From the NCBI GenBank assembly GCA_028534125.1, contig CM052816.1:18230001-18294000 (forward strand): a stretch of 64,000 nt of DNA, given 5' to 3'. This stretch comes from Lama glama. Its lineage: Eukaryota. Under the pieces are notes generated by a model. The model did not search any database. It was not told where the DNA came from and saw only the letters and a list, made by a program, of their open reading frames with translations. The position numbers and the translations under genes are program-made. Below are positions 1 through 64,000 of the stretch, piece by piece; position 1 is the stretch's first letter, and each line of letters opens with the position of its first letter.

Positions 1-338
1 CATGAACTGAAAATGGAATGGGATGATTCCTGAAGTGAAAGAGGGGTTTGGCACAGGCCACCAGAAACTGTCTCCTACAAGGCCCTTGGTGACATCAGCA
101 GCTAAAGAGTACTGACCCATTGGACTCCTACTGACCATAGCGTCAGTTCTTTCCTCCACCCTTACCACCAGTGTTCTGAAATTGAATATACCTGAGACAA
201 TGACTTTCCCCAGCTTTTCCTAGAAAAGCAGGCAAAATTCCTTGGAAAGTATACTTTTCCCAGAAGGGCTAAACACAGGCAAGACTCTGGGTCCATGCCT
301 GATTCATCAGATCAGTCCCCTGAACAACTATTTTTGGT

Positions 339-784
339 TTGAGTAGATGTGCAGTGTGCTGCCCCAAACCCCATTCAGGACCAAGGCACTCATTCCCCAA
401 GATACCAGGGGTACTGCCTGCCTGACAGCCCACGGCTGAGTGTCTCTGGGACTTGCCTTTGGGCAAAGGAGCTGCATCGTTCAAAGTTAAGCCAACACCT
501 GGTCAGGCCCACATTCTGACAGGGTGACAAAGTTTTGGTCTTCTAGCCCCAACTCAGGATGCTCTGAAGCATCTCCCACCCCAACTATGGCTCCAGAACT
601 CACTGTGGGATCAACTGAAGCCTTTGTCACAACTGCTTTGCTACTTAACTTTTCCTTCTGCCCATCCTGCTTCTCTGCCCTTGCCCTGCACCCATTGGGA
701 CTGTTTCCAAGAGTACTCCCCAATAATTTTCCTGTGCTTAAATCTTAAAGTCTGAATCCCTTTCTGGGGAACCAACCCAAGACA
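339..784 (+). mobile_element. ERVL solo LTR, LTR16-like
   Basis: Starts like the LTR16 consensus (gtagatg..gtgtgctgccccaaaccccattcaggaccaaggcactcattcccc) and ends with ccaataa...ggggaaccaacccaagaca; recalled consensus. Confidence 0.7.
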
Positions 785-819
785 GCTCATGTAGCATCTA
801 AAAACTTATGCTACTGAAA

Positions 820-970
820 CAGGATGGTTCTGTCAGTTAAAAACTCAAGCTTTGAAGTCAGACAATCCCAGTTTCAAATTTGCCATTTACTAGCTGTGAG
901 AGTTTAGGCAAGTTACTTAACCATTTTTCATATCCTTATCTGAAGGATAGAGATATTAATAACACCTATG
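820..970 (+). mobile_element. MIR SINE fragment
   Basis: ctttgaagtcagac...ccatttactagctgtgag..taggcaagttacttaacc MIR core. Confidence 0.75.
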
Positions 971-1464
971 ATGGACGGAAATTTTAAGGGAGATATTTAT
1001 ATTTAACCTTTTCAGCTTGAGATCCAGCAGCCTGAGAAAGGACCTAGGGTACAGCTATTATTATTTTATAATCCTCCAGTGTATCTAAATTAATATGACT
1101 AATAAAGACATGAAAACGTACCAATGGTCAATATCTAATGTTGGCAAAGTTCAGTGACCAGGCAATTGCTCACACTGCTTGTAAGTCTGAAATCAAAGTT
1201 CAGTTCTCTTTCTGGAGGTTAATTAGATACTACATAAAAAAGACCCTAAAATGCCAATAACATTTGTCCCAGAAGGTTCAATGATTGGCATTTTCTCTAA
1301 AGAAATCATCCATGTGACCTCAAGTTGATAGTCTGGGATATGTACATCAGTATTTTTTAAACAAAAATCTGAGAATTACCTAATGTCAAGTAAGAGAAAA
1401 CTGTTTCAATTATAGTATATCCTTATGATAAAACAAAATGCAGTTATTTAAAATATGCTATGGA

Positions 1465-2110
1465 GCAACCCCACTCCTGGGCATATATCCAGAGGGAACC
1501 TTAATTCAAAAAGATACACGCACCCCAATGTTCATAGCAGCATTATTTACAACAGCCAAGACAAGGAAACAATCTAAATGTCCATCAACAAGTGACTGGA
1601 TAAAGAAGTGGTATATCTATACAATGGAGTACTACTCAGCCATAAAAAATAATAAAATAATGCCATTTGCAGCAACATGGATGGACCTGGAGACTACCAT
1701 TCTAAGTGAAGCAAGCCAGAAAGAGAAAGAAAAATACAATATGATACCACTTACATGTTGAATCAAAAAAAAAAGATAAATGAACTTATTTACAAAAGAG
1801 AAAAGACTTATAGACATAGAAAACAAACTTATGGTTACCCGGGGGGTGGAGAGGGGTGGGAAGTGATAAATTGGGTGTTTGGGATATGCAGATACTAAGT
1901 AATATATATAAAATAAACAACAAGTTAATACTGGATAGCACAAGGAACTATATTCAATAACTTGTAGTAACTTAGAGTGAAAAAGAATATGAAAACGAAT
2001 ATATGTATGTTCATGTATGAATGACACATTATGCTGTACACCAGAAGTTGACACAACACTGTAAACTGACTGTACTTCAATAAAAAATATATATACAAAA
2101 AAATCCTAAA
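1465..2110 (+). mobile_element. 5'-truncated young L1 (ORF2 C-terminus, 3' UTR, A-tail) inserted into an older L1M 3' fragment
   Basis: ORF 1438-1761 gives L1 ORF2 C-terminal peptide (PLLGIYP..PMFIAALFT..KCPS..WIKK..EYYSAIK); aataaa and A-rich tail; near-TSD aaaatatgctatgga 1450-1464 / aaaatatgctgcgga 2111-2125. Confidence 0.9.
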
Positions 2111-4789
2111 AAAATATGCTGCGGAAACAAAGTTAATGATATGGAAATAAATTCATGACAATCATAAGTGAAAAAACAGCCCACAAAATAGTAGTATATA
2201 GGACGTGAACGTAACTTTTATAAGCACAGAAGAAGTATGTACTCACTTACACACACACATACACACACAAACTAGAGCAAAGACTAGATGATCACAAATA
2301 AAAATCCAGAATGTTAGTAGTTATTATTCTTGAGTGAATTACTGGTAATATTGTTTTGTTCATTGTGCTTTTCTGCATGTTGAAAATTTTCTGCAATGAA
2401 CATTTATTCATTTTGCAAATTTTTAAAAAACTGTTATTCCTTTAATGGCATCTATTGGGTTAAAATGAAAACCCAAAGTACCGATGTCTACATACCAGTC
2501 ATTATCCAATCTTACTAGGAGTCTGACTTCTAAACTTTAAAGGCATTAGAAATGCCAGCTAAGTAAGGCTAACAGAATCCCTAAGGGGGGAGAAAAATCC
2601 CTAAGCACAAGTTAGTTTCAAGAAATCCCTGCCAACCATAATTAATCCAGAAAAGCAATCACCAGAGCTAACGCTGTCTATTGTAAGATACATAACTCAC
2701 TCACTCTCAATAATGGGTTACACTCAATATGCTCATTAGGACCAGAGGTTGGTTTTTAAATATGTCTGTGGGGGTCCATGTAACTTGGAGGGCATTTATT
2801 TTCATGTACTTTCCAGCTGATGGCTATTTTTCTGAGTTTAAATTTAAGATCCATAGTTTGACAATAAGAATAATGATTTGAAATCAAAATTTCCCTGGAA
2901 AATCCAGTGCAAAGGTCTTCATGTCCATTCAATCTAGGAGGTCAGAACAAGTTAAGGCTGCAGCAGTGGACATCACTGGATGTCCCTTGTCTATTCTTCC
3001 CTATGACATAAATCTTTTTTTCCCCTTCTTTTTCTCCCTCTTCTCCTTATTCTTATGTTCATGCCCTTTCGTTTTCTTTGCATTTCTTTTCCTCTCCTAG
3101 CACACAGCCACTCCTGGGCACAGATTTTCTCAACCAGGGGCTTCTGAGGTTGTGGAAAACCCTTCATGAGGCTGTGCAGGTAGTCAAAGAAGCCACAATT
3201 AGCCTTGGGCATAATTAGCAACCAGATCCAAGTTTCACACTCCTCTCTCTCCTGGTAGCAACCACCAGAGCTCCATCACGTACAGCTCCTTCCTTCCTTA
3301 TCAAGCACTTAGAAAATTACTGAGCAATACTGGTGCATGGTTATGCCTAAACCATTCTGATGCATGCTCTGGATGATATCTGTATCAGTCTTGATGTCTC
3401 TGCTAAGCCACCCATGAGTAAGGAATCCATGTGCTGCTTCTGTATTCTCTTGGCTCAGGAGCATCCCTGGTTGCAGCGTAGGGAATGGTATTGAGGCTTT
3501 AGACTGGGATAGTCAGGAAAGAAATCTGACCCTCAAGTTTAGCCACAAAAACAGCCATCAAGTTGACTTAGAATTGGACTCAGCCAGAATATACTGAAAA
3601 GCAGAGGAGTCGTGGGGCCTGAAGATCTTTTCTCTCCACTAGTCCAGAACCAGGGGAAAAGGAGACTGATGCTTGATCAAACGATGTGGGCTGGCCAATT
3701 TTACTGCCTGTGTTCCCTGGATGGAATGAATCTTGGGGATGGGGGGGTGTTTATTCACAAGGCTGTTTAAATCAAGCTGCGAGTCTTTAATCCTGTTGTC
3801 ATTTTCGCTGTGATTAAAATCCCAATGGGCTACATCACATGCAATTTTTGTTTTCTAGGGCAGACCAAAATATCTTAATAAAAACAGATAGCCAAGCATG
3901 TCAAGTCTAGGATGAAATCAAGATTAAACCAATGGAGAAGAAAGGCCATAAGGACGAAGCATACTTGACTTAATGTGAAAATAACATAGAAAATTACACC
4001 TGTGTAGGTCCAAGAACCAAACAGGCTTGGATGTGTATTAGACTGTTGAGGGGGAATATGAAAATATGGGTAAAGATTAAGAGCTCAGTAAATAGATTAG
4101 TCATTTTGTAATTAGGTTGGAATACAAATTAGAGGCCAAAAGCCTTTATAGGGGTTTGTTGTGACTGATTTAAACAAATGTAAATTTTAAATTTTCAAGA
4201 AATAACTTTTTCAATAAGACTCCATACTCCCACTTTGCATTTAGTTTCCTTACATATCTTATTTGCAAATGCAGCTCTAGCTATGGGAAGTGAAAATAAT
4301 TCTGCAAGCAATTAGTACTGCAACAGGCAAACTCTCCACTTGGTCTTCTGTAAGTTTCCCTAATAGCCAGTTTCCTTGATTGATTGGTAGGAAGAAGTGC
4401 AACCTTCTCTCCCATGCTTTAGATCCTTTGTGGGGGACCCTTGGAGGAGGAAGAATGCAAACCTCATTTCTGACTTCAGTCCAGCTGAACTCTTTTACCC
4501 TACTGTTCCCAGGGATTTAAATGTTTAAACACCCACGCCTGTCACCGTCACTGTTTACTGGAAAATCTTCTTTGTTTCCTTATTTCTTTCTGCATCAAGT
4601 TGGAATATCAACCAGCCCTGCACAGCTATTTATTTTACCTAGGCCCATCACATCAGCCAGCCTGACTCTCCAGGACCTTGCAAAGTGCATTCTTCTCTCT
4701 GGCCAGCTGCTCTCCAGGTCACTCACATGCGTCTCAGCTACTACTGCTGTTCTCTGCTGGAATGGTTCCTCCCCTCCACCTATTATGAT

Positions 4790-5002
4790 AAGCGGTCATC
4801 TACCACAAAGGCTGGGCATTTTCCATGTTTTATCTCATTTAATCTTTGCAACAACCTGTCATATAAGATGATTATTCCTATTTTATAGATAAGGGTATTG
4901 AGGCTTAGAAAGATTCTGGAACCTGCCAAATCTCACAAGATGTGGAGCCAGCATTTCAACCCTGATCTGTTGCATGCCAGGACCTGAGCACTTAACCACT
5001 GC
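4790..5002 (-). mobile_element. MIR SINE
   Basis: tatctcatttaatct..caacaacc..cctattttatagataag..tgaggcttaga..cttaaccactg (reverse MIR). Confidence 0.8.
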
Positions 5003-5935
5003 CTCCTTCTCCCATCTCTCTGACCCTGGTGCAACTTCCATGGTGCAGCTCAGGCCCAACTCTTCTAGGAAGCTCAGGTTAGTCAGTCTGGCTCATGCTG
5101 TTCCCACTCACTCTGTTGACCAGAACCACAGAGCTGAGCACTAAATTATCTGATTGTTCTGTATTTGTTTCATCTCCCATTAAAATTTCAAGTCTTCAAG
5201 GGAAGAGACTGCCTCCTATAAGACACACACATACACAATGAAACTCTGAGCTGACTGATGTCCATTTTAGCAAGGATCGAGGCATGCTCCCTCAGGAGGC
5301 GGAGTATTATCTGCTCCTCCTTATTCTCTCTGTTCCCTTGAGAAAAGGAAATAGCAATCTGGCAGTGAAGAAAGGCAGAATCTACTCCCATGTGGGAGGA
5401 GGTGCAGCCATCTTCCTCTCTCTTTCTTCAAACACATGGGCTTGGGTATTTTTGTCCTCTTGTCTCCTGTCCATGTGTCTGGCCACAAGATAAGTAGATT
5501 CTGAAATTTAGGCTTGAGCTAAAGCTTTTGAAGAGTCCATTAGGCCTTTAGGCCAGCTGGGGTGCTCAAGCCCAGCCCAGCCTGCCAGAAATCTCTTCAC
5601 TGTGTTTGGGACAGCCAATAATCGACATAATAAATACTAAAGTAGTACATTATTACCCAATTGCCGTTGCTTTTTAAGGACCTCTAGAGATAGAACTCAG
5701 GCTCCCTGGTTCCCCTAGCCAAATACCACGTCACAGTGTGCCCACGCCTTAGGATAGCTCCAACGGTCCTCTCTGCAAGTTCGTGGTCATTCAGTTTCCT
5801 CTCTTAATTCATGGGAGTTTTAAAGAAAGATGTATTAGAACTGATCTCTGTGGAAATGTGTGGTGTGTATATGTTCGTGTATGTGTTTTCTTTGTAAATG
5901 GTAGTTAACAAAGCAATATTAAGCATAAGCTTTTT

Positions 5936-6300
5936 TGTCAGTCTGGGTCTCCCAAGAAGGGGCCAAGAAGGATGTGCAGGGACTCTATAAGGGAAATGTC
6001 CCATGTGAAAGGAAATAAAGAAGCCAGGATAGGCTGGGAGAGCCAACAGACTGCGATGCAAGTCAGACCCCAGGTGAGAGAAAATTGGGTAGAAATGTCT
6101 GATTCTTTCATGAAGTCAAAGGAAAGTTCAATAAACCCATCAGGGAGTTCCTGAGACAATGGTGGCTGTGAGAAGTAGAAAGCTGCTCATGGGAACGGTG
6201 ACCTCAGCACAAAATGAAGAAAATTTTTGAAGAGTAGCATCTGGGGCTCTCACTCAATTATGCTCCGTAAAGTAAGAAAATGGTAAAACGCATTCTCGTG
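5936..6300 (-). mobile_element. ERVL solo LTR, LTR33-like
   Basis: ggctgggagagccaacagactgcgatgcaagtcagacccc resembles reverse LTR33 consensus; boundaries approximate. Confidence 0.55.
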
Positions 6301-6869
6301 CTATCATAGCTTACATCCCTCCTCAATCATCGCTGTGTGCCTTGGCCTTTCATTGCAACACTATTCTTATTTCTTCTTTACATTTCTATTTTCAAGCAGC
6401 AGGAGGAAACACATCTTTGAGCAAGAAGTACTTTGAAAGAAAAACAGAACCATAGTTGATTCAGGAAGGCTTCAAGCTGAGCACGTGCAGACTGTCCAGA
6501 GCCTAGTATCTTGAGAAGTCTTAGGAAAGCTTTAGAGACATTATGCTTTCTTCCTATGTTTTATATTCTGAAAACAAACTAGGTTCTCTTATCCCTCAAG
6601 CCTATGCCTGACACCTAACAATTTTACTCTTGTTGGAAAGACGTGACCTAGGTCAAGTACTCAAGGGCTATATCATATCTTAGGCCTTGATTCTCCAAAG
6701 AGGAAGCATCTGTGATCATGTCACTCTGTGGGAGGAGTCACGAGCAGGATACTGTAGCCCCAGAGCATTCTCATGGTAAACAGACATGATGGGCTCGGAC
6801 TTGTCTGGCACGGTGCCTTGCCAGAGTGGGTAAAGGTTGGCCAATTTGTGTACATAGCTTTTAGTTACA

Positions 6870-7241
6870 ACTGGGAGAAAGCTGGTCCTCACCAAAATTC
6901 CTGAGTGAGCTCCTTACTTCTTTGGCACAAGGTCTGGCATGAAGCTAGTCTGTCCTATGACTAAATTCTGGCCAATAGAAAGTGAGCAGCAGTGACATGC
7001 ACCATTTTCAATCCTGCCCTAACTTCCCATACGTGTCTCTCTTTCTTCCTCTCCATTGGCTGCTGGGCTGGAAAGAACTCCTAGGACCCAGAAGAAGGTG
7101 GTGCTAGGTCCCTCAATGACCAACCCTCCGTCATCCACATCTGACTATGACACAAGAGAGAAATAAATTGTACCGTGAAAATCACTGGGAGTTCAAAGTT
7201 ATCTGTCACAGAAGTTGTATTTATTTACCGTTAATAATACA
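6870..7241 (+). mobile_element. MaLR LTR, MLT1-type
   Basis: gactaaattctggccaatagaaagtgagc..gtgacatgcacca; gagagaaataaatt; terminal ...taataca. Confidence 0.7.
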
Positions 7242-7399
7242 ACATTATCCCTTTGAGAGCCTTGACCTGTTCTAGTCAGACTTTTCTGTGCCGACTGCAT
7301 ACAAAACAAGCTAAATATAAAAATTCTATAATTTATAAAAAGCAATCATACATATTCTAAAATATGATTCTGTATGAAAAAGATTCTAAAAGAGATTTC

Positions 7400-7990
7400 T
7401 TAAAAAAATAATTTTACTGAGGTACAATTGATACACTAAAACTTTTGGGTATGTTTAACATATACAATTTGATGAGTTTTAGAGAGATGCACTCACTCAT
7501 GAAATCAATACCATAATCAAGTACAGAAACATATCCATCACCTCCAAAAGTTTCCTTCTGTCGCCCTGTTTTTGTTTTGTGGTAAGAACACTTAACATGA
7601 TGTCTATCCTTTCAGCAGATTTTTAAGCGCACATACAGTGTTGTTAACTACAGGCACTGTATTATGCAGCAGAGCATTAAGCTTACTCACTGAGCACAAA
7701 TGAAAGTTTATACCCACTGAACACCACCACTCCATTTCCACCCCTCCCCAGGCCCTGGAAGACACCAGTGTATTCTCTGTTTCTATGAGTTTGACCACTA
7801 CTGTGAATGGAATCAGGCAGTATTTGTCCTTCTGTGGCTGGCTTATTTCACTTAGCATCATGTCCTCCAGCTTCATCCATGTTGTCACAGATGGCAAGAT
7901 TTCCTTCTTAAAGGCTGAATAATATTCAATTGTATGGATATATCACATTTTCTTTATCCATTCATCTTGGCTATTTTAAATAATGTGATA
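7400..7990 (-). mobile_element. L1MB-like 3' end
   Basis: Reverse L1 3' UTR; minus ORF 7604-7897 (TTWMKLEDMMLSEISQPQKDKYCLIP) is L1 ORF2-end-like. Confidence 0.85.
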
Positions 7991-8854
7991 AATGGGGTTT
8001 CTTTAAATATTCTATTCCCCAGGAATGCTGAATTCATTCACAGCTACTTGGGACCACATTTATTTTCTAAAGCAAATTGTTCCTGCAGCTGAAAAAAAAA
8101 GATAAATTTCCCTCATTTACCCAATTCTTCATCTTTTTTTTTGGCGAGAATCTTCTAAATAAATAAAGCTTATGGCTTGCCCAAAACATACATATTTTCA
8201 TTACTTTGTGGAGGCAGACAGATTAGGAAGGAGTGCTGGGCTACAGATGAGGAGAACTGATTTGTAATAGATGTTCAGGACTTTCCTATCCGAAAGCCCA
8301 AGAACTTCAGAACAAAACAGAAGTTGTTTTAGTGTGCACTGACCTTTCCATAAGGCTTGCTAGAGCACAGCGGTCAGTAGATGTAACTTCCAGGGCAATC
8401 ATTCAAACGCCAGGCACTACCAGTACTTATGGTTCCAATATAGGCTCACCTTGACACTGTGAACACCTTGTTTTTAACCAGTGGTCTCTAATGGGCCTAA
8501 CACAAAGCATAAATCTTATCTCTAACGTTTCTATTTCACTTGCTAAACAAATGACAGCTTCCAGAAATGAAATTTCCACACATTTCTGAAAAGAGAGAAC
8601 AAGCGACACGGACCGTCTACAGCAGAGCCTCCCAACTGCTGGACTGTCACACTCACCGCAAACGCATGACAAGTTTCCAGGATATTGACCCCTCAGTTCT
8701 CTGTGGAGCTGATGTTGCCAAATGCCCCCAGGCCCTCTCCCTCTGATTATGAGCAATTATCCATTTACACCAGTATGTTTCAAGTTTGCCATTTTTCTAC
8801 TATCGTCATCAGGTCAAAAAAAAATGAGGAAGCATGGATCTTTATTAGCAACCT

Positions 8855-9290
8855 GTATCATCCATACTGAATCAATCATAATGCTTTGGACTCAAGTGGC
8901 CGAGCGAGACACTAGCACAAACTGGCTTGACTAGCAGGAAATGCGTTGGCACATGTCACAGAAGTCCACCTAGAATTGGTTTAATGTTTAATGCAGACCT
9001 CTCTGAACTTCTCTCAACCTTGTCCTCACCATGGGAGCTGAATTTGTCCTCAGGCTGCCTGCCTTTTTGGCACGAAAGTAACTCTAGTTGTTTCAGTCCT
9101 CTGATCTGCAGCCTCTACAACCGGTAAAAGAGAGGGGAGGCTATTACCTCTGTTGGCTAGCTCTTCCAAGTGAGGAAATTTCTTTCTTAAAGTCCTTGGT
9201 AGATCTCTTCTCACTGGAGTGAACTGAACCCTGTGCCCCTTCCTGAACCTATTAGCCTGGCTAAGGATCTGAGACTATATTGTTTATATC
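8855..9290 (-). mobile_element. Old MaLR LTR (MLT1) remnant
   Basis: caaactggcttga..ggaaatgcgttggcacatgtcacagaagtcc; ctgaaccctgtgccccttcctgaacctatta resembles reverse MLT1. Confidence 0.5.
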
Positions 9291-9699
9291 CTAATAACAC
9301 CTATAATTATGCAATCTGTAAAAGTGAGGTACTGTGGCATTACCTGCTGTAGCCTATCCTGGAGAAAGATATCCATGAAATCATGAGTGTGATGTGATAA
9401 TGTGTTTATTGCCTAATACATATATTGATTAAAATATGACATATAAAAATTTTCAAAGTTTGTCCTACCATTTAATGATATTAGACAACTAGATAATCAT
9501 ATAATCAATCAATCTGGTAACGCCAGAGATACACATACCACATGCTGGCAATACAGAGCTTGACGGAAGAAGAGAGAAAGAAAGCGAATGGTAAGCCATG
9601 GAAGAAGAGAGGCTGTAGCTTGTTATAAGGATAGTGAGTTCTCTAATATGACTGTAAATGAGGAATTACTGAGCAATGGTGGGAAATGATAATTAAAAA

Positions 9700-10012
9700 G
9701 TTGATGGACTGTGAAGAAGCTTAAATTCCAGGCTGAAGGCTTTTGGTATTACTGCATAGGTAAATGGAAGTCCTTTTGAGCTTTTCACCATGAAATGATA
9801 AAAGAACTGTTTTAATGATATTAAATTGACAGCTCCATAAAGGACTGGTTGGAGTGAGAGATCTTTGCAATAACAAAGGAATAAAGGTGACAAGATTCAA
9901 AGTAAGAAGAAGGGGAAACACTGTGGGGGGACATTTCAGAGAGAAATGACTCGGGTGGAGAAATACGATATGCAGTATGAAAAGAATGAGTAGTCTAGAG
10001 TGATTCCAAGAT
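9700..10012 (-). mobile_element. L2 LINE fragment
   Basis: ccaggctgaagg..taggtaaatggaagtcc..gagtagtctagagtgattccaagatt, typical reverse L2. Confidence 0.55.
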
Positions 10013-10070
10013 TTAGTAAACAGATCCTCTAATACAAGACATCATTTAGCCCATTTAGAGTCACTGAATA

Positions 10071-10096
10071 TGTGTGTGTGTGTGTGTGTGTGTGTG
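10071..10096. repeat. (TG)13 microsatellite
   Basis: Read directly. Confidence 0.95.
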
Positions 10097-11034
10097 TTCT
10101 GACTGAGATTTTTGGCTGGCCCAGACTCAAGTTCCCTAACTAGCAGACTCTTGAGTCCTTCCTAGTACATCACTGCTCTAAAACAAAGAAGTCAGGAGTG
10201 GGAAAGCTTGACCTTAAAAGGACAAGAACTATGGTGTCATAGCCCTTCTCCCTGTAGGAGTTCCAGCCCAGGGCCCTGCACCATGAAACCATGATGCGTC
10301 TCTCATGGAAAGGACTGTCAAGCCCTGTTTCAAGAGTATGAAATCCTCCTGATGTCCGCTGGGCATCTACTTAGAAAAATGGACAAAAGGAGCAGGTGCT
10401 GAAGAGAAGCTGCTGTGGGATCAGTTAACCTCGGTGCAGAGTTGCACTGGCAGCCTTCCCATTCACTTAGCAGAGGATATTTTACAATAATTTCCACCCT
10501 GTATTTTGGGTTCTGTGACTCCAGCTCCTCAGTACTGCTGGCTGCCAGCCCCTGGGGTCTTCTGGGAGCAGCTCCTGGCAGCTGCATCCAGAATGATGGT
10601 GAACAGAGGCCCAACTGGATGTGGCGACCATGCTGCTAGCATAGCTGTGGTCTCGGAAGTCAGGAGCAGGCCAGGTGGCTGTGCCTGGAATGAGGGCAAC
10701 AGAGCACTTGAGCTACCAGGCCAGGTGGTGAACAGCTCAGGGTTCTGACTAGTTTGTCTGAGGTGCCAAGAAATGCAGAATGCTTAAAGTGACCTGGGAG
10801 GTCCTCTCTCAACATCCGTCTGCTCAAAGTCCTGAAGCCGCTCAGGGAAAACTGATTCCTGGCGTATAAACAAGCTTATTTTCCTTCTCTGAGACTATCT
10901 CCTGAGGCTGGACATTACTGGAAAATATACAAATAGAGATGATCAAGTCTAACTTTCTGCTTCCTGACATTTCTCATTGCTATGATGAGAAAGGAAACTG
11001 AGTACAAATAATAGCAATAATAATAATAATAAAA

Positions 11035-11280
11035 CCAACATAATGGCAACTTTTATATTCAGGTTTTCTATGGGCCAGACAATACACTAGGCACCTTAAA
11101 TGTATTATCTTGTTAAATTCACACAACATCTTTGAATTACATACTATTTTCACTCCTGTTTCACAGATAAGAAAACAATTAGAAATACTTAACGCCTTTC
11201 CAATGTAACACAGAAAGTAGGTGGCAGAACCAAGATTTGAACTCAGGGGTGTCAGAGACCAGAGCAAGAGCACTTACTGA
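11035..11280 (-). mobile_element. MIR SINE
   Basis: ctgtttcacagataagaaaac..gtggcagaaccaagatttgaactcagg..tcagagaccagagc. Confidence 0.8.
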
Positions 11281-11424
11281 GCACGGCCCTCATAACATTT
11301 GCAGGAACTCTGTCCACGAAACTCACCCTATTTCTGCAATAGTCAAATGTATAGATTTCATATACTTTAATATATTTCAACAAACTGAGAAACCTTCTTT
11401 CCTCCCTTAAAAGTCGAGACAATT

Positions 11425-12075
11425 GTTATCTACTGTTGGTGAGAGTGTACGCTGGGACAACTGCTTTGGAAGAAACACTGGCATCATTTACTCAGTTGAA
11501 GATCTACCTATCCCATGATTCAGCAATTCTACTGCTGGGTATATGCCCAAGATAGATGTGTGCACATGTGCAGCAGAAGAAATGTACAAGAATGTTCATG
11601 ACAGCAGAATTTGTGACAGCCCTAAACTTCAAATAACCCAAAAGTCTATCAATAGGAGAACAGATACCACAGAATGCCACACAGCAATAAAAAGCAACGA
11701 ACCCAGTTACGTACAACAACATGGATGAATGTTGTACTCAGGAAGCTAGACACAAAGAACACATGCTGTATGATTCAGTTTACTTCCAACTTCAAACAGA
11801 CAGAACTAAACTACAGTGTTTAGAGATTCATACTTAGGGGATAAAATTAGTAAGTGGACCAAGGAAATGATTACCATAAAAGTAAGAGAAGTAGGGAGGG
11901 GGAGGGAAGTGGTCATAATGGGTAGAGGCTGGGAGAGGCTTACAGGATGCTGGCAATGTTCTGGTATGAAGGTAGTTACATATGACTTGCTTTATAATAA
12001 TTTGTTAAACCAAACATGTATATTTAATGCATTTTCTATATGTGTACAATATTCTATAATAGAAATGGTTTAAAA
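11425..12075 (+). mobile_element. Old L1M (MC/MD/ME-type) 3' end
   Basis: cagcaattctactgctgggtatatgcccaa..aagaatgttcatgacagca..acaacatggatgaat. Confidence 0.8.
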
Positions 12076-12270
12076 ACAAGTTTATGGAAGGAAAAGGCAA
12101 AAAAAATGCAACTCTTGCTTTCAAATTCAGGCTAAAAAATCTTGATAAGCAGCTCATTTTAAGACATTTTAACTGACATAATCTGTCACCTCTGGAGTCA
12201 CTGCCACCCTCTTTGCTGATCTGAAACTCCCCTACTCCCACCGTTTTAAATCATTAATGTTTTTCTTCTT

Positions 12271-12285
12271 AAAGAAATGTTTCCT
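12271..12285 (+). repeat. 5' target-site duplication of the BMP4 retrocopy (aaagaaatgtttcct)
   Basis: Identical 15-mer at 13137-13151; preceded by ttctt, giving an L1 endonuclease-type TT/AAAG site. Confidence 0.95.
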
Positions 12286-13136
12286 GGAAGATGCAAGAAG
12301 GCAGAGGAGGAGGGAGGGAGGGAAGAGGAGCGGAGCTCCGCCCGGAAGCTAGGTGAGTTTGGCATCTGAGCCGAGGGACGTGAGCCTGCGANNNNNNNNN
12401 NNNNNNNNNNNNNNNNNNNNNNNNNNNNNNNNNNNNNNNNNNNNNNNNNNNNNNNNNNNNNNNNNNNNNNNNNNNNNNNNNNNNNNNNNNNNNNNNNNNN
12501 NNNNNNNNNNNNNNNNNNNNNNNNNNNNNNNNNNNNNNNNNNNNNNNNNNNNNNNNNNNNNNNNNNNNNNNNNNNNNNNNNNNNNNNNNNNNNNNNNNNN
12601 NNNNNNNNNNNNNNNNNNNNNNNNNNNNNNNNNNNNNNNNNNNNNNNNNNNNNNNNNNNNNNNNNNNNNNNNNNNNNNNNNNNNNNNNNNNNNNNNNNNN
12701 NNNNNNNNNNNNNNNNNNNNNNNNNNNNNNNNNNNNNNNNNNNNNNNNNNNNNNNNNNNNNNNNNNNNNNNNNNNNNNNNNNNNNNNNNNNNNNNNNNNN
12801 NNNNNNNNNNNNNNNNNNNNNNNNNNNNNNNNNNNNNNNNNNNNNNNNNNNNNNNNNNNNNNNNNNNNNNNNNNNNNNNNNNNNNNNNNNNACACACACA
12901 CACACACATCCATCCACTACTCACCTACACACTACACAGACTGCTTTCTTATAGCTGGACTTTTATCTTAAAAAAGAAAAAGGAAAAAAAAACCTAAACA
13001 TTCACCTTGACCTTATTTATGACTTTATGTGCAAATGTTTTGACCATATTGATCATATATTTTGACAAAATATATTTATAACTACGTATTAAAAGAAAAA
13101 ATAAAATGAGTCATTATTTTAAAGGTTAAAAAAAAA
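12286..13136 (+). pseudogene. BMP4: Processed retrocopy of BMP4 mRNA (retrogene or pseudogene; CDS hidden in N gap)
   Basis: 12286-12391 (ggaagatgcaagaaggcagaggaggagggaggg..cccggaagctaggtgagt..ggcatctgagccgagggacgtgagcc) matches recalled mammalian BMP4 exon-1 5' UTR. 12892-13127 ((CA)n..cactacacagactgctt..cattcaccttgaccttatttatgac..gcaaatgttttgaccatattgatcatatattttgacaaaatatatttataactacgtattaaaagaaaaaataaaatgagtcattattttaaaggt) matches the BMP4 3' UTR. AATAAA at 13100-13105, A-tail from 13128, 15-bp TSD. Confidence 0.92.
12392..12891. other. Assembly gap of exactly 500 N
   Basis: Read directly. Confidence 1.
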
Positions 13137-13151
13137 AAAGAAATGTTTCCT
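13137..13151 (+). repeat. 3' target-site duplication of the BMP4 retrocopy
   Basis: aaagaaatgtttcct directly after the A-tail, identical to 12271-12285. Confidence 0.95.
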
Positions 13152-13849
13152 TGCTCACATTATAGGTGACTGCACTTAAGTGTTATTTCTCTAAGAGGAA
13201 ACAGATTGATTTTTCTGGTCTGCTCTTGCAGAAGTAATTGTGAGCTTTCTGAGTTACCCTTGACTCAAGGATGCTTCTGCAATAGGAATATGGTAACAGC
13301 AAGGTTTATTGTTTTCATTAACACCTGAATAAAGGACTATCAGAACTGGAAACATAGGCAACCATGATACTAGGAAAGACGTGTGCACAGAGCTGGGAAG
13401 GATATAAGATGAGAGGAGGCACTGGGTCTAGTCTCAACAGATGACCAGCTCAAGGACTTCAGGCCAGAGCATGCAATGTATTGGAGCTCAGCCTCTATGG
13501 GTTTCAAAGGTCTAAGTAGGCAACATATCAAGATATTCAGTGGACTGACCCTAAATCTAAATTCTAAAGGACATGGCTTTTAAGCTAGGAGAGTTCAGGA
13601 CAGGTTGAGGATTTTTTGAGTCCCAAGTGCAACAGAAAAAAGTAACTGGTATTAAGAAATTCTGTATCATGTTCTATGAAGTAGCTAGGTATTTTAACTA
13701 TGATTTGAACTCTTTTCCTCTGTTAGCAATCACCTGCACATTCAAGTGCCTAAATCAAACTAAACTTAAGTGTCATTGTTCACCCTGGTGAGGAACAGAA
13801 ATGAGTGAAACACTTGCAAAGCTATATGTGGCCCTATATATTGGTGGTG

Positions 13850-14020
13850 AACACTGACTGAATGCTTACCATCTTCCAGGCACTTGTTCTAAGCTACTTA
13901 GGTCTAGAATATCATTTAATCTTTACAATAGCTCTATGAAGTTGATTCTATTTTTATTATCTCCTTTTATCAAGGACAAAAGTAAGGAAGGCACAAAGAA
14001 GTTAAGTAGTTATAACCCAC
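13850..14020 (-). mobile_element. MIR SINE
   Basis: actgaatgcttaccatcttccaggcac..tcatttaatctttacaatagctctatga..gcacaaagaagttaagt. Confidence 0.75.
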
Positions 14021-16369
14021 ACTACAATCCTTTTGGAAAGAATGTAGTGTGAAGATTAAAATTTGTCTCTGAGTTTTTCTTTCTTCCCAGATCTTATCCA
14101 TTTTTCAAGACCCACCAAAAATTTACTTCCTTCATGAGGCATGCATTAATAGACCTATCCTTCTCGAAATTACACAGAATCTTCTCAAACTACACATCTG
14201 ACAGTATTTGTGATCCTGTCTATGCTTTATCTCCCAAAACAGCCTATAAGCTCATCACAGACAAGAACTGTGACACACGTCTGTACATCCCCTGCCCTCA
14301 CTTCCAAATGGTAATGCTTGTGGACACAAGGTGTGGAATTTAACTGTTAACTTGAATTGGGTCACATTATCAAAGTATATTTTTGCTATTTTCTTAAGTA
14401 CCAAGAGCAGAACTATAAATGTATATAAAAATTTCACATGTGAGGAATCCAAGAGAGAGGTTCATTTTTACTCCACATACCTTTGTAGGGTATTAGGTTT
14501 GACAGCAAAAGTTTTACTTAGAAAACTCAAAATTATTTTTAAAACTGAGTTTAACATTTTTGGCAGGAAGAGGAGCACAGTGAGTTGCAAGAGCATGAAC
14601 CAGAAGAAGAAATGTTGATTCCCAGCACTGGCTCTTTCTCGAACAAGGTTTAAAGCTTCCCTGAGCTAAAGAGAAGAGAGTAAGCAGAGAGACTATGAAG
14701 CCCTGTCCCTGCTCCTTGCTCCTTGACTTTAAGGCTAAGAACATATTTAGTTCCAAAAAGTTCATTGCTCAATCATATACATTTTAGGTGACATAATCTT
14801 CTAACTTAGTACATTTTAGACTTTTCATATTTGTTGTCAATGTTATTCACTGTGTACATGTGTATCTTTGTGTGTATGTGTGTGTGTATGTTTCCTTAGA
14901 TATTTTTAGAAGGAAATAAGATTTGTCAGGACTTCAGGGTAAATTTGTTACGGGAATTTAGCCACCAAAATTTTGCTCTGAGTTTTCTGACAGTCAAACC
15001 CAGAATGTAAATATCTTAACCTATAATTGTTTAGAATTGTTATTTCTACTCATAGGGTATTAACACTCAGCATTTGTTTCTTACAAAGGAACTAGTTTTG
15101 TAGAATGTATTATTCCAGTCTGCAATCTTTCCTGGCCAAATGTTTAAGCTTGTTTAAAATGGAAATCATCATCAATTACCTTCCAAGACAGGTCTGAGTT
15201 TATAACATGCAACAGTACCAGGGAAACCAGAGTCATCTTAGGGATTTTGATACTGTCGAAAACTGATGTCCACACAGCATTTCTGTTTGTACTTTATTCA
15301 TGGAGGGTCATCTAATATATGATAAAAAGTGAATGTGTGTGTCCACAATATAATTTTTTCAGAATCAATACGCTTTTTCTATTAGCTTTTAAAATCTGTT
15401 TGCATAAATGTTTCTTTTCCATCCCAGCCCTTCTGTGGGTTTTTGTGGGCAGAGTGACTGGGGACATGATCTTTGCAATATTTCATTTTGTTATCTCTTA
15501 TTATTACATGGTGGCCCAGAGTGTGACATGAATAAAGCTGTCTTGTCATCAAAAATGCATTCATTCACTTAACAAGTTCCTGAAAATAATGAAATGGTTG
15601 CTAAGCAATGGAGAAGTTTTACATTCCCAGGGAACTGTGCAGATTCTAAAAGCAAAAGTAGTTCTGAGAGTAGGTAACAGTGTCTCTGGAGCCCAGCTAA
15701 ACAACACAAAGAAAGTAACATGCTCTACCTAGCAGTAAAGAGGCAGCATCTTTTTGTTTTTCCTTTTTCCTGACCCAGGTTTCCAGAGGAAAAATATAGG
15801 CTGAAAATTTCCTATGAAACAGTGTTCTGTGTTCAGTTATGGATTACAGGTAGCTGGCAAGTTAACATCAATCTATTTTAAAAGAACTGTGCTATGAGAG
15901 AATGCATCCCTTTGATTAGAAGTAAATTTATCTTAGATATATTAATCTTTAATTGCAGAAATACATGCTTAAGGCATAAAATATAACACATAGGCATACA
16001 TTTAGAAAAACACAAAGTTAAAAAATAAAAAAATAAAAACAAATCATTCATAATCCAATTCTTCCCCAATAGCCAATGTTAATATCCAGGGATATGTTTA
16101 TCTGTCACTTTTATAGGCATATGTAAAATTATTATTATTTAACATACTGTACACACTACAGTCACACATATGCATTCATTCTAAATGATATGGATACATC
16201 ACTCTTTAAAACAATTTTTAAACATTTATGTTGTTCCTGGTTGGTCACTATTATAGATAACTCTTAATTATCCTGCACTGACATTTAAAAAAGTAAGTAC
16301 TTATTTCATTGCAAAAGTAATGCATGTAGAGAAGAACCTCTAGAATGGCAATAAACACCTTGGGGGGTG

Positions 16370-16705
16370 ATTAGCCATCTCTGAGTCAGGGCAAATGAAG
16401 ACACATGCTAGGATGGGGGATTTTCCAAGGAGTGGCCAGATAGGTCAATAGGGACAATCTCAGGAGATGGAGCTTTGTGGAGTGCTCCAAACCCATGTTA
16501 CCCCCTCCAGTGGCTGCTAAGCTGCTGGGTTTTCAACATCTGTGGTTGTGAGGCTTCTGTATCAAGGTTACTATAGATATCAGGAGATGGGGATGAGAAT
16601 AGTACAAAATAAACTCCACAAAGCTTGTTGTTCTTACTGAGATTCAGTCATCTTTCTCAAATAGACCTCAGCTGTATTATTCCAAGTCTTTGGTTAATTC
16701 CCAGA
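16370..16705 (-). mobile_element. Old L1M 5' UTR fragment
   Basis: ccacaaagcttgttgttcttactgagattcagtc..ctttggttaattcccagaattct resembles reverse L1M4-type 5' end. Confidence 0.6.
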
Positions 16706-17256
<551 letters not shown>

Positions 17257-19525
17257 GTTGGCTTAGCACCCAAAAACCATTTAATGTGATATACCACATT
17301 AACAAACAAAAGGACAAAAACCACATGGTCATATCACCAGAGGTAGAAAACACATGTGACAAAATGCAAACCCTTTTAAGATGAACATTCTCAAAAAAAA
17401 AAAAAAAAAAAAAAAACAAACCTAAGAATTTAAAGGAACTTCCTCAACCTGATAATGGACATCTACAAATAACCACAGCTAACATTTTAGTTAATGATGA
17501 AATATTTTTCCATTAAGATCAGAAACAAGCCAAGGATGTCTAAGTTTGCTCCCATCATTTCTATTCAACACTATTCTAGTAGTTCTCAGGGTAATGAGGC
17601 AAGAAAAAGAAACAAAATTCCCCCAGATTGGAAAGGAAGAAGTAAAATTCTATTTATGAAGACATAATCTTCTGGATAGAAAATCCTAAAAACTCTACAT
17701 TAAAAAACAAAAACAAAAACAAAAACAAAACTATTAGAGCTAACTAACAAGTTCAGCAAGGCTTCAGGATACAAGACCAACATACAAAAATCAATTGTCA
17801 TTCTCCACGCAAGCAATGAACAATGCAAAATAAAAGTATGAAAACAATTTCATTTATAATACCATCAAAAAGAATAAAATATTTAGGAATAAATTTAACA
17901 AAAGAAGTATAAATTGAAAACTATAAAACACTGGTAAAATAAAGAAGATCGAAATAAACGGAAAGACATTCTATGGCCATGGACTGGAAAACTTCATACT
18001 CTTAAGATGGTAAATACTCCCCAAATTGATTTTTAGATTTATTGTAATCCCTAACAAAATCTCAGCTGGCATTTTTGTCAAAATTGACAAGTTTACTCTA
18101 AAATTCACAGGGAAACGCAAGTTAACACCAAATAGCAAACAATTCTGAAAAAAATTAAGAGCTGGAGAACTCACACTTCCCTATTTTAAAACTAGCTTAC
18201 AATAATTAAGACAGTGTGGTACTAACCTAACGATATAGATATAGATATAAATGAAACAGAATTAAGAGTCCATAAATAAGCCTTCACGCTCATTATTAAT
18301 TGATTTGGACAAGGTTGCCAAAATAATTCACTGGGGGAAATCACAGTCTTTCAACAGCTGGTGCTGAAACAACTGGATATTGGACCACTTCCTTACACCA
18401 CATACAAAAATCAATTCAAAATAGGATGACAGACCTAAGAGCAAAACTAAAAATCCCTTAAGAAAACTTACCAGAAAATCTGTGTAACCTTGGGTTATGC
18501 AAATCCTTTTAGATATGACATCAAACACAACAAAAGAAAAAAAAAGATAAATTGGACTTCATCAAAATTTTTAAAATGTATTCTTCAAAGGATATCATCA
18601 TAAAATGAAAATGCAATCCAGAGAATGGTGAAAAATATTTTCAAATCATCTATCTGATAAGAGACTTGTATTCAGGATATATAAAGAAGTCAGACAGCTC
18701 AACAATAAAAAGACAAATAATCCAATTTTTAAAATGAGAAATTAATCTAAGACATTTTACCAAAGAAGATATACAAATGATCAACAAGTACATGAAAAGA
18801 CACTCAACATTATTAGTTATAACAGAAACACACATCTACACCCACTAGTAGAGCTACATCGAGGTCAGATAATAACAAACTTGTAGAAGAATCTGGAGAA
18901 ATTAGAATTCTCATACACTTCTAGTGGGAATGTAAAATGAAGTGCTATTTTGGAAAACAGCCTGGAAGCTCCTCAATGATTGAACATACAGTTAATGTAT
19001 TACCAAGAAATTTCATTCCTTAGTTACATACCCAGGATAAATGAAAACATTTTGCCATGTATATACTTGTACATAAATGTTCACAGCAGCCTTATTCATT
19101 ATAGCCGAAAAGTGGAAACAACTCAAATGTCCCTTGTCCCAATGAATAGATAAACGAAATGTGCTATATCCATACAATGGAACATTATGCAGGTGCAAAA
19201 AAGAGTGGAGTACTGCTACATGCTACACGTGAGTGAACTCCGAAAACATGCTAAATGAAAGAACCCAGACTACATTGTATGATTCCATTTAGATGAAATG
19301 TCCAAAACAGGTAAACCCATAGAAAGAGGAAATATAGTAGATGTTGCCAGGCACCAAGGGAAGGGGGAGATGGGTATAAGGTTTCTTTTGGGACTGATGA
19401 AAACATTCTAAAATTAGATAACTGTGATGGTTCCACAACTCTGAATATACTAAACCCACTGAATCATAGACTTTAAAAGAGTGAGTTTTATGTTATATGA
19501 GTTATAGTTCAATAAAACTGTTATA
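17257..19525 (+). mobile_element. Decayed L1 (L1MB/M4-type) ORF2 RT region through 3' UTR
   Basis: ORF2 hallmarks (ggaaaggaagaagtaaaa, caggatacaag..caacatacaaaaatcaattg, agacagtgtggtact), 3' UTR and aataaa near 19510; internal A-run and (CAAAAA)n. Confidence 0.9.
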
Positions 19526-19699
19526 AAGGAAAGCATGAACTTGACTTTAAAATCAGATTATATAAAAATATATACAATGAAAATTCCCTACATCACCACA
19601 AACTTGTATTGCCCCATCCCCTTTTCGAGGCATATTCACTACTTTTTTGTGGGTCATTCAATACATACTCTCCGCATTTCCAAGCACATATAATTGCAC

Positions 19700-20860
19700 A
19701 AATTTTGAATACATTTCTTGTTATTTTATAAATTTATAAAAGAAGAACTGTTGGATCAACACAGTTTTTAATTATCCACATAACTATTTATCATTAATAG
19801 ATAGCCAAACTACCTTGCAGAAATATTGTATCAACTCCCTTCAATTTTAGCCATGTTTAAGAGTTCATACTTCCTTATACCTTCTATAGTCCTGAATATC
19901 ATCATTCATTTAAATCTTTGGCAGTCTCATAAGTGAAGCACATATCTTTTAATTTCTATTTCTTTATGCAACATTAGAAATTCCACATTTATGTTCTTTT
20001 CCCATTTCCTTTGGGGTGATTGCTATCTTCCTATTGACTATTTCATTATGAAATTTTTAAATTACAGAATAATGCAAAGGATAATACAAATCTATGTACC
20101 TGCCACTCAGAAAAGCAAATGCTAAGTTTTTTTTAGATCATATTTGCTCCATATTTTTGAAAGAAAACTCTGAAAACAAAGCTGGTTCTCTACCATGTTA
20201 CATTCCCATTCTCCCTCCCTGGAGGCAGCACCTATCATAAATTTGACGTGTATCCAGGCCATTTTATACCTAACTATGTATTCATGCTTTAATTAACAAT
20301 AGTTCTATATAAAACATATTATACTGTACATAGCCTGGGGAAATCTGCTTTTAACCAAATACTGTCTTTGAGATCTGTATTGATCAAATAGATCTATTTC
20401 CTCTTTTTTACTGCATCATAGTATGTCATTTTATGAATATAGAGTTACTTTCTCCTTTCATCTACTGAAAGACATTTGAGTTGTTATTAGTTTTCGCAAA
20501 CAAGTAACTCTGGAACAAACAGATCTTTGTTTAGGTCTCCTGGTGTATGAACTTCCCTATGACACATTCTCAGGAATGGAGTAGCTAGCTCATAGGGTTT
20601 ACTTATCTGAAATTTTAGTAGCTATTACCAAATTGCTTGCACAAATTCGCACTCCCATTTGAACAAGCACGGCCCCTGACTTCATGGAACTTGCATTCTG
20701 GCATGTGTCTGGAGGAAGAAGAGAGATTGCTGAGCCCATCCTTTACCACACCTGGCACTGTTAGACTTTTAAAGTATTTCATTGTTTTAGTTTATTTTCT
20801 TTTGATTACCAGTAAGATTGAGGGTCTCAGCACATGTTTACTAGTGTATTTTATTGATTT
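19700..20860 (-). mobile_element. Fragmented old L1ME-type pieces
   Basis: Reverse L1 3' motifs such as aggaatggagtagctagctcataggg..taccaaattgc..cacacctggcactgttagacttttaaa. Confidence 0.55.
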
Positions 20861-22224
20861 TAAAACAGAATTCCCATTTTTAAAACATATGCCTGTATAA
20901 TTTCATACCATTCTAAACGAGCCAGATGCATGGATTCAACTATAGAAAAAAAATTTTTTGAAATAGGCATATGAAGTAGTCTGACTGTCATAAACCAGAG
21001 GGATTTTTATTTCAGACATCTGGCCTTTTGAAATAGTAATACCTGATAAAAATAAAGAACCAAAGTTTCTGATTAAGAGGATAGTTTAGGAAATTGATTT
21101 CTAAAGAGTGGCCTACATTTATTGTTCCTTTTTGATTGAGAGGATTTTTTAATCAAAAAAAATCAGTCTATTCAATTCTGAAAATGTCATTCGAAAGGAC
21201 CTTCTACCTTGAAAATGCTTGAATTATTTAGTTTGGTACCCGTTACCCGGCTATAGTCAGGAGTGGACACAGTCCAGAGGATGGGAGCATTATCAGGTGT
21301 GCCCAGGCTCGTCACCTCTCTGACAGAAGATGGAGAAGAGAATAGTTTTCCAATAAAATCTCTCAAACTAGATTCAGCCTGGAAGAAATTCCTCATTGAA
21401 CACTGGACAAAATTCTTCCCAAAGCCACTTAACTAGCATTCAGAAAGGATCTTTAATTTTAATCCATTTCAAATAAATGGGCTGATAAATTCTTGGGACT
21501 CGGTGCATAGCTTGAGATGCTATTCCTATCTTGTCAGTTGTGACTTAGTCATGATTTATTAGAACTTTTCATGACAATATTAAACTGAAGGATTATAGCA
21601 ATTATAAAGCAGTGATCACAAAACATAGCAGCGTGTTTTTAGATGTATACCTCAAGGATTCTTAAGTATGGTTTCATCCTGTCTGGCTGTTACATTCTGG
21701 TGGGTGATATGTACGCACCCTGCAGTTTTTAAGATTAGACCCATATCCGAGTTGTAATACAATTCCTAAGAGCATGTAGATATTCCTATTGGACTCCTAC
21801 ACACGGCTATTCCACTATGAAATAATAAATACTCTGAATTTTCTCAACCACCACTTCCACAACTTTGAGGGCATTACTTTCTGCTTCTTTCTGCTTATAT
21901 CACCTGAAGCTCTGCTTAATACTCTGCACCCTACACTGTTGAACGCCTTTTTGCAAATGCTAACCTCCAAGAGGACAGAACTCACTTCTGCTTTGTTCCC
22001 CTAAAGAAGCCCAGCCAGACAGCAGTTCATTCTGTCTCACAACAAAACCAAGCAGATACTCGTCAGTTTTTCCCTGCCCCTGGGAGTGATTAGAATGTAC
22101 CATTCGGTCTCCATGACTTGTTTAGGTGCTCTAACTATCCCACAGGCTGCTGCCAAGAGTCAGCGACATTCTTGCAGTGAAGGCAGCCAAACTCCCCTGC
22201 CAATGTGCCTCTAGGATCCCGTCT

Positions 22225-22550
22225 GTGGTAGTGGATGCTGCTGGAATCAGATCCCCTCACTAGTTTTGCGGACCCATTCCTCAGCTTTTCTACTGTTTGC
22301 TCCTAGTGCATCATATCTCCTAGAAATCTTCATCAGAGAACTACTTGGTAGTTACTGAAGCTGCTTCACCCAGATACTGAGAGCCTAAAATCCAGGGAGT
22401 TACCGTGTTCCTGGAGTTAACCATAGCCAATGACTCACTGCTGCAAGAGGACAAAAGCCCAGCTCCTTTGAGGGGAGAAAGACTCTCCTCCTGATTTGCT
22501 GGGGGATCAGGCAAGGCTTGAACTTAATCTGGAATTGCCCCTGTGCTTGG
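22225..22550 (+). mobile_element. ERVL LTR16-like fragment
   Basis: gtagtggatgctg..cagatcccctc start; catagccaatgactcactg..caaaagcccagctcc. Confidence 0.55.
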
Positions 22551-22881
22551 GGAGAGGGACAGGAAAAGAGGTCGGTGAATAAAGGAGGGCTGAGTCAGGT
22601 GAAGATTTGTAGACCATGTGCATAGCCCTTTAGATTATGTTCTAAATGTGATAGAAAGGGTTTTAAAGAGTGGAGTGGTGTGATTTAAGTTTTGGAACAT
22701 TCAGACAGCTGAATGGATAGTTTATAGACAGCAACTTGGAAGCATGGGACCCAGTAAGAGGTTCTATGTGGTGACCAAGCCAGCTGTCTTGAGCAGGGAC
22801 ACTTTTTAGTACATGAGAATAGCCACGAGAGAAGCTGTAACACAGGGAGTATTGCTGTGGAGGTGGGGGGCCAAGTAAGCT

Positions 22882-23217
22882 GGATTGCCAGATAAAAATA
22901 CAGTATGCCCAGTTCAATTTGAATTTCAGATCAAAAATAAATAGTTTTTTAGTATAAGTATGTCCCAAATATTTCATGGAAGGAAATTACATGGGACATT
23001 GTTTTTTAAAAATTTATTTTGCATTCTTTTTGGTGAGGGAGGTAATTACGTTTTTATTTATTAATTTTAATGGTGGCACTGGGGATTGAACCCAGGACCT
23101 TGTGCATGCTTAGCATGCATTCTACCCCTGAGCTATACCCTCCCCACCTACATGGGACATTCTTATATTAAAAAATTATTCATTGCTTATGTGAAGTTCA
23201 AATTCAACTGGGCATTT
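22882..23217. mobile_element. MER53-like palindromic MITE interrupted by a SINE
   Basis: Left arm ttgccagataaaaatacagtatgcccagttcaatttgaatttcaga..tagtataagtatgtcccaa; right arm catgggacattcttatattaaaa..gaagttcaaattcaactgggcat; arms are near reverse complements. Confidence 0.8.
23001..23148 (-). mobile_element. tRNA-derived SINE, camelid Vic-1 type
   Basis: Reverse reads ggggagggtatagctcaggggtagaatgcatgctaagcatgcacaaggtcctgggttcaatccccagt (A and B boxes) with AT-rich tail; 13-bp TSD tacatgggacatt at 22988-23000 and 23149-23161. Confidence 0.88.
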
Positions 23218-23784
23218 GGTGGTGGTGGTGTTTCTTATGTCAGGCACACTCCAAGTAAAGATTTCTAAATTAGGAGGCTGTGTTAGCTAAAAAGAAAATA
23301 GTTAGAATGGACAGAAATCTCTTAAATCTCAGTATTTTTTTTGACCCAAGCCTATAGGCTAAAGTCAAAATGAAAGCATTATGTCACTAAATAAGTTAAA
23401 ATTATTTACATGCTATGTTCATGTGCATATAAATAACTGTCATTTATAGTGCTTTATTAGAAGACTTAGGTGACTAGATGAAAAGAAAAAAAAATCCCTG
23501 ATGATCCAGGTTCTATACCATCCAAATAATGTCTCCATCCTAACTTTGTGCCAAAGAGAGTTTTGTCATATTCTCTTTCTCCTACAAAATTGTACTTAGC
23601 TAAAAACAAGGGTAACCTTTAAAGGCAACTTGTGCAGATGTGAAAATAAACCAGCAGAACACTGAGTCACACACTGCCCTGACTGGCTACTGTGTGTGCA
23701 CCTTAGAATTGTGCCCAAGAATGCCCAGGGGTCCTGAGAAGAACTTCTGACCCTGCCACAAAGCTCACCAAGCCTCTTACGAAG

Positions 23785-23920
23785 CAGAGCAGCATCATGG
23801 TTACAGAGCTTGGGCTCTGGAGTCTGCCAGACTCAAAATCCCATTTTGGCCACTGAGACTCTATGTAAACATAAGGGAACTAAGCTTAATTTTCTCATCT
23901 GGGGAAAGAAATAGACATAT
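23785..23920 (+). mobile_element. MIR SINE fragment
   Basis: gcagcatcatggttacagagcttgggctctggagtc..ttttctcatctg. Confidence 0.65.
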
Positions 23921-24065
23921 GCTATAATAGGTAGTGGTAGTATAGTTCTAGATTCATACTAAAATGTCAAAAACATTAATTACTGTAGCTATCATTAGCC
24001 ATTAGAGCTCACAATATGAAGGGACCTTCCCTGACGTAACACTTTAAGTTCTAAATATTGTTATA

Positions 24066-24835
24066 CGTGGCTTAGGGGGCATTCCCCAGAGGTAGACCCA
24101 ACAACTAGCAATTGTGTGAAACTGATGCAACAGCAAATGTTCTCAAGAAAGTGGGGAAGGGGAAGCAGGAACTGGGAAGGAGAGAGGTCAGGACAGGATG
24201 TGTAACAGAGCCGAGTCCCAGGGAAGGTAGCCTGGGCTCAGTCCCAGAGGGGAGCTCCTAAGATGGTACAGGTCACACGTCACACCTGCCCCTCTCTGGA
24301 GACAAGGGGGCTGCACAGCCACAATCGTTGGTTATGGAATGCCTGAATGCATATGTTCATAGGTCCCAGCAGGGAAAGGGAGTTAAGACAGCGAGACGGT
24401 AGCCCTTCCACTAAGACACACAGTGGAAGGTCTGTTTGGAGTGAAAACGTACTGGGAACTAGTACGCATAAAAAAAGGTAAAGGGCAAACTAAAAATATA
24501 TTCATGAAAATAGAAAACAAACTGCGGTTACCAGGGGGAAAGGGGGAGGGATAGATTAAGAGTTTGGGATTAATAGATGCACATTACTATATATAAAATA
24601 GATAAACAACAAGGATGTACTGTACAGCACAGGGAACTACATTCAATTGCTTATAATGAGTTGTAATGGAAAAGAATCTGAAAAAAAAGTGTGTGTATAT
24701 ATGACTGACTCACTTTGCTGTACATCTGAAACTGACATTGTAAATTGACTACACTTCAATAAAAAATAAGAATTTTTTAAAAAGGTAAAAGGATCTAAAG
24801 GGATGTGGGAGAAGTGCTTATAACATCCCCCCCAT
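24066..24835 (-). mobile_element. ERVL LTR remnant (LTR16/33 group) hosting an L1 insertion
   Basis: cttagggggcattccccagaggtagaccc start and aacatcccccca end resemble reverse LTR termini. Confidence 0.45.
24486..24778 (+). mobile_element. Short L1 3' UTR insertion
   Basis: gaaaacaaactgcggttaccagg..cacagggaactac..cttcaataaaaa; TSD aaaaaggtaaa at 24472-24482 and 24779-24789. Confidence 0.85.
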
Positions 24836-25169
24836 TCAGCTTGAAGTAAAAATCCTATATGAGAGAAAATCTATGGTTCTCATTCATTTTACTACGCTAC
24901 GCCTATCGGAAAAAAAGATGGGGAAGCAGCTACAGATATTTCCTGGGATGATAGGCTATGGAGAATTACTTTCAAACTCTGCTTAATAAATGGCAGGTAT
25001 TAAAATTTTAGTATTAATATAAACATTTTTAGTTAGTTCATTAACTATGAGTCCAGGATGGTTGGCTCACATTGTTTCCCCTTTCACTCTAATTCAGCTA
25101 ATAAACAAATATTACATAGGAAATCATCTTGTTATTAATATCCCTCCAATGACTACTTCAGTAAAAGAA

Positions 25170-25930
25170 AGGTAAGCATATCAACAGAATAATGAACAAA
25201 GGGCAAGAACAGGCAGTTAACAAAAGAAAAAGTAAAAATTGGCAATAAATATAAAATTATTGTTGAATTTTGCCAGTAACCAAAGAAATTTAATTTCAAC
25301 CATGAGATACTAATTTTCACCTATTAGAATTGATAAGATTTTTTTTTAATTATAATACTTAAAACTGCCAAGAATGTGGGGAAAATGAGCACTCTTACAC
25401 AGTGCTATTTTAAGTGTAAGCTGGTAAAGTTTTCCTAGAAGACAATTTGACAATATATATCAAAATACATAAAAATGAAAACACTTTGACAAAATAATTA
25501 AACTTTAAGCAATTTTTACTTGGGAAATAATCACTATGTATAAAAATCCATTTCAATGATGTTTATTGCAAATTATAATATCTAAAAACTGAAAATACTA
25601 CAAATATTTACCAATGAAGGGTCAATTAAATGAACAGGGGTATACAAAGTACCATAACTAACTATTTAGCCACTTTTAAATGTTGTATCTATATATTTAT
25701 CGACAGAGGAAGTTCTTAATCATATATTATTAAACCAAAGAAAAATCAGATTGTAAAACATGATCAGTGTGATCCAATCTAAACATAAAAACTATGAAAA
25801 GATACATATCAAAATGTTAATAACAGTTATCTTAAGTATCGAGGGTGACTTTCAATTTCTTCTGCTTATCTGTATTTTTCTAATTTTTTCTACAGTAAAC
25901 ATGTATTGCTTGAGTAATTAAAAAATGTTA
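25170..25930 (+). mobile_element. L1ME-type 3' fragment
   Basis: acaaagggcaagaacaggcagttaacaaaagaa..catgagatac..caagaatgtggggaaaatgagcactcttacac. Confidence 0.75.
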
Positions 25931-28599
25931 TATAATAACAAGATATTTCCTCTCTGGACTTAGTCAAAAATGATGTGCTCTCAAACACTGGGCAGCAGTA
26001 CATATTTCTGCATTGTGTTAATTTCCTGTCCATTAAGCATGTGTAATGAACAGTCTTCCATGACTCCAACTGGTTGGAGGAGAGCCAAGTGTCCCAGAAC
26101 AAACAAGGCAATGGAAACCAGCCATTCTCAGCTTTGACCTCAGCCTGCAAACCTGAATCCATTAGGCTTCACGTTTAGAAAAGGTCTTCCGTCATGTCAA
26201 GGACTTACGTGAATTAAAGCAGTCCCTAGAAAGGGACCCCTTTCTAGTAGCTGCTGCCTCACGAAATTTGGAATTGTTATCAACAACTTCATAGTTGGGA
26301 AAACCTAGCAAAATGCCCTGTATGTGGTAGATGCTCAAGAAATGCTAGGACTGCAATTTTATCACCTTCACTTTAGGAGTGACAGAACCAGATTTGAAAA
26401 GCTAGGATGATAAAATATGTTGTATACAACACCAGAAAGCCATCAGGTAGTCACATTAGTAATGGTTTTCTTTTTCATAAGTTCAAAAATTGTAAGGCAG
26501 TTCCTGACCAACAAACTCCTGTCCACTGCTACTGCTGCCCGACTCACTGCTGCTTATTTCAAACAACATGTTAGTGCTTTAGGAAAGCTGTAGACTAAGA
26601 AGCAGAGGAATAAACAAGGCCATGAAAATCAGAAACAACCACAAGGCATATCCCAATGGCAGAGTCTGAACCAATCCATGTGATCACCTCTTTGCCCAAT
26701 GTACACATCTTCTCACACCTACCACCACCCACATAGTTAGAGTGGGCATCACACACCTGAGAGTCTTTTGTCTGTTATTTTTCTCTTTTTGAATAAGGTG
26801 ATCCTTCACCAATTTCCTAGCCAGGGTCCTTGTAAATTTTATATCTAGAGTGAATTAGAGCTGTATTTGGCCAGCCAAGTAGTGGATTTCAAAAACAATT
26901 TCATCTCTAGCCTGTGTATAAATACATAAATTTCTTTGAGAAGTGTTTTGTTTACCTAACAAGCCAGAATGGAACCCATTAGAAAAAACTATTCCTCCAT
27001 GGTGGCTTAACTAATAATAAATCCCATCACAAAAATATTTCTGCAAATGAGGCACTGCATTTTAACCCCCTCCTTTTCCATTCCAATAACCTGCAGGAGT
27101 GAAACATTCCATTAGCATGTGGTCTATATGTGGCTGGCTAAGAATGAGTTTTGAAGTTTTAGCAATTGATTTCCAGATGGAAAAGCAAACAGCAGTAGAC
27201 TATATGACCACCCACAGTGTAATCCCACTTTGACCCTGTGCCTGAAATCTAGGTTTCCTGAAGTAGCAATTTGGTACACACTCAGAATTAAATAATGGGC
27301 ATGCTCCGTTCCAAAAAATATGAGTGGGGAAATGTAGATGACTTGAGGACCCACCACTAAAACCATTACATGAGAGAGTATTTGGGAATGTATCCAAAAA
27401 CATAGAGGATTTTTCAAGTACATGAAGTCAATTATGGGTACTGTGTAACACTGGTCATAGCTTAATTTAACACTGTGCCCCCTTATCCCCTGTACCACCT
27501 TCCCTTCCTTTACGTGGTTCAAGATGCCTGAGAGTGCTTGAACAGGAATCAGAAGAGCTCAGATAAGGAAGTATCTTGGGCTGTGGAGGTGCTTTAAAGA
27601 CAGACGCACCATGCACCTGCCCCAAGAAATTTCAGTCATGTTTTGCTTCAGACCACCATTGTCATTGCCTCCAGTTAATCAATTCAGTTCTCTCAAATTC
27701 TCCTGTCTTAAGGCATTTTCTTCTTTAAGGAATTGCACATATTTGTAAAGTCTAAATATCTGCAATAAATATTTTACTCTCTATGGCTGGATTACTTTTT
27801 CCTGCTGTAATATGGTTGTAAGTTAAGGTCTTTCATTCCATTATATATTTTGCTGGCATGTAAACAGCATCAAGGAATATTTGGAAGGAACTCAGTAAAT
27901 AGCAATCCCATTAAATTAAAGCAATCTCTTTCCCTCAGTACTGTGCATTTTTTCTCCTCACCTTGTATGATAAGAATCAAGTGGTCTGTCTGCTGTTAAG
28001 GCCCCAGATCACTTGCTCCAAGTCAGTTTTCCTCAAATTATTCAGGCCTGGTTCCCAGTCATCCCATATCCTCTAGAAACAAAGCAGAGGCTGCTCTCCA
28101 TCTATTCCCATCAAAGGCTCAGGTACAGCTGATTGCTGGTCAATTCTCAGCAACACAGAGGAGTCTGACTAATACAGCATGCAGAAAGGTGGCTCCCTCC
28201 CTCACTTCTCCCAGGAAACCTACCTCTCCGCCACATATTGTAGGAGTCCTTGCCTCGTATATTACTTATTTTATGAGTGTGGATATCTAGAAACTTCATC
28301 TCCCTGGAGATAGGGAATAGAGTCTGAGGGGACAGTAGTGAGCCTTTTTTAATCTGATTATCACGTAATTAATCCTCTTGTCTTGGCAGAATTCTCTCTT
28401 TTTTTTTAACCAGAACTATTTAGCTTATTCAAAGTTCTTTAGATCCAGGACTTGTACTTTCAATGACAGAGAGAAATGAACGGAACAACTAAGAAACTGA
28501 GATTTCTTTAGGAGAACAAGCCACTCATATATGTCAATGCAGGGACCACGATACAAGTGATGGCACCTGATAGCACTAGCTAGCAGTATATTATGATTC

Positions 28600-30345
28600 C
28601 TTACACTGTACAAGCCCTTGCACATTTTGTTAGATTTATATGTAAACATTTCATATTTTCTGCTGCCTTCGTAAATCATTGTGTATTTTTAAATGTTCAC
28701 TTGTTCATAGCAAGTCTATAGTTACACAGTTAATTTTTGTATACTGACCTTGTATCCTGTAAACTTGATAAATTCAACATATTAGTTCTAAGAGATTTTT
28801 TAGTATATTCCTTGGGATTATCTACATATATATTTATGTCATCTGTTAATAAAGATAGTTTTATTTCCTGCTTTCCATTAAAAATGTCTTTTATTTATTT
28901 TTCTTGCCTTACTACATTGACTAGAACTTCTAGTATAATGTTAAATAGAATTGGCAAGAGAAAACATACTTGCCATATTCTTGACCACTAAAGGGGAAGC
29001 ATTCAATATTTCACCAATGTGGATAATACTATCTGTAGATTTTGATAGATGCATTTTATCCGATTGAGAAAGTTCCTTTCTATTCCTAGTTTGTTTAGAG
29101 TTTTAAATCAGAATTTGATGTTGAAATTTGTCCAAGGTTTTCTTTTTATCTGTTTCTGTGATTAGAAGCTTTTTCTTCATTTGTCTGTTAACTAATGAAT
29201 AACATATACTGATTTTTTTAATGTTGATCCAGATTTCCATTCCTGGTAAAACCCAGTTGATCTTTAGGTCTTATTTCTTACTCATTCTGAAAACCACTGT
29301 CTCTTAATTGAAATTTAGATGTGTTACATTTTATATAATTATTGACATGATTGAATTCAGGTCTACTAATTGTTGTTTTCTATTTGTTCCCTCACCCTTT
29401 GTTTCTATGTTCCATATTTTCTGTTTGGCTTATTTGGATATTTTGTATTGCATATAAATTAATTTATTGGCTATTTAACCATATATCTTTGCATTATCTT
29501 TAATTTTAGCATTTTTTTCAGGAATTAAATATATCTGCTTAAACTTTCACAGTTCTACACAGGGTTAATATTTTACCATTTCAAGTAAATGTGGAACCTT
29601 AACCTTATAGTTTCCTGCATCCTCTTTCTTTTGATGTATTACATACATCAAAAGCTCCACCAGACAATATTATATTTAAAATTTTTAAGAGTAATACTAG
29701 TTAAAAGAATTTAAGAGAAGAAAAATAGTCTTTTATATTTACCATTTCTGCTACTATTCCTTCATTCCTGAAGTTCTAAGTTTCCCTCAGGGATCATTTT
29801 CCTTCAGAGTTTCTTGCAAAACAAAGATTCAGGCAACAAATTCTCTCATTATTCCTTCATCTCATAATGACTTTACTTTGGATTTATTCCTGATGGATAT
29901 TTTTATTGCTCATAAAATTCTGGGCCTTTGGTTGTTTTCTTTCAATATTTTAGACATTCCACTGTCTTCCTGCCTCCATGGTTTCTTATGGGAAATCTGT
30001 AGTCAGTCAAATAGTTGTTTTAATACGATGACCTATAACTAGTCTTTTTGTCTTACATCTACCTGTGCTTTTGGAATCATATCTAAGATGGCTTTGCCTA
30101 ACCTAAGACCACAAAAATTTACTACTAATTGTATATTTCCTACTAATTGTTTCATCACTTTAGCTCTTACATTTAGGTTTATAATTTATTTTGAGTTTAT
30201 CTTGTATATGCTGTGAGGAAGGGGTCCAACTTTGTTCTTTAGCATGAGAATATTCAGCTATTCCAGCACCATTTGTTGAACAGACTACATGCTCCTCATT
30301 AAAATCTCATTGTCCTTGTCAAAAATCAATTAACCATAACTGTAG
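28600..30345 (-). mobile_element. Mosaic of old L1 fragments
   Basis: Reverse ORF2 motifs (tatactgaccttgtatcctgtaaacttg, tgagaaagttcctttctattcctagtttg, ttccagcaccatttgttgaa, gtcaaaaatcaattaacca). Confidence 0.75.
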
Positions 30346-31329
30346 AGATCACAGCAAACTTTTTAAGAATGGTAATCTTTAGGGTTACCTCCATAGGCAT
30401 TAAGATTAGCATTGGCACAGCGACATGTGGAGGACATTTTTTTAAAATTTTACAGTTTTGTATCATTTATGCATGTACAATGAGCTTGGATGACTTTGTA
30501 ATTTAAATTTTTAGTTTTTAAAAACACCACATTTGGTGCACCTTTTCTGATGAGTAAAACCTATTGCCTAAATAGGTACTGTACCTCAGAGAGACATATT
30601 TTCTAAAAGAAATTTTGTAAGCTGATTTAAAGCTACTTTTAAATTAGTTTAGTATATTCAAATCTTAAAATATTTTGTATAGCCACACAACAACACTTTT
30701 AATTTTACTATTTGGTCTAAGAATTGCAATTGAAGATTCTAGAGGGGCATGTTGATATTCTGACACAGCAGATGAAAGAGAGTTAAGTATTATTTGAAGT
30801 GCCTGTTGTGATTCTCTTTGGTAGACACCTCTAGCCTTTTGGATTTCTGTTGCCTGCTTTTATTTCTGAATTAGAAAATTGGGGTTGGTGCTTTTTGCTT
30901 AAGAATTTCCCAATCTCTCTCTCCCTTTTCATTTTATGTAATTAAAGTGATTTAATTTGTCCAATGGTTTCCTAAGGAAATCTGGCATAATCAAATTCTT
31001 TTAATAATAGCCCAGAAAGCTTCTTTTATCACTTAAGTGTAACAATGCCTTTCTTGTTTTTATGGGCTGCCAGGAGCATCCAGCTAATTATGGTTTTTCT
31101 GGAACAGAAGAAAATCAATATGGCTTACCTAATTAATACTTTTGCTCTTATTTTCTGGGACCATAATTCTGTAACTATTTGCCAGTCCTTCCTGTAACTT
31201 CTTATCAGAGTGGGAGGTATATTTAGTAACTATAAAATAAGAGAGATGTGGAGTAAATGATCTAATAAATATATATTGTACCCTAGAATCATGTCTTGCC
31301 CTCTTGGGAAACAGAGGTCAGTGAAAGCA

Positions 31330-31915
31330 GCCATGATATGATCCCTGCTTTCAAGGGACTTAGATCACTGGAGAGACATATATTAATAAAATTATGACAT
31401 AAGTAAATGTGTTTTTACAAAAGGGAGAGGGCAAGAGCTCCAAAGGAAAAAAACAGAGTTCTCCAAAAGTCTTTAGAAAAGCCTTCCTTAAAGAAGTGGT
31501 GCCTTAGGCAAGAAGACTGATGAGAAGGAGTTAGGAAGATTAAGAGGGACAAAGCTTGTTTCAGAGAGAGAGAAATACATGTTTTTGTAAAAGTCCTATG
31601 TTAAGGGAGTGTATATTATAAGAATGCCAGGTATGACTAGAACACAGAAGGGTAGAGAAGAGGTGGTGTAAAATGAGGCCAAATAAGTGAGCAGAGGCCA
31701 GAAAACTACCAGCCTTGCAAAATTCAGTTCCAGCTCTGCCACTTTCTATTGATGTGGCTGGGGCCTAATTACTAACCTTCTATTAAGCACACTTTCCTTA
31801 CCTATAAAATAGGAATAATAATAATAATACCTCACCGATGTTATGAGGAAGTCTGAATATTACACATAAATATACATGAACACTCAATCATACCAGCTCA
31901 GTAATTAACATTATT
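31330..31915. mobile_element. L2 fragment (minus) followed by MIR (plus, about 31720-31910)
   Basis: atccctgctttcaagggacttaga (L2); gttccagctctgccact..tataaaataggaataataata..tacctcac (MIR). Confidence 0.6.
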
Positions 31916-32807
31916 ATTAGAGGTTATTTGTAACTGGGCTTCCTACTCCTTCCCTCCTCTTACAATCAATCCTCTGGCCATTGAGATACCTCTAAAGCAC
32001 TGTCAATCATGCCTACATTGCTTAAAAAATAATAATCTTCCCTCATTGTCTACAGCAGGAATGGCAAAAAGGCGTTAGCTCAAGAATCAATTCCAAGTCA
32101 ATTATAGTAGATCTCTGGGTTGAGCCTTCTGGATTCAGTAGTAAATATTCCTACAGTTGACTGGTTATATCTTCCATGGGCACTGAATGTACCATGCAGC
32201 AGGTATGCTACTCCTCAGCACAGAACCTAAGTACTTCCTTGATCTACCTCTTTCCTGTTGTTCAGTCTCCTCTAAACCACCTTGTCCTCTTTCTCAAATA
32301 GAAATGTACCAGATGATGTACAAATTTATCTAAGAACTATGTACCAAAAAATCCCAACGTGTTACTCCATGTATGTACTGTGAGTGCCCTTCACGCCGCT
32401 ACATATTGGTTCATGATGTTTCATTTGTCTCGAATGTTCTTCCCAACTCAGGGAACTCTGACCCATAAAATCCTTTGTATTCTATTTGAGAGGTCTGTGC
32501 CCCTGTTTTTCTAGGCCAGGGCCCTTTGCATATATGCTGTCTAGAAACACGCCTCTTCCCTTCAGAGACGATATCTTAGTGTGAAGTTGCAGAGTTGGCA
32601 ATGGGGCTATGTGATTACCACCTGTGGCCCTCATCACACTCCTGGCTCACAAGAAAGGGAGCCACACCTGTATTTGCCTTCTTCATTCACTTCTGCATCT
32701 ACAGCACCAAGCACCTCGTCTGCCATTGGTGCCCTATGCATTCTTGTTAAATGGATGGGTAGCCCCAGATACTTCCTTTCTCTGTACCATTCAGTAAATT
32801 TCCTTCT

Positions 32808-32929
32808 AATTCATTATCAATGTGAAAACTCAGGTAAGGAAGGAAGGAAATTCATTATCAATGCCAAACTTCAGGTGAAAAGGGAGGAAATTCATTATTA
32901 ATGCCAAACTTCAGGTAAGAAAGGAAGGA
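32808..32929 (+). repeat. Three-copy ~41-bp tandem repeat
   Basis: Units starting 32808, 32849 and 32889, consensus aattcattatcaatgccaaacttcaggtaaggaaggaagga. Confidence 0.9.
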
Positions 32930-35900
32930 AAAAGATGAAGAACTTATTTAAAATTCCAGTGACCTCTTGGTGATTCTTACATTTCAGTGAGTAGCAATTG
33001 CTGTACGGTGACCCCTCCTGGTTCAAACTCTTCCATTATCCTTGACTAAAAAGATCTGTCTAGATTTCCCAAATCATCACCGGAATGCATACACCAAAAT
33101 AATCCAGAGATCTAAAGGGAAAAAAAAAATGGGACGTCTCTCCTTTTCTCCTATTAGACTCTTTTGATGTGCTAATTTGGTATATGTAAAAGTTAGAGGT
33201 TTTGTTTTATAGTGACCACTGAAGATCAAAATGAGAATTCTAGTCTGTATGCATTATTAATTCAGGATTCACAGTGAGACAATTTTAGGTAGTGTATGGA
33301 GTCTATTACTAATATCCAGAGTTCTGATAGATTAAAATCTAGGAGAGAAAAGATAAAGAACATATTTTCCTTAGGGGATTTCTGGTTCCTGTGTTTGCCA
33401 ACTAATAAAACCCCTCCACCAATAAATCTTAGATTTTATTGACAACAGAGTCTCAGTTCTTAGCAGGGAAAAAGCAATTGGAATACTGAGTGAAACATTA
33501 TTGGGAAGTATAGGTTGAGAAGAATTTTGCTATTTTATACATTCAAGGTCACTTTGAGAAGGACTTCCCCTAGAAAAGCATTTTACAGTATACGCAAGTT
33601 ATTTTGGAACTAACAAGGATCCCAGAAAAGTTCCAGTCTAGCAATATTTTGATTCTATAGACCAGAAAATCTAGAAGTAGTTATAACTCAGTCTATGACA
33701 CACTCCACAAAATAGCATGTTTGAAAGAATGTTCCTTGGAACCTAAGTTTTATGAGATGTTAATATTTGTTTCACAAAAGGAGGAGAAAAGAACATCATT
33801 GAACTATCTGGGAAATGTTGGCTTAAGCAAAGTCCAACAAGTATCTACTATAGGAACTCTCAAGGCTTTTAATTTGTTAGAAGATTAAAGTCTCCAAAAA
33901 GAAAAACATGGCAAACACTTTTACATTCAGAACCATTTTTCATAACTATTTCTCAGGACTGTGATTGTTGAAAAGTATTGGGCAATAAATGCTGCTTCAG
34001 CCCAAGCTTAAAGGAATTACTTCAGGAGAAAGCTGGGAAGTAGAAAAGGGAAAGACAATCAGATTAATTAAGCCTCTGAACACACTGACCAGCAAAACAG
34101 ACAGAAACAAAGAGAAGAATCCTTGGGTTACCAGGCAGCTGGGGTCCTGGGATCAAGCAAACAGCTTTCCAGATAGGGCCCTGCCCCCCAAAAGAAACTC
34201 AAGATGGAACCCAAATACAGAGTTGTGTAATAACTGGACTCCTTAATGTCCCTTCACATGGAATGTAAAATGGAGATTAGCAGCATTTGAGGTAATTGCT
34301 TTCTGCCTAAATCAATTCTGTCTTTGGTTGAAATTGGATAATCTTGCCTTAAATTGCTGTCTAATGTATCCGTGGGTTGTTAAACAGCAAGTGCCTTTCA
34401 TTTCATAGGAAATGGTTTCTGACTTTATAAAGCAATCTTTGAGGGAAGTTTGTATTTCTTTTTATGCTTATGAAGTGCTTTGGGACAGAGGTCAGTATAA
34501 AATCCAGATTTATTACTACTATTAGCAATAGTAAAAGTGTTATGAAGCCATTTATTCTGTCTTTGTTACTAATAGCTGAAAAAAGCTGATTCTCCCGCAT
34601 GGAACGGGAGCTCAGCCTCAGATTATAAACATCCATCTTCCCCCTGTGCACTAGTTCCCAGCTGCAGGTATGTAGAGCGGGGCCAGGGTTTTGGCGACTG
34701 AGCTCTAGGGCTCAGGCTTTCTACACTTGAAAGTCACTCCTCCCTAGGTGGGTGGAGCCACGAGATACAGATGTACAAATGGAATATCAGAATTATCCAG
34801 TGCCCACCCCAAACTATCAGAAGCAGTTTGGCTTTACTGCTCAGATTTTTTTTCACGTTTATTTTATTTGTCTTTACTAGAAAGATTTTAATGAAGTTGG
34901 CTATAGGCCTTTAACACAGACCAGAGCAGAAAGACAAAAAGTTATTTCACTGACTCTCTAGAAACTAGATTTTAAAAATTCTACTACTCAGAGCTTTTGA
35001 GTCTAGCCTGGTCACTAACCATGCACTGTGATATTGGTTTTTCTTATGCATCCTTTAGCTTAAATTCTTACCTTTCCCCCATGATTAAATGAATACTTTT
35101 CATTCAAACATGTGCCATTGAGGAGAAATGGATAAAGATACTGCCTTTTATGAAGGTTGACTTCTAGCAGCCTTTAACTATTTAACTTGTTGAGCTTGTT
35201 AATTCTGTTTAGGACTGGAAGAGTTGTTTCAGTAAATATTAGCAAGCATTTTATATAAATCTCAGTCCATGAAGTCTTATAGCTTTTCACAGGAGTTATT
35301 AATGCTGAAAAACACACGTTTTTCTCAAAGTCCAGCTTGCACTAGCTACCTCAGCAAAATCACTCTCCCTTACTTGACACTGGAGTAAATGAGAGGAGGT
35401 ATAGTGACGCTTGAGGACTGATTGTTCAGAGAGAGTTTTTCTTCATAAGGGAGAAACCAGAACGTGTTAAAGTGTTGATGAGAAGATTAAATAAATGTCA
35501 CATTCTGAGGAGAGAGGGGACAGCATGAATGGTTAATAGCATATGGTTCCTAAGAAGACGAAAGAGAGAGAGTGCAGAGTCCAAGTAGAGTTGAGAAGAG
35601 GAAGGCAAAGAGGCTTGCAGGAAAGGAGCCAGGAACTCCTGTCCCAGGCCTTCTGCTTTCTCTTTAAGAGAAGACAATTTGCTAAAAGGATGAAGGACAT
35701 AAAGGGAAATTTAGACATCTCCTGCAGATACCAGACCTGGTAGAGCCAAGATCTACACTGACGGCCATGAAGCTGTGCTCATGAATTTTTATGGAACCAA
35801 CTTGCCAGGTGGTATAATTTCTACAGTCAGTACTTGGGAGTCCCAGATACCAGCCCAGAAAAGACAAGAAGATGGGCTACTGATTTCCAGCAGTATTCAG

Positions 35901-36369
35901 GGTCAGGAATGTTCAGATGAGAAATGTCAACTTGCAGAAGTGTTAGAAGTGAATCTAAGTGAAATGGAAAAGCAAGGAACCCTTAGCTGCCTTGACCTTG
36001 TGAGTCTATCTCTGACCCCACCCTGCAAGGGAGGCCCTGGGACAGAAGGCTAAGACCAGAATTCCACAATGAAGAACTCAAGAGACTTCTTCCATGTTTT
36101 AAAGCTCCATGTCCCTCCTGGTGGGGATAAGAGGGGGAAAAGGCCTATAGCTCAGCACACAGTAGGTGTTGAAAAAATGATGACTGAATGAGTAACAAGT
36201 CTGCGATATTCTTTTTTAAAAAAGAAGAGTGGCAGCTCAGAATTTTTTAATCTATTATTTAGTTTGAGAAAGGGATTGTTTATATAGAAATATTTTACCT
36301 TTGGTGTAATATTTCCCAAAGGAATCATGCTTTTTTTTCCTTTGCTGGTGAAAATACAAGGAATGACAA

Positions 36370-36500
36370 AGAGAAAAAGGAACCAAAGGAAGAAATAAAG
36401 GAAGAAATGAAGGAAGGAAGGAGGGGAGAAGAAAGGAGAAAAGGAAAGAGGAAGTAAAGGTGAGAAGGGGAAGGGAGAAAGACAGGAAAATAAAGGAAAG
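36370..36500. repeat. GA-rich polypurine low-complexity tract
   Basis: Read directly. Confidence 0.85.
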
Positions 36501-38454
36501 GCTATTTCTACATGTTCTGAAACATACCTAAGAAAATGACTGATAAATTGGTTAAATGCATTCTTAAGTAATTCCAAGAATTCAGACTGTCAGTATTCAT
36601 TACGGGTTTGGATTCATTTTAAACTCCTGTAAAGCTCTTACTTTACTGGCCTGATTACGTCTCTTTATGGGCTCCATTTGTTCTGACAATACAGCTTTCG
36701 CCACATGGTAGCTTGTACTGTGTGTCACCTTTGTTTTATGTGAATTTTAAAGATTTAGAGCCATAGAAGTTTGGTGAACAGAGAATGGTCCAAAAACTAA
36801 GGTGCATTAGATCATGTAAAGGAAAGTCATACTTTATTAATTATGTTTTGATATATTAACACATGGAGACTTTTTATCGCCAGAGCAGCTCCTGTACTCT
36901 GGCCCTGTATTAGGTATAGAATATAAGAGATAATCAGACATTTACATACTTAACCATAATTCAGTATACTGCAATTTTAAAATATAAATGTGAGTATTTT
37001 TATTTTCCTGATTGCAAGGGCATTTTTTTCTTTGGTGTGCCTTCCTCAGGAATTATTCCGAGTTACAGTGATGAGCAAATCAAGGAAAGCATCTTAAGAA
37101 GACACAGGATGCTCATTTCAAATGGGTTATAACTGCAGAAAAAGAGTTGGCTCCACTGGATGTGTTTTTCCTCTCCTCCATCTTTAGAGCTGTGTCTAGA
37201 TTCCTATGACATAAGAAACCTTGAAGGCTACAGTGATTTTTATGTCTTTTTACTTCTCCAACTCAAACTGAAAGGCAGCTGCACAATAGCCAGGTGTTTC
37301 TGCATTTATATTTTTAATGTTAAGGTAAGAACATGGCTTTGATGAGAGTTACTAGAGTTTTACGATTTATTGTATTATAGTTTTTAGTTTATTCTAGCTA
37401 GGCAGAACGCCTTGGTGTTTGAGTGGTGAGTTTCATTAGTTCGAAATATCACTTTTATTTTTTTCTGGCTGTAAAAACAATACATGCCTGTGTTTTCACC
37501 TTTTCATTGACAATAACTATATCTACTCTGGAAAGAGAAACTAGTCATAGTGAGTGACAGCAAAAACTCCAGAGTCAGGCAAAACCTTGGTTAAAAGTGT
37601 GCCCCTGTTGTTTATTAGACGGGTCACTTTAGACAAACAAACTTATCTTGCCAAACTTCTGCTTCTGTATCTGTAAAAGTGGGCCAAATAGACCTGCGTC
37701 TTGGGATTACCGTGAAGCCTCCATTAAAGCATGCAGCACAGGCAGAGCACCTGACGAGCAGGCAATACACTCCCTATCTTAGCATGGCTGGGGAGGAGCT
37801 TAGAGGAGCTTTGCTCCTTCCCAGATTGAGTTGTCTAAAACAACTTGGCAGGTTTTCCCTCTTTGGCTTCTCCAAGTATCTCAGATTTTCAACTGAAATA
37901 GCAGGGATGTATCTGTCTTCTTGATTCTGCAGCTTAAACCTGATGGGCTCCAGACAGTAAGCCACCTCTTAGACATGAATGATCCTTAATTTGTTTTCCT
38001 ACTTGTTGTTAAAAGTGCAAAATAAAATTAGCATTGACTAGGCTGTGCCTGCTTTCCAATGCCATGCTATGCTGCTGACTTCCATCTTGATTCGATACGT
38101 AGTTTCTGAAGTTTCCAATGTCATTAAAGAAAAGCTCTGCCCCCCATTCCAGCCCCACCAACCACTATCTTGACAAGACCACAGTACCTTGATATACAAA
38201 GTGCTTTTCAGTTTACAAAGCATTTTCATACTATTCTATCACAACAGCTCTGAGAGGTAGTGGGAATGGTTGTCATCAAAACCATGGAAGCCATGAGAAA
38301 TCGAAGTCCTGGAACTGAACTGACTGATTCAGGGTACAAAAGCTAGTAACAGGCAGGGCCAGCCCAACCTCAAGGCCTCCAAAGTTACGTTTTCTAACTT
38401 CTCATTCACTGTCTCTCTCCTCTTGGACTTTAGTCTTAGGTTAACATCTTGGCC

Positions 38455-38630
38455 AGCAGTTCTAAAATGTGAGTTTGTTCAAGGACCATCTGAGAAGTCT
38501 GTGAAAATGCAGACACACAGGCCCTAGCCTCAGATATTCAGATACACTCATTCTGGGATGAGGCCTGAGAATATACAGGTTTCACCAGATCCAGGGTGAT
38601 TCTGATATGGGACCACACCTGGAGAAACTC
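38455..38630. mobile_element. MER5-like hAT-Charlie MITE
   Basis: aaaatgcagac..tgggatgaggcctgagaat..ggtgattctgat..ggaccacacctggagaaac. Confidence 0.65.
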
Positions 38631-38737
38631 AGAATTCTTAGTACTCTGTTATTCTCTAAGTGATGACACTACTCCTCTGCAAATGTTGTCTGAGAAGATC
38701 AGACTATTTTCTATAACTTGTTTCACATAGAGACAAT

Positions 38738-39150
38738 ATCAGTCAGCTTAGGCTAAGTTGTGCAACAGTAACAAAAGATACCCAACACTAATGGCTTGCA
38801 AATGCAAAGGCTGATTCACTGACTCACACTTATATCCCTATGAATTGGCTACAAATATACTATATACCCCTTTTATTGGGGAACCTAGGCTGAAGAACAG
38901 TCCCTATCTGGAACATCCAGGACATTCTGTCATGAAGGAGGGAAAAGAGATGGCAGAATCTCATGACAACTCTTTAAGCTTTTGCTGGGAAGTGTCATGT
39001 GTTATTGCCACTTACATTTCACTGACCAAAGAAAATCAGATGCCCGAGCCTGGAGTCAAGGAGTCAGGAAGTAAACTTTTCCCTTAGAAATAGGCTGGGA
39101 GCTACTTCTAGTGATTACTTTCACAATAATAAAATGAATCAACCATACGG
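38738..39150 (-). mobile_element. MaLR LTR (MLT1J/K-like)
   Basis: tatcagtcagcttaggctaagttgtgcaacagtaacaaa..gaagtgtcatgtgttattgccacttacatttcactgaccaaag. Confidence 0.7.
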
Positions 39151-40219
39151 ACCTTACCTGAAGTCTTGAATAGGTCTAACTGTCTATTTTTCTTGGACTA
39201 ATGAAGATTTCCCCTTTGAACTAATTATTTGCTGGCTAAGTTTAATATTTTGCCACCATAATATAGCCCCCATTCTTAATTTAATCATCCTTTTTAGGTA
39301 TTGTGTTCTACCTTGTATTGTCTTATATATGAATGCTTTTGATTATTTAAACATCTAAGCATCTAAGCTCCAAATTCTAAAAATTTATAGCATGGTTAAT
39401 ATTTCTCCATGTTAAGAAACATACTTTAATATATTTAAAGACAACTCTGGGTCAACAGTGATCCTCTGCATCTTATAATGTTTATTTCTGCTTTTAGAGC
39501 ATACTAGTGGCTGCTGGCCACACACTTCAATCAAAGGCAATTTTTCTCTCTCTGTTTAGCTCTGGTTCCCAGCCAGGACAAAGAATAATAACTTTGAAGC
39601 TTTTTCATTTTTGTACTAAACAGGCACTTCAATGCTGGTGTCCTGTTCATCATTAAAATCCATTTCATTTTTTTCCCTTCCCTGCATCCTTCAAGGTAGA
39701 TGATGGTTGGTTCATGGTGGAGGTGAAGTATCTGTTTTGTCCCTGGGTCTACAAAGAATGAAGCTGGCAAAAGTAATCTTTCTTATTTTCTCTGCTGAGT
39801 AAATGGTTGTTGGATTACATATGACTTCAATACATCTATAGACAGGAGAATATAACTAGTATGGTTAAGACCTACAAGACATACCATTAAATGCACCTCA
39901 CTTTAGAATAACTGATACAAAAAAAAAGAAGGCTGCTGGCAGTGACTCTATATGAGTTTCCATGGTAAGCTATATTTATTCACAATTTGATTTTCTCTTC
40001 TTAGGGAATTGCAAATTTTATTTGAAACTGTAGCTTTAAACTAATAAACAACACATAATCTCTTTAAAAATCAAGGTAAAATAGAGTGAACTCTGAAATA
40101 CAAATACTTATTCATTCTCCCTCTTGTTCTTTCTTCCCTCCTCTCTTTTCCTCTCCTTTATAAACCTACTAATATTCCCAATCATTTTATTAATGAGCTC
40201 TGATCCCTCCAATCCATAA

Positions 40220-40760
40220 AGGTACATTGAGTGTCTGTTGTGTATCAGGCCCTCTTCAGGGCACTGGGGACCATGTGATGAACAAAATTCAGCTCCTGTC
40301 CTTGTGGAAATTACATTCTAATGAGTACATATGTCATTTTGGTTTTTCTATTCATAATACATACCTACTTATAATATATTTAACAAACTTTTAGTGAACA
40401 TTTACTATGAGTCAGGTGTAGTTTGAAATGCTGGAGATAGAGGAGTGAATAAAACCAATAAAAATCCCTATATTCATGGAGCTTGCATTTAGTGAGGAGA
40501 AACTGATGATGAACAAATAAGTGAAGTACAAAATATGTCAGAGATATGTAACTGTTGTGGATAAAAGTAAATAAAGAAAGAAGAAATAAGGATTGATAGA
40601 GAGTGCACTTTAAGTAGGAAGCTTGAAATTGATGAGGAAGACAGTGATGCAGGCACTTGAGCTAAGAACATTCCAGGAAGATGTAACAGCAGGTGCAAGG
40701 GCACTGAGGCAGGAGAGTGCCTAACATTTTCAAAGGGCAGCAAGAGAGTCCTGATAAAGG
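40220..40760 (-). mobile_element. L2 3' fragments
   Basis: gtgaacatttactatgagtcagg..aaatccctatattcatggagcttgcatttagtg..aacagcaggtgcaagggcactgaggcagg. Confidence 0.8.
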
Positions 40761-43700
40761 TAAGAATATATAGCACTGACAACGTAAGCTGGCTTCTACT
40801 TGTGGAGTAGTGAATGTTGAGTCATCAACTGGAGTAATGCAGAAGTGGGCAGACAGCACAGGATTGTAGCTGAGAGGGTTTCACAAATCTTCTTATCAGT
40901 AAGATAAGATATCTAAAATAGATATCTGATTATAAGAAGATGATTAATAAAACGACAGCAGGAAAGATCTTCACAATCTGTCTCTGCCCGAATAGCACTC
41001 TTTAAAAAATATACATATAGCATCCAGATGTAGACTACAAAATGAGTAAAAAACCTTTATCCATATTATTCCAGATGTTGAAAGTATTTAAGCTAAAGAA
41101 AAGGAAGCACTCTCTGGAAATAACCAACTTATGTGGTCAGTACTGAGTAAAGTACAATGACTCGTCTCCTTTTTTTCCCTCTTTTTAACAAAAGCTATAA
41201 TTCTCAAGGAGCACTTTAATTTCCTAGGTGGCTTATTCCTAAATTTCTTTCTGTTTCTCTCCATCTATTGTAAAATGACAGAAACAGTTCTCTGCACCAA
41301 AATCCTGAAGGAAAGTTGACTGCATAGCAAATGCTATAAAAAATCATAAATTTATATAGTATCAGATCATACATATAAATATAATTTCTGGCCCCAATAA
41401 TTACTACACATGATTATTTCAGTGCTGGAATTCCACATCAGTGCTCTGTGTAGGTTTGTAATAAACACACAGTTTTCGTGGTGCCATCATTATTTGTGGT
41501 GGTGGTGGTGGTGGTAGGAACTCAAGTCTTTTATTAAATACGCTCCTTCATACTTTCTTCTTAAAAAGCCTACCACTATCAGGCCTTTTAGGACTGAGGA
41601 CCAGAAGTATACAATTCCTATACTTTTATCAAAGTAACTAATAAAAAATACCAGGAGATCACACAGCATTGTAAAAACAAAACAAAAGAAAACAAACTTT
41701 GCCTTGAAAATGAATCAGAATTTGCTAGCGAACACTGACACTCAGAAACTGTTTAACCTTGGCACTTACTTAATCCTTCAGACCCTTTGAAAAATGAGGA
41801 AAATCATTGTACCTGCCACAAAGAGCTATATAAAGGAAAACGTAGTATCACCTGTAAGATGCTCTGCACAGTCCCTGTGCTCAGTGAATGTTAGCTAACA
41901 TTATGAATAAAGAACTTGGAGATGGTGGCTCATTTACACAAGGATCTGGACAAAAGCCATAAATGAGGGGTATTATTTTTACATGCAACTTTCTCTGGGT
42001 CTGCTTAGTTTTTTGGGGGGTGTTTGTTTGTTTGTTTTGGTGGGGAGGGCTCTAGGGAGGGAGTCAGAAGGCAAGGAAAGACTTCTGGGTTTCATGAACA
42101 GGACACTGAGTACTGTATTAATTTCACCTTGGGCTGGTGATCATCTGAGTCACACTTTCCCAGATTCGGTTTTGTCCTCCCAGTAGGAACACATTTCCAC
42201 TTTGTGAAAATGAGATTTGCCCTTTGTTAATAAAATTCTACCTTATCTCAAATCAGAATTCTAAAGTGTATTAGTTTTAAAATGGTTAAATCATTTCTTC
42301 AGTAGTTTAACTTCTTTTATGCAGAGAGCATCCAAGAGGAGAATCGTTATTAAACACTCAAAAGAAAAAAAGTCTTTCTCAAAGCAGGACCGGCTGTTTA
42401 ATAAATAATCCATTGAATTCTTGCAGCCCTTTCTTTCAGATAAAAAGCAACAGCAAGGCCTGTTAAAGAAACCCATCAAGGCAAAACCCACACCCAACAG
42501 AAAGTGTCTAATAGAGTGAGATGACAGCACAAAGGGCTGAATGAAGCTTGTCTTTGTAGAGAGAACAAAGATGTCTCTGGCAATTAGAAGCACATTTGTC
42601 AGTTTTAACTGTGCTTACGGGGAAGTCTGCAGAAACCGTAGTGTTTGGGCGCTGCTGGGGTGCCCGTGCTCCAAGGGAGGTGGCAGGGCATGTTAGTGGA
42701 GGGAGAAAATAATGATCAGATGAGCCAGTGTGGTGTGGGACTACTTAAAATGCATTATAGCATAATTGTAGTCTCATGGTTTTATTACCCAGCTGTTCTA
42801 AAGTTTTATTTTCATCTATTCTATGGATATATACTTGCATGCTGATGTGGAGATAAGAGGCAATAGATGTAAAAGGCTAAAACAAATTCATCTCCCGGGG
42901 GCCTTTATTAATCTGGCAGCCGAGGCCCTTCAGATCTAGGACTGTTCTCCCATTTTAGAGTCTCTTGTCTCTACCTTCACATCTGCACCCTACGCTTTGG
43001 CCAGACCGACAAGTTTGTGGTCTCCACATAAGACAGGCCCTCTCAGAGTGTGAGCAGCTGTTTCTTCTCCAGGCCTGCCCTCCTCCCCACCCACAAGCAT
43101 GCTGTCTTGCCAGGCACACTTCTGCCATCAGGAGGCCGTCCCTTACGTCTCTACACAGAGCTCCCTGTCCCTGTTTTGTCCCCATGGTACCCAGTGCCCC
43201 ACTTTCCTCAGAGGTCAGAACCCTGCACAGCCCTTAACCATTTACTCGTGTCTACCCATGAGACTGAAGATAACAGTCACCCCCATGTGACGAGGTTCAG
43301 CATAACCCTGACACAGAGAGAGGCTCAATCAATATGTAAATGAGCTAATCAATCAATGGATATAAATTAATGTATAAAATCTATCTCTATAAAATAATAG
43401 GCTGCTTTTGGTTTCTCTTTAGCCTTCCTCAAATTGGCATTTGCTCTAGAGCTTTCTGGAGGTAAAGATGTTGCAGGCTGTTGTCTGGGCAGTTAAGGAC
43501 TTTCGATTCTACTTTCTTTTCCTATCCTCCTGGCAAACAACCAGACCAAGTTAGAGAAGCTGCTATCAGGAAGGGCTCTGTGACAGCGGGGCCAATGCCA
43601 TCCCTCTCTTTCCTGAATAGGGTTGAAAAAACTAGTTTGTGAAATGGAACAAAATTCAGTCTGGAGTAACTGAGTAGTCCCATTTCGTTCACTGAGAAAA

Positions 43701-46700
43701 AAATGTGTATCCAAGTCTTCAATAGATTGATATAAATTATCAAATAAACAAAATAATAGGACTTTAGATATAGGACTGTTGAAATAACTTCAGGTCCAGA
43801 ATAAAAAATCTTGAAAACTGAAGGATAAAGGCATTCACCTAAAGTCCTGTCTGACTCACCTGTAGCTCTCAAGCTGCAGCCAGCCTCTGAGAGCACACAG
43901 CAGCTGGTCAGCAGATGAGGCAGAGGTTAGAGGTCTGCTCAAAAGTACCCCAACAATGTGTCCTGAAACTTGGAAAGCCACAAATGGCTCTGATTAAGTA
44001 GAGGGACTCTTCAATACAATCCTCCCTCATTCCAGAGGAAAGTATTAGAAAAGGGGCCAAGGTTTAAAATGTTAGCTCTATGACCACCCTGTTTTTGAGT
44101 CCACCCAAGAAACTTGATGGTCTTCACATGAAACTATTTATTCAGTATCTGCTCCCAAGTACAATCTCTGTGATGCCACTTCCACGTGGCTGCCCTCTGC
44201 CCAGCAGTGGCTGTCAGTCTAGTAAGGGGAGACAGACAAGTGAACAAGCTAACACAGTAATGTGCCCTGGAAACCATTACAGAGTGGGTTTAGGTTGCCA
44301 TGGGGCCATTAAGAAAAACAGCTATTCCACCAGCACAGCTTAGAGGATGAGGAAAGAGTTCAAAGAGGAGGCAGATACAGAATGAAAGTTTGAGAAATGA
44401 TGATGGTTGCTATGGAGCAGGGCTGGGGTGGAAGGAGGGTGGGCTGAAGGGATGCCAGAGAACAAGGTTTGCTCTCCAGGAGAATAGGTCTGGGGGACCC
44501 CCACAGTTACTGAGAGTAGAGCACTGAGTGTGTGGGGAGAGCACTGAGGAGTTGGGGCAGGTAGGAGGCTGGGTGGATAGATGGATCTGATGATGAAGGC
44601 TCCCATGTGCCAGACCTAGCCTATAGGTGGTGACAGTCCCTTCAAAGGATCACAAAGGTGAGAGGGCCCAGAAGTGAAGCAATTTCTTTACTTGTTTATT
44701 CACATATGTTATCCATTGGCCCTCAGATTCTCCTTTATAATAAGAATGAGGTAAGCAAGCATTCATGGTAAGCACAAAAAGCTTTCTATATCTGTAACGC
44801 ATTTCAGCCCACTTGCTCCTATCCTATCTAATCTACTTGACACCTGTATGCTTTTAATTGTCTGAGATATCGTATTAGCTCAGAACCAAACCTGTCCCTT
44901 CCTGCATGATAGTATATTCCCCCAATTGGTCATGGAATATTAGAGAAGATTTATTCCCTTTCTTTTGCTCAAAGCCCAATCACACAACTTATGGACTACT
45001 GTGCTAAAATCTTGGCCTGATTTCCAAACCCTCACATTTCACCCTGCGAGTCCAGCTTTCTCCATAATACACTCATAGTCATGCACCAGGCATTTTACCC
45101 CTCGATGCACCTGCAGGAGGATCACCTGGTCTCAGCCCAGACCTCCTGAGTGAAGACAAATGGGAAGTAGGACCTGGGACTCCGCATTACAACAAGGTCC
45201 CTAGGAGGTTTTTAATGTCACTGAGGTATGCAACCAACTAATCTAGACTTAGGCAAATTTACAGAAAAATCCAGCCTCCTATTTCGAAGGTGACTGGATC
45301 CAATTTAAGCAAAAATGATTTAGACATTTTAGGGAGAAAGATGTTTATAGTTCCCCAAAATACAACGTTGTTAAGATGAAAACATATTACAGTAACTGCT
45401 ATAAAGGCTTGTGTTGTTTTGCCAAATTAAATGATCCTTTGATGTCACACTTCTCCCCCTCTCACTACCCTCACGTCTGATGTTGAGGTTACTGACTTCA
45501 CACCTCTTCTTTCTAACGTCAGTTTCCTTTGCCAGAAGCCTAACTTGAAAGTGCTGGGAAAATGTGTTGCTCTCAAGTCTCTCACAGCAAAAGTCACCCT
45601 TTCAGGAGGCCATTGTTAACTCAATCGGGCACCCTTGGCTTAACTAGTAGCCATTCAATAAGCATGGGTGGGCATGTAGGGGTGTTTGGAGCTGTGGGAT
45701 CCTGGGAGGATAAAAATCTCAGATCTTGGCAGAATGGACGAGAGTTCACAGAGAAACAGTAATGGGGGGAGGGTGCTGGGAGCTTGTGTAGAGGAGACCC
45801 CCTGGTCGGGGAGGGACTGAGAGTATTGACCTTAGGACAGAATGTGGCATAATGAGAGTTAACAGCAAATTTAATATTGTTCAGTATTCAAAGGAGTCTT
45901 TTTCTTTGTGGAGTGAAAATGAAGCTATTTCACTGGATATAAAAAATGGCAATATTTCTGACTGTCCCTGTGTATTTTTAGCTGTTGAGATGAGATGACT
46001 ATCTTATAACCATAGTTAATGCATGATTTTCAATGGTTCAGATTTTCCATGTTGCAGACTTGGGTATGACATTTTGGGATCTCTTTGTGTTGAGGGAAGA
46101 TAGAAGTATTTCTTTGTTAATGATTTAGAATAATTTTTATCTGAGTTCCAACAGATTTTGTTCTTTTTGAAGACCCTTTTCTCTTTCTAAAATGACAAAG
46201 GAGGAGAAAAAAATAGGGCTGGAAGGCATTTAAAGCCATCTCATCCAGCCCCCTGCCCCATGTGAGAACCTATTTCCATCTGAGCCACTTTGGATACTAA
46301 TTTGTTTGGACACAAATGTCGTGACATCCAAACAGAACATCCAAGTCTGGGTTGCTCCAGACACTAGAGGTGCTAAAACGAGAACACCTTAAGTTTTGAG
46401 CCTAAAACGTAAGTCAAGGCATAAAAATACTGGTTTATCAGTTTTAAGGAGTTCACGTTCACTTCTAAGAATTGTGCTAAAATAGACCATTTCGTGCTCA
46501 GCCATCCAATGGACTGACACAGTTTGGTACTGCACCTTCACACTGGACAATGCTGAGACTTTAGGAACAATTTTATTTTGCACTTCAACAAATATATCTG
46601 GAAGATTCTTAAAGGCATTTTGGAAGGAGCCAATTCATATTAGATGAAAGACACTCATATTCTGCTTGCAAGAGGATAAATTGGAAAAATTCATGAGATT

Positions 46701-47465
46701 ATAAGCTTTGTGAGAATGGAGATCACAATGCCTCATTCATATGATTTTTTTCTAGTACCTATTACTGCCTGAATACTATAGGTGCTTTAAAGTATTTGTT
46801 AAATAAATAAATAAATAAATGGGAATTTGGCTGTAAGTCTGAATCAACCATTTCACTTTCAGAAAATTATTCTACAGAAATAAACATGGATGAGGTCAAA
46901 GACTTAGCTATGTAGATTCTCATCATAATATAGTTAGACATGTGCAAAAATGCAGAGGGGGTAAATTATGGTACATCTATGCAATGGAATACTAATAAAG
47001 TTGTTAAAATAGTGTTACATGAAAATATCTAATGACAGGAAAAGATTAAATAGGTTGATAAACATAAAAGAAGATTACCAACCTTTAGTAACTACAATAT
47101 GTATCAAAATAACTATAGCATTTACCACAGGGTCTTGGAATTGGAAACAATTTGATCTCCTTATTTTTGTTTATTCTCTACCTTCTATCATGACTATGTA
47201 TTATATATATTTGTAACAATAAGTGTTATTAAATATACAATACAGTTAAAAATTGTACCCCTCTACCTTTCACTTGAAAACTGCACAGTGATACGTGAAA
47301 TTGATATCCCCACTGATTAAGCTATATCAGAGGTCATTAGTAAATTCCTTAGACATTACTAGTTTCTGTTTAGTTTAGTTTGGTTCAGAAAAAAATTCAA
47401 AGAAAGAGTATTAAAAAGGTACAGAGGGGCAGATGTTTTAATTCATTTTAAGAAATGGCATTTCT

Positions 47466-48628
47466 TGCTGGAGAAGGTGTGGAGAAAAAGTACCCTACCA
47501 TACTGCTGGTGGGAATGTAGTTTGGTGCAGCCATTACTGAAAACAGTATGAAGATTCCTCAAAAGACTAAAAATAGATCTATCATATGATCTAGCAATCC
47601 CACTTCTGGGTATACATCTGGAGGGAACTCAAATTCGAAAAGATACATGCACTCCAATGCTCATAGCAGCACTATATACAACATCCAAGACATGGAAGCA
47701 ACCTAAATGTCCATCGACAGATAACTGGATAAAGAAGCTGTGGTATATTTACAGAAGGGGATACTACTCAGCCATAAAAAAGAATAAAATAATGCCATTT
47801 GCAGCAACATGGATAGACCTGGAGAATATCATTCTAAATGAAGTAAGCCAGAAAGAGAAAGAAAAATATCATATGATATCACTTACATGTGAGATCTGAA
47901 AAAAAAAGATAAACAAACTTATTTACAAAACAGAAACAGACTTACAGACACAGAAAACAAACTTATGGTTACCAGAGCAGGGATAAATGGGAGTTCTGGA
48001 TTTTCAGGTAGTAACTAATATAAACAAAATAGATAAACAAGAAGTTTATACTCTATAGCATAGGGAGCTATATTCAGTATCTTACAGTAACCTATGGTGA
48101 AAAATAACATGAAAACAAATATATGTATGTTCCTATATGACTGAAGTATTGTGCTGTACACCAGAAATTGACACAACATTGTAAACTGACTATATATATA
48201 TATATGCACACACACACATAAAATTAAAACAAAGTGAAGTAAGCCAGAAAGAGAAAGAAAATTACTGTATGGTATCACTCATACTTGGAATCTAAAAAAC
48301 AAAAAACAAACAAAAAAACACTATGAACTCACCTACAAAACAGAAGCAGACTGGCAGACATAGTAAACAATCTTATGGTTACCAGGGGAAGGAGGTAGGA
48401 AGGGATAAATCTGGGAGTTTGAGATTTAGAAATGTTAGCCACTATATATAAAAACAGATTTTTAAAAGTTTCTTCTGTTTAGCACAGAGAACTATGTTCA
48501 ATATCTTATAACCTTTAATGTAAAAAAATATGAAAACGAATATATGTATGTATATGCATGACTGGGACATTGCGCTGTACACCAGAAATTGACATGTTAT
48601 AATTAACTTACTTCAATTTAAAATAAAT
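47466..48628 (+). mobile_element. 5'-truncated young L1 with two tandem 3' UTR copies
   Basis: ORF 47657-47899 is L1 ORF2 C-terminal-like; 3' UTR occurs twice (about 47835-48230 and 48231-48628); 13-bp TSD aaatggcatttct at 47453-47465 and 48629-48641. Confidence 0.9.
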
Positions 48629-48958
48629 AAATGGCATTTCTGAAGTCAACCAGAATTCTTGATGTCACTGGGAATCATAATAATAAACCAAAATTTAATC
48701 AAACAAAAGGAGGGTTAACTGTAATTCAGAACTCTGAGTAAGGGAAGACTCTACTTAACGTGGCATGTTCTAAGAGTACCCACTGTGGTTGGCCAGGACA
48801 TGAAGTCCCCACCCATGGAGTGATGCCTCTGGTGGGCAACATGGCTGCAAAGACCACTGTTAAAGCATCAAGTGACTATCAGGGAGAATACCTGTGCTCA
48901 AACCATGAAATGGAAGGATTAGCACCAATTCTTTCTTATCAGATGACATCAAGCTCAC

Positions 48959-49348
48959 TGTCTCAGTCAGCTCAAGCTACTATAATAAAACATCATATAG
49001 ACTGGGTGGCTGAAACAACAAACACTTCTTTCTCACATTCTAGAGATTGAAAAGTCCAAGGTCAAGGAGCTGGTAGGTTCCGTTCCTGGTGAGGCACTCT
49101 TCCTACCTTGTAAATAGCCACCTTCTCCCTGTGTGCTCACAGCTTTTCCTCATCACATATGAGAGAGAAAGTTCTGGTGTCTCTTCCTCTTGCTGTGAAA
49201 AGTACTAAGTACCCATAATGAGGGCTCCACTCTCATGACTTCATCTAAGCCCACTTACTTTTCAAAAGTCCCATCATCTAAGATCATCACATTGTGGATT
49301 AAGACTTCAACAGATGACTTTGGGGGGACAAACACTCGGTCCATAGCA
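48959..49348 (-). mobile_element. MaLR LTR (MLT1A-D group)
   Basis: tgtctcagtcagctc..tagactgggtggctgaaacaaca..aagtccaaggtcaagg..ggggacaaacactcggtccatagca. Confidence 0.85.
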
Positions 49349-49569
49349 CTCATCCACCTTTTTGCTACTTTCTAGTCAGCTCTAGTTGAAAAGATAACTC
49401 TGAGGAGGGGATGAATGAAGTTTGCAAAATGGGTGCAGACAAAGTCTAGGATATGGAGCTGGCTGGTGCACAACAGAGAGCAGGACCATGTGTTAGGAAG
49501 GAGGACATCACCAAGTAAAAGTAGAAGGAGGTAGCATTACTGAAGACCTTGAGGTGCCAAGCGTGGCGT

Positions 49570-49890
49570 CTTTCATTATTTGTTCCAAACCTTACATCAC
49601 TTCTATGAGCTGGAATTATGGTTGCTATAGTCCACGTGTTACCCGTGAGAAAAACAAGGCTGACACAGGTTAGGTCACATAACTAAGAAGTGATGAAATT
49701 GACTTTAGAACCTAGAGCTGGCTGGCTCCAAAGCCAGTGCTCTTTCCACTTAATAACAGAAATCACTGGAACTGAATTAATTTCTATGAAAGCAAGGATC
49801 TTTGTCTTATTCACTGATGTGTCCCAAGCATTTGGGACTAGCCACACAGTGAGTGTTCTGAAAGTGACGAATGACTGAGAAAATGAATTA
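49570..49890. mobile_element. MIR (minus) then L2 3' tail (plus)
   Basis: tgagaaaaacaaggct..ctccaaagccagtgctctttccact; aagcaaggatctttgtcttattcactgatgtgtccc..gaatgaa. Confidence 0.65.
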
Positions 49891-51087
49891 ATCAAGACAA
49901 AACTACAACTGGCATGAAAACATCAAAAGTCTTATATCTTTCTTCTTGAGCCGAGTCTTTACAGACACTGCAGATTGAACCCATTAGAATTGGGTGGCTG
50001 TGTCTGGGTTTGCAGTGTTGAGAATGACGGAGCACACACATCTCAATATTGCTCACCAATATAATTAACTGCTAGAAGATGACTTGGCTAGAGAAGTATC
50101 ATTCTGGTTGGAGGGATGAGTCCCATCTGACAGTAATAGCATGCACTCTCAGGCTCTTTTTCTCCTGAGGCTGCCCATTCAGATGCTCACCTGTCCTCAC
50201 TGCAGCTGCCCACTGGGATAGGAGAGCTGCCAAACAGAGCTGAGTCCAGGGCAAGCTGCCATCACTGATGCAGCTGACCTGATGTCTTCCTCTTTTGCAG
50301 CTGGCTTTACACTTTTTGTTTCAGCCCTGTCCTTGAATATGGTTCAAGTGAAGTGATTTAACATTTTAGTCCGCCCCCAATTCAGCACATTCCCAATTCA
50401 ATGTAAAGGATGCCAAATAGTATTTATAGTCATCTCACATGGGCGACTCCTCTGAGCAACTTCACTGGAAATCTTCCCCTGTGCAATTTCTATTAGAGAC
50501 TTCACTTCAAAACCCCACCCAATAACTGTAGAAAAGACCAGAACTGACTGAATTCTGATAGATGAGTTCTTCTATGTGTGTCTATGACAAGTCTAGACCT
50601 CTCCACCTGCATACATTTGCTTTGCGCCCCTAGGATCAACACCAAGAGCAAATCTTCTTTACACCTGTGGGTGCCAAAACACAACTCAACTTTGTACAAA
50701 GCACTTGAACTCTGTAAGCTTCAATTCCCTACTCTGTAAATTAGGACGAACATAACCCTATGAAATTCTTGTGAGAATTAAATGAAATAATGCAGCGCCT
50801 GGAATTCTCTCATTGCAGGAACAGTCACCAAGATCCTGAGAGGACACACGGCTTCCTCTGTGGCACAGTAGTAGACAGCACCGCTGGAATTAGTACCCAA
50901 GTCTCCCAACTCTGTGTCCACCCGCCATCCTGTCACACTGCCCAATTTTAGACAAGAATTAGAGCACATTTTATATTATATCCAGGCAATTTTCAGAAAA
51001 AAAGGCAATCCAGTATTTTTTAAAATAAATAATAAATATACAAATTATATTTAAAATATTTAGTTCTTTACTCTCAAGATGTTGAGA

Positions 51088-51422
51088 CAGAGCCCCACCC
51101 ACCTACATGTGCAGATTCAACCAATTGTGGATCCAAAAAATTTTTTTTTATTCTAGGAAGTTCAAAAAAAGCAAAACTTGAATTTGCCACACTCCAGCAA
51201 CTATTCACATAGTATTTACATTTTATTTACAACTATTTACATAGCATTTACATTGTATAAGGTCTTGAAGTACCCTAGAGTGGATTTAAAGTAAATGCGA
51301 GAATGTGCACAGGTTATATGCAAATATTATACCATTTTATATATGGGACTTGAGCATTCTCAGAATTTGGTATCTACCAGGAGTCCTAGAACTAATCATC
51401 CACAGATATTAAAGGACAACTG
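51088..51422. mobile_element. MER2-like TcMar-Tigger MITE
   Basis: gattcaaccaa..ggttatatgcaaatattataccattttatata.gggacttgagcat..ggacaactg followed by ta. Confidence 0.8.
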
Positions 51423-51984
51423 TACTTCATTCCCCAAACTTACATCATTTTGTTAGTCATAATATCAACCTGGAGTATAATCATCATTTGTGTTATTCAA
51501 GAAAAGTAACTTGTCCTTAAATCAGAAAGTTAAGTGTAGAGAATATTTTTTATTTTCCTACAGAAAACAAAATAAAACCAAAAGCCATAATTATTTTCAA
51601 AAATTCAAATAACTGATTCCCAAAGTGATCTTGCATTGGGATAAACTTGTACTGCCAGATACTTCAATAATTATTTTGGTTCAATCAAAATATTACTCTG
51701 ATAGGCTCACAAGAAATGCTAACAGTTAATAACAAAAAGAATCCATTGTGGGCAATTCACTTTTACTGATGGTTAATTTCATTGCAAAATTCCCAAATGA
51801 AGTGTCAAGTTACTTGGCATATGAAATCATCAGGGAAATTCAAAGAACACAGGAACAGGATAAACATGAAAGTGGCTACCAAGATTGTCCATGAGTGGAG
51901 CTCTCAACACTGACCTGGACTTTGCAGCCAGCAAAGGAGCCCTCACTACCAAAGGCTAGTCTGTTAACATCATCAGCAAGTAGA

Positions 51985-52820
51985 CAGTGCCTGGAGGTTA
52001 GAAATGCCTGGATTCAGTCACTGGCTGTGCCACTTACTAGCCCCGTGACCTTGAGCAAATAAACATTCAAACGCCAATTTCCACACTTGTAACGGGGATA
52101 ACGGTAGTCTTACAGGGATACTATGAGAGTTAGATGAGATAATATAAGATAAAACGTAGGGAGTTTGAAAGCATGTGGCAAGTGCTCAAGAAATGCCATG
52201 TTTATTTATTTGATGTTTGGGCTTTTTTGTTTTGTCTAAATAGCTGGTAGTACCAGGCTTGTTACATATCCAGCTGGCATGTTCATGAAACACTGACCAA
52301 TGGCCTCCAACCATCTTGTCCAGGTGGCTGGACAGGATGAACTTCCTGCTCCAGATTCCCATCAATGTTCACTGACTTTATGAGTGTCCCCTCCAGTACA
52401 TGAAAGGCACTGTGGCACCAACTAGTTTCAATTTACTTTTGCTAGTAATTTATTAGCTCTAGGCCTGGGGTAAGTCTTTTAAACTCTCTGAGTTTTGAAT
52501 TTTCTCATCTGCAAAAATGAGGAAAGTCTCTGAGAGATGTTGTGAAGACTGATCGAAATAATATATGTAAAGAACTTAGAACAGTCATAACATGGTTAAC
52601 TTTTGTCAAGCCTTCTTGAAATCTTTTGTTAGCACTGCAGTAAGAGTCGCACCTGCATTATTTCTTTCATGTTTTCAACCACCGAATGTCATGCCTATTT
52701 TACAGGAGAGAAAATGAAAGCACAGAAAGGTTAATTTTCATGTGCAAAGTCAAAGAGCTAAGAGGCATCAGAACTAGAAACTGAATCCATTCTGCCTCAT
52801 TTCAAAGGCCAGTGCACCTT
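51985..52820. mobile_element. Cluster of three MIR fragments
   Basis: gccacttactagccccgtgaccttgagcaa; tttctcatctgcaaaaatgagg; cctattttacaggagagaaaatgaaagcacaga. Confidence 0.7.
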
Positions 52821-54799
52821 ACCACCTCCTTATCCCTTCTCTCCTGGCTCCTTAGCTAATATGAGTCACAGTTCAATTCAGTGTCTAAAATAGTAGGTTC
52901 ACTAGGTATTTGATTGATCCTCTGAATTCTGTCCTCATTTTCATAAATGTCTTCATGCTAATACCAGTATTAATCTGCAGACCAGTGGAGTGTGTGCATC
53001 AGGACTTTCTCACTCTGAGTCTTGTCACAATATTAAGTATAAAAGATGCGTCACTCCCTTAGTCTGCGTATGTGAAGTGCATCATCATCTTATTATATAT
53101 CTAACAACTACTCTATTCTAGACATGCTGGGAAGTGACTTTCAGAGTCTCTGGAACTGCTTTCAAAATCAGCATGGCACCAGGATGCACCCACCTCCAAC
53201 CACCACCACATACACAGTACAAGAACTAGGGACTGGTTGAACTCATCGAAAATGACACCTGCAGGAAGCAAATGCAATTTTACTGGAACTCTGGAAATCT
53301 GTTAAGTTTCCTCCATAAATTCTTCAGCATTTAGGATAAGTAACAACTCATAAGATAGTAAAAAGGCAAGGTCTTCTTTCTACTAGGGAAAAATGTCATT
53401 ATCTATCACTAGTGGAGAATGGAAGGGCTTAGACTACATGAAAGACATTCCCATGTTCTTAGTTTGTTTCAGTTTGGAGCCTAGCAGTGTCAGCTTTGAC
53501 CACAGGAATTTTCCCTCCTTCGCTCTATCCTCACTGACAGGAAAAGGATGAAGTTCTTTGGAGAAATACTGTGCTGAAGTTTTCTTGATACATTAGGCTG
53601 AAATATCTTATTGAATCTTACAGCTCCATCAAACCTGAATTAAAGTGTGAGGACTACCTGCTCACTACCTGATCCATCTTCCTGGGAATGGATAACATTT
53701 TTCCTAGTCATTTCAAAATTCTTCTGTTTTGCTAGCAATCTAATTTAGAAGCAGTGCTTGCAAACAATCAGTAAGAATTGGGCCTTTGTGGTTCTGGGTC
53801 CAGCCACACAGCCATAGCTCACCCTGGCAGCTCAGCATCCATTAAATGAAAGATTGTGGAAGTGTGGCCATTAATCCCCACAGGGCTTCCTTTTCCAAAA
53901 AATTCTAGTCCTGGCACTAATGCCTTGGTTAAAGGTATGGCATGCAGCCAGGTGGAACAACCAGACAAATCCCTGCAGGATGGGAACATGTTATGTCCAT
54001 TGATAAAATATTCCTCCCCATAAAGGTGGAGTGAAACATTAGCAAGTACAAGGTATAAATTTTATGTAACTTAACAAATATCCCATGATTGCCTACTAGC
54101 TCCACCCTACCTATTAGATGTGCCAGCACTTGAGAAAGTTACCCAACTTTGCGAAGCCCTCAGTTTCTCAACTATACAATGGAGATAATAAGAGTTCCTC
54201 ATAAAGTTCTCAGGTGACTTAAATGAGACTATGTATATAAATTAATATACGTAAGTGCTTAGAATAATATCTGGTACATGGTAAATACCATCTAAATGAC
54301 TTTTCGTTAAATAAAATGCTTAGTATACTACCTGGCAGATAAAAAGCACTCAATAAATTCTGGAGTTATTGTTACTATCACTGTCATTATCATCATCACT
54401 GTCTCAGGCACTGTGCTAGGCATAACGAGAAGAAACAAAGATTAAAAATATATAGTTCTTCCTTTTAAGGAGCTTCCCTTTACCAGGGGAGTAAAGTATG
54501 CTGCATGTGGGAATGCATCCTGCTGCTCAGTGATCTTGAGAGTAGAAGCAAACTATGATAGAACCTCCCTAATCCTGTCATACAAAAAAGTGTGATTAAC
54601 CGTAATGCAATGACGGCACCCTTCAAATAACTAGACTTAGGAACTACTATATCTTTTATGTTTCATGGTGATAACAGAAGTGTAAAAAACAATGGACAAG
54701 TAATGGATTACTACAAAGATTAATTCTGACTGACATTATGAGGAGATACTTCAAGGAAGAGGGTCTTAGAAAGATGAAAAAATCAAAACATATTGTCAT

Positions 54800-55835
54800 G
54801 CTGGGACTTCTTTTTCTAGCTATGATGTTGCTACTGGCCCTGAATTTCTGCAGGCCCTCCCGCTGAAAATAACTATAAAACTGGACAAATTGTAGGAAGC
54901 AATTATTTTCAGACACTAACTAACAAGCAGTGAAATTCTGTGATCCCTAAAGGAAAGAGAACTTACGGGTATCATGAGAGTGCTCAGGAACAATTTCATG
55001 ACCATTGCACAGTGACCGAGGGTCCCAGCAGAGCTGATGAGCAACAGACCACAGTCTGGGCATCTGGAACAACTGAAATCTGAACAGGAGAGTCCATGCA
55101 TAAGGGAACAGTGCAGATGGGTCCCTCAGAGGCCTGTTTGAAAGTTTCCCACAAGACTTTAGCTGAAGACTGTGTTGTGATTATATAAGGTAGATAATAT
55201 GAGACTTACTGGCTGCTTTAGAAGTGAAATCAGAAAAAAAAAAGAAGATAACAGCAGTGAAACATGTTAGAGGACACTGGAAGTCAAATTTAGCCGACAA
55301 GTATAAAATTCATTAATACCTTATTAGCATCCCAGATATTCAGATGAGATACCAGAAGGCTGAGCCTAAACAGTAAAGACAGCATCCTAAAATAAAGCAT
55401 ATGCTAGTTCTACCATACAAAAGTCTAACACCAAGACCTGCTAAGATCTGTAAGGAGAGAGAAAGTTTGGAGGCTCAGTCTTGCCAAGTTAGAGCAGCTA
55501 GAAAAACACCTCAGGCTTTTCACAGAACCACCCTAAATAAAGCATAAAATTAAGTCTACACAGGTTGAAGATGATCAACTGATGAGTGAACTGCCTAATA
55601 GAACAAGAATTAACACTCCTCAGGGATAACAAAAGACTCCAGAGTTGCTTGAACATATCATCACCAATACCCACTACACAATCAAAAATTACACCTGTGA
55701 GGCGGGGTGGAGGAGGAAGAATGGGAATAGGTGACCCCCACCCAAGAAGTCATCAATAAAACCAGCTTAAAATGATGAATTTAGCACACAAAATGTTAAA
55801 ACATGTGTGATAATATGTTTAAAGAATTAAAGAAA
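54800..55835 (+). mobile_element. Old L1M 5' UTR / ORF1-start fragment
   Basis: aaaataactataaaactggacaaa..ttcagacactaac..acaatcaaaaattac..aatatgtttaaagaattaaagaaa. Confidence 0.55.
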
Positions 55836-55840
55836 TACTC

Positions 55841-56318
55841 TTTTTTTATTGAAGTACAGTTGATGAACAATATTTATATGTTACTGGTGTACAATACAGT
55901 CATCCACAATTTTTAAAGGTTATACTTCACTTATAGTTATTAGAAAATATTGGCCAAATCCCTTGTGTTGTAAAATAGATCCCTGTAGCTTATTTTATAC
56001 ATAATAGTTTGTACCTCTTAACCCCCTACCACTATATTGCCCCTACCGCCTTCCTTCTCCCCACTGGTAACCACTAATTTGTTCTCTATATCTGTGAGCC
56101 TATTTCTGTTATTCTCATTAGTTGTATCACCAGTTTGTTGTATTTGTTAAATTCCACATATAAGTTATATCATACAGTATTTATCTTACTCTGTCTGACT
56201 TCTTTCACTTAGCATAACCCGCAAGTCATCCATGTAGTTGCAAACGGCAAGGTTTCATTCTTTTTTATGGCTGAGTAGTATTCCACTGTATATGTGTGTG
56301 TATGTGTGTGTGTGTGTG

Positions 56319-56365
<47 letters not shown>

Positions 56366-58890
56366 ACATCTTCATTATCCATTTATCTGTTAATGGATAC
56401 TTAGGTTACTTCCTATCTTGGCTATTGTAAACAATGCTGCTATGAACACTGGGGTGTATGTATCCTTTTGAATTACTGTTTTTCTTTTTTATTCTGATAT
56501 ATACCCGTGAATGGAACTGCTGGGTCATATGGTAGTTCCATTTTTAGATTCTGAGAAACCCTGTACTGTTTTCCACAGTGACTGCAACAATTTACATTCC
56601 CATCAACAGTATATGAGAATTCTCTTTTCTCCATGTCCTTGCCAACATTTGTTATTTGTGTTCTTTTTGATGATAGCCATTCTGAGAGGTATGAAGTGAT
56701 ATTCACTGTGGTTTTGATTTGCACTTCCCTGATAATTAGCAATGTTAAGCATATTTTCATGCACCTATTGGCCATCTGCATGTCCTCTTTGGAGAAATAA
56801 CTATTCAGGTTTTCTGACTATTTTTAAATTGGGTTGATTTGATGTTGAATTGTATAAGCTATTTATATATTTTGGATATTAACCCCTTAGAATCAAATCA
56901 TTTACAAGTATTTTCTCCCATTCAGTAGATTGTATTTTCATTGTGTGGATGGTTTCCTTTGGTGTACAAAAGCTTTTAAGTTTAATTAGGTCTCAGGTGT
57001 TTATTTTTGCTTTTATTTCCTTTGCTTTAGTAGATGGAGCAGAAAAAAAAACCTGCTACAATTCATGTCAAAGAGTATTGTGCCTATGTTTTCTTCTAGG
57101 AGTCTTATGGTTTCCAGTCTTACATTTAGGTCTTTTAATCCATTTCAAGTTTATTTTTGTATATGGTGTTAGGAATATTCTAATTTCATTCTTTTACATG
57201 CAGCTGTCCAGTTTTCCCAAGAGACTCTCTTTTCTCCATTGCATATTCTTAACTCCTCTGTTGTACATTAACTGACCATAAGTGCATGGATTTACTTCTG
57301 GGCTCTCTATTCTGATTTCCACTTATGTATGTGTCTGTTTTTGTGCCAATACCATACTGTTTTGATTACTGTAGCTTTGTAGTATAGCTTGAAGTCAGGG
57401 AGTGTGATTGCTCCAGTTCTGTTTTTCTTTCTCAAGATTGTTCTCTATTGTGTTTCCATACAAATTTTAAGATTATTTGTTCTAGCTCTGGGAGAAATGC
57501 CATTGGTATTCTGATAGGGACTGCAATGAATCTTGGGTAGGTTGCCTTGGGTAGTATTGCCATCTTAACAATACTCTTTCAACCCAAGAACATGGTATAT
57601 ATTTCCATCTGTTTGCATCACCTTCAATTTCTTTCATTAGTATCTTACAGTTTTCTAAGTACAGGTCTTTTATTTCCTAAGGTAGCTTTATCTCTAGGTA
57701 TTTTATTCTTTTTCATGTGATGGTAAATGGGATTGTGTCCTTAATTTCTCCTTCTGATAGTTCATTATTAGTGTATAGAAATGTAACAGATTTCTGTATA
57801 TTAATTTTGTATCCTTCAACTTTAACAAAATCACTGATGTGCTCTACCATTTTTCTGGGAGCATCTGTACGATTTTCCACGTATATTATCATTTTATCTG
57901 CAAACAGTGACAGTTTTACTTCTTCCTTTCTAATTTGGATTCCTTTTATTTCTTTTTCATGTCTGATAGCTCTCATTAGGACTTCCAATACTATGTTGAA
58001 TAAAAATGGCAAGAATATGAATCCCCGTTTGTATCTGATCTTAGAAATGCTTTCAGTTTTTCACAATTGAGTAGGATGTTCAGTATATATGGTCTTTATT
58101 AAGTTGAGGTATGTTCCCTCTATGCTCACATTCTGGAGAGTTTTTATCATAAAAAATGTTGAATTTTGTCAGAAGCTTTTCTGCACCTATTAAGGTGACC
58201 ACATGGTTTTTATTCTTTAATCTGTTAATGTGGTGATTGATTTGCAGATACTAAAAAATCCTTGTATCCCTAGGCTAAATCCCACTGATCATCGTATATG
58301 ATCCTTTTAAAGTAGCATTGGATTCAGTTTGCTAAAATTTTGTTGAGGATATTTGTATTTATGTTCCTCATGACATTGGTCTGTAATATTTGTGTGTGAC
58401 ATCTTTGTTTTGTTTTGGTATCAGGGAGATGCTGGCCTCACAGAAAGAGTTTGGAAGCCTTCCCTCCTCTGCAATTTTCTGGAATAGTTTGAGAAGAACA
58501 GGTTAACTCTTCTCTAAACATTTGGTAGAATTCACTTGCAAAGCCATCTGGTCCTAGAATTTTGTTTATTGGAAGTTTTTATATTACTGATTCAATTTCA
58601 TTCCTGGTAATTGTTCCGTTTAAATATTCTATTCTTTCCTGGTTCACTCTTGGGAGTGAACATTTCTAAGAATTTGTCCATTTTTTTCTAGGTTGTCCAT
58701 TTTATTGGCTTATAGTTGTTTATAGTACTCTTTTATGATCTGTTGTATTTCTGTGGTATCAGTTATAACTTCTTCTTTTTCACTTCAGATTTTATCTTTT
58801 TTTCTGGTTGAGTTTGGCTAAAGGTTTATCAATTTGGTTTATCTTTCAAAAGAACCAACTTTTAGTTTCGTTAACCTTTTCCATTATTTT
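55841..58890 (-). mobile_element. About 3-kb 5'-truncated L1 (ORF2 plus 3' UTR)
   Basis: Minus ORFs give ORF2 peptides ([54 protein letters not shown]); T-tract at left end. Confidence 0.95.
56288..56363. repeat. Compound (TG)n(TA)n microsatellite inside L1
   Basis: Read directly. Confidence 0.95.
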
Positions 58891-59234
58891 CTCAATTATT
58901 AAAATGTTCTATATTTTAATTGAGATGGTGGTTACATTGGTGTATTCACTTATTAAAACTTGTATACTGAAAATATACACATTTTATTGTGTGAAAAGCA
59001 ACCTAAAACAATGATAAATAAATGTTTAAAAATTCATGTGGTATTAGGAGAGGGACAGCAGTGATAAACTATCGGGTGGCGGGAAACATGTGGAGATAGC
59101 AGGACTTAATCTCCTCCTATGCCTTGTATACATTGCTTAAGTCTGTGAACCCATTGACAGAAAATCAAACACAGTCTTGTACTCTCACTGACACCACTGG
59201 GTAGTGAAGTGAGCAAATAATTAATACAATGAGG

Positions 59235-61420
59235 AAAAGACTCTAATCAAGATGGTGGAGCAGAAAGACATGGAACTCACCTACCTCCATGAATGTATCA
59301 AGTGTATATCTACATGTGGAACAACTGTCATTGAAAACCAGAGACTAGCAAAAAAGCCTCCTGCACAACTAAGGTTTAAGAATGATCCATGTAGAATCAG
59401 ATAGGAAGGGAAGAGAAGCTATCAGGTCTGGACTTGTGTCCCTGGGAGGGGACTCAGAGGAAAAAGGAGATTACACAGGTGGAAACCCTCCATCGGGAGT
59501 TAGCAATTCAAGCCACATATTCAGTGTCCCAAACCTGGGATCTGGCAAAGGGAAGCCAGCCCCACTTGGCTCACTGGAGAGCTAGTGAGACTAAAAGGAG
59601 GGCTGTGGGAAGCCTGGGCCCCACTCAGGAAGAGTGCCCAAATGCTTGCTGGCTCCTGAAACAGGGCAGAGAGAGCAGACTGAAACTATGTGGGTGGCTG
59701 ACTCATTTCCCATGACCATCCTGAGAAGCACCACAGCTCAAGGAGCATGAATGCCCCAGTACCACGTGCCTCACATCACAGCTTCACACTAAAGTGAGGG
59801 CTGCCATGACCGATGAAAAAGCTTGGCCATGAAACACCAAGGTGGCTCAAACCTTAAGGAGTGTCTGAGCAGAGAGGGGACAGCCATTACCAGCAATTGC
59901 ACAGGCAATGCATCAGAGGCTCTCTGGATCTCTCATGGCAGCCAGACCAACACAGCCTGCACCCTGACCCTCACAGAATACTCACACCAGCCCCTCTTGC
60001 TCCAGCACTGCTTCCCTCTGGGTGGAGGGTGCCGGTGCTGGGAGGGGGAAAAGCAAACAATTAAAGGTAAGTAAGCCAGCCCAGACTCGAGCTTCAGAGC
60101 TTCTGCTCTAGCAAATTGGGACCTGACCCCACCCTAAATAAGGCAGTGATAGCCACTGAGCAGAGGGGAAGCCCTGCCTCACATTTAGCTCCAGCCCTAC
60201 CCTCTCTGTCTCTAGCCCTACTACCTACCAGTGAGAACTGTCAACACACCCAGAGGAAAGATGTGACTTATCTACAAATCAAATCCAGCTCTCCCACCAA
60301 AGTCACTGAAAACACGCAGACGATAATAGGGATGCTCTCACTTAAGGACATCCTTTCAAGAACTGCCATAGGTAACGATTTCATCTAATTTCATAGAGGC
60401 AGAGAAAAATAAGCAAAATGGGAAGACAGAGGAATTCATCTCAACTGAAAGAGAAAGAGAAAACCCCTGAAAAAACAATGAATGAAACTGAAATAAACAA
60501 TTTACCAGATAAAGAATTCAAACTATTAGCAAGAAGAATGCTAAATAAATTAGGGGAAATAATAAATGAATAAAGTGAGAATTTAAACAAGGAACTAGAA
60601 AACAAAAAAGAATCAGAAATATCTGAAGAATACAATAACTGAAATAAAACACACTAGAAGGCCAACAGCAAATTAGGTGATACAGAAGAATGCGTAAGTG
60701 ATGAATAAGGGAGATCACCCAACCATAACAGGAAACATAAATACAAATTTAAAAATGAGAACAGTTTAAAGGATCTTTGGAATAACATCAGGCGTAACAA
60801 CATTCACATTATAAGGGTCCCAGAAGGAGAGGAGAGAGAGAAGGGGGTCAAAATGTATTTAATGGAATGACTGCTAAAAACTTTCCAATCCTGAAGAGGG
60901 AAACAGATATACAGGAAAAGGAAGCACAGAGGGTCCCAAACAAGATAAACCCAAGCACACCCACACATTAGGACGTATCATAATCAAAATGGCAAAATTT
61001 AAAGACAAAGAGAATTCTAGAGTCATAAACAAGGGAACCCCCATAAGGCTATCAGCTGATTTTTTTTCTGTAGAAACTTTGCATTCTTCTGAAGAGAATG
61101 ACACGATATATTTAAAGTGATGAAGGGGTAAAATCTGCAACCTAGAATACTCTACTCAGAAGATTGTTATTTAGAATTGAAGGAGAGAGAAAGAAATTCT
61201 CAGACAAGCCAAAAATAAGAGTTCATCAATACTAAGCCTATGCTAAAAGAAATATTAAATGGTCTTTTCTAAGTGGAAAAGAAAAGGCTATAACAAGAAG
61301 CATGTATCTATAAAAAAAAAAGTGAAAATCCCACTAGTAAATATATCATAAAGGCTGAGGCCCAACCACTTAAATAGCTAGTATGAAGATTAAAAGACCA
61401 AAAATTGTAAATATCACATA
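59235..61420 (+). mobile_element. L1 5' UTR plus decayed ORF1, 3'-truncated
   Basis: caagatggtggag L1 5' start; ORF1 from atgggaagacagagg near 60418; ORF1 motifs cattataagggtcccagaaggaga, cccataaggctatcagctgatttt, aacctagaatactctac; stops and frameshifts. Confidence 0.85.
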
Positions 61421-62689
61421 TAACTATAAACACCTCTCAGTCCACCCAGATCCAACCCCAACAGCACTTCGTCCATGAAGGCTTTCTGATAACCCAAAGC
61501 CGAGTTAGAGACTCCATCTTCCGTGCTCATACAATTCCTGTATGTCATGGAGATGGTGGCACTGTAGCTTAAAGAATGGGGAGTATTCTGGAGGAAGTAT
61601 GTATACGAAATATACACAGGGGCCAGTCCCCGTGTGCAGTCTGGGAGGAGTGAATACAGTCACTCAGTTATTCACTCCCTCAGCACGTATTACTGAACTG
61701 TGACTAGGTGCCAGGTTCAATGCTCAGTGTTGAGAATTCAATTGCTAGCCTTATTGGCCTGGTCCTAACTTACACAGAGAGGCAGGCTAGTGACCCAGCA
61801 CTGGTCCCTCTCACAGAAACACACTTGCTTTCAGAAAACACTGATACGCTTCTTGCACTGACAACTGCAACATCTGTGTCATCTTGACCTGCTGGTTGAA
61901 TCTCAGGGAAAGAATTGGGATTTAAGAGCAGATTAGTAGCCAAACCCTACAGGATTTGCATACAGCAGAGAGAACCACAATCTCTATCCTATTTTTATAT
62001 ATAAATAAGGCTTTTTCTTTTCTGTTCTTGCTAAAAGATAGATAGGAATCTTCTTAGAAATCGTTTATCTCTGGAGCCAGTAGGATATATTTTTCTGGAT
62101 TTCTTTCCATTTATTTTTCCACAGAAAGAAACATTTGTTTATAGAAGAAAAGAGAATCTCCTGATAAGTTATGTATCCCCTGGAAATACTCATGAGCTGG
62201 GTTATTTTGATCAAGTAGAATGTCATGGTATTTATCAAAGAGAAAAAAGATTGTTTGGATGTGGCTTCTCTTTAAGAAAACACAGAGAATAGACAGAAAA
62301 TACAGAGAAGGGATTTCAGATATTCATGTCATTTTCTAGGACTGCAGTCCCCCAAATTTGAGTGGCTCTGACTTCAGTGTGATTTTCTAATAGCTGTTTT
62401 TAGCCCCCTGCTTAATGAGTTATATGGCTTATTAATCTTCAATAACTGAAGTAAATGTATTTTCTGGTGAGGAATATGGTGATGCTCTTTGGAATAATGG
62501 GTGATTCTCTGGAGAGACAGACAATAGTCAGAGGATCTGAGGCTGAGGGCCTAGGAGCCCAGAAGCTGACCTTGCCAACATGGTGGAAGTTGGGAACAGG
62601 TCACAGGGGGCAGGGGAGTAGTGGTAAGAGCTCACCAACTAGAGCCAGGTAATGGGCCAGGCTCAGGTTGGAGAGGAAACCATAGGGAG

Positions 62690-63245
62690 ACTCTCTTCCT
62701 TTATTCATCCAACAAACACATTCTGAGAGGTCCTGGAGACCACTGGTCCTAATGGGAAACAATCGAGCTCCCTGCCTCATGCAGGAGACAGACAAGGACG
62801 CTGAGATCTCTAATGTGCTAAGACTACCAGAGAACTGAGGGGTGGGACGGGTGCAGTGAATGAAAGAAGGAAGAAAGAATACTTGAATGAGCCTCAAGGG
62901 GCAAGTGGAATTGAGCCAGATGAGCAGAGCACAAGACATTCCAGAGAGAGAGGAAGCAGCACGCATGTGCAGAAACGTGGGTTGTGAATTGTTCACACTG
63001 CAAACTGCAGGTCACTCTGCCTGGCAAGGGTAGTGAGGGCTTAAGGAGTACAGGTGACAGAGGGGCCTGATGATATCACCTTTATCAGGAAAAACCAACA
63101 ATCCACTCTAGAGGCTTTTCGGATGAACCCAGGCAAGCTACTCCACCTCTCTGGGCCTCAGTTTCTCATCTGTAACATGAGGATGATAGTAGCACCCACC
63201 TCACAGAGTTGTGAATGCACAGTAATCAGCACAATACTCACAGTC
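62690..63245. mobile_element. L2 (minus) and MIR (plus) fragments
   Basis: ttattcatccaacaaacac..ctccctgcctcatg; ctctctgggcctcagtttctcatctgtaacatgaggatgatagtagcacccacctcacagagttg. Confidence 0.7.
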
Positions 63246-64000
63246 CTGCCCTCAAAGTCTTTACATCCTAGTAACACAATCAGCCTGCTCAGCCAATGAA
63301 TACCGTAAGTCCTGAAAACATCATAAATGCTCTCGTAAAAAAAAAAAAAACTCTTTGTCATCATCATCACTATTACCACCTTTTGCCTTTTCTCAAGACA
63401 GAATGTTCTTCTCATCAATCTGCATTTTCTGGGGACTCAAAACCCTCTGTAAAAGCAATTAGATAATTAATTCTAGCTTTCCTAAATCATGCCCCAGTGT
63501 GAAGGTACTGCCTTATGTGACTATTCAGTGATAATCAGAAAGCATTTATTTCCCCTTTAATTGGTAAATTAAAGACATCCCATGGGGAGAGACATGAATG
63601 ACACTGAGAGTAAAATTATTTTATACAAGGAAACCAACCTCTATAAATTAACAAGGAAATTTAATGGACTAGAAAGAACTTCCTATGTTTCCTGAGTTTT
63701 AAGGAAATAGTCCATCCATCTGATACTAACCAATGTCATAAAAAAAAATTAGCAAACCGAATCCAGCACTAAGTTTAAAGAATGAAAACTGATGTCAGTG
63801 CCAAAATGGTTCCATATTAGGAAATGTATTAATATAGTTAACTACATCAACATATGGAGAGATAAGAGGGAATGACTGTTTTGATAATGCAGGAGCCGTT
63901 ACTGTGGAGCGGTTAAAACAGAAGCTCGGACTGCAGTGGGTCCAAGAGCAAATGAGATGATGAAGTGGAGACAACAGTTATAGGAGAGTCTTTGCAGGCT

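Follow-up and report, generated by a model that had tools for sequence, protein, structure and literature searches.

Processed pseudogenes generated by the L1 machinery are a common product of mammalian genomes, and most retrocopies are 5'-truncated. The BMP4 copy described here shares with them the absence of introns, the location on a chromosome other than that of the parent, a poly(A) remnant, a 15-bp target-site duplication (TSD) at a TT/AAAA-like site, the lack of a promoter and apparently neutral change. Unlike typical members of this class, it is unusually complete, reaching the 5'UTR and an extra 5' G, and its entire 408-codon frame is still open, the parent being a strongly conserved morphogen. 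The dog FGF4 retrogenes on CFA18 and CFA12 are reportedly expressed and are said to cause chondrodysplasia. Both systems are recent, full-length, L1-mediated copies of a gene for a secreted developmental signal, with an intact frame, in a domesticated mammal; however, the dog copies are described as expressed and with a phenotype, whereas the BMP4 copy has, as judged from its substitutions, a dN/dS that appears to be near ~1. A further comparison is offered by the equid LCORL retrocopies, likewise derived from a growth-related gene in a domesticated ungulate and found via spliced copies, although these are, by the title of the report, ancient and segmentally duplicated, while the BMP4 copy is young and occupies a single locus in the assembly (PMC10249811).

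Another related system is an alpaca marker. In the mapping report (PMC7288448), FISH with two BACs, CHORI-246 17I20 and 63L14, placed alpaca BMP4 at VPA3q13 and not on VPA6. Human chromosome 5 is given there as the sole syntenic partner of camelid chromosome 3, two VicPac3.1 scaffolds are matched by BMP4, and the VPA3q13 signal was interpreted as a BMP4 gene within a newly recognised block of synteny to human chromosome 14. The locus analysed here resembles this marker in its camelid host, its human-5-syntenic chromosome, the presence of BMP4 at two places in the assembly and the 170-bp product expected of the published primers on spliced sequence only. The difference is one of interpretation, since the mapping report speaks of a BMP4 gene in a new block and the present locus, whose identity with the mapped one is inferred, is a retrocopy. 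In our literature search, no description of a camelid BMP4 retrogene was found. The reading favoured here, which we hold to be highly probable, is that of an L1-mediated processed BMP4 retrocopy of a South American camelid, young, drifting neutrally and likely FISH-mapped as alpaca BMP4.

Structure and origin of the BMP4 copy

The insert lies in a 64-kb stretch of DNA, the whole of which was analysed and is called the window (Table 1). A perfect 15-bp TSD had been claimed in a sequence-only reading of the window, and this was confirmed: with up to one mismatch allowed, the 15-mer has exactly two matches in the window, a number reached in none of 100 dinucleotide-preserving shuffles of it. The target, TCTT/AAAG on the + strand, reads CTTT/AAGA on the strand that is primed. 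The L1-endonuclease consensus is TTTT/AA-like on the primed strand and, by this consensus, the target is an L1-endonuclease-type site, in agreement with the same reading.

Table 1. Positions of the BMP4 retrocopy and its insertion hallmarks within the window
Feature	Position	Strand	Description	Basis
Left TSD copy	12271-12285	+	15 bp, AAAGAAATGTTTCCT, target TCTT/AAAG	read directly
Retrocopy 5' end	12286-12391	+	BMP4 exon-1 5'UTR; 12287-12391 identical to parent	
500-N placeholder	12392-12891	.	~1,552 real bases by overlapping contigs	
Retrocopy 3' end	12892-13127	+	BMP4 3'UTR; begins within (AC)n run	
AATAAA polyadenylation signal	13100-13105	+	hexamer also in parent	read directly
Poly(A) remnant	13128-13136	+	9 A; none at parent locus	
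Right TSD copy	13137-13151	+	15 bp, AAAGAAATGTTTCCT, identical to left copy	read directly

The two ends of the insert carry bases that are absent in the parent. At the 5' end this is a G (12286), possibly copied from the mRNA cap, and at the 3' end a T (13127), located directly after the last parent-shared base (13126), which lies 21 nt past the AATAAA. The following A-run (13128-13139) comprises 12 A, the final three of which can equally be assigned to the TSD. The A-tail that had been noticed about 22 nt past the AATAAA is, thus, present at that place, but the tract is short, a T followed by 9 to 12 A. In addition, the 3'UTR of the retrocopy holds a run of nine A where the parent on C8 holds ten. 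The insert had also been described as GC-rich in AT-rich surroundings, which holds for the 5' piece (63% GC, CpG observed/expected 0.72) but not for the 3'UTR piece, which is AT-rich and resembles its surroundings. Between these two pieces lies the N run, the sole gap in the window, behind which the remainder of exon 1, exon 2, the entire 408-codon frame and the first part of the 3'UTR lie in spliced form. Since this gap is a placeholder, the insert measures 866 bases as assembled, while its real length is ~1.89 kb.

Both flanks of the gap match a second locus at ~100%, namely G000:C8:38376679-38376783 for bases 2-106 of the 5' piece (100% identity) and G000:C8:38377378-38377613 for bases 1-235 of the 3' piece. 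Upstream of this parent locus there is a GC-rich promoter, a sequence that the retrocopy does not have, and downstream there is plain genomic sequence (AAACTATG...) with no A-run. The copy on C1 and the parent on C8 are, therefore, separate loci, the former devoid of parental promoter and neighbours. The parent locus is likewise collapsed to a 500-N gap in the assembly. The gap in the window was filled with tiny contigs of the same assembly by an overlap chain, the path L010>L055>L036>L031>L026>L023>L008>L006, which runs unbroken over 1,949 nt from the left flank to the 3'UTR held in the window. At its beginning, contigs L009 and L010 contain the left flank of the window, the TSD and the 5'UTR, and extend into the gap. 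The exon1/2 and exon2/3 junctions are contained in L055, and the exon3/4 junction in L037-L039, L043 and L029-L031. The introns of the parent gene, contained in contigs L049 and L032, all have GT-AG borders and measure 3,015, 1,053 and 953 bp. In the copy, they are removed exactly at the splice sites in three of three cases, and none of them is present in the spliced contigs. The search for exon–exon junctions and for introns behind the gap that the sequence-only reading had proposed thus found every junction spliced, and its view that the copy spans nearly the whole mRNA stands, the copy starting within exon 1 and reaching the polyadenylation site.

The attribution of the flanks to BMP4, made in that reading, is borne out by the C8 locus and by the coding contigs that continue the flanks. 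The translation of L024 (149 aa) matches protein clusters with the name BMP4 at 100% identity and BMP2 clusters at 74%, and the matched proteins bear PF00019 and PF00688. The closest solved structures to the BMP4 translation are BMP2 mature domains, and BMP2 of this genome is a separate locus on C22 with 67% identity.

The complete and exact loss of the three introns, the poly(A) remnant and the 15-bp TSD agree with the L1-type retrocopy initially proposed and suggest an L1 mechanism of insertion. A mature, fully spliced BMP4 mRNA would have been reverse-transcribed by the L1 machinery through target-primed reverse transcription, and the cDNA would have landed on another chromosome, in a region that is AT-rich and poor in genes, in a South American camelid lineage. 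This would have left a copy of ~1.89 kb that lacks the BMP4 promoter, starts within exon 1 and ends at the usual polyadenylation site. Both amino-acid changes and the decay of CpGs would since have accumulated in it at the neutral rate, the frame being open so far.

The host had been taken for a camelid, and two of two single-exon proteins tested, PRNP (263 aa) and PRND (178 aa), are indeed exact matches to Vicugna pacos records, while Camelus PRND is identical at 176 of 178 residues and differs at two. The assignment holds at the level of South American camelids (Lama/Vicugna) and covers alpaca, llama, guanaco and vicuna alike. One further marker, a protocadherin gamma-A2-like frame, scores higher against Camelus proteins (98.4-98.5% identity) than against the annotated V. 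pacos protein (94.5%), with five differences private to the query; paralogy is the suspected cause of this disagreement, the gene family being large and the region fragmented in the assembly, and the frame was set aside for the assignment. The cytochrome b family search yielded nothing but degraded nuclear copies, in which frameshifts and, under the mitochondrial code, stop codons occur. Regarding genomic setting, the window is located at 18.23 Mb of C1 (102.0 Mb), on which the glucocorticoid-receptor N-terminal domain is encoded at 13.25 Mb and the clustered protocadherins occupy 14.82-15.11 Mb. The glucocorticoid receptor and the clustered protocadherins are both presumably at human 5q31 and, by these marker positions, the retrocopy falls within the camelid chromosomal region that is syntenic with human 5q31. 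The insertion had been judged fairly recent, and this fits the at most 14 SNPs and two small indels that separate copy and parent over ~1.89 kb (>99% identity). On a rough clock, this divergence would correspond to an age of ~1-4 million years, and its low level suggests that the insertion may be lineage-specific.

Reading frame, substitutions and the question of function

The 408-codon frame runs from an ATG at path position 503 to a stop at 1727. No BMP4-like contig contains a stop or a frameshift, and the variants are all single-base changes, with no codon affected twice. Ten of the 13 coding SNPs are non-synonymous (M7K, M9T, R46H, R69C, A114T, V152M, R226W, R245Q, R302Q and A371D) and three are synonymous, which gives a crude dN/dS of ~1.0. 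Under an omega of 0.2, at least 10 non-synonymous changes among 13 would arise with a probability of 0.008, and under an omega of 0.1 with a probability of 1.3e-4, so omega values of 0.2 or less are rejected, whereas 0.5 is compatible with the 13 changes (P = 0.22). Moreover, seven of the 14 SNPs are CpG transitions, as judged from their sequence contexts. The frame is, hence, intact and dN/dS is not clearly below 1, as purifying selection would require; the excess of non-synonymous changes together with the CpG transitions points to a copy that drifts neutrally.

The phasing of variants was restricted to those within ~110 nt of a flank or a splice junction. Three of the changes, M7K, M9T and V152M, lie at most 85 nt from a splice junction and occur in spliced contigs only, and intron-bearing contigs retain at codons 7, 9 and 152 the residues of BMP4 from other mammals. 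At least one allele may depart from BMP4 at as few as about four residues. Adjacent variant pairs occur on spliced contigs in all four combinations, more than one diploid locus can hold, and the surplus may represent extra collapsed copies. The existence of more than two retrocopy alleles, as suggested by haplotypes of tiny contigs, was nevertheless rejected, since a control showed such combinations to be unreliable: four 227-nt contigs (L058-L061) pair a T found only in the retrocopy (path position 200) with parental intron 1, thus mixing copy and parent. No contig in the assembly joins the promoter to this T. Three database proteins considered as carriers of the retrocopy residues (P0002, P0004 and P0005) were also discarded as exon-4 read-through models; P0005 comes from manatee, and P0002 and P0004 mismatch the residues of this genome.

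The copy appears to sit on both homologues of the sequenced animal, given that the assembly holds no empty-site contig and both flanks are single-copy there. Its presence in other animals was assessed from sampled 31-mers, with, by our own estimate, a ~6% chance that no sampled word crosses the junction. All 42 sampled words of a 500-base stretch at the left junction were found in 14 DNA runs from six studies under four organism labels. At most one of these 14 samples is the source of the assembly.

The alternative that survives best, although we regard it as unlikely, is a working retrogene, i.e., a second expressed BMP4 under the control of a neighbouring promoter or of promoter activity remaining in the CpG-rich 5'UTR, which would add a BMP4-like ligand in some tissue such as the reproductive tract or the hair follicle. 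The completeness of the copy, its intact 408-codon frame, its occurrence on both homologues and in runs under four organism labels, and the conservation on the translated path of the motifs RRRAKR and RISR, which we take to be the BMP4 cleavage sites, all speak for such a function. In addition, of the words sampled from the 500-base junction stretch, fractions of 0.62 and 0.45 are present in the RNA-derived contigs of two RNA-seq runs labelled as reproductive system (X15 and X16). These shares exceed what the 106-base UTR part supplies, so the flank is present in these contigs; the signal could stem from transcripts that run through the copy, from intronic pre-mRNA or from DNA carry-over. In four further RNA runs (X17-X20), the shares are 0.24, 0.12, 0.12 and 0.05, which are small or equal to that of the UTR part alone and do not count as evidence of transcription. 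Against a working retrogene stand the ten non-synonymous versus three synonymous changes (crude dN/dS 1.0), the radical nature of some of them at conserved places (R69C, R226W, and A371D beside the cystine-knot CC), and the seven CpG transitions among 14 SNPs, as expected of methylated, unconstrained DNA. Furthermore, the parental promoter was not carried along, the 1.9 kb upstream are CpG-depleted (observed/expected 0.07-0.35), and none of the 129 stop-to-stop frames of at least 70 aa in the window matches a cellular gene family that might act as host gene; their single Pfam match is a reverse-transcriptase fragment (RVT_1). A GC-rich patch at 10.4-10.8 kb was considered as a promoter and rejected, since its CpG observed/expected of 0.07-0.25 is not that of a CpG island.

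Of the earlier suggestion of a possible second BMP4 gene, the open frame, found in every contig, is retained, but the 10:3 ratio of changes fits an absence of constraint. The copy is, therefore, most readily understood as a processed pseudogene of recent origin with a still unbroken frame rather than as a second working BMP4 gene, the presumed lack of function being inferred from the substitution pattern. A more specific form of the functional alternative, which is more doubtful still, is that a transcribed BMP4 retrogene, specific to their lineage, exists in South American camelids and that its allele with the fewest changes (K7, T9, M152 and Q302) yields a secreted, cleavable BMP4-like ligand under foreign regulation. 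If true, expression in, e.g., reproductive tissue or skin would supply an extra dose of the morphogen that could play a part in fibre, skeletal or reproductive traits, and the many derived alleles would form a segregating series of weakened versions.

The alpaca mapping anomaly and the assembly

The published alpaca assay can be placed on both forms of the gene. The primers, as given in PMC7288448, yield 170 bp on the spliced contig L055, the size reported, and 3,185 bp on the parent contig L049, and the forward overgo matches the spliced form only. Since the reported size is obtained only from the spliced copy, the FISH signal at VPA3q13 is probably that of the retrocopy, assuming that the sequenced animal and the alpaca share the insertion. 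The other explanation of the signal, put forward tentatively in that report, is a DNA-level rearrangement that moved a BMP4-bearing block from the homologue of human chromosome 14 to camelid chromosome 3. It could account for the two BACs mapped to VPA3q13 and for BMP4 sequence on two VicPac3.1 scaffolds (PMC7288448). However, the copy on the chromosome-5 homologue lacks introns, promoter and neighbouring genes and has a poly(A) remnant and a TSD, the intron-bearing BMP4 gene is elsewhere, on C8, and the published PCR assay yields 170 bp from spliced template only; a rearrangement is already contradicted for this genome and is very improbable.

Equally improbable is an artefact of assembly or library without any real insertion, by cDNA contamination or a chimeric join, as could be suspected from the 500 N that replace the body of the copy in the scaffold, the equally collapsed parent locus and the impossible allele combinations on some graph-edge contigs, since the unique flank continues into the 5'UTR within contigs, as do the 3'UTR and its A-run into the other flank, the insert is bracketed by a perfect TSD that contamination cannot produce, the spliced contigs have their own fixed differences from the parent, and 14 runs of six studies carry every sampled word of the junction stretch.

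Significance for llamas and alpacas

As such, the young, neutrally drifting retrocopy favoured here is ordinary, and its value is practical. BMP4 is a dosage-sensitive morphogen, and this is a full-length copy of it with an open frame, though the substitution pattern argues against function. The copy already broke both loci into 500-N gaps in the assembly, and it offers a simple, testable explanation for the published puzzle of alpaca BMP4 mapping. Moreover, fibre traits in llamas and alpacas have BMP4 among their candidate genes and, because the copy is >99% identical to this gene, exon-based PCR, SNP arrays, read mapping and association studies of BMP4 in these animals will be confused by its presence.

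The BMP4 copy and its parent gene

The two copies of AAAGAAATGTTTCCT are the only matches to this sequence in the 64 kb with one mismatch allowed, and two matches were reached in none of 100 dinucleotide-preserving shuffles. The insertion target is TCTT/AAAG which, by the consensus that we take for the L1 endonuclease, is a site of the L1 type. Both pieces of the insert match a second locus of the same assembly at ~100% (G000:C8:38376679-38376783 and 38377378-38377613), and this locus is the parent gene because a GC-rich promoter region, missing from the window copy, lies upstream of its 5' piece, its 3' piece is followed by AAAGGT and then by ordinary sequence with no A-run, and the duplication is absent there. 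The window copy starts with a G absent from the parent, which would fit a copied cap nucleotide at the true 5' end of the transcript. The gene body on C8 is also replaced by a gap of the same size as that of the window and, thus, both gaps are fixed-size placeholders. About 6.5 kb of parent exons and introns is left only in tiny contigs without a place in the scaffold, including L049 and L032, the two intron-bearing contigs of the parent (introns of 3,015, 1,053 and 953 bp, GT-AG in all three). With the locus on C8 collapsed, BMP4 would be lost or garbled in a gene prediction run on this assembly.

The assembly comprises 1,072,352 contigs, the majority of them tiny and with 199-base overlaps. 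The translation of one of these, contig L024 (149 aa), is 100% identical to clusters named bone morphogenetic protein 4, versus 74% for BMP2; among solved structures, BMP2 mature domains are the nearest to it. A search of the genome with a full-length BMP4 protein taken from the L024 matches gave 78 matches at E <= 1e-5, in which the BMP4-like ones are confined to tiny contigs; BMP2 lies apart from them, on contig C22, with 67% identity to the query. An exact-overlap chain of spliced contigs (L010, L055, L036, L031, L026, L023, L008 and L006, in this order) connects the left flank with the 3'UTR of the window over 1,949 nt, which puts the insert at ~1.89 kb and the sequence behind the 500 N at ~1,552 bases. 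In this path, each of the three BMP4 introns is excised exactly, with the exon–exon junctions found in contigs of the same assembly and the gap free of introns. The insert is a processed retrocopy covering almost the whole BMP4 mRNA. The sequence-only reading, which had recognized BMP4 in the flanks and proposed a nearly full-span mRNA copy behind a 15-bp duplication at an L1-type site, is borne out on these points; the A-tail that it described after AATAAA is present, although short, and the GC-rich composition holds for the 5' piece but not for the 3' piece.

Features of the retrocopy, its parent and its surroundings (plain coordinates refer to the window; G000, the assembly; C1, the contig with the window; C8, the contig with parent BMP4)
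Feature	Location	Strand	Remarks
Target-site duplication, left copy	12271-12285	+	AAAGAAATGTTTCCT, direct reading
Target-site duplication, right copy	13137-13151	+	AAAGAAATGTTTCCT, direct reading
5' piece	12286-12391		106 bases, 63% GC
N gap	12392-12891		exactly 500 N; sole gap of the window
3' piece	12892-13127		236 bases, AT-rich
AATAAA	13100-13105		between duplication copies
A-run	13127-13139		T then 12 A
GC-rich patch	10400-10800		52-58% GC; 1.5 kb upstream of insertion
RVT_1 (reverse-transcriptase) fragment	57716-58060	-	E = 3.3e-9
SPARC-type calcium-binding exon	C1 7.19 Mb
Glucocorticoid-receptor N-terminal domain	C1 13.25 Mb
Clustered protocadherin array	C1 14.82-15.11 Mb
Protocadherin gamma-A2-like variable exon (L066:380-2860)	G000:C1:14880380-14882860	-
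SPARC-type calcium-binding exon (L074)	G000:C1:17907704-17907910	+	17.91 Mb
The window	C1 18.23-18.29 Mb
Collapsed true BMP4 locus (L013)	G000:C8:38376878-38377377		exon 1, 500 N, then 3'UTR
L049, parent			4,595 bp; exon 1 end, intron 1, exon 2, intron 2, exon 3 start
L032, parent			1,435 bp; exon 3 end, intron 3, exon 4 start
L055, spliced			438 bp; exon1/2 and exon2/3 junctions
L037-L039, L043, L029-L031, spliced			exon3/4 junction
L009, L010			left flank, duplication, 5'UTR, onward into gap
L058-L061, bridging contigs	G000:C929913, C929442, C936079, C935387		227 nt each
Nuclear mtDNA copy L068	G000:C555701:11446-14949		large
Nuclear mtDNA copy L069	G000:C380147:5731-9096		large

Reading frame, alleles and age

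The spliced path is open from an ATG at 503 to a stop at 1727 (408 codons, no stop or frameshift), and no internal stop was found among the BMP4-like contigs from the genome search. Alignment of all contigs on the path yields 14 SNPs and two small indels, one being an (AC) unit and the other A9 versus A10 (A9 in the window, A10 on C8), and phasing was restricted to variants near an anchor, either a flank or a splice junction. Every spliced contig carries the derived base at M7K, M9T and V152M (path 522, 528 and 956), where intron-bearing contigs have the base encoding the residue of another mammal's BMP4. At path 200 (5'UTR) and 842 (A114T), both bases occur on retrocopy-anchored contigs and, therefore, the retrocopy is present as two alleles in the sequenced animal, in agreement with the single-copy state of both flanks and with the finding of no empty-site contig in the assembly. 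The remaining coding sites are R46H, R69C, R226W, R245Q, R302Q and A371D, together with three synonymous ones; at these six amino-acid sites one allele equals the residue of another mammal's BMP4 (P0003), and the derived alleles would by this comparison belong to the retrocopy.

A collapsed duplicate of the retrocopy is conceivable. Adjacent variant pairs that show all four combinations on spliced contigs would, at face value, call for more than two retrocopy alleles, a reading set aside because the bridging contigs L058-L061 reveal such combinations as unreliable. In these four contigs, a retrocopy-only SNP occurs in every combination with a spliced or intron-bearing continuation, including T at path 200 with parental intron 1, which is contradicted by the 5' side, where the retrocopy flank is the sole partner of T and no contig with promoter and T was found. 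Combinations across ~170 nt are thus unreliable and haplotypes were left uncounted. Among the small contigs of the assembly there are, therefore, chimeric or enumerated paths that link near-identical repeats.

Non-synonymous changes account for 10 of the 13 coding SNPs, with a crude dN/dS of 1.0 (942 non-synonymous and 282 synonymous sites), and the probability of at least 10 of 13 is 0.008 at omega 0.2, 1.3e-4 at omega 0.1 and 0.22 at omega 0.5. Read from their sequence contexts, half of the SNPs (7/14) are CpG transitions, and the retrocopy is still CpG-rich (83 CpG in 1,856 nt). This substitution pattern reads as that of unconstrained sequence, probably methylated, and, given the small number of changes, a frame that is still open is what chance predicts. 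With ~9 differences assumed for each haplotype over the 1.89 kb (a smaller number without CpG sites) and with a substitution rate of 1-2e-9 per site and year, a rough clock with wide error would place the age of the retrocopy at ~1-4 million years.

Chromosomal setting and host genome

Contig C1 is 102,007,837 bp long. Its markers, NR3C1 and the clustered protocadherins, which we take to lie at human 5q31, assign the surroundings of the retrocopy to a segment with synteny to human chromosome 5. Judged by their positions, the SPARC-type exons would presumably be those of SPARC and of SPOCK1 (L074), a large gene within which, or shortly beyond which, the window could be located. L074 is the best SPARC_Ca_bdg exon of the genome (89 bits), located 322 kb upstream of the window and on the strand of the retrocopy. 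None of the 129 open frames of the window matches cellular gene families, and their sole Pfam match is the RVT_1 fragment, presumably a decayed LINE. The GC-rich patch upstream of the insertion, unique within the window, was rejected as a CpG island owing to its strong CpG depletion (observed/expected 0.07-0.25).

A probe stretch across the left junction (11892-12391; 42 words sampled) was recovered in full (42/42) in 14 DNA runs with four organism labels from six studies, all flagged as possible assembly sources, although at most one sample can be. Four-fifths of this stretch is flank (11892-12285). In two RNA-seq runs of one study labelled reproductive-system, X15 and X16, the recovered fraction of these words is 0.62 and 0.45, exceeding what the UTR part could account for, so that RNA-derived contigs include some of the flank; the left flank may be transcribed, e.g., as intronic pre-mRNA or read-through.

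The PRNP frame (263 aa) matches major prion protein records of Vicugna pacos exactly, as does the PRND frame (178 aa) a V. pacos record, while PRND of Camelus dromedarius/ferus (176/178 identical) and C. bactrianus are different sequences. Both proteins (2/2) point to a South American camelid, with the four species of the group not separated, in keeping with the earlier suggestion of a camelid genome. However, the protocadherin gamma-A2-like frame ranks Camelus higher (98.4-98.5%, versus 94.5% for the annotated V. pacos protein) and its exon has five residues private to the sequenced genome, a conflict suspected to arise from paralogy or gene conversion in the fragmented cluster. Mitochondrial markers are unusable for species assignment, as broken nuclear copies alone were found (L068 and L069, with ND5, ND6 and CYTB interrupted by frameshifts and by stops in the mitochondrial code), and a search of the assembly found no intact mitochondrial cytochrome b.

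The alpaca BMP4 mapping anomaly

No description of a camelid BMP4 retrocopy or pseudogene was found among the papers listed in the literature searched. According to PMC7288448, alpaca BMP4 was FISH-mapped with two BACs to V. pacos chromosome VPA3q13, where VPA6 was expected; camelid chromosome 3 shares synteny with human chromosome 5 alone; and the BMP4 sequence matches two VicPac3.1 scaffolds, one on chromosome 6 and the unassigned scaffold 33. To account for the VPA3q13 BMP4, it is tentatively suggested there that human chromosome 14 contributed a new synteny block. The same paper gives the reference markers SLC36A1 at 3q12 and ARRDC3 at 3q17-q21 and, in Table S2, BMP4 PCR primers, a 170-bp product size and overgo probes (PMC7288448).

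These primers and overgos were matched against contigs of the present assembly. The primers lie in exon 1 and exon 2 of BMP4, and their product is exactly 170 bp on the spliced contig L055 versus 3,185 bp on the parental contig L049; therefore, the product size listed for the BAC-selecting assay needs a spliced template. The forward overgo matches the spliced form only. By the order of human chromosome 5, as we assume it, the interval between SLC36A1 and ARRDC3 suits a position close to the protocadherin cluster. Assuming that alpaca shares the insertion, the VPA3q13 signal is most likely the BMP4 retrocopy of the window.

The insert is a BMP4 retrocopy of the L1 type, real, young and nearly full-length, in a South American camelid genome. 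As an element it is of an ordinary kind; its frame is open and yet it appears to evolve neutrally. This retrocopy most likely accounts for the published mapping anomaly of alpaca BMP4, and exon-based assays of BMP4 in South American camelids will be confounded by it.
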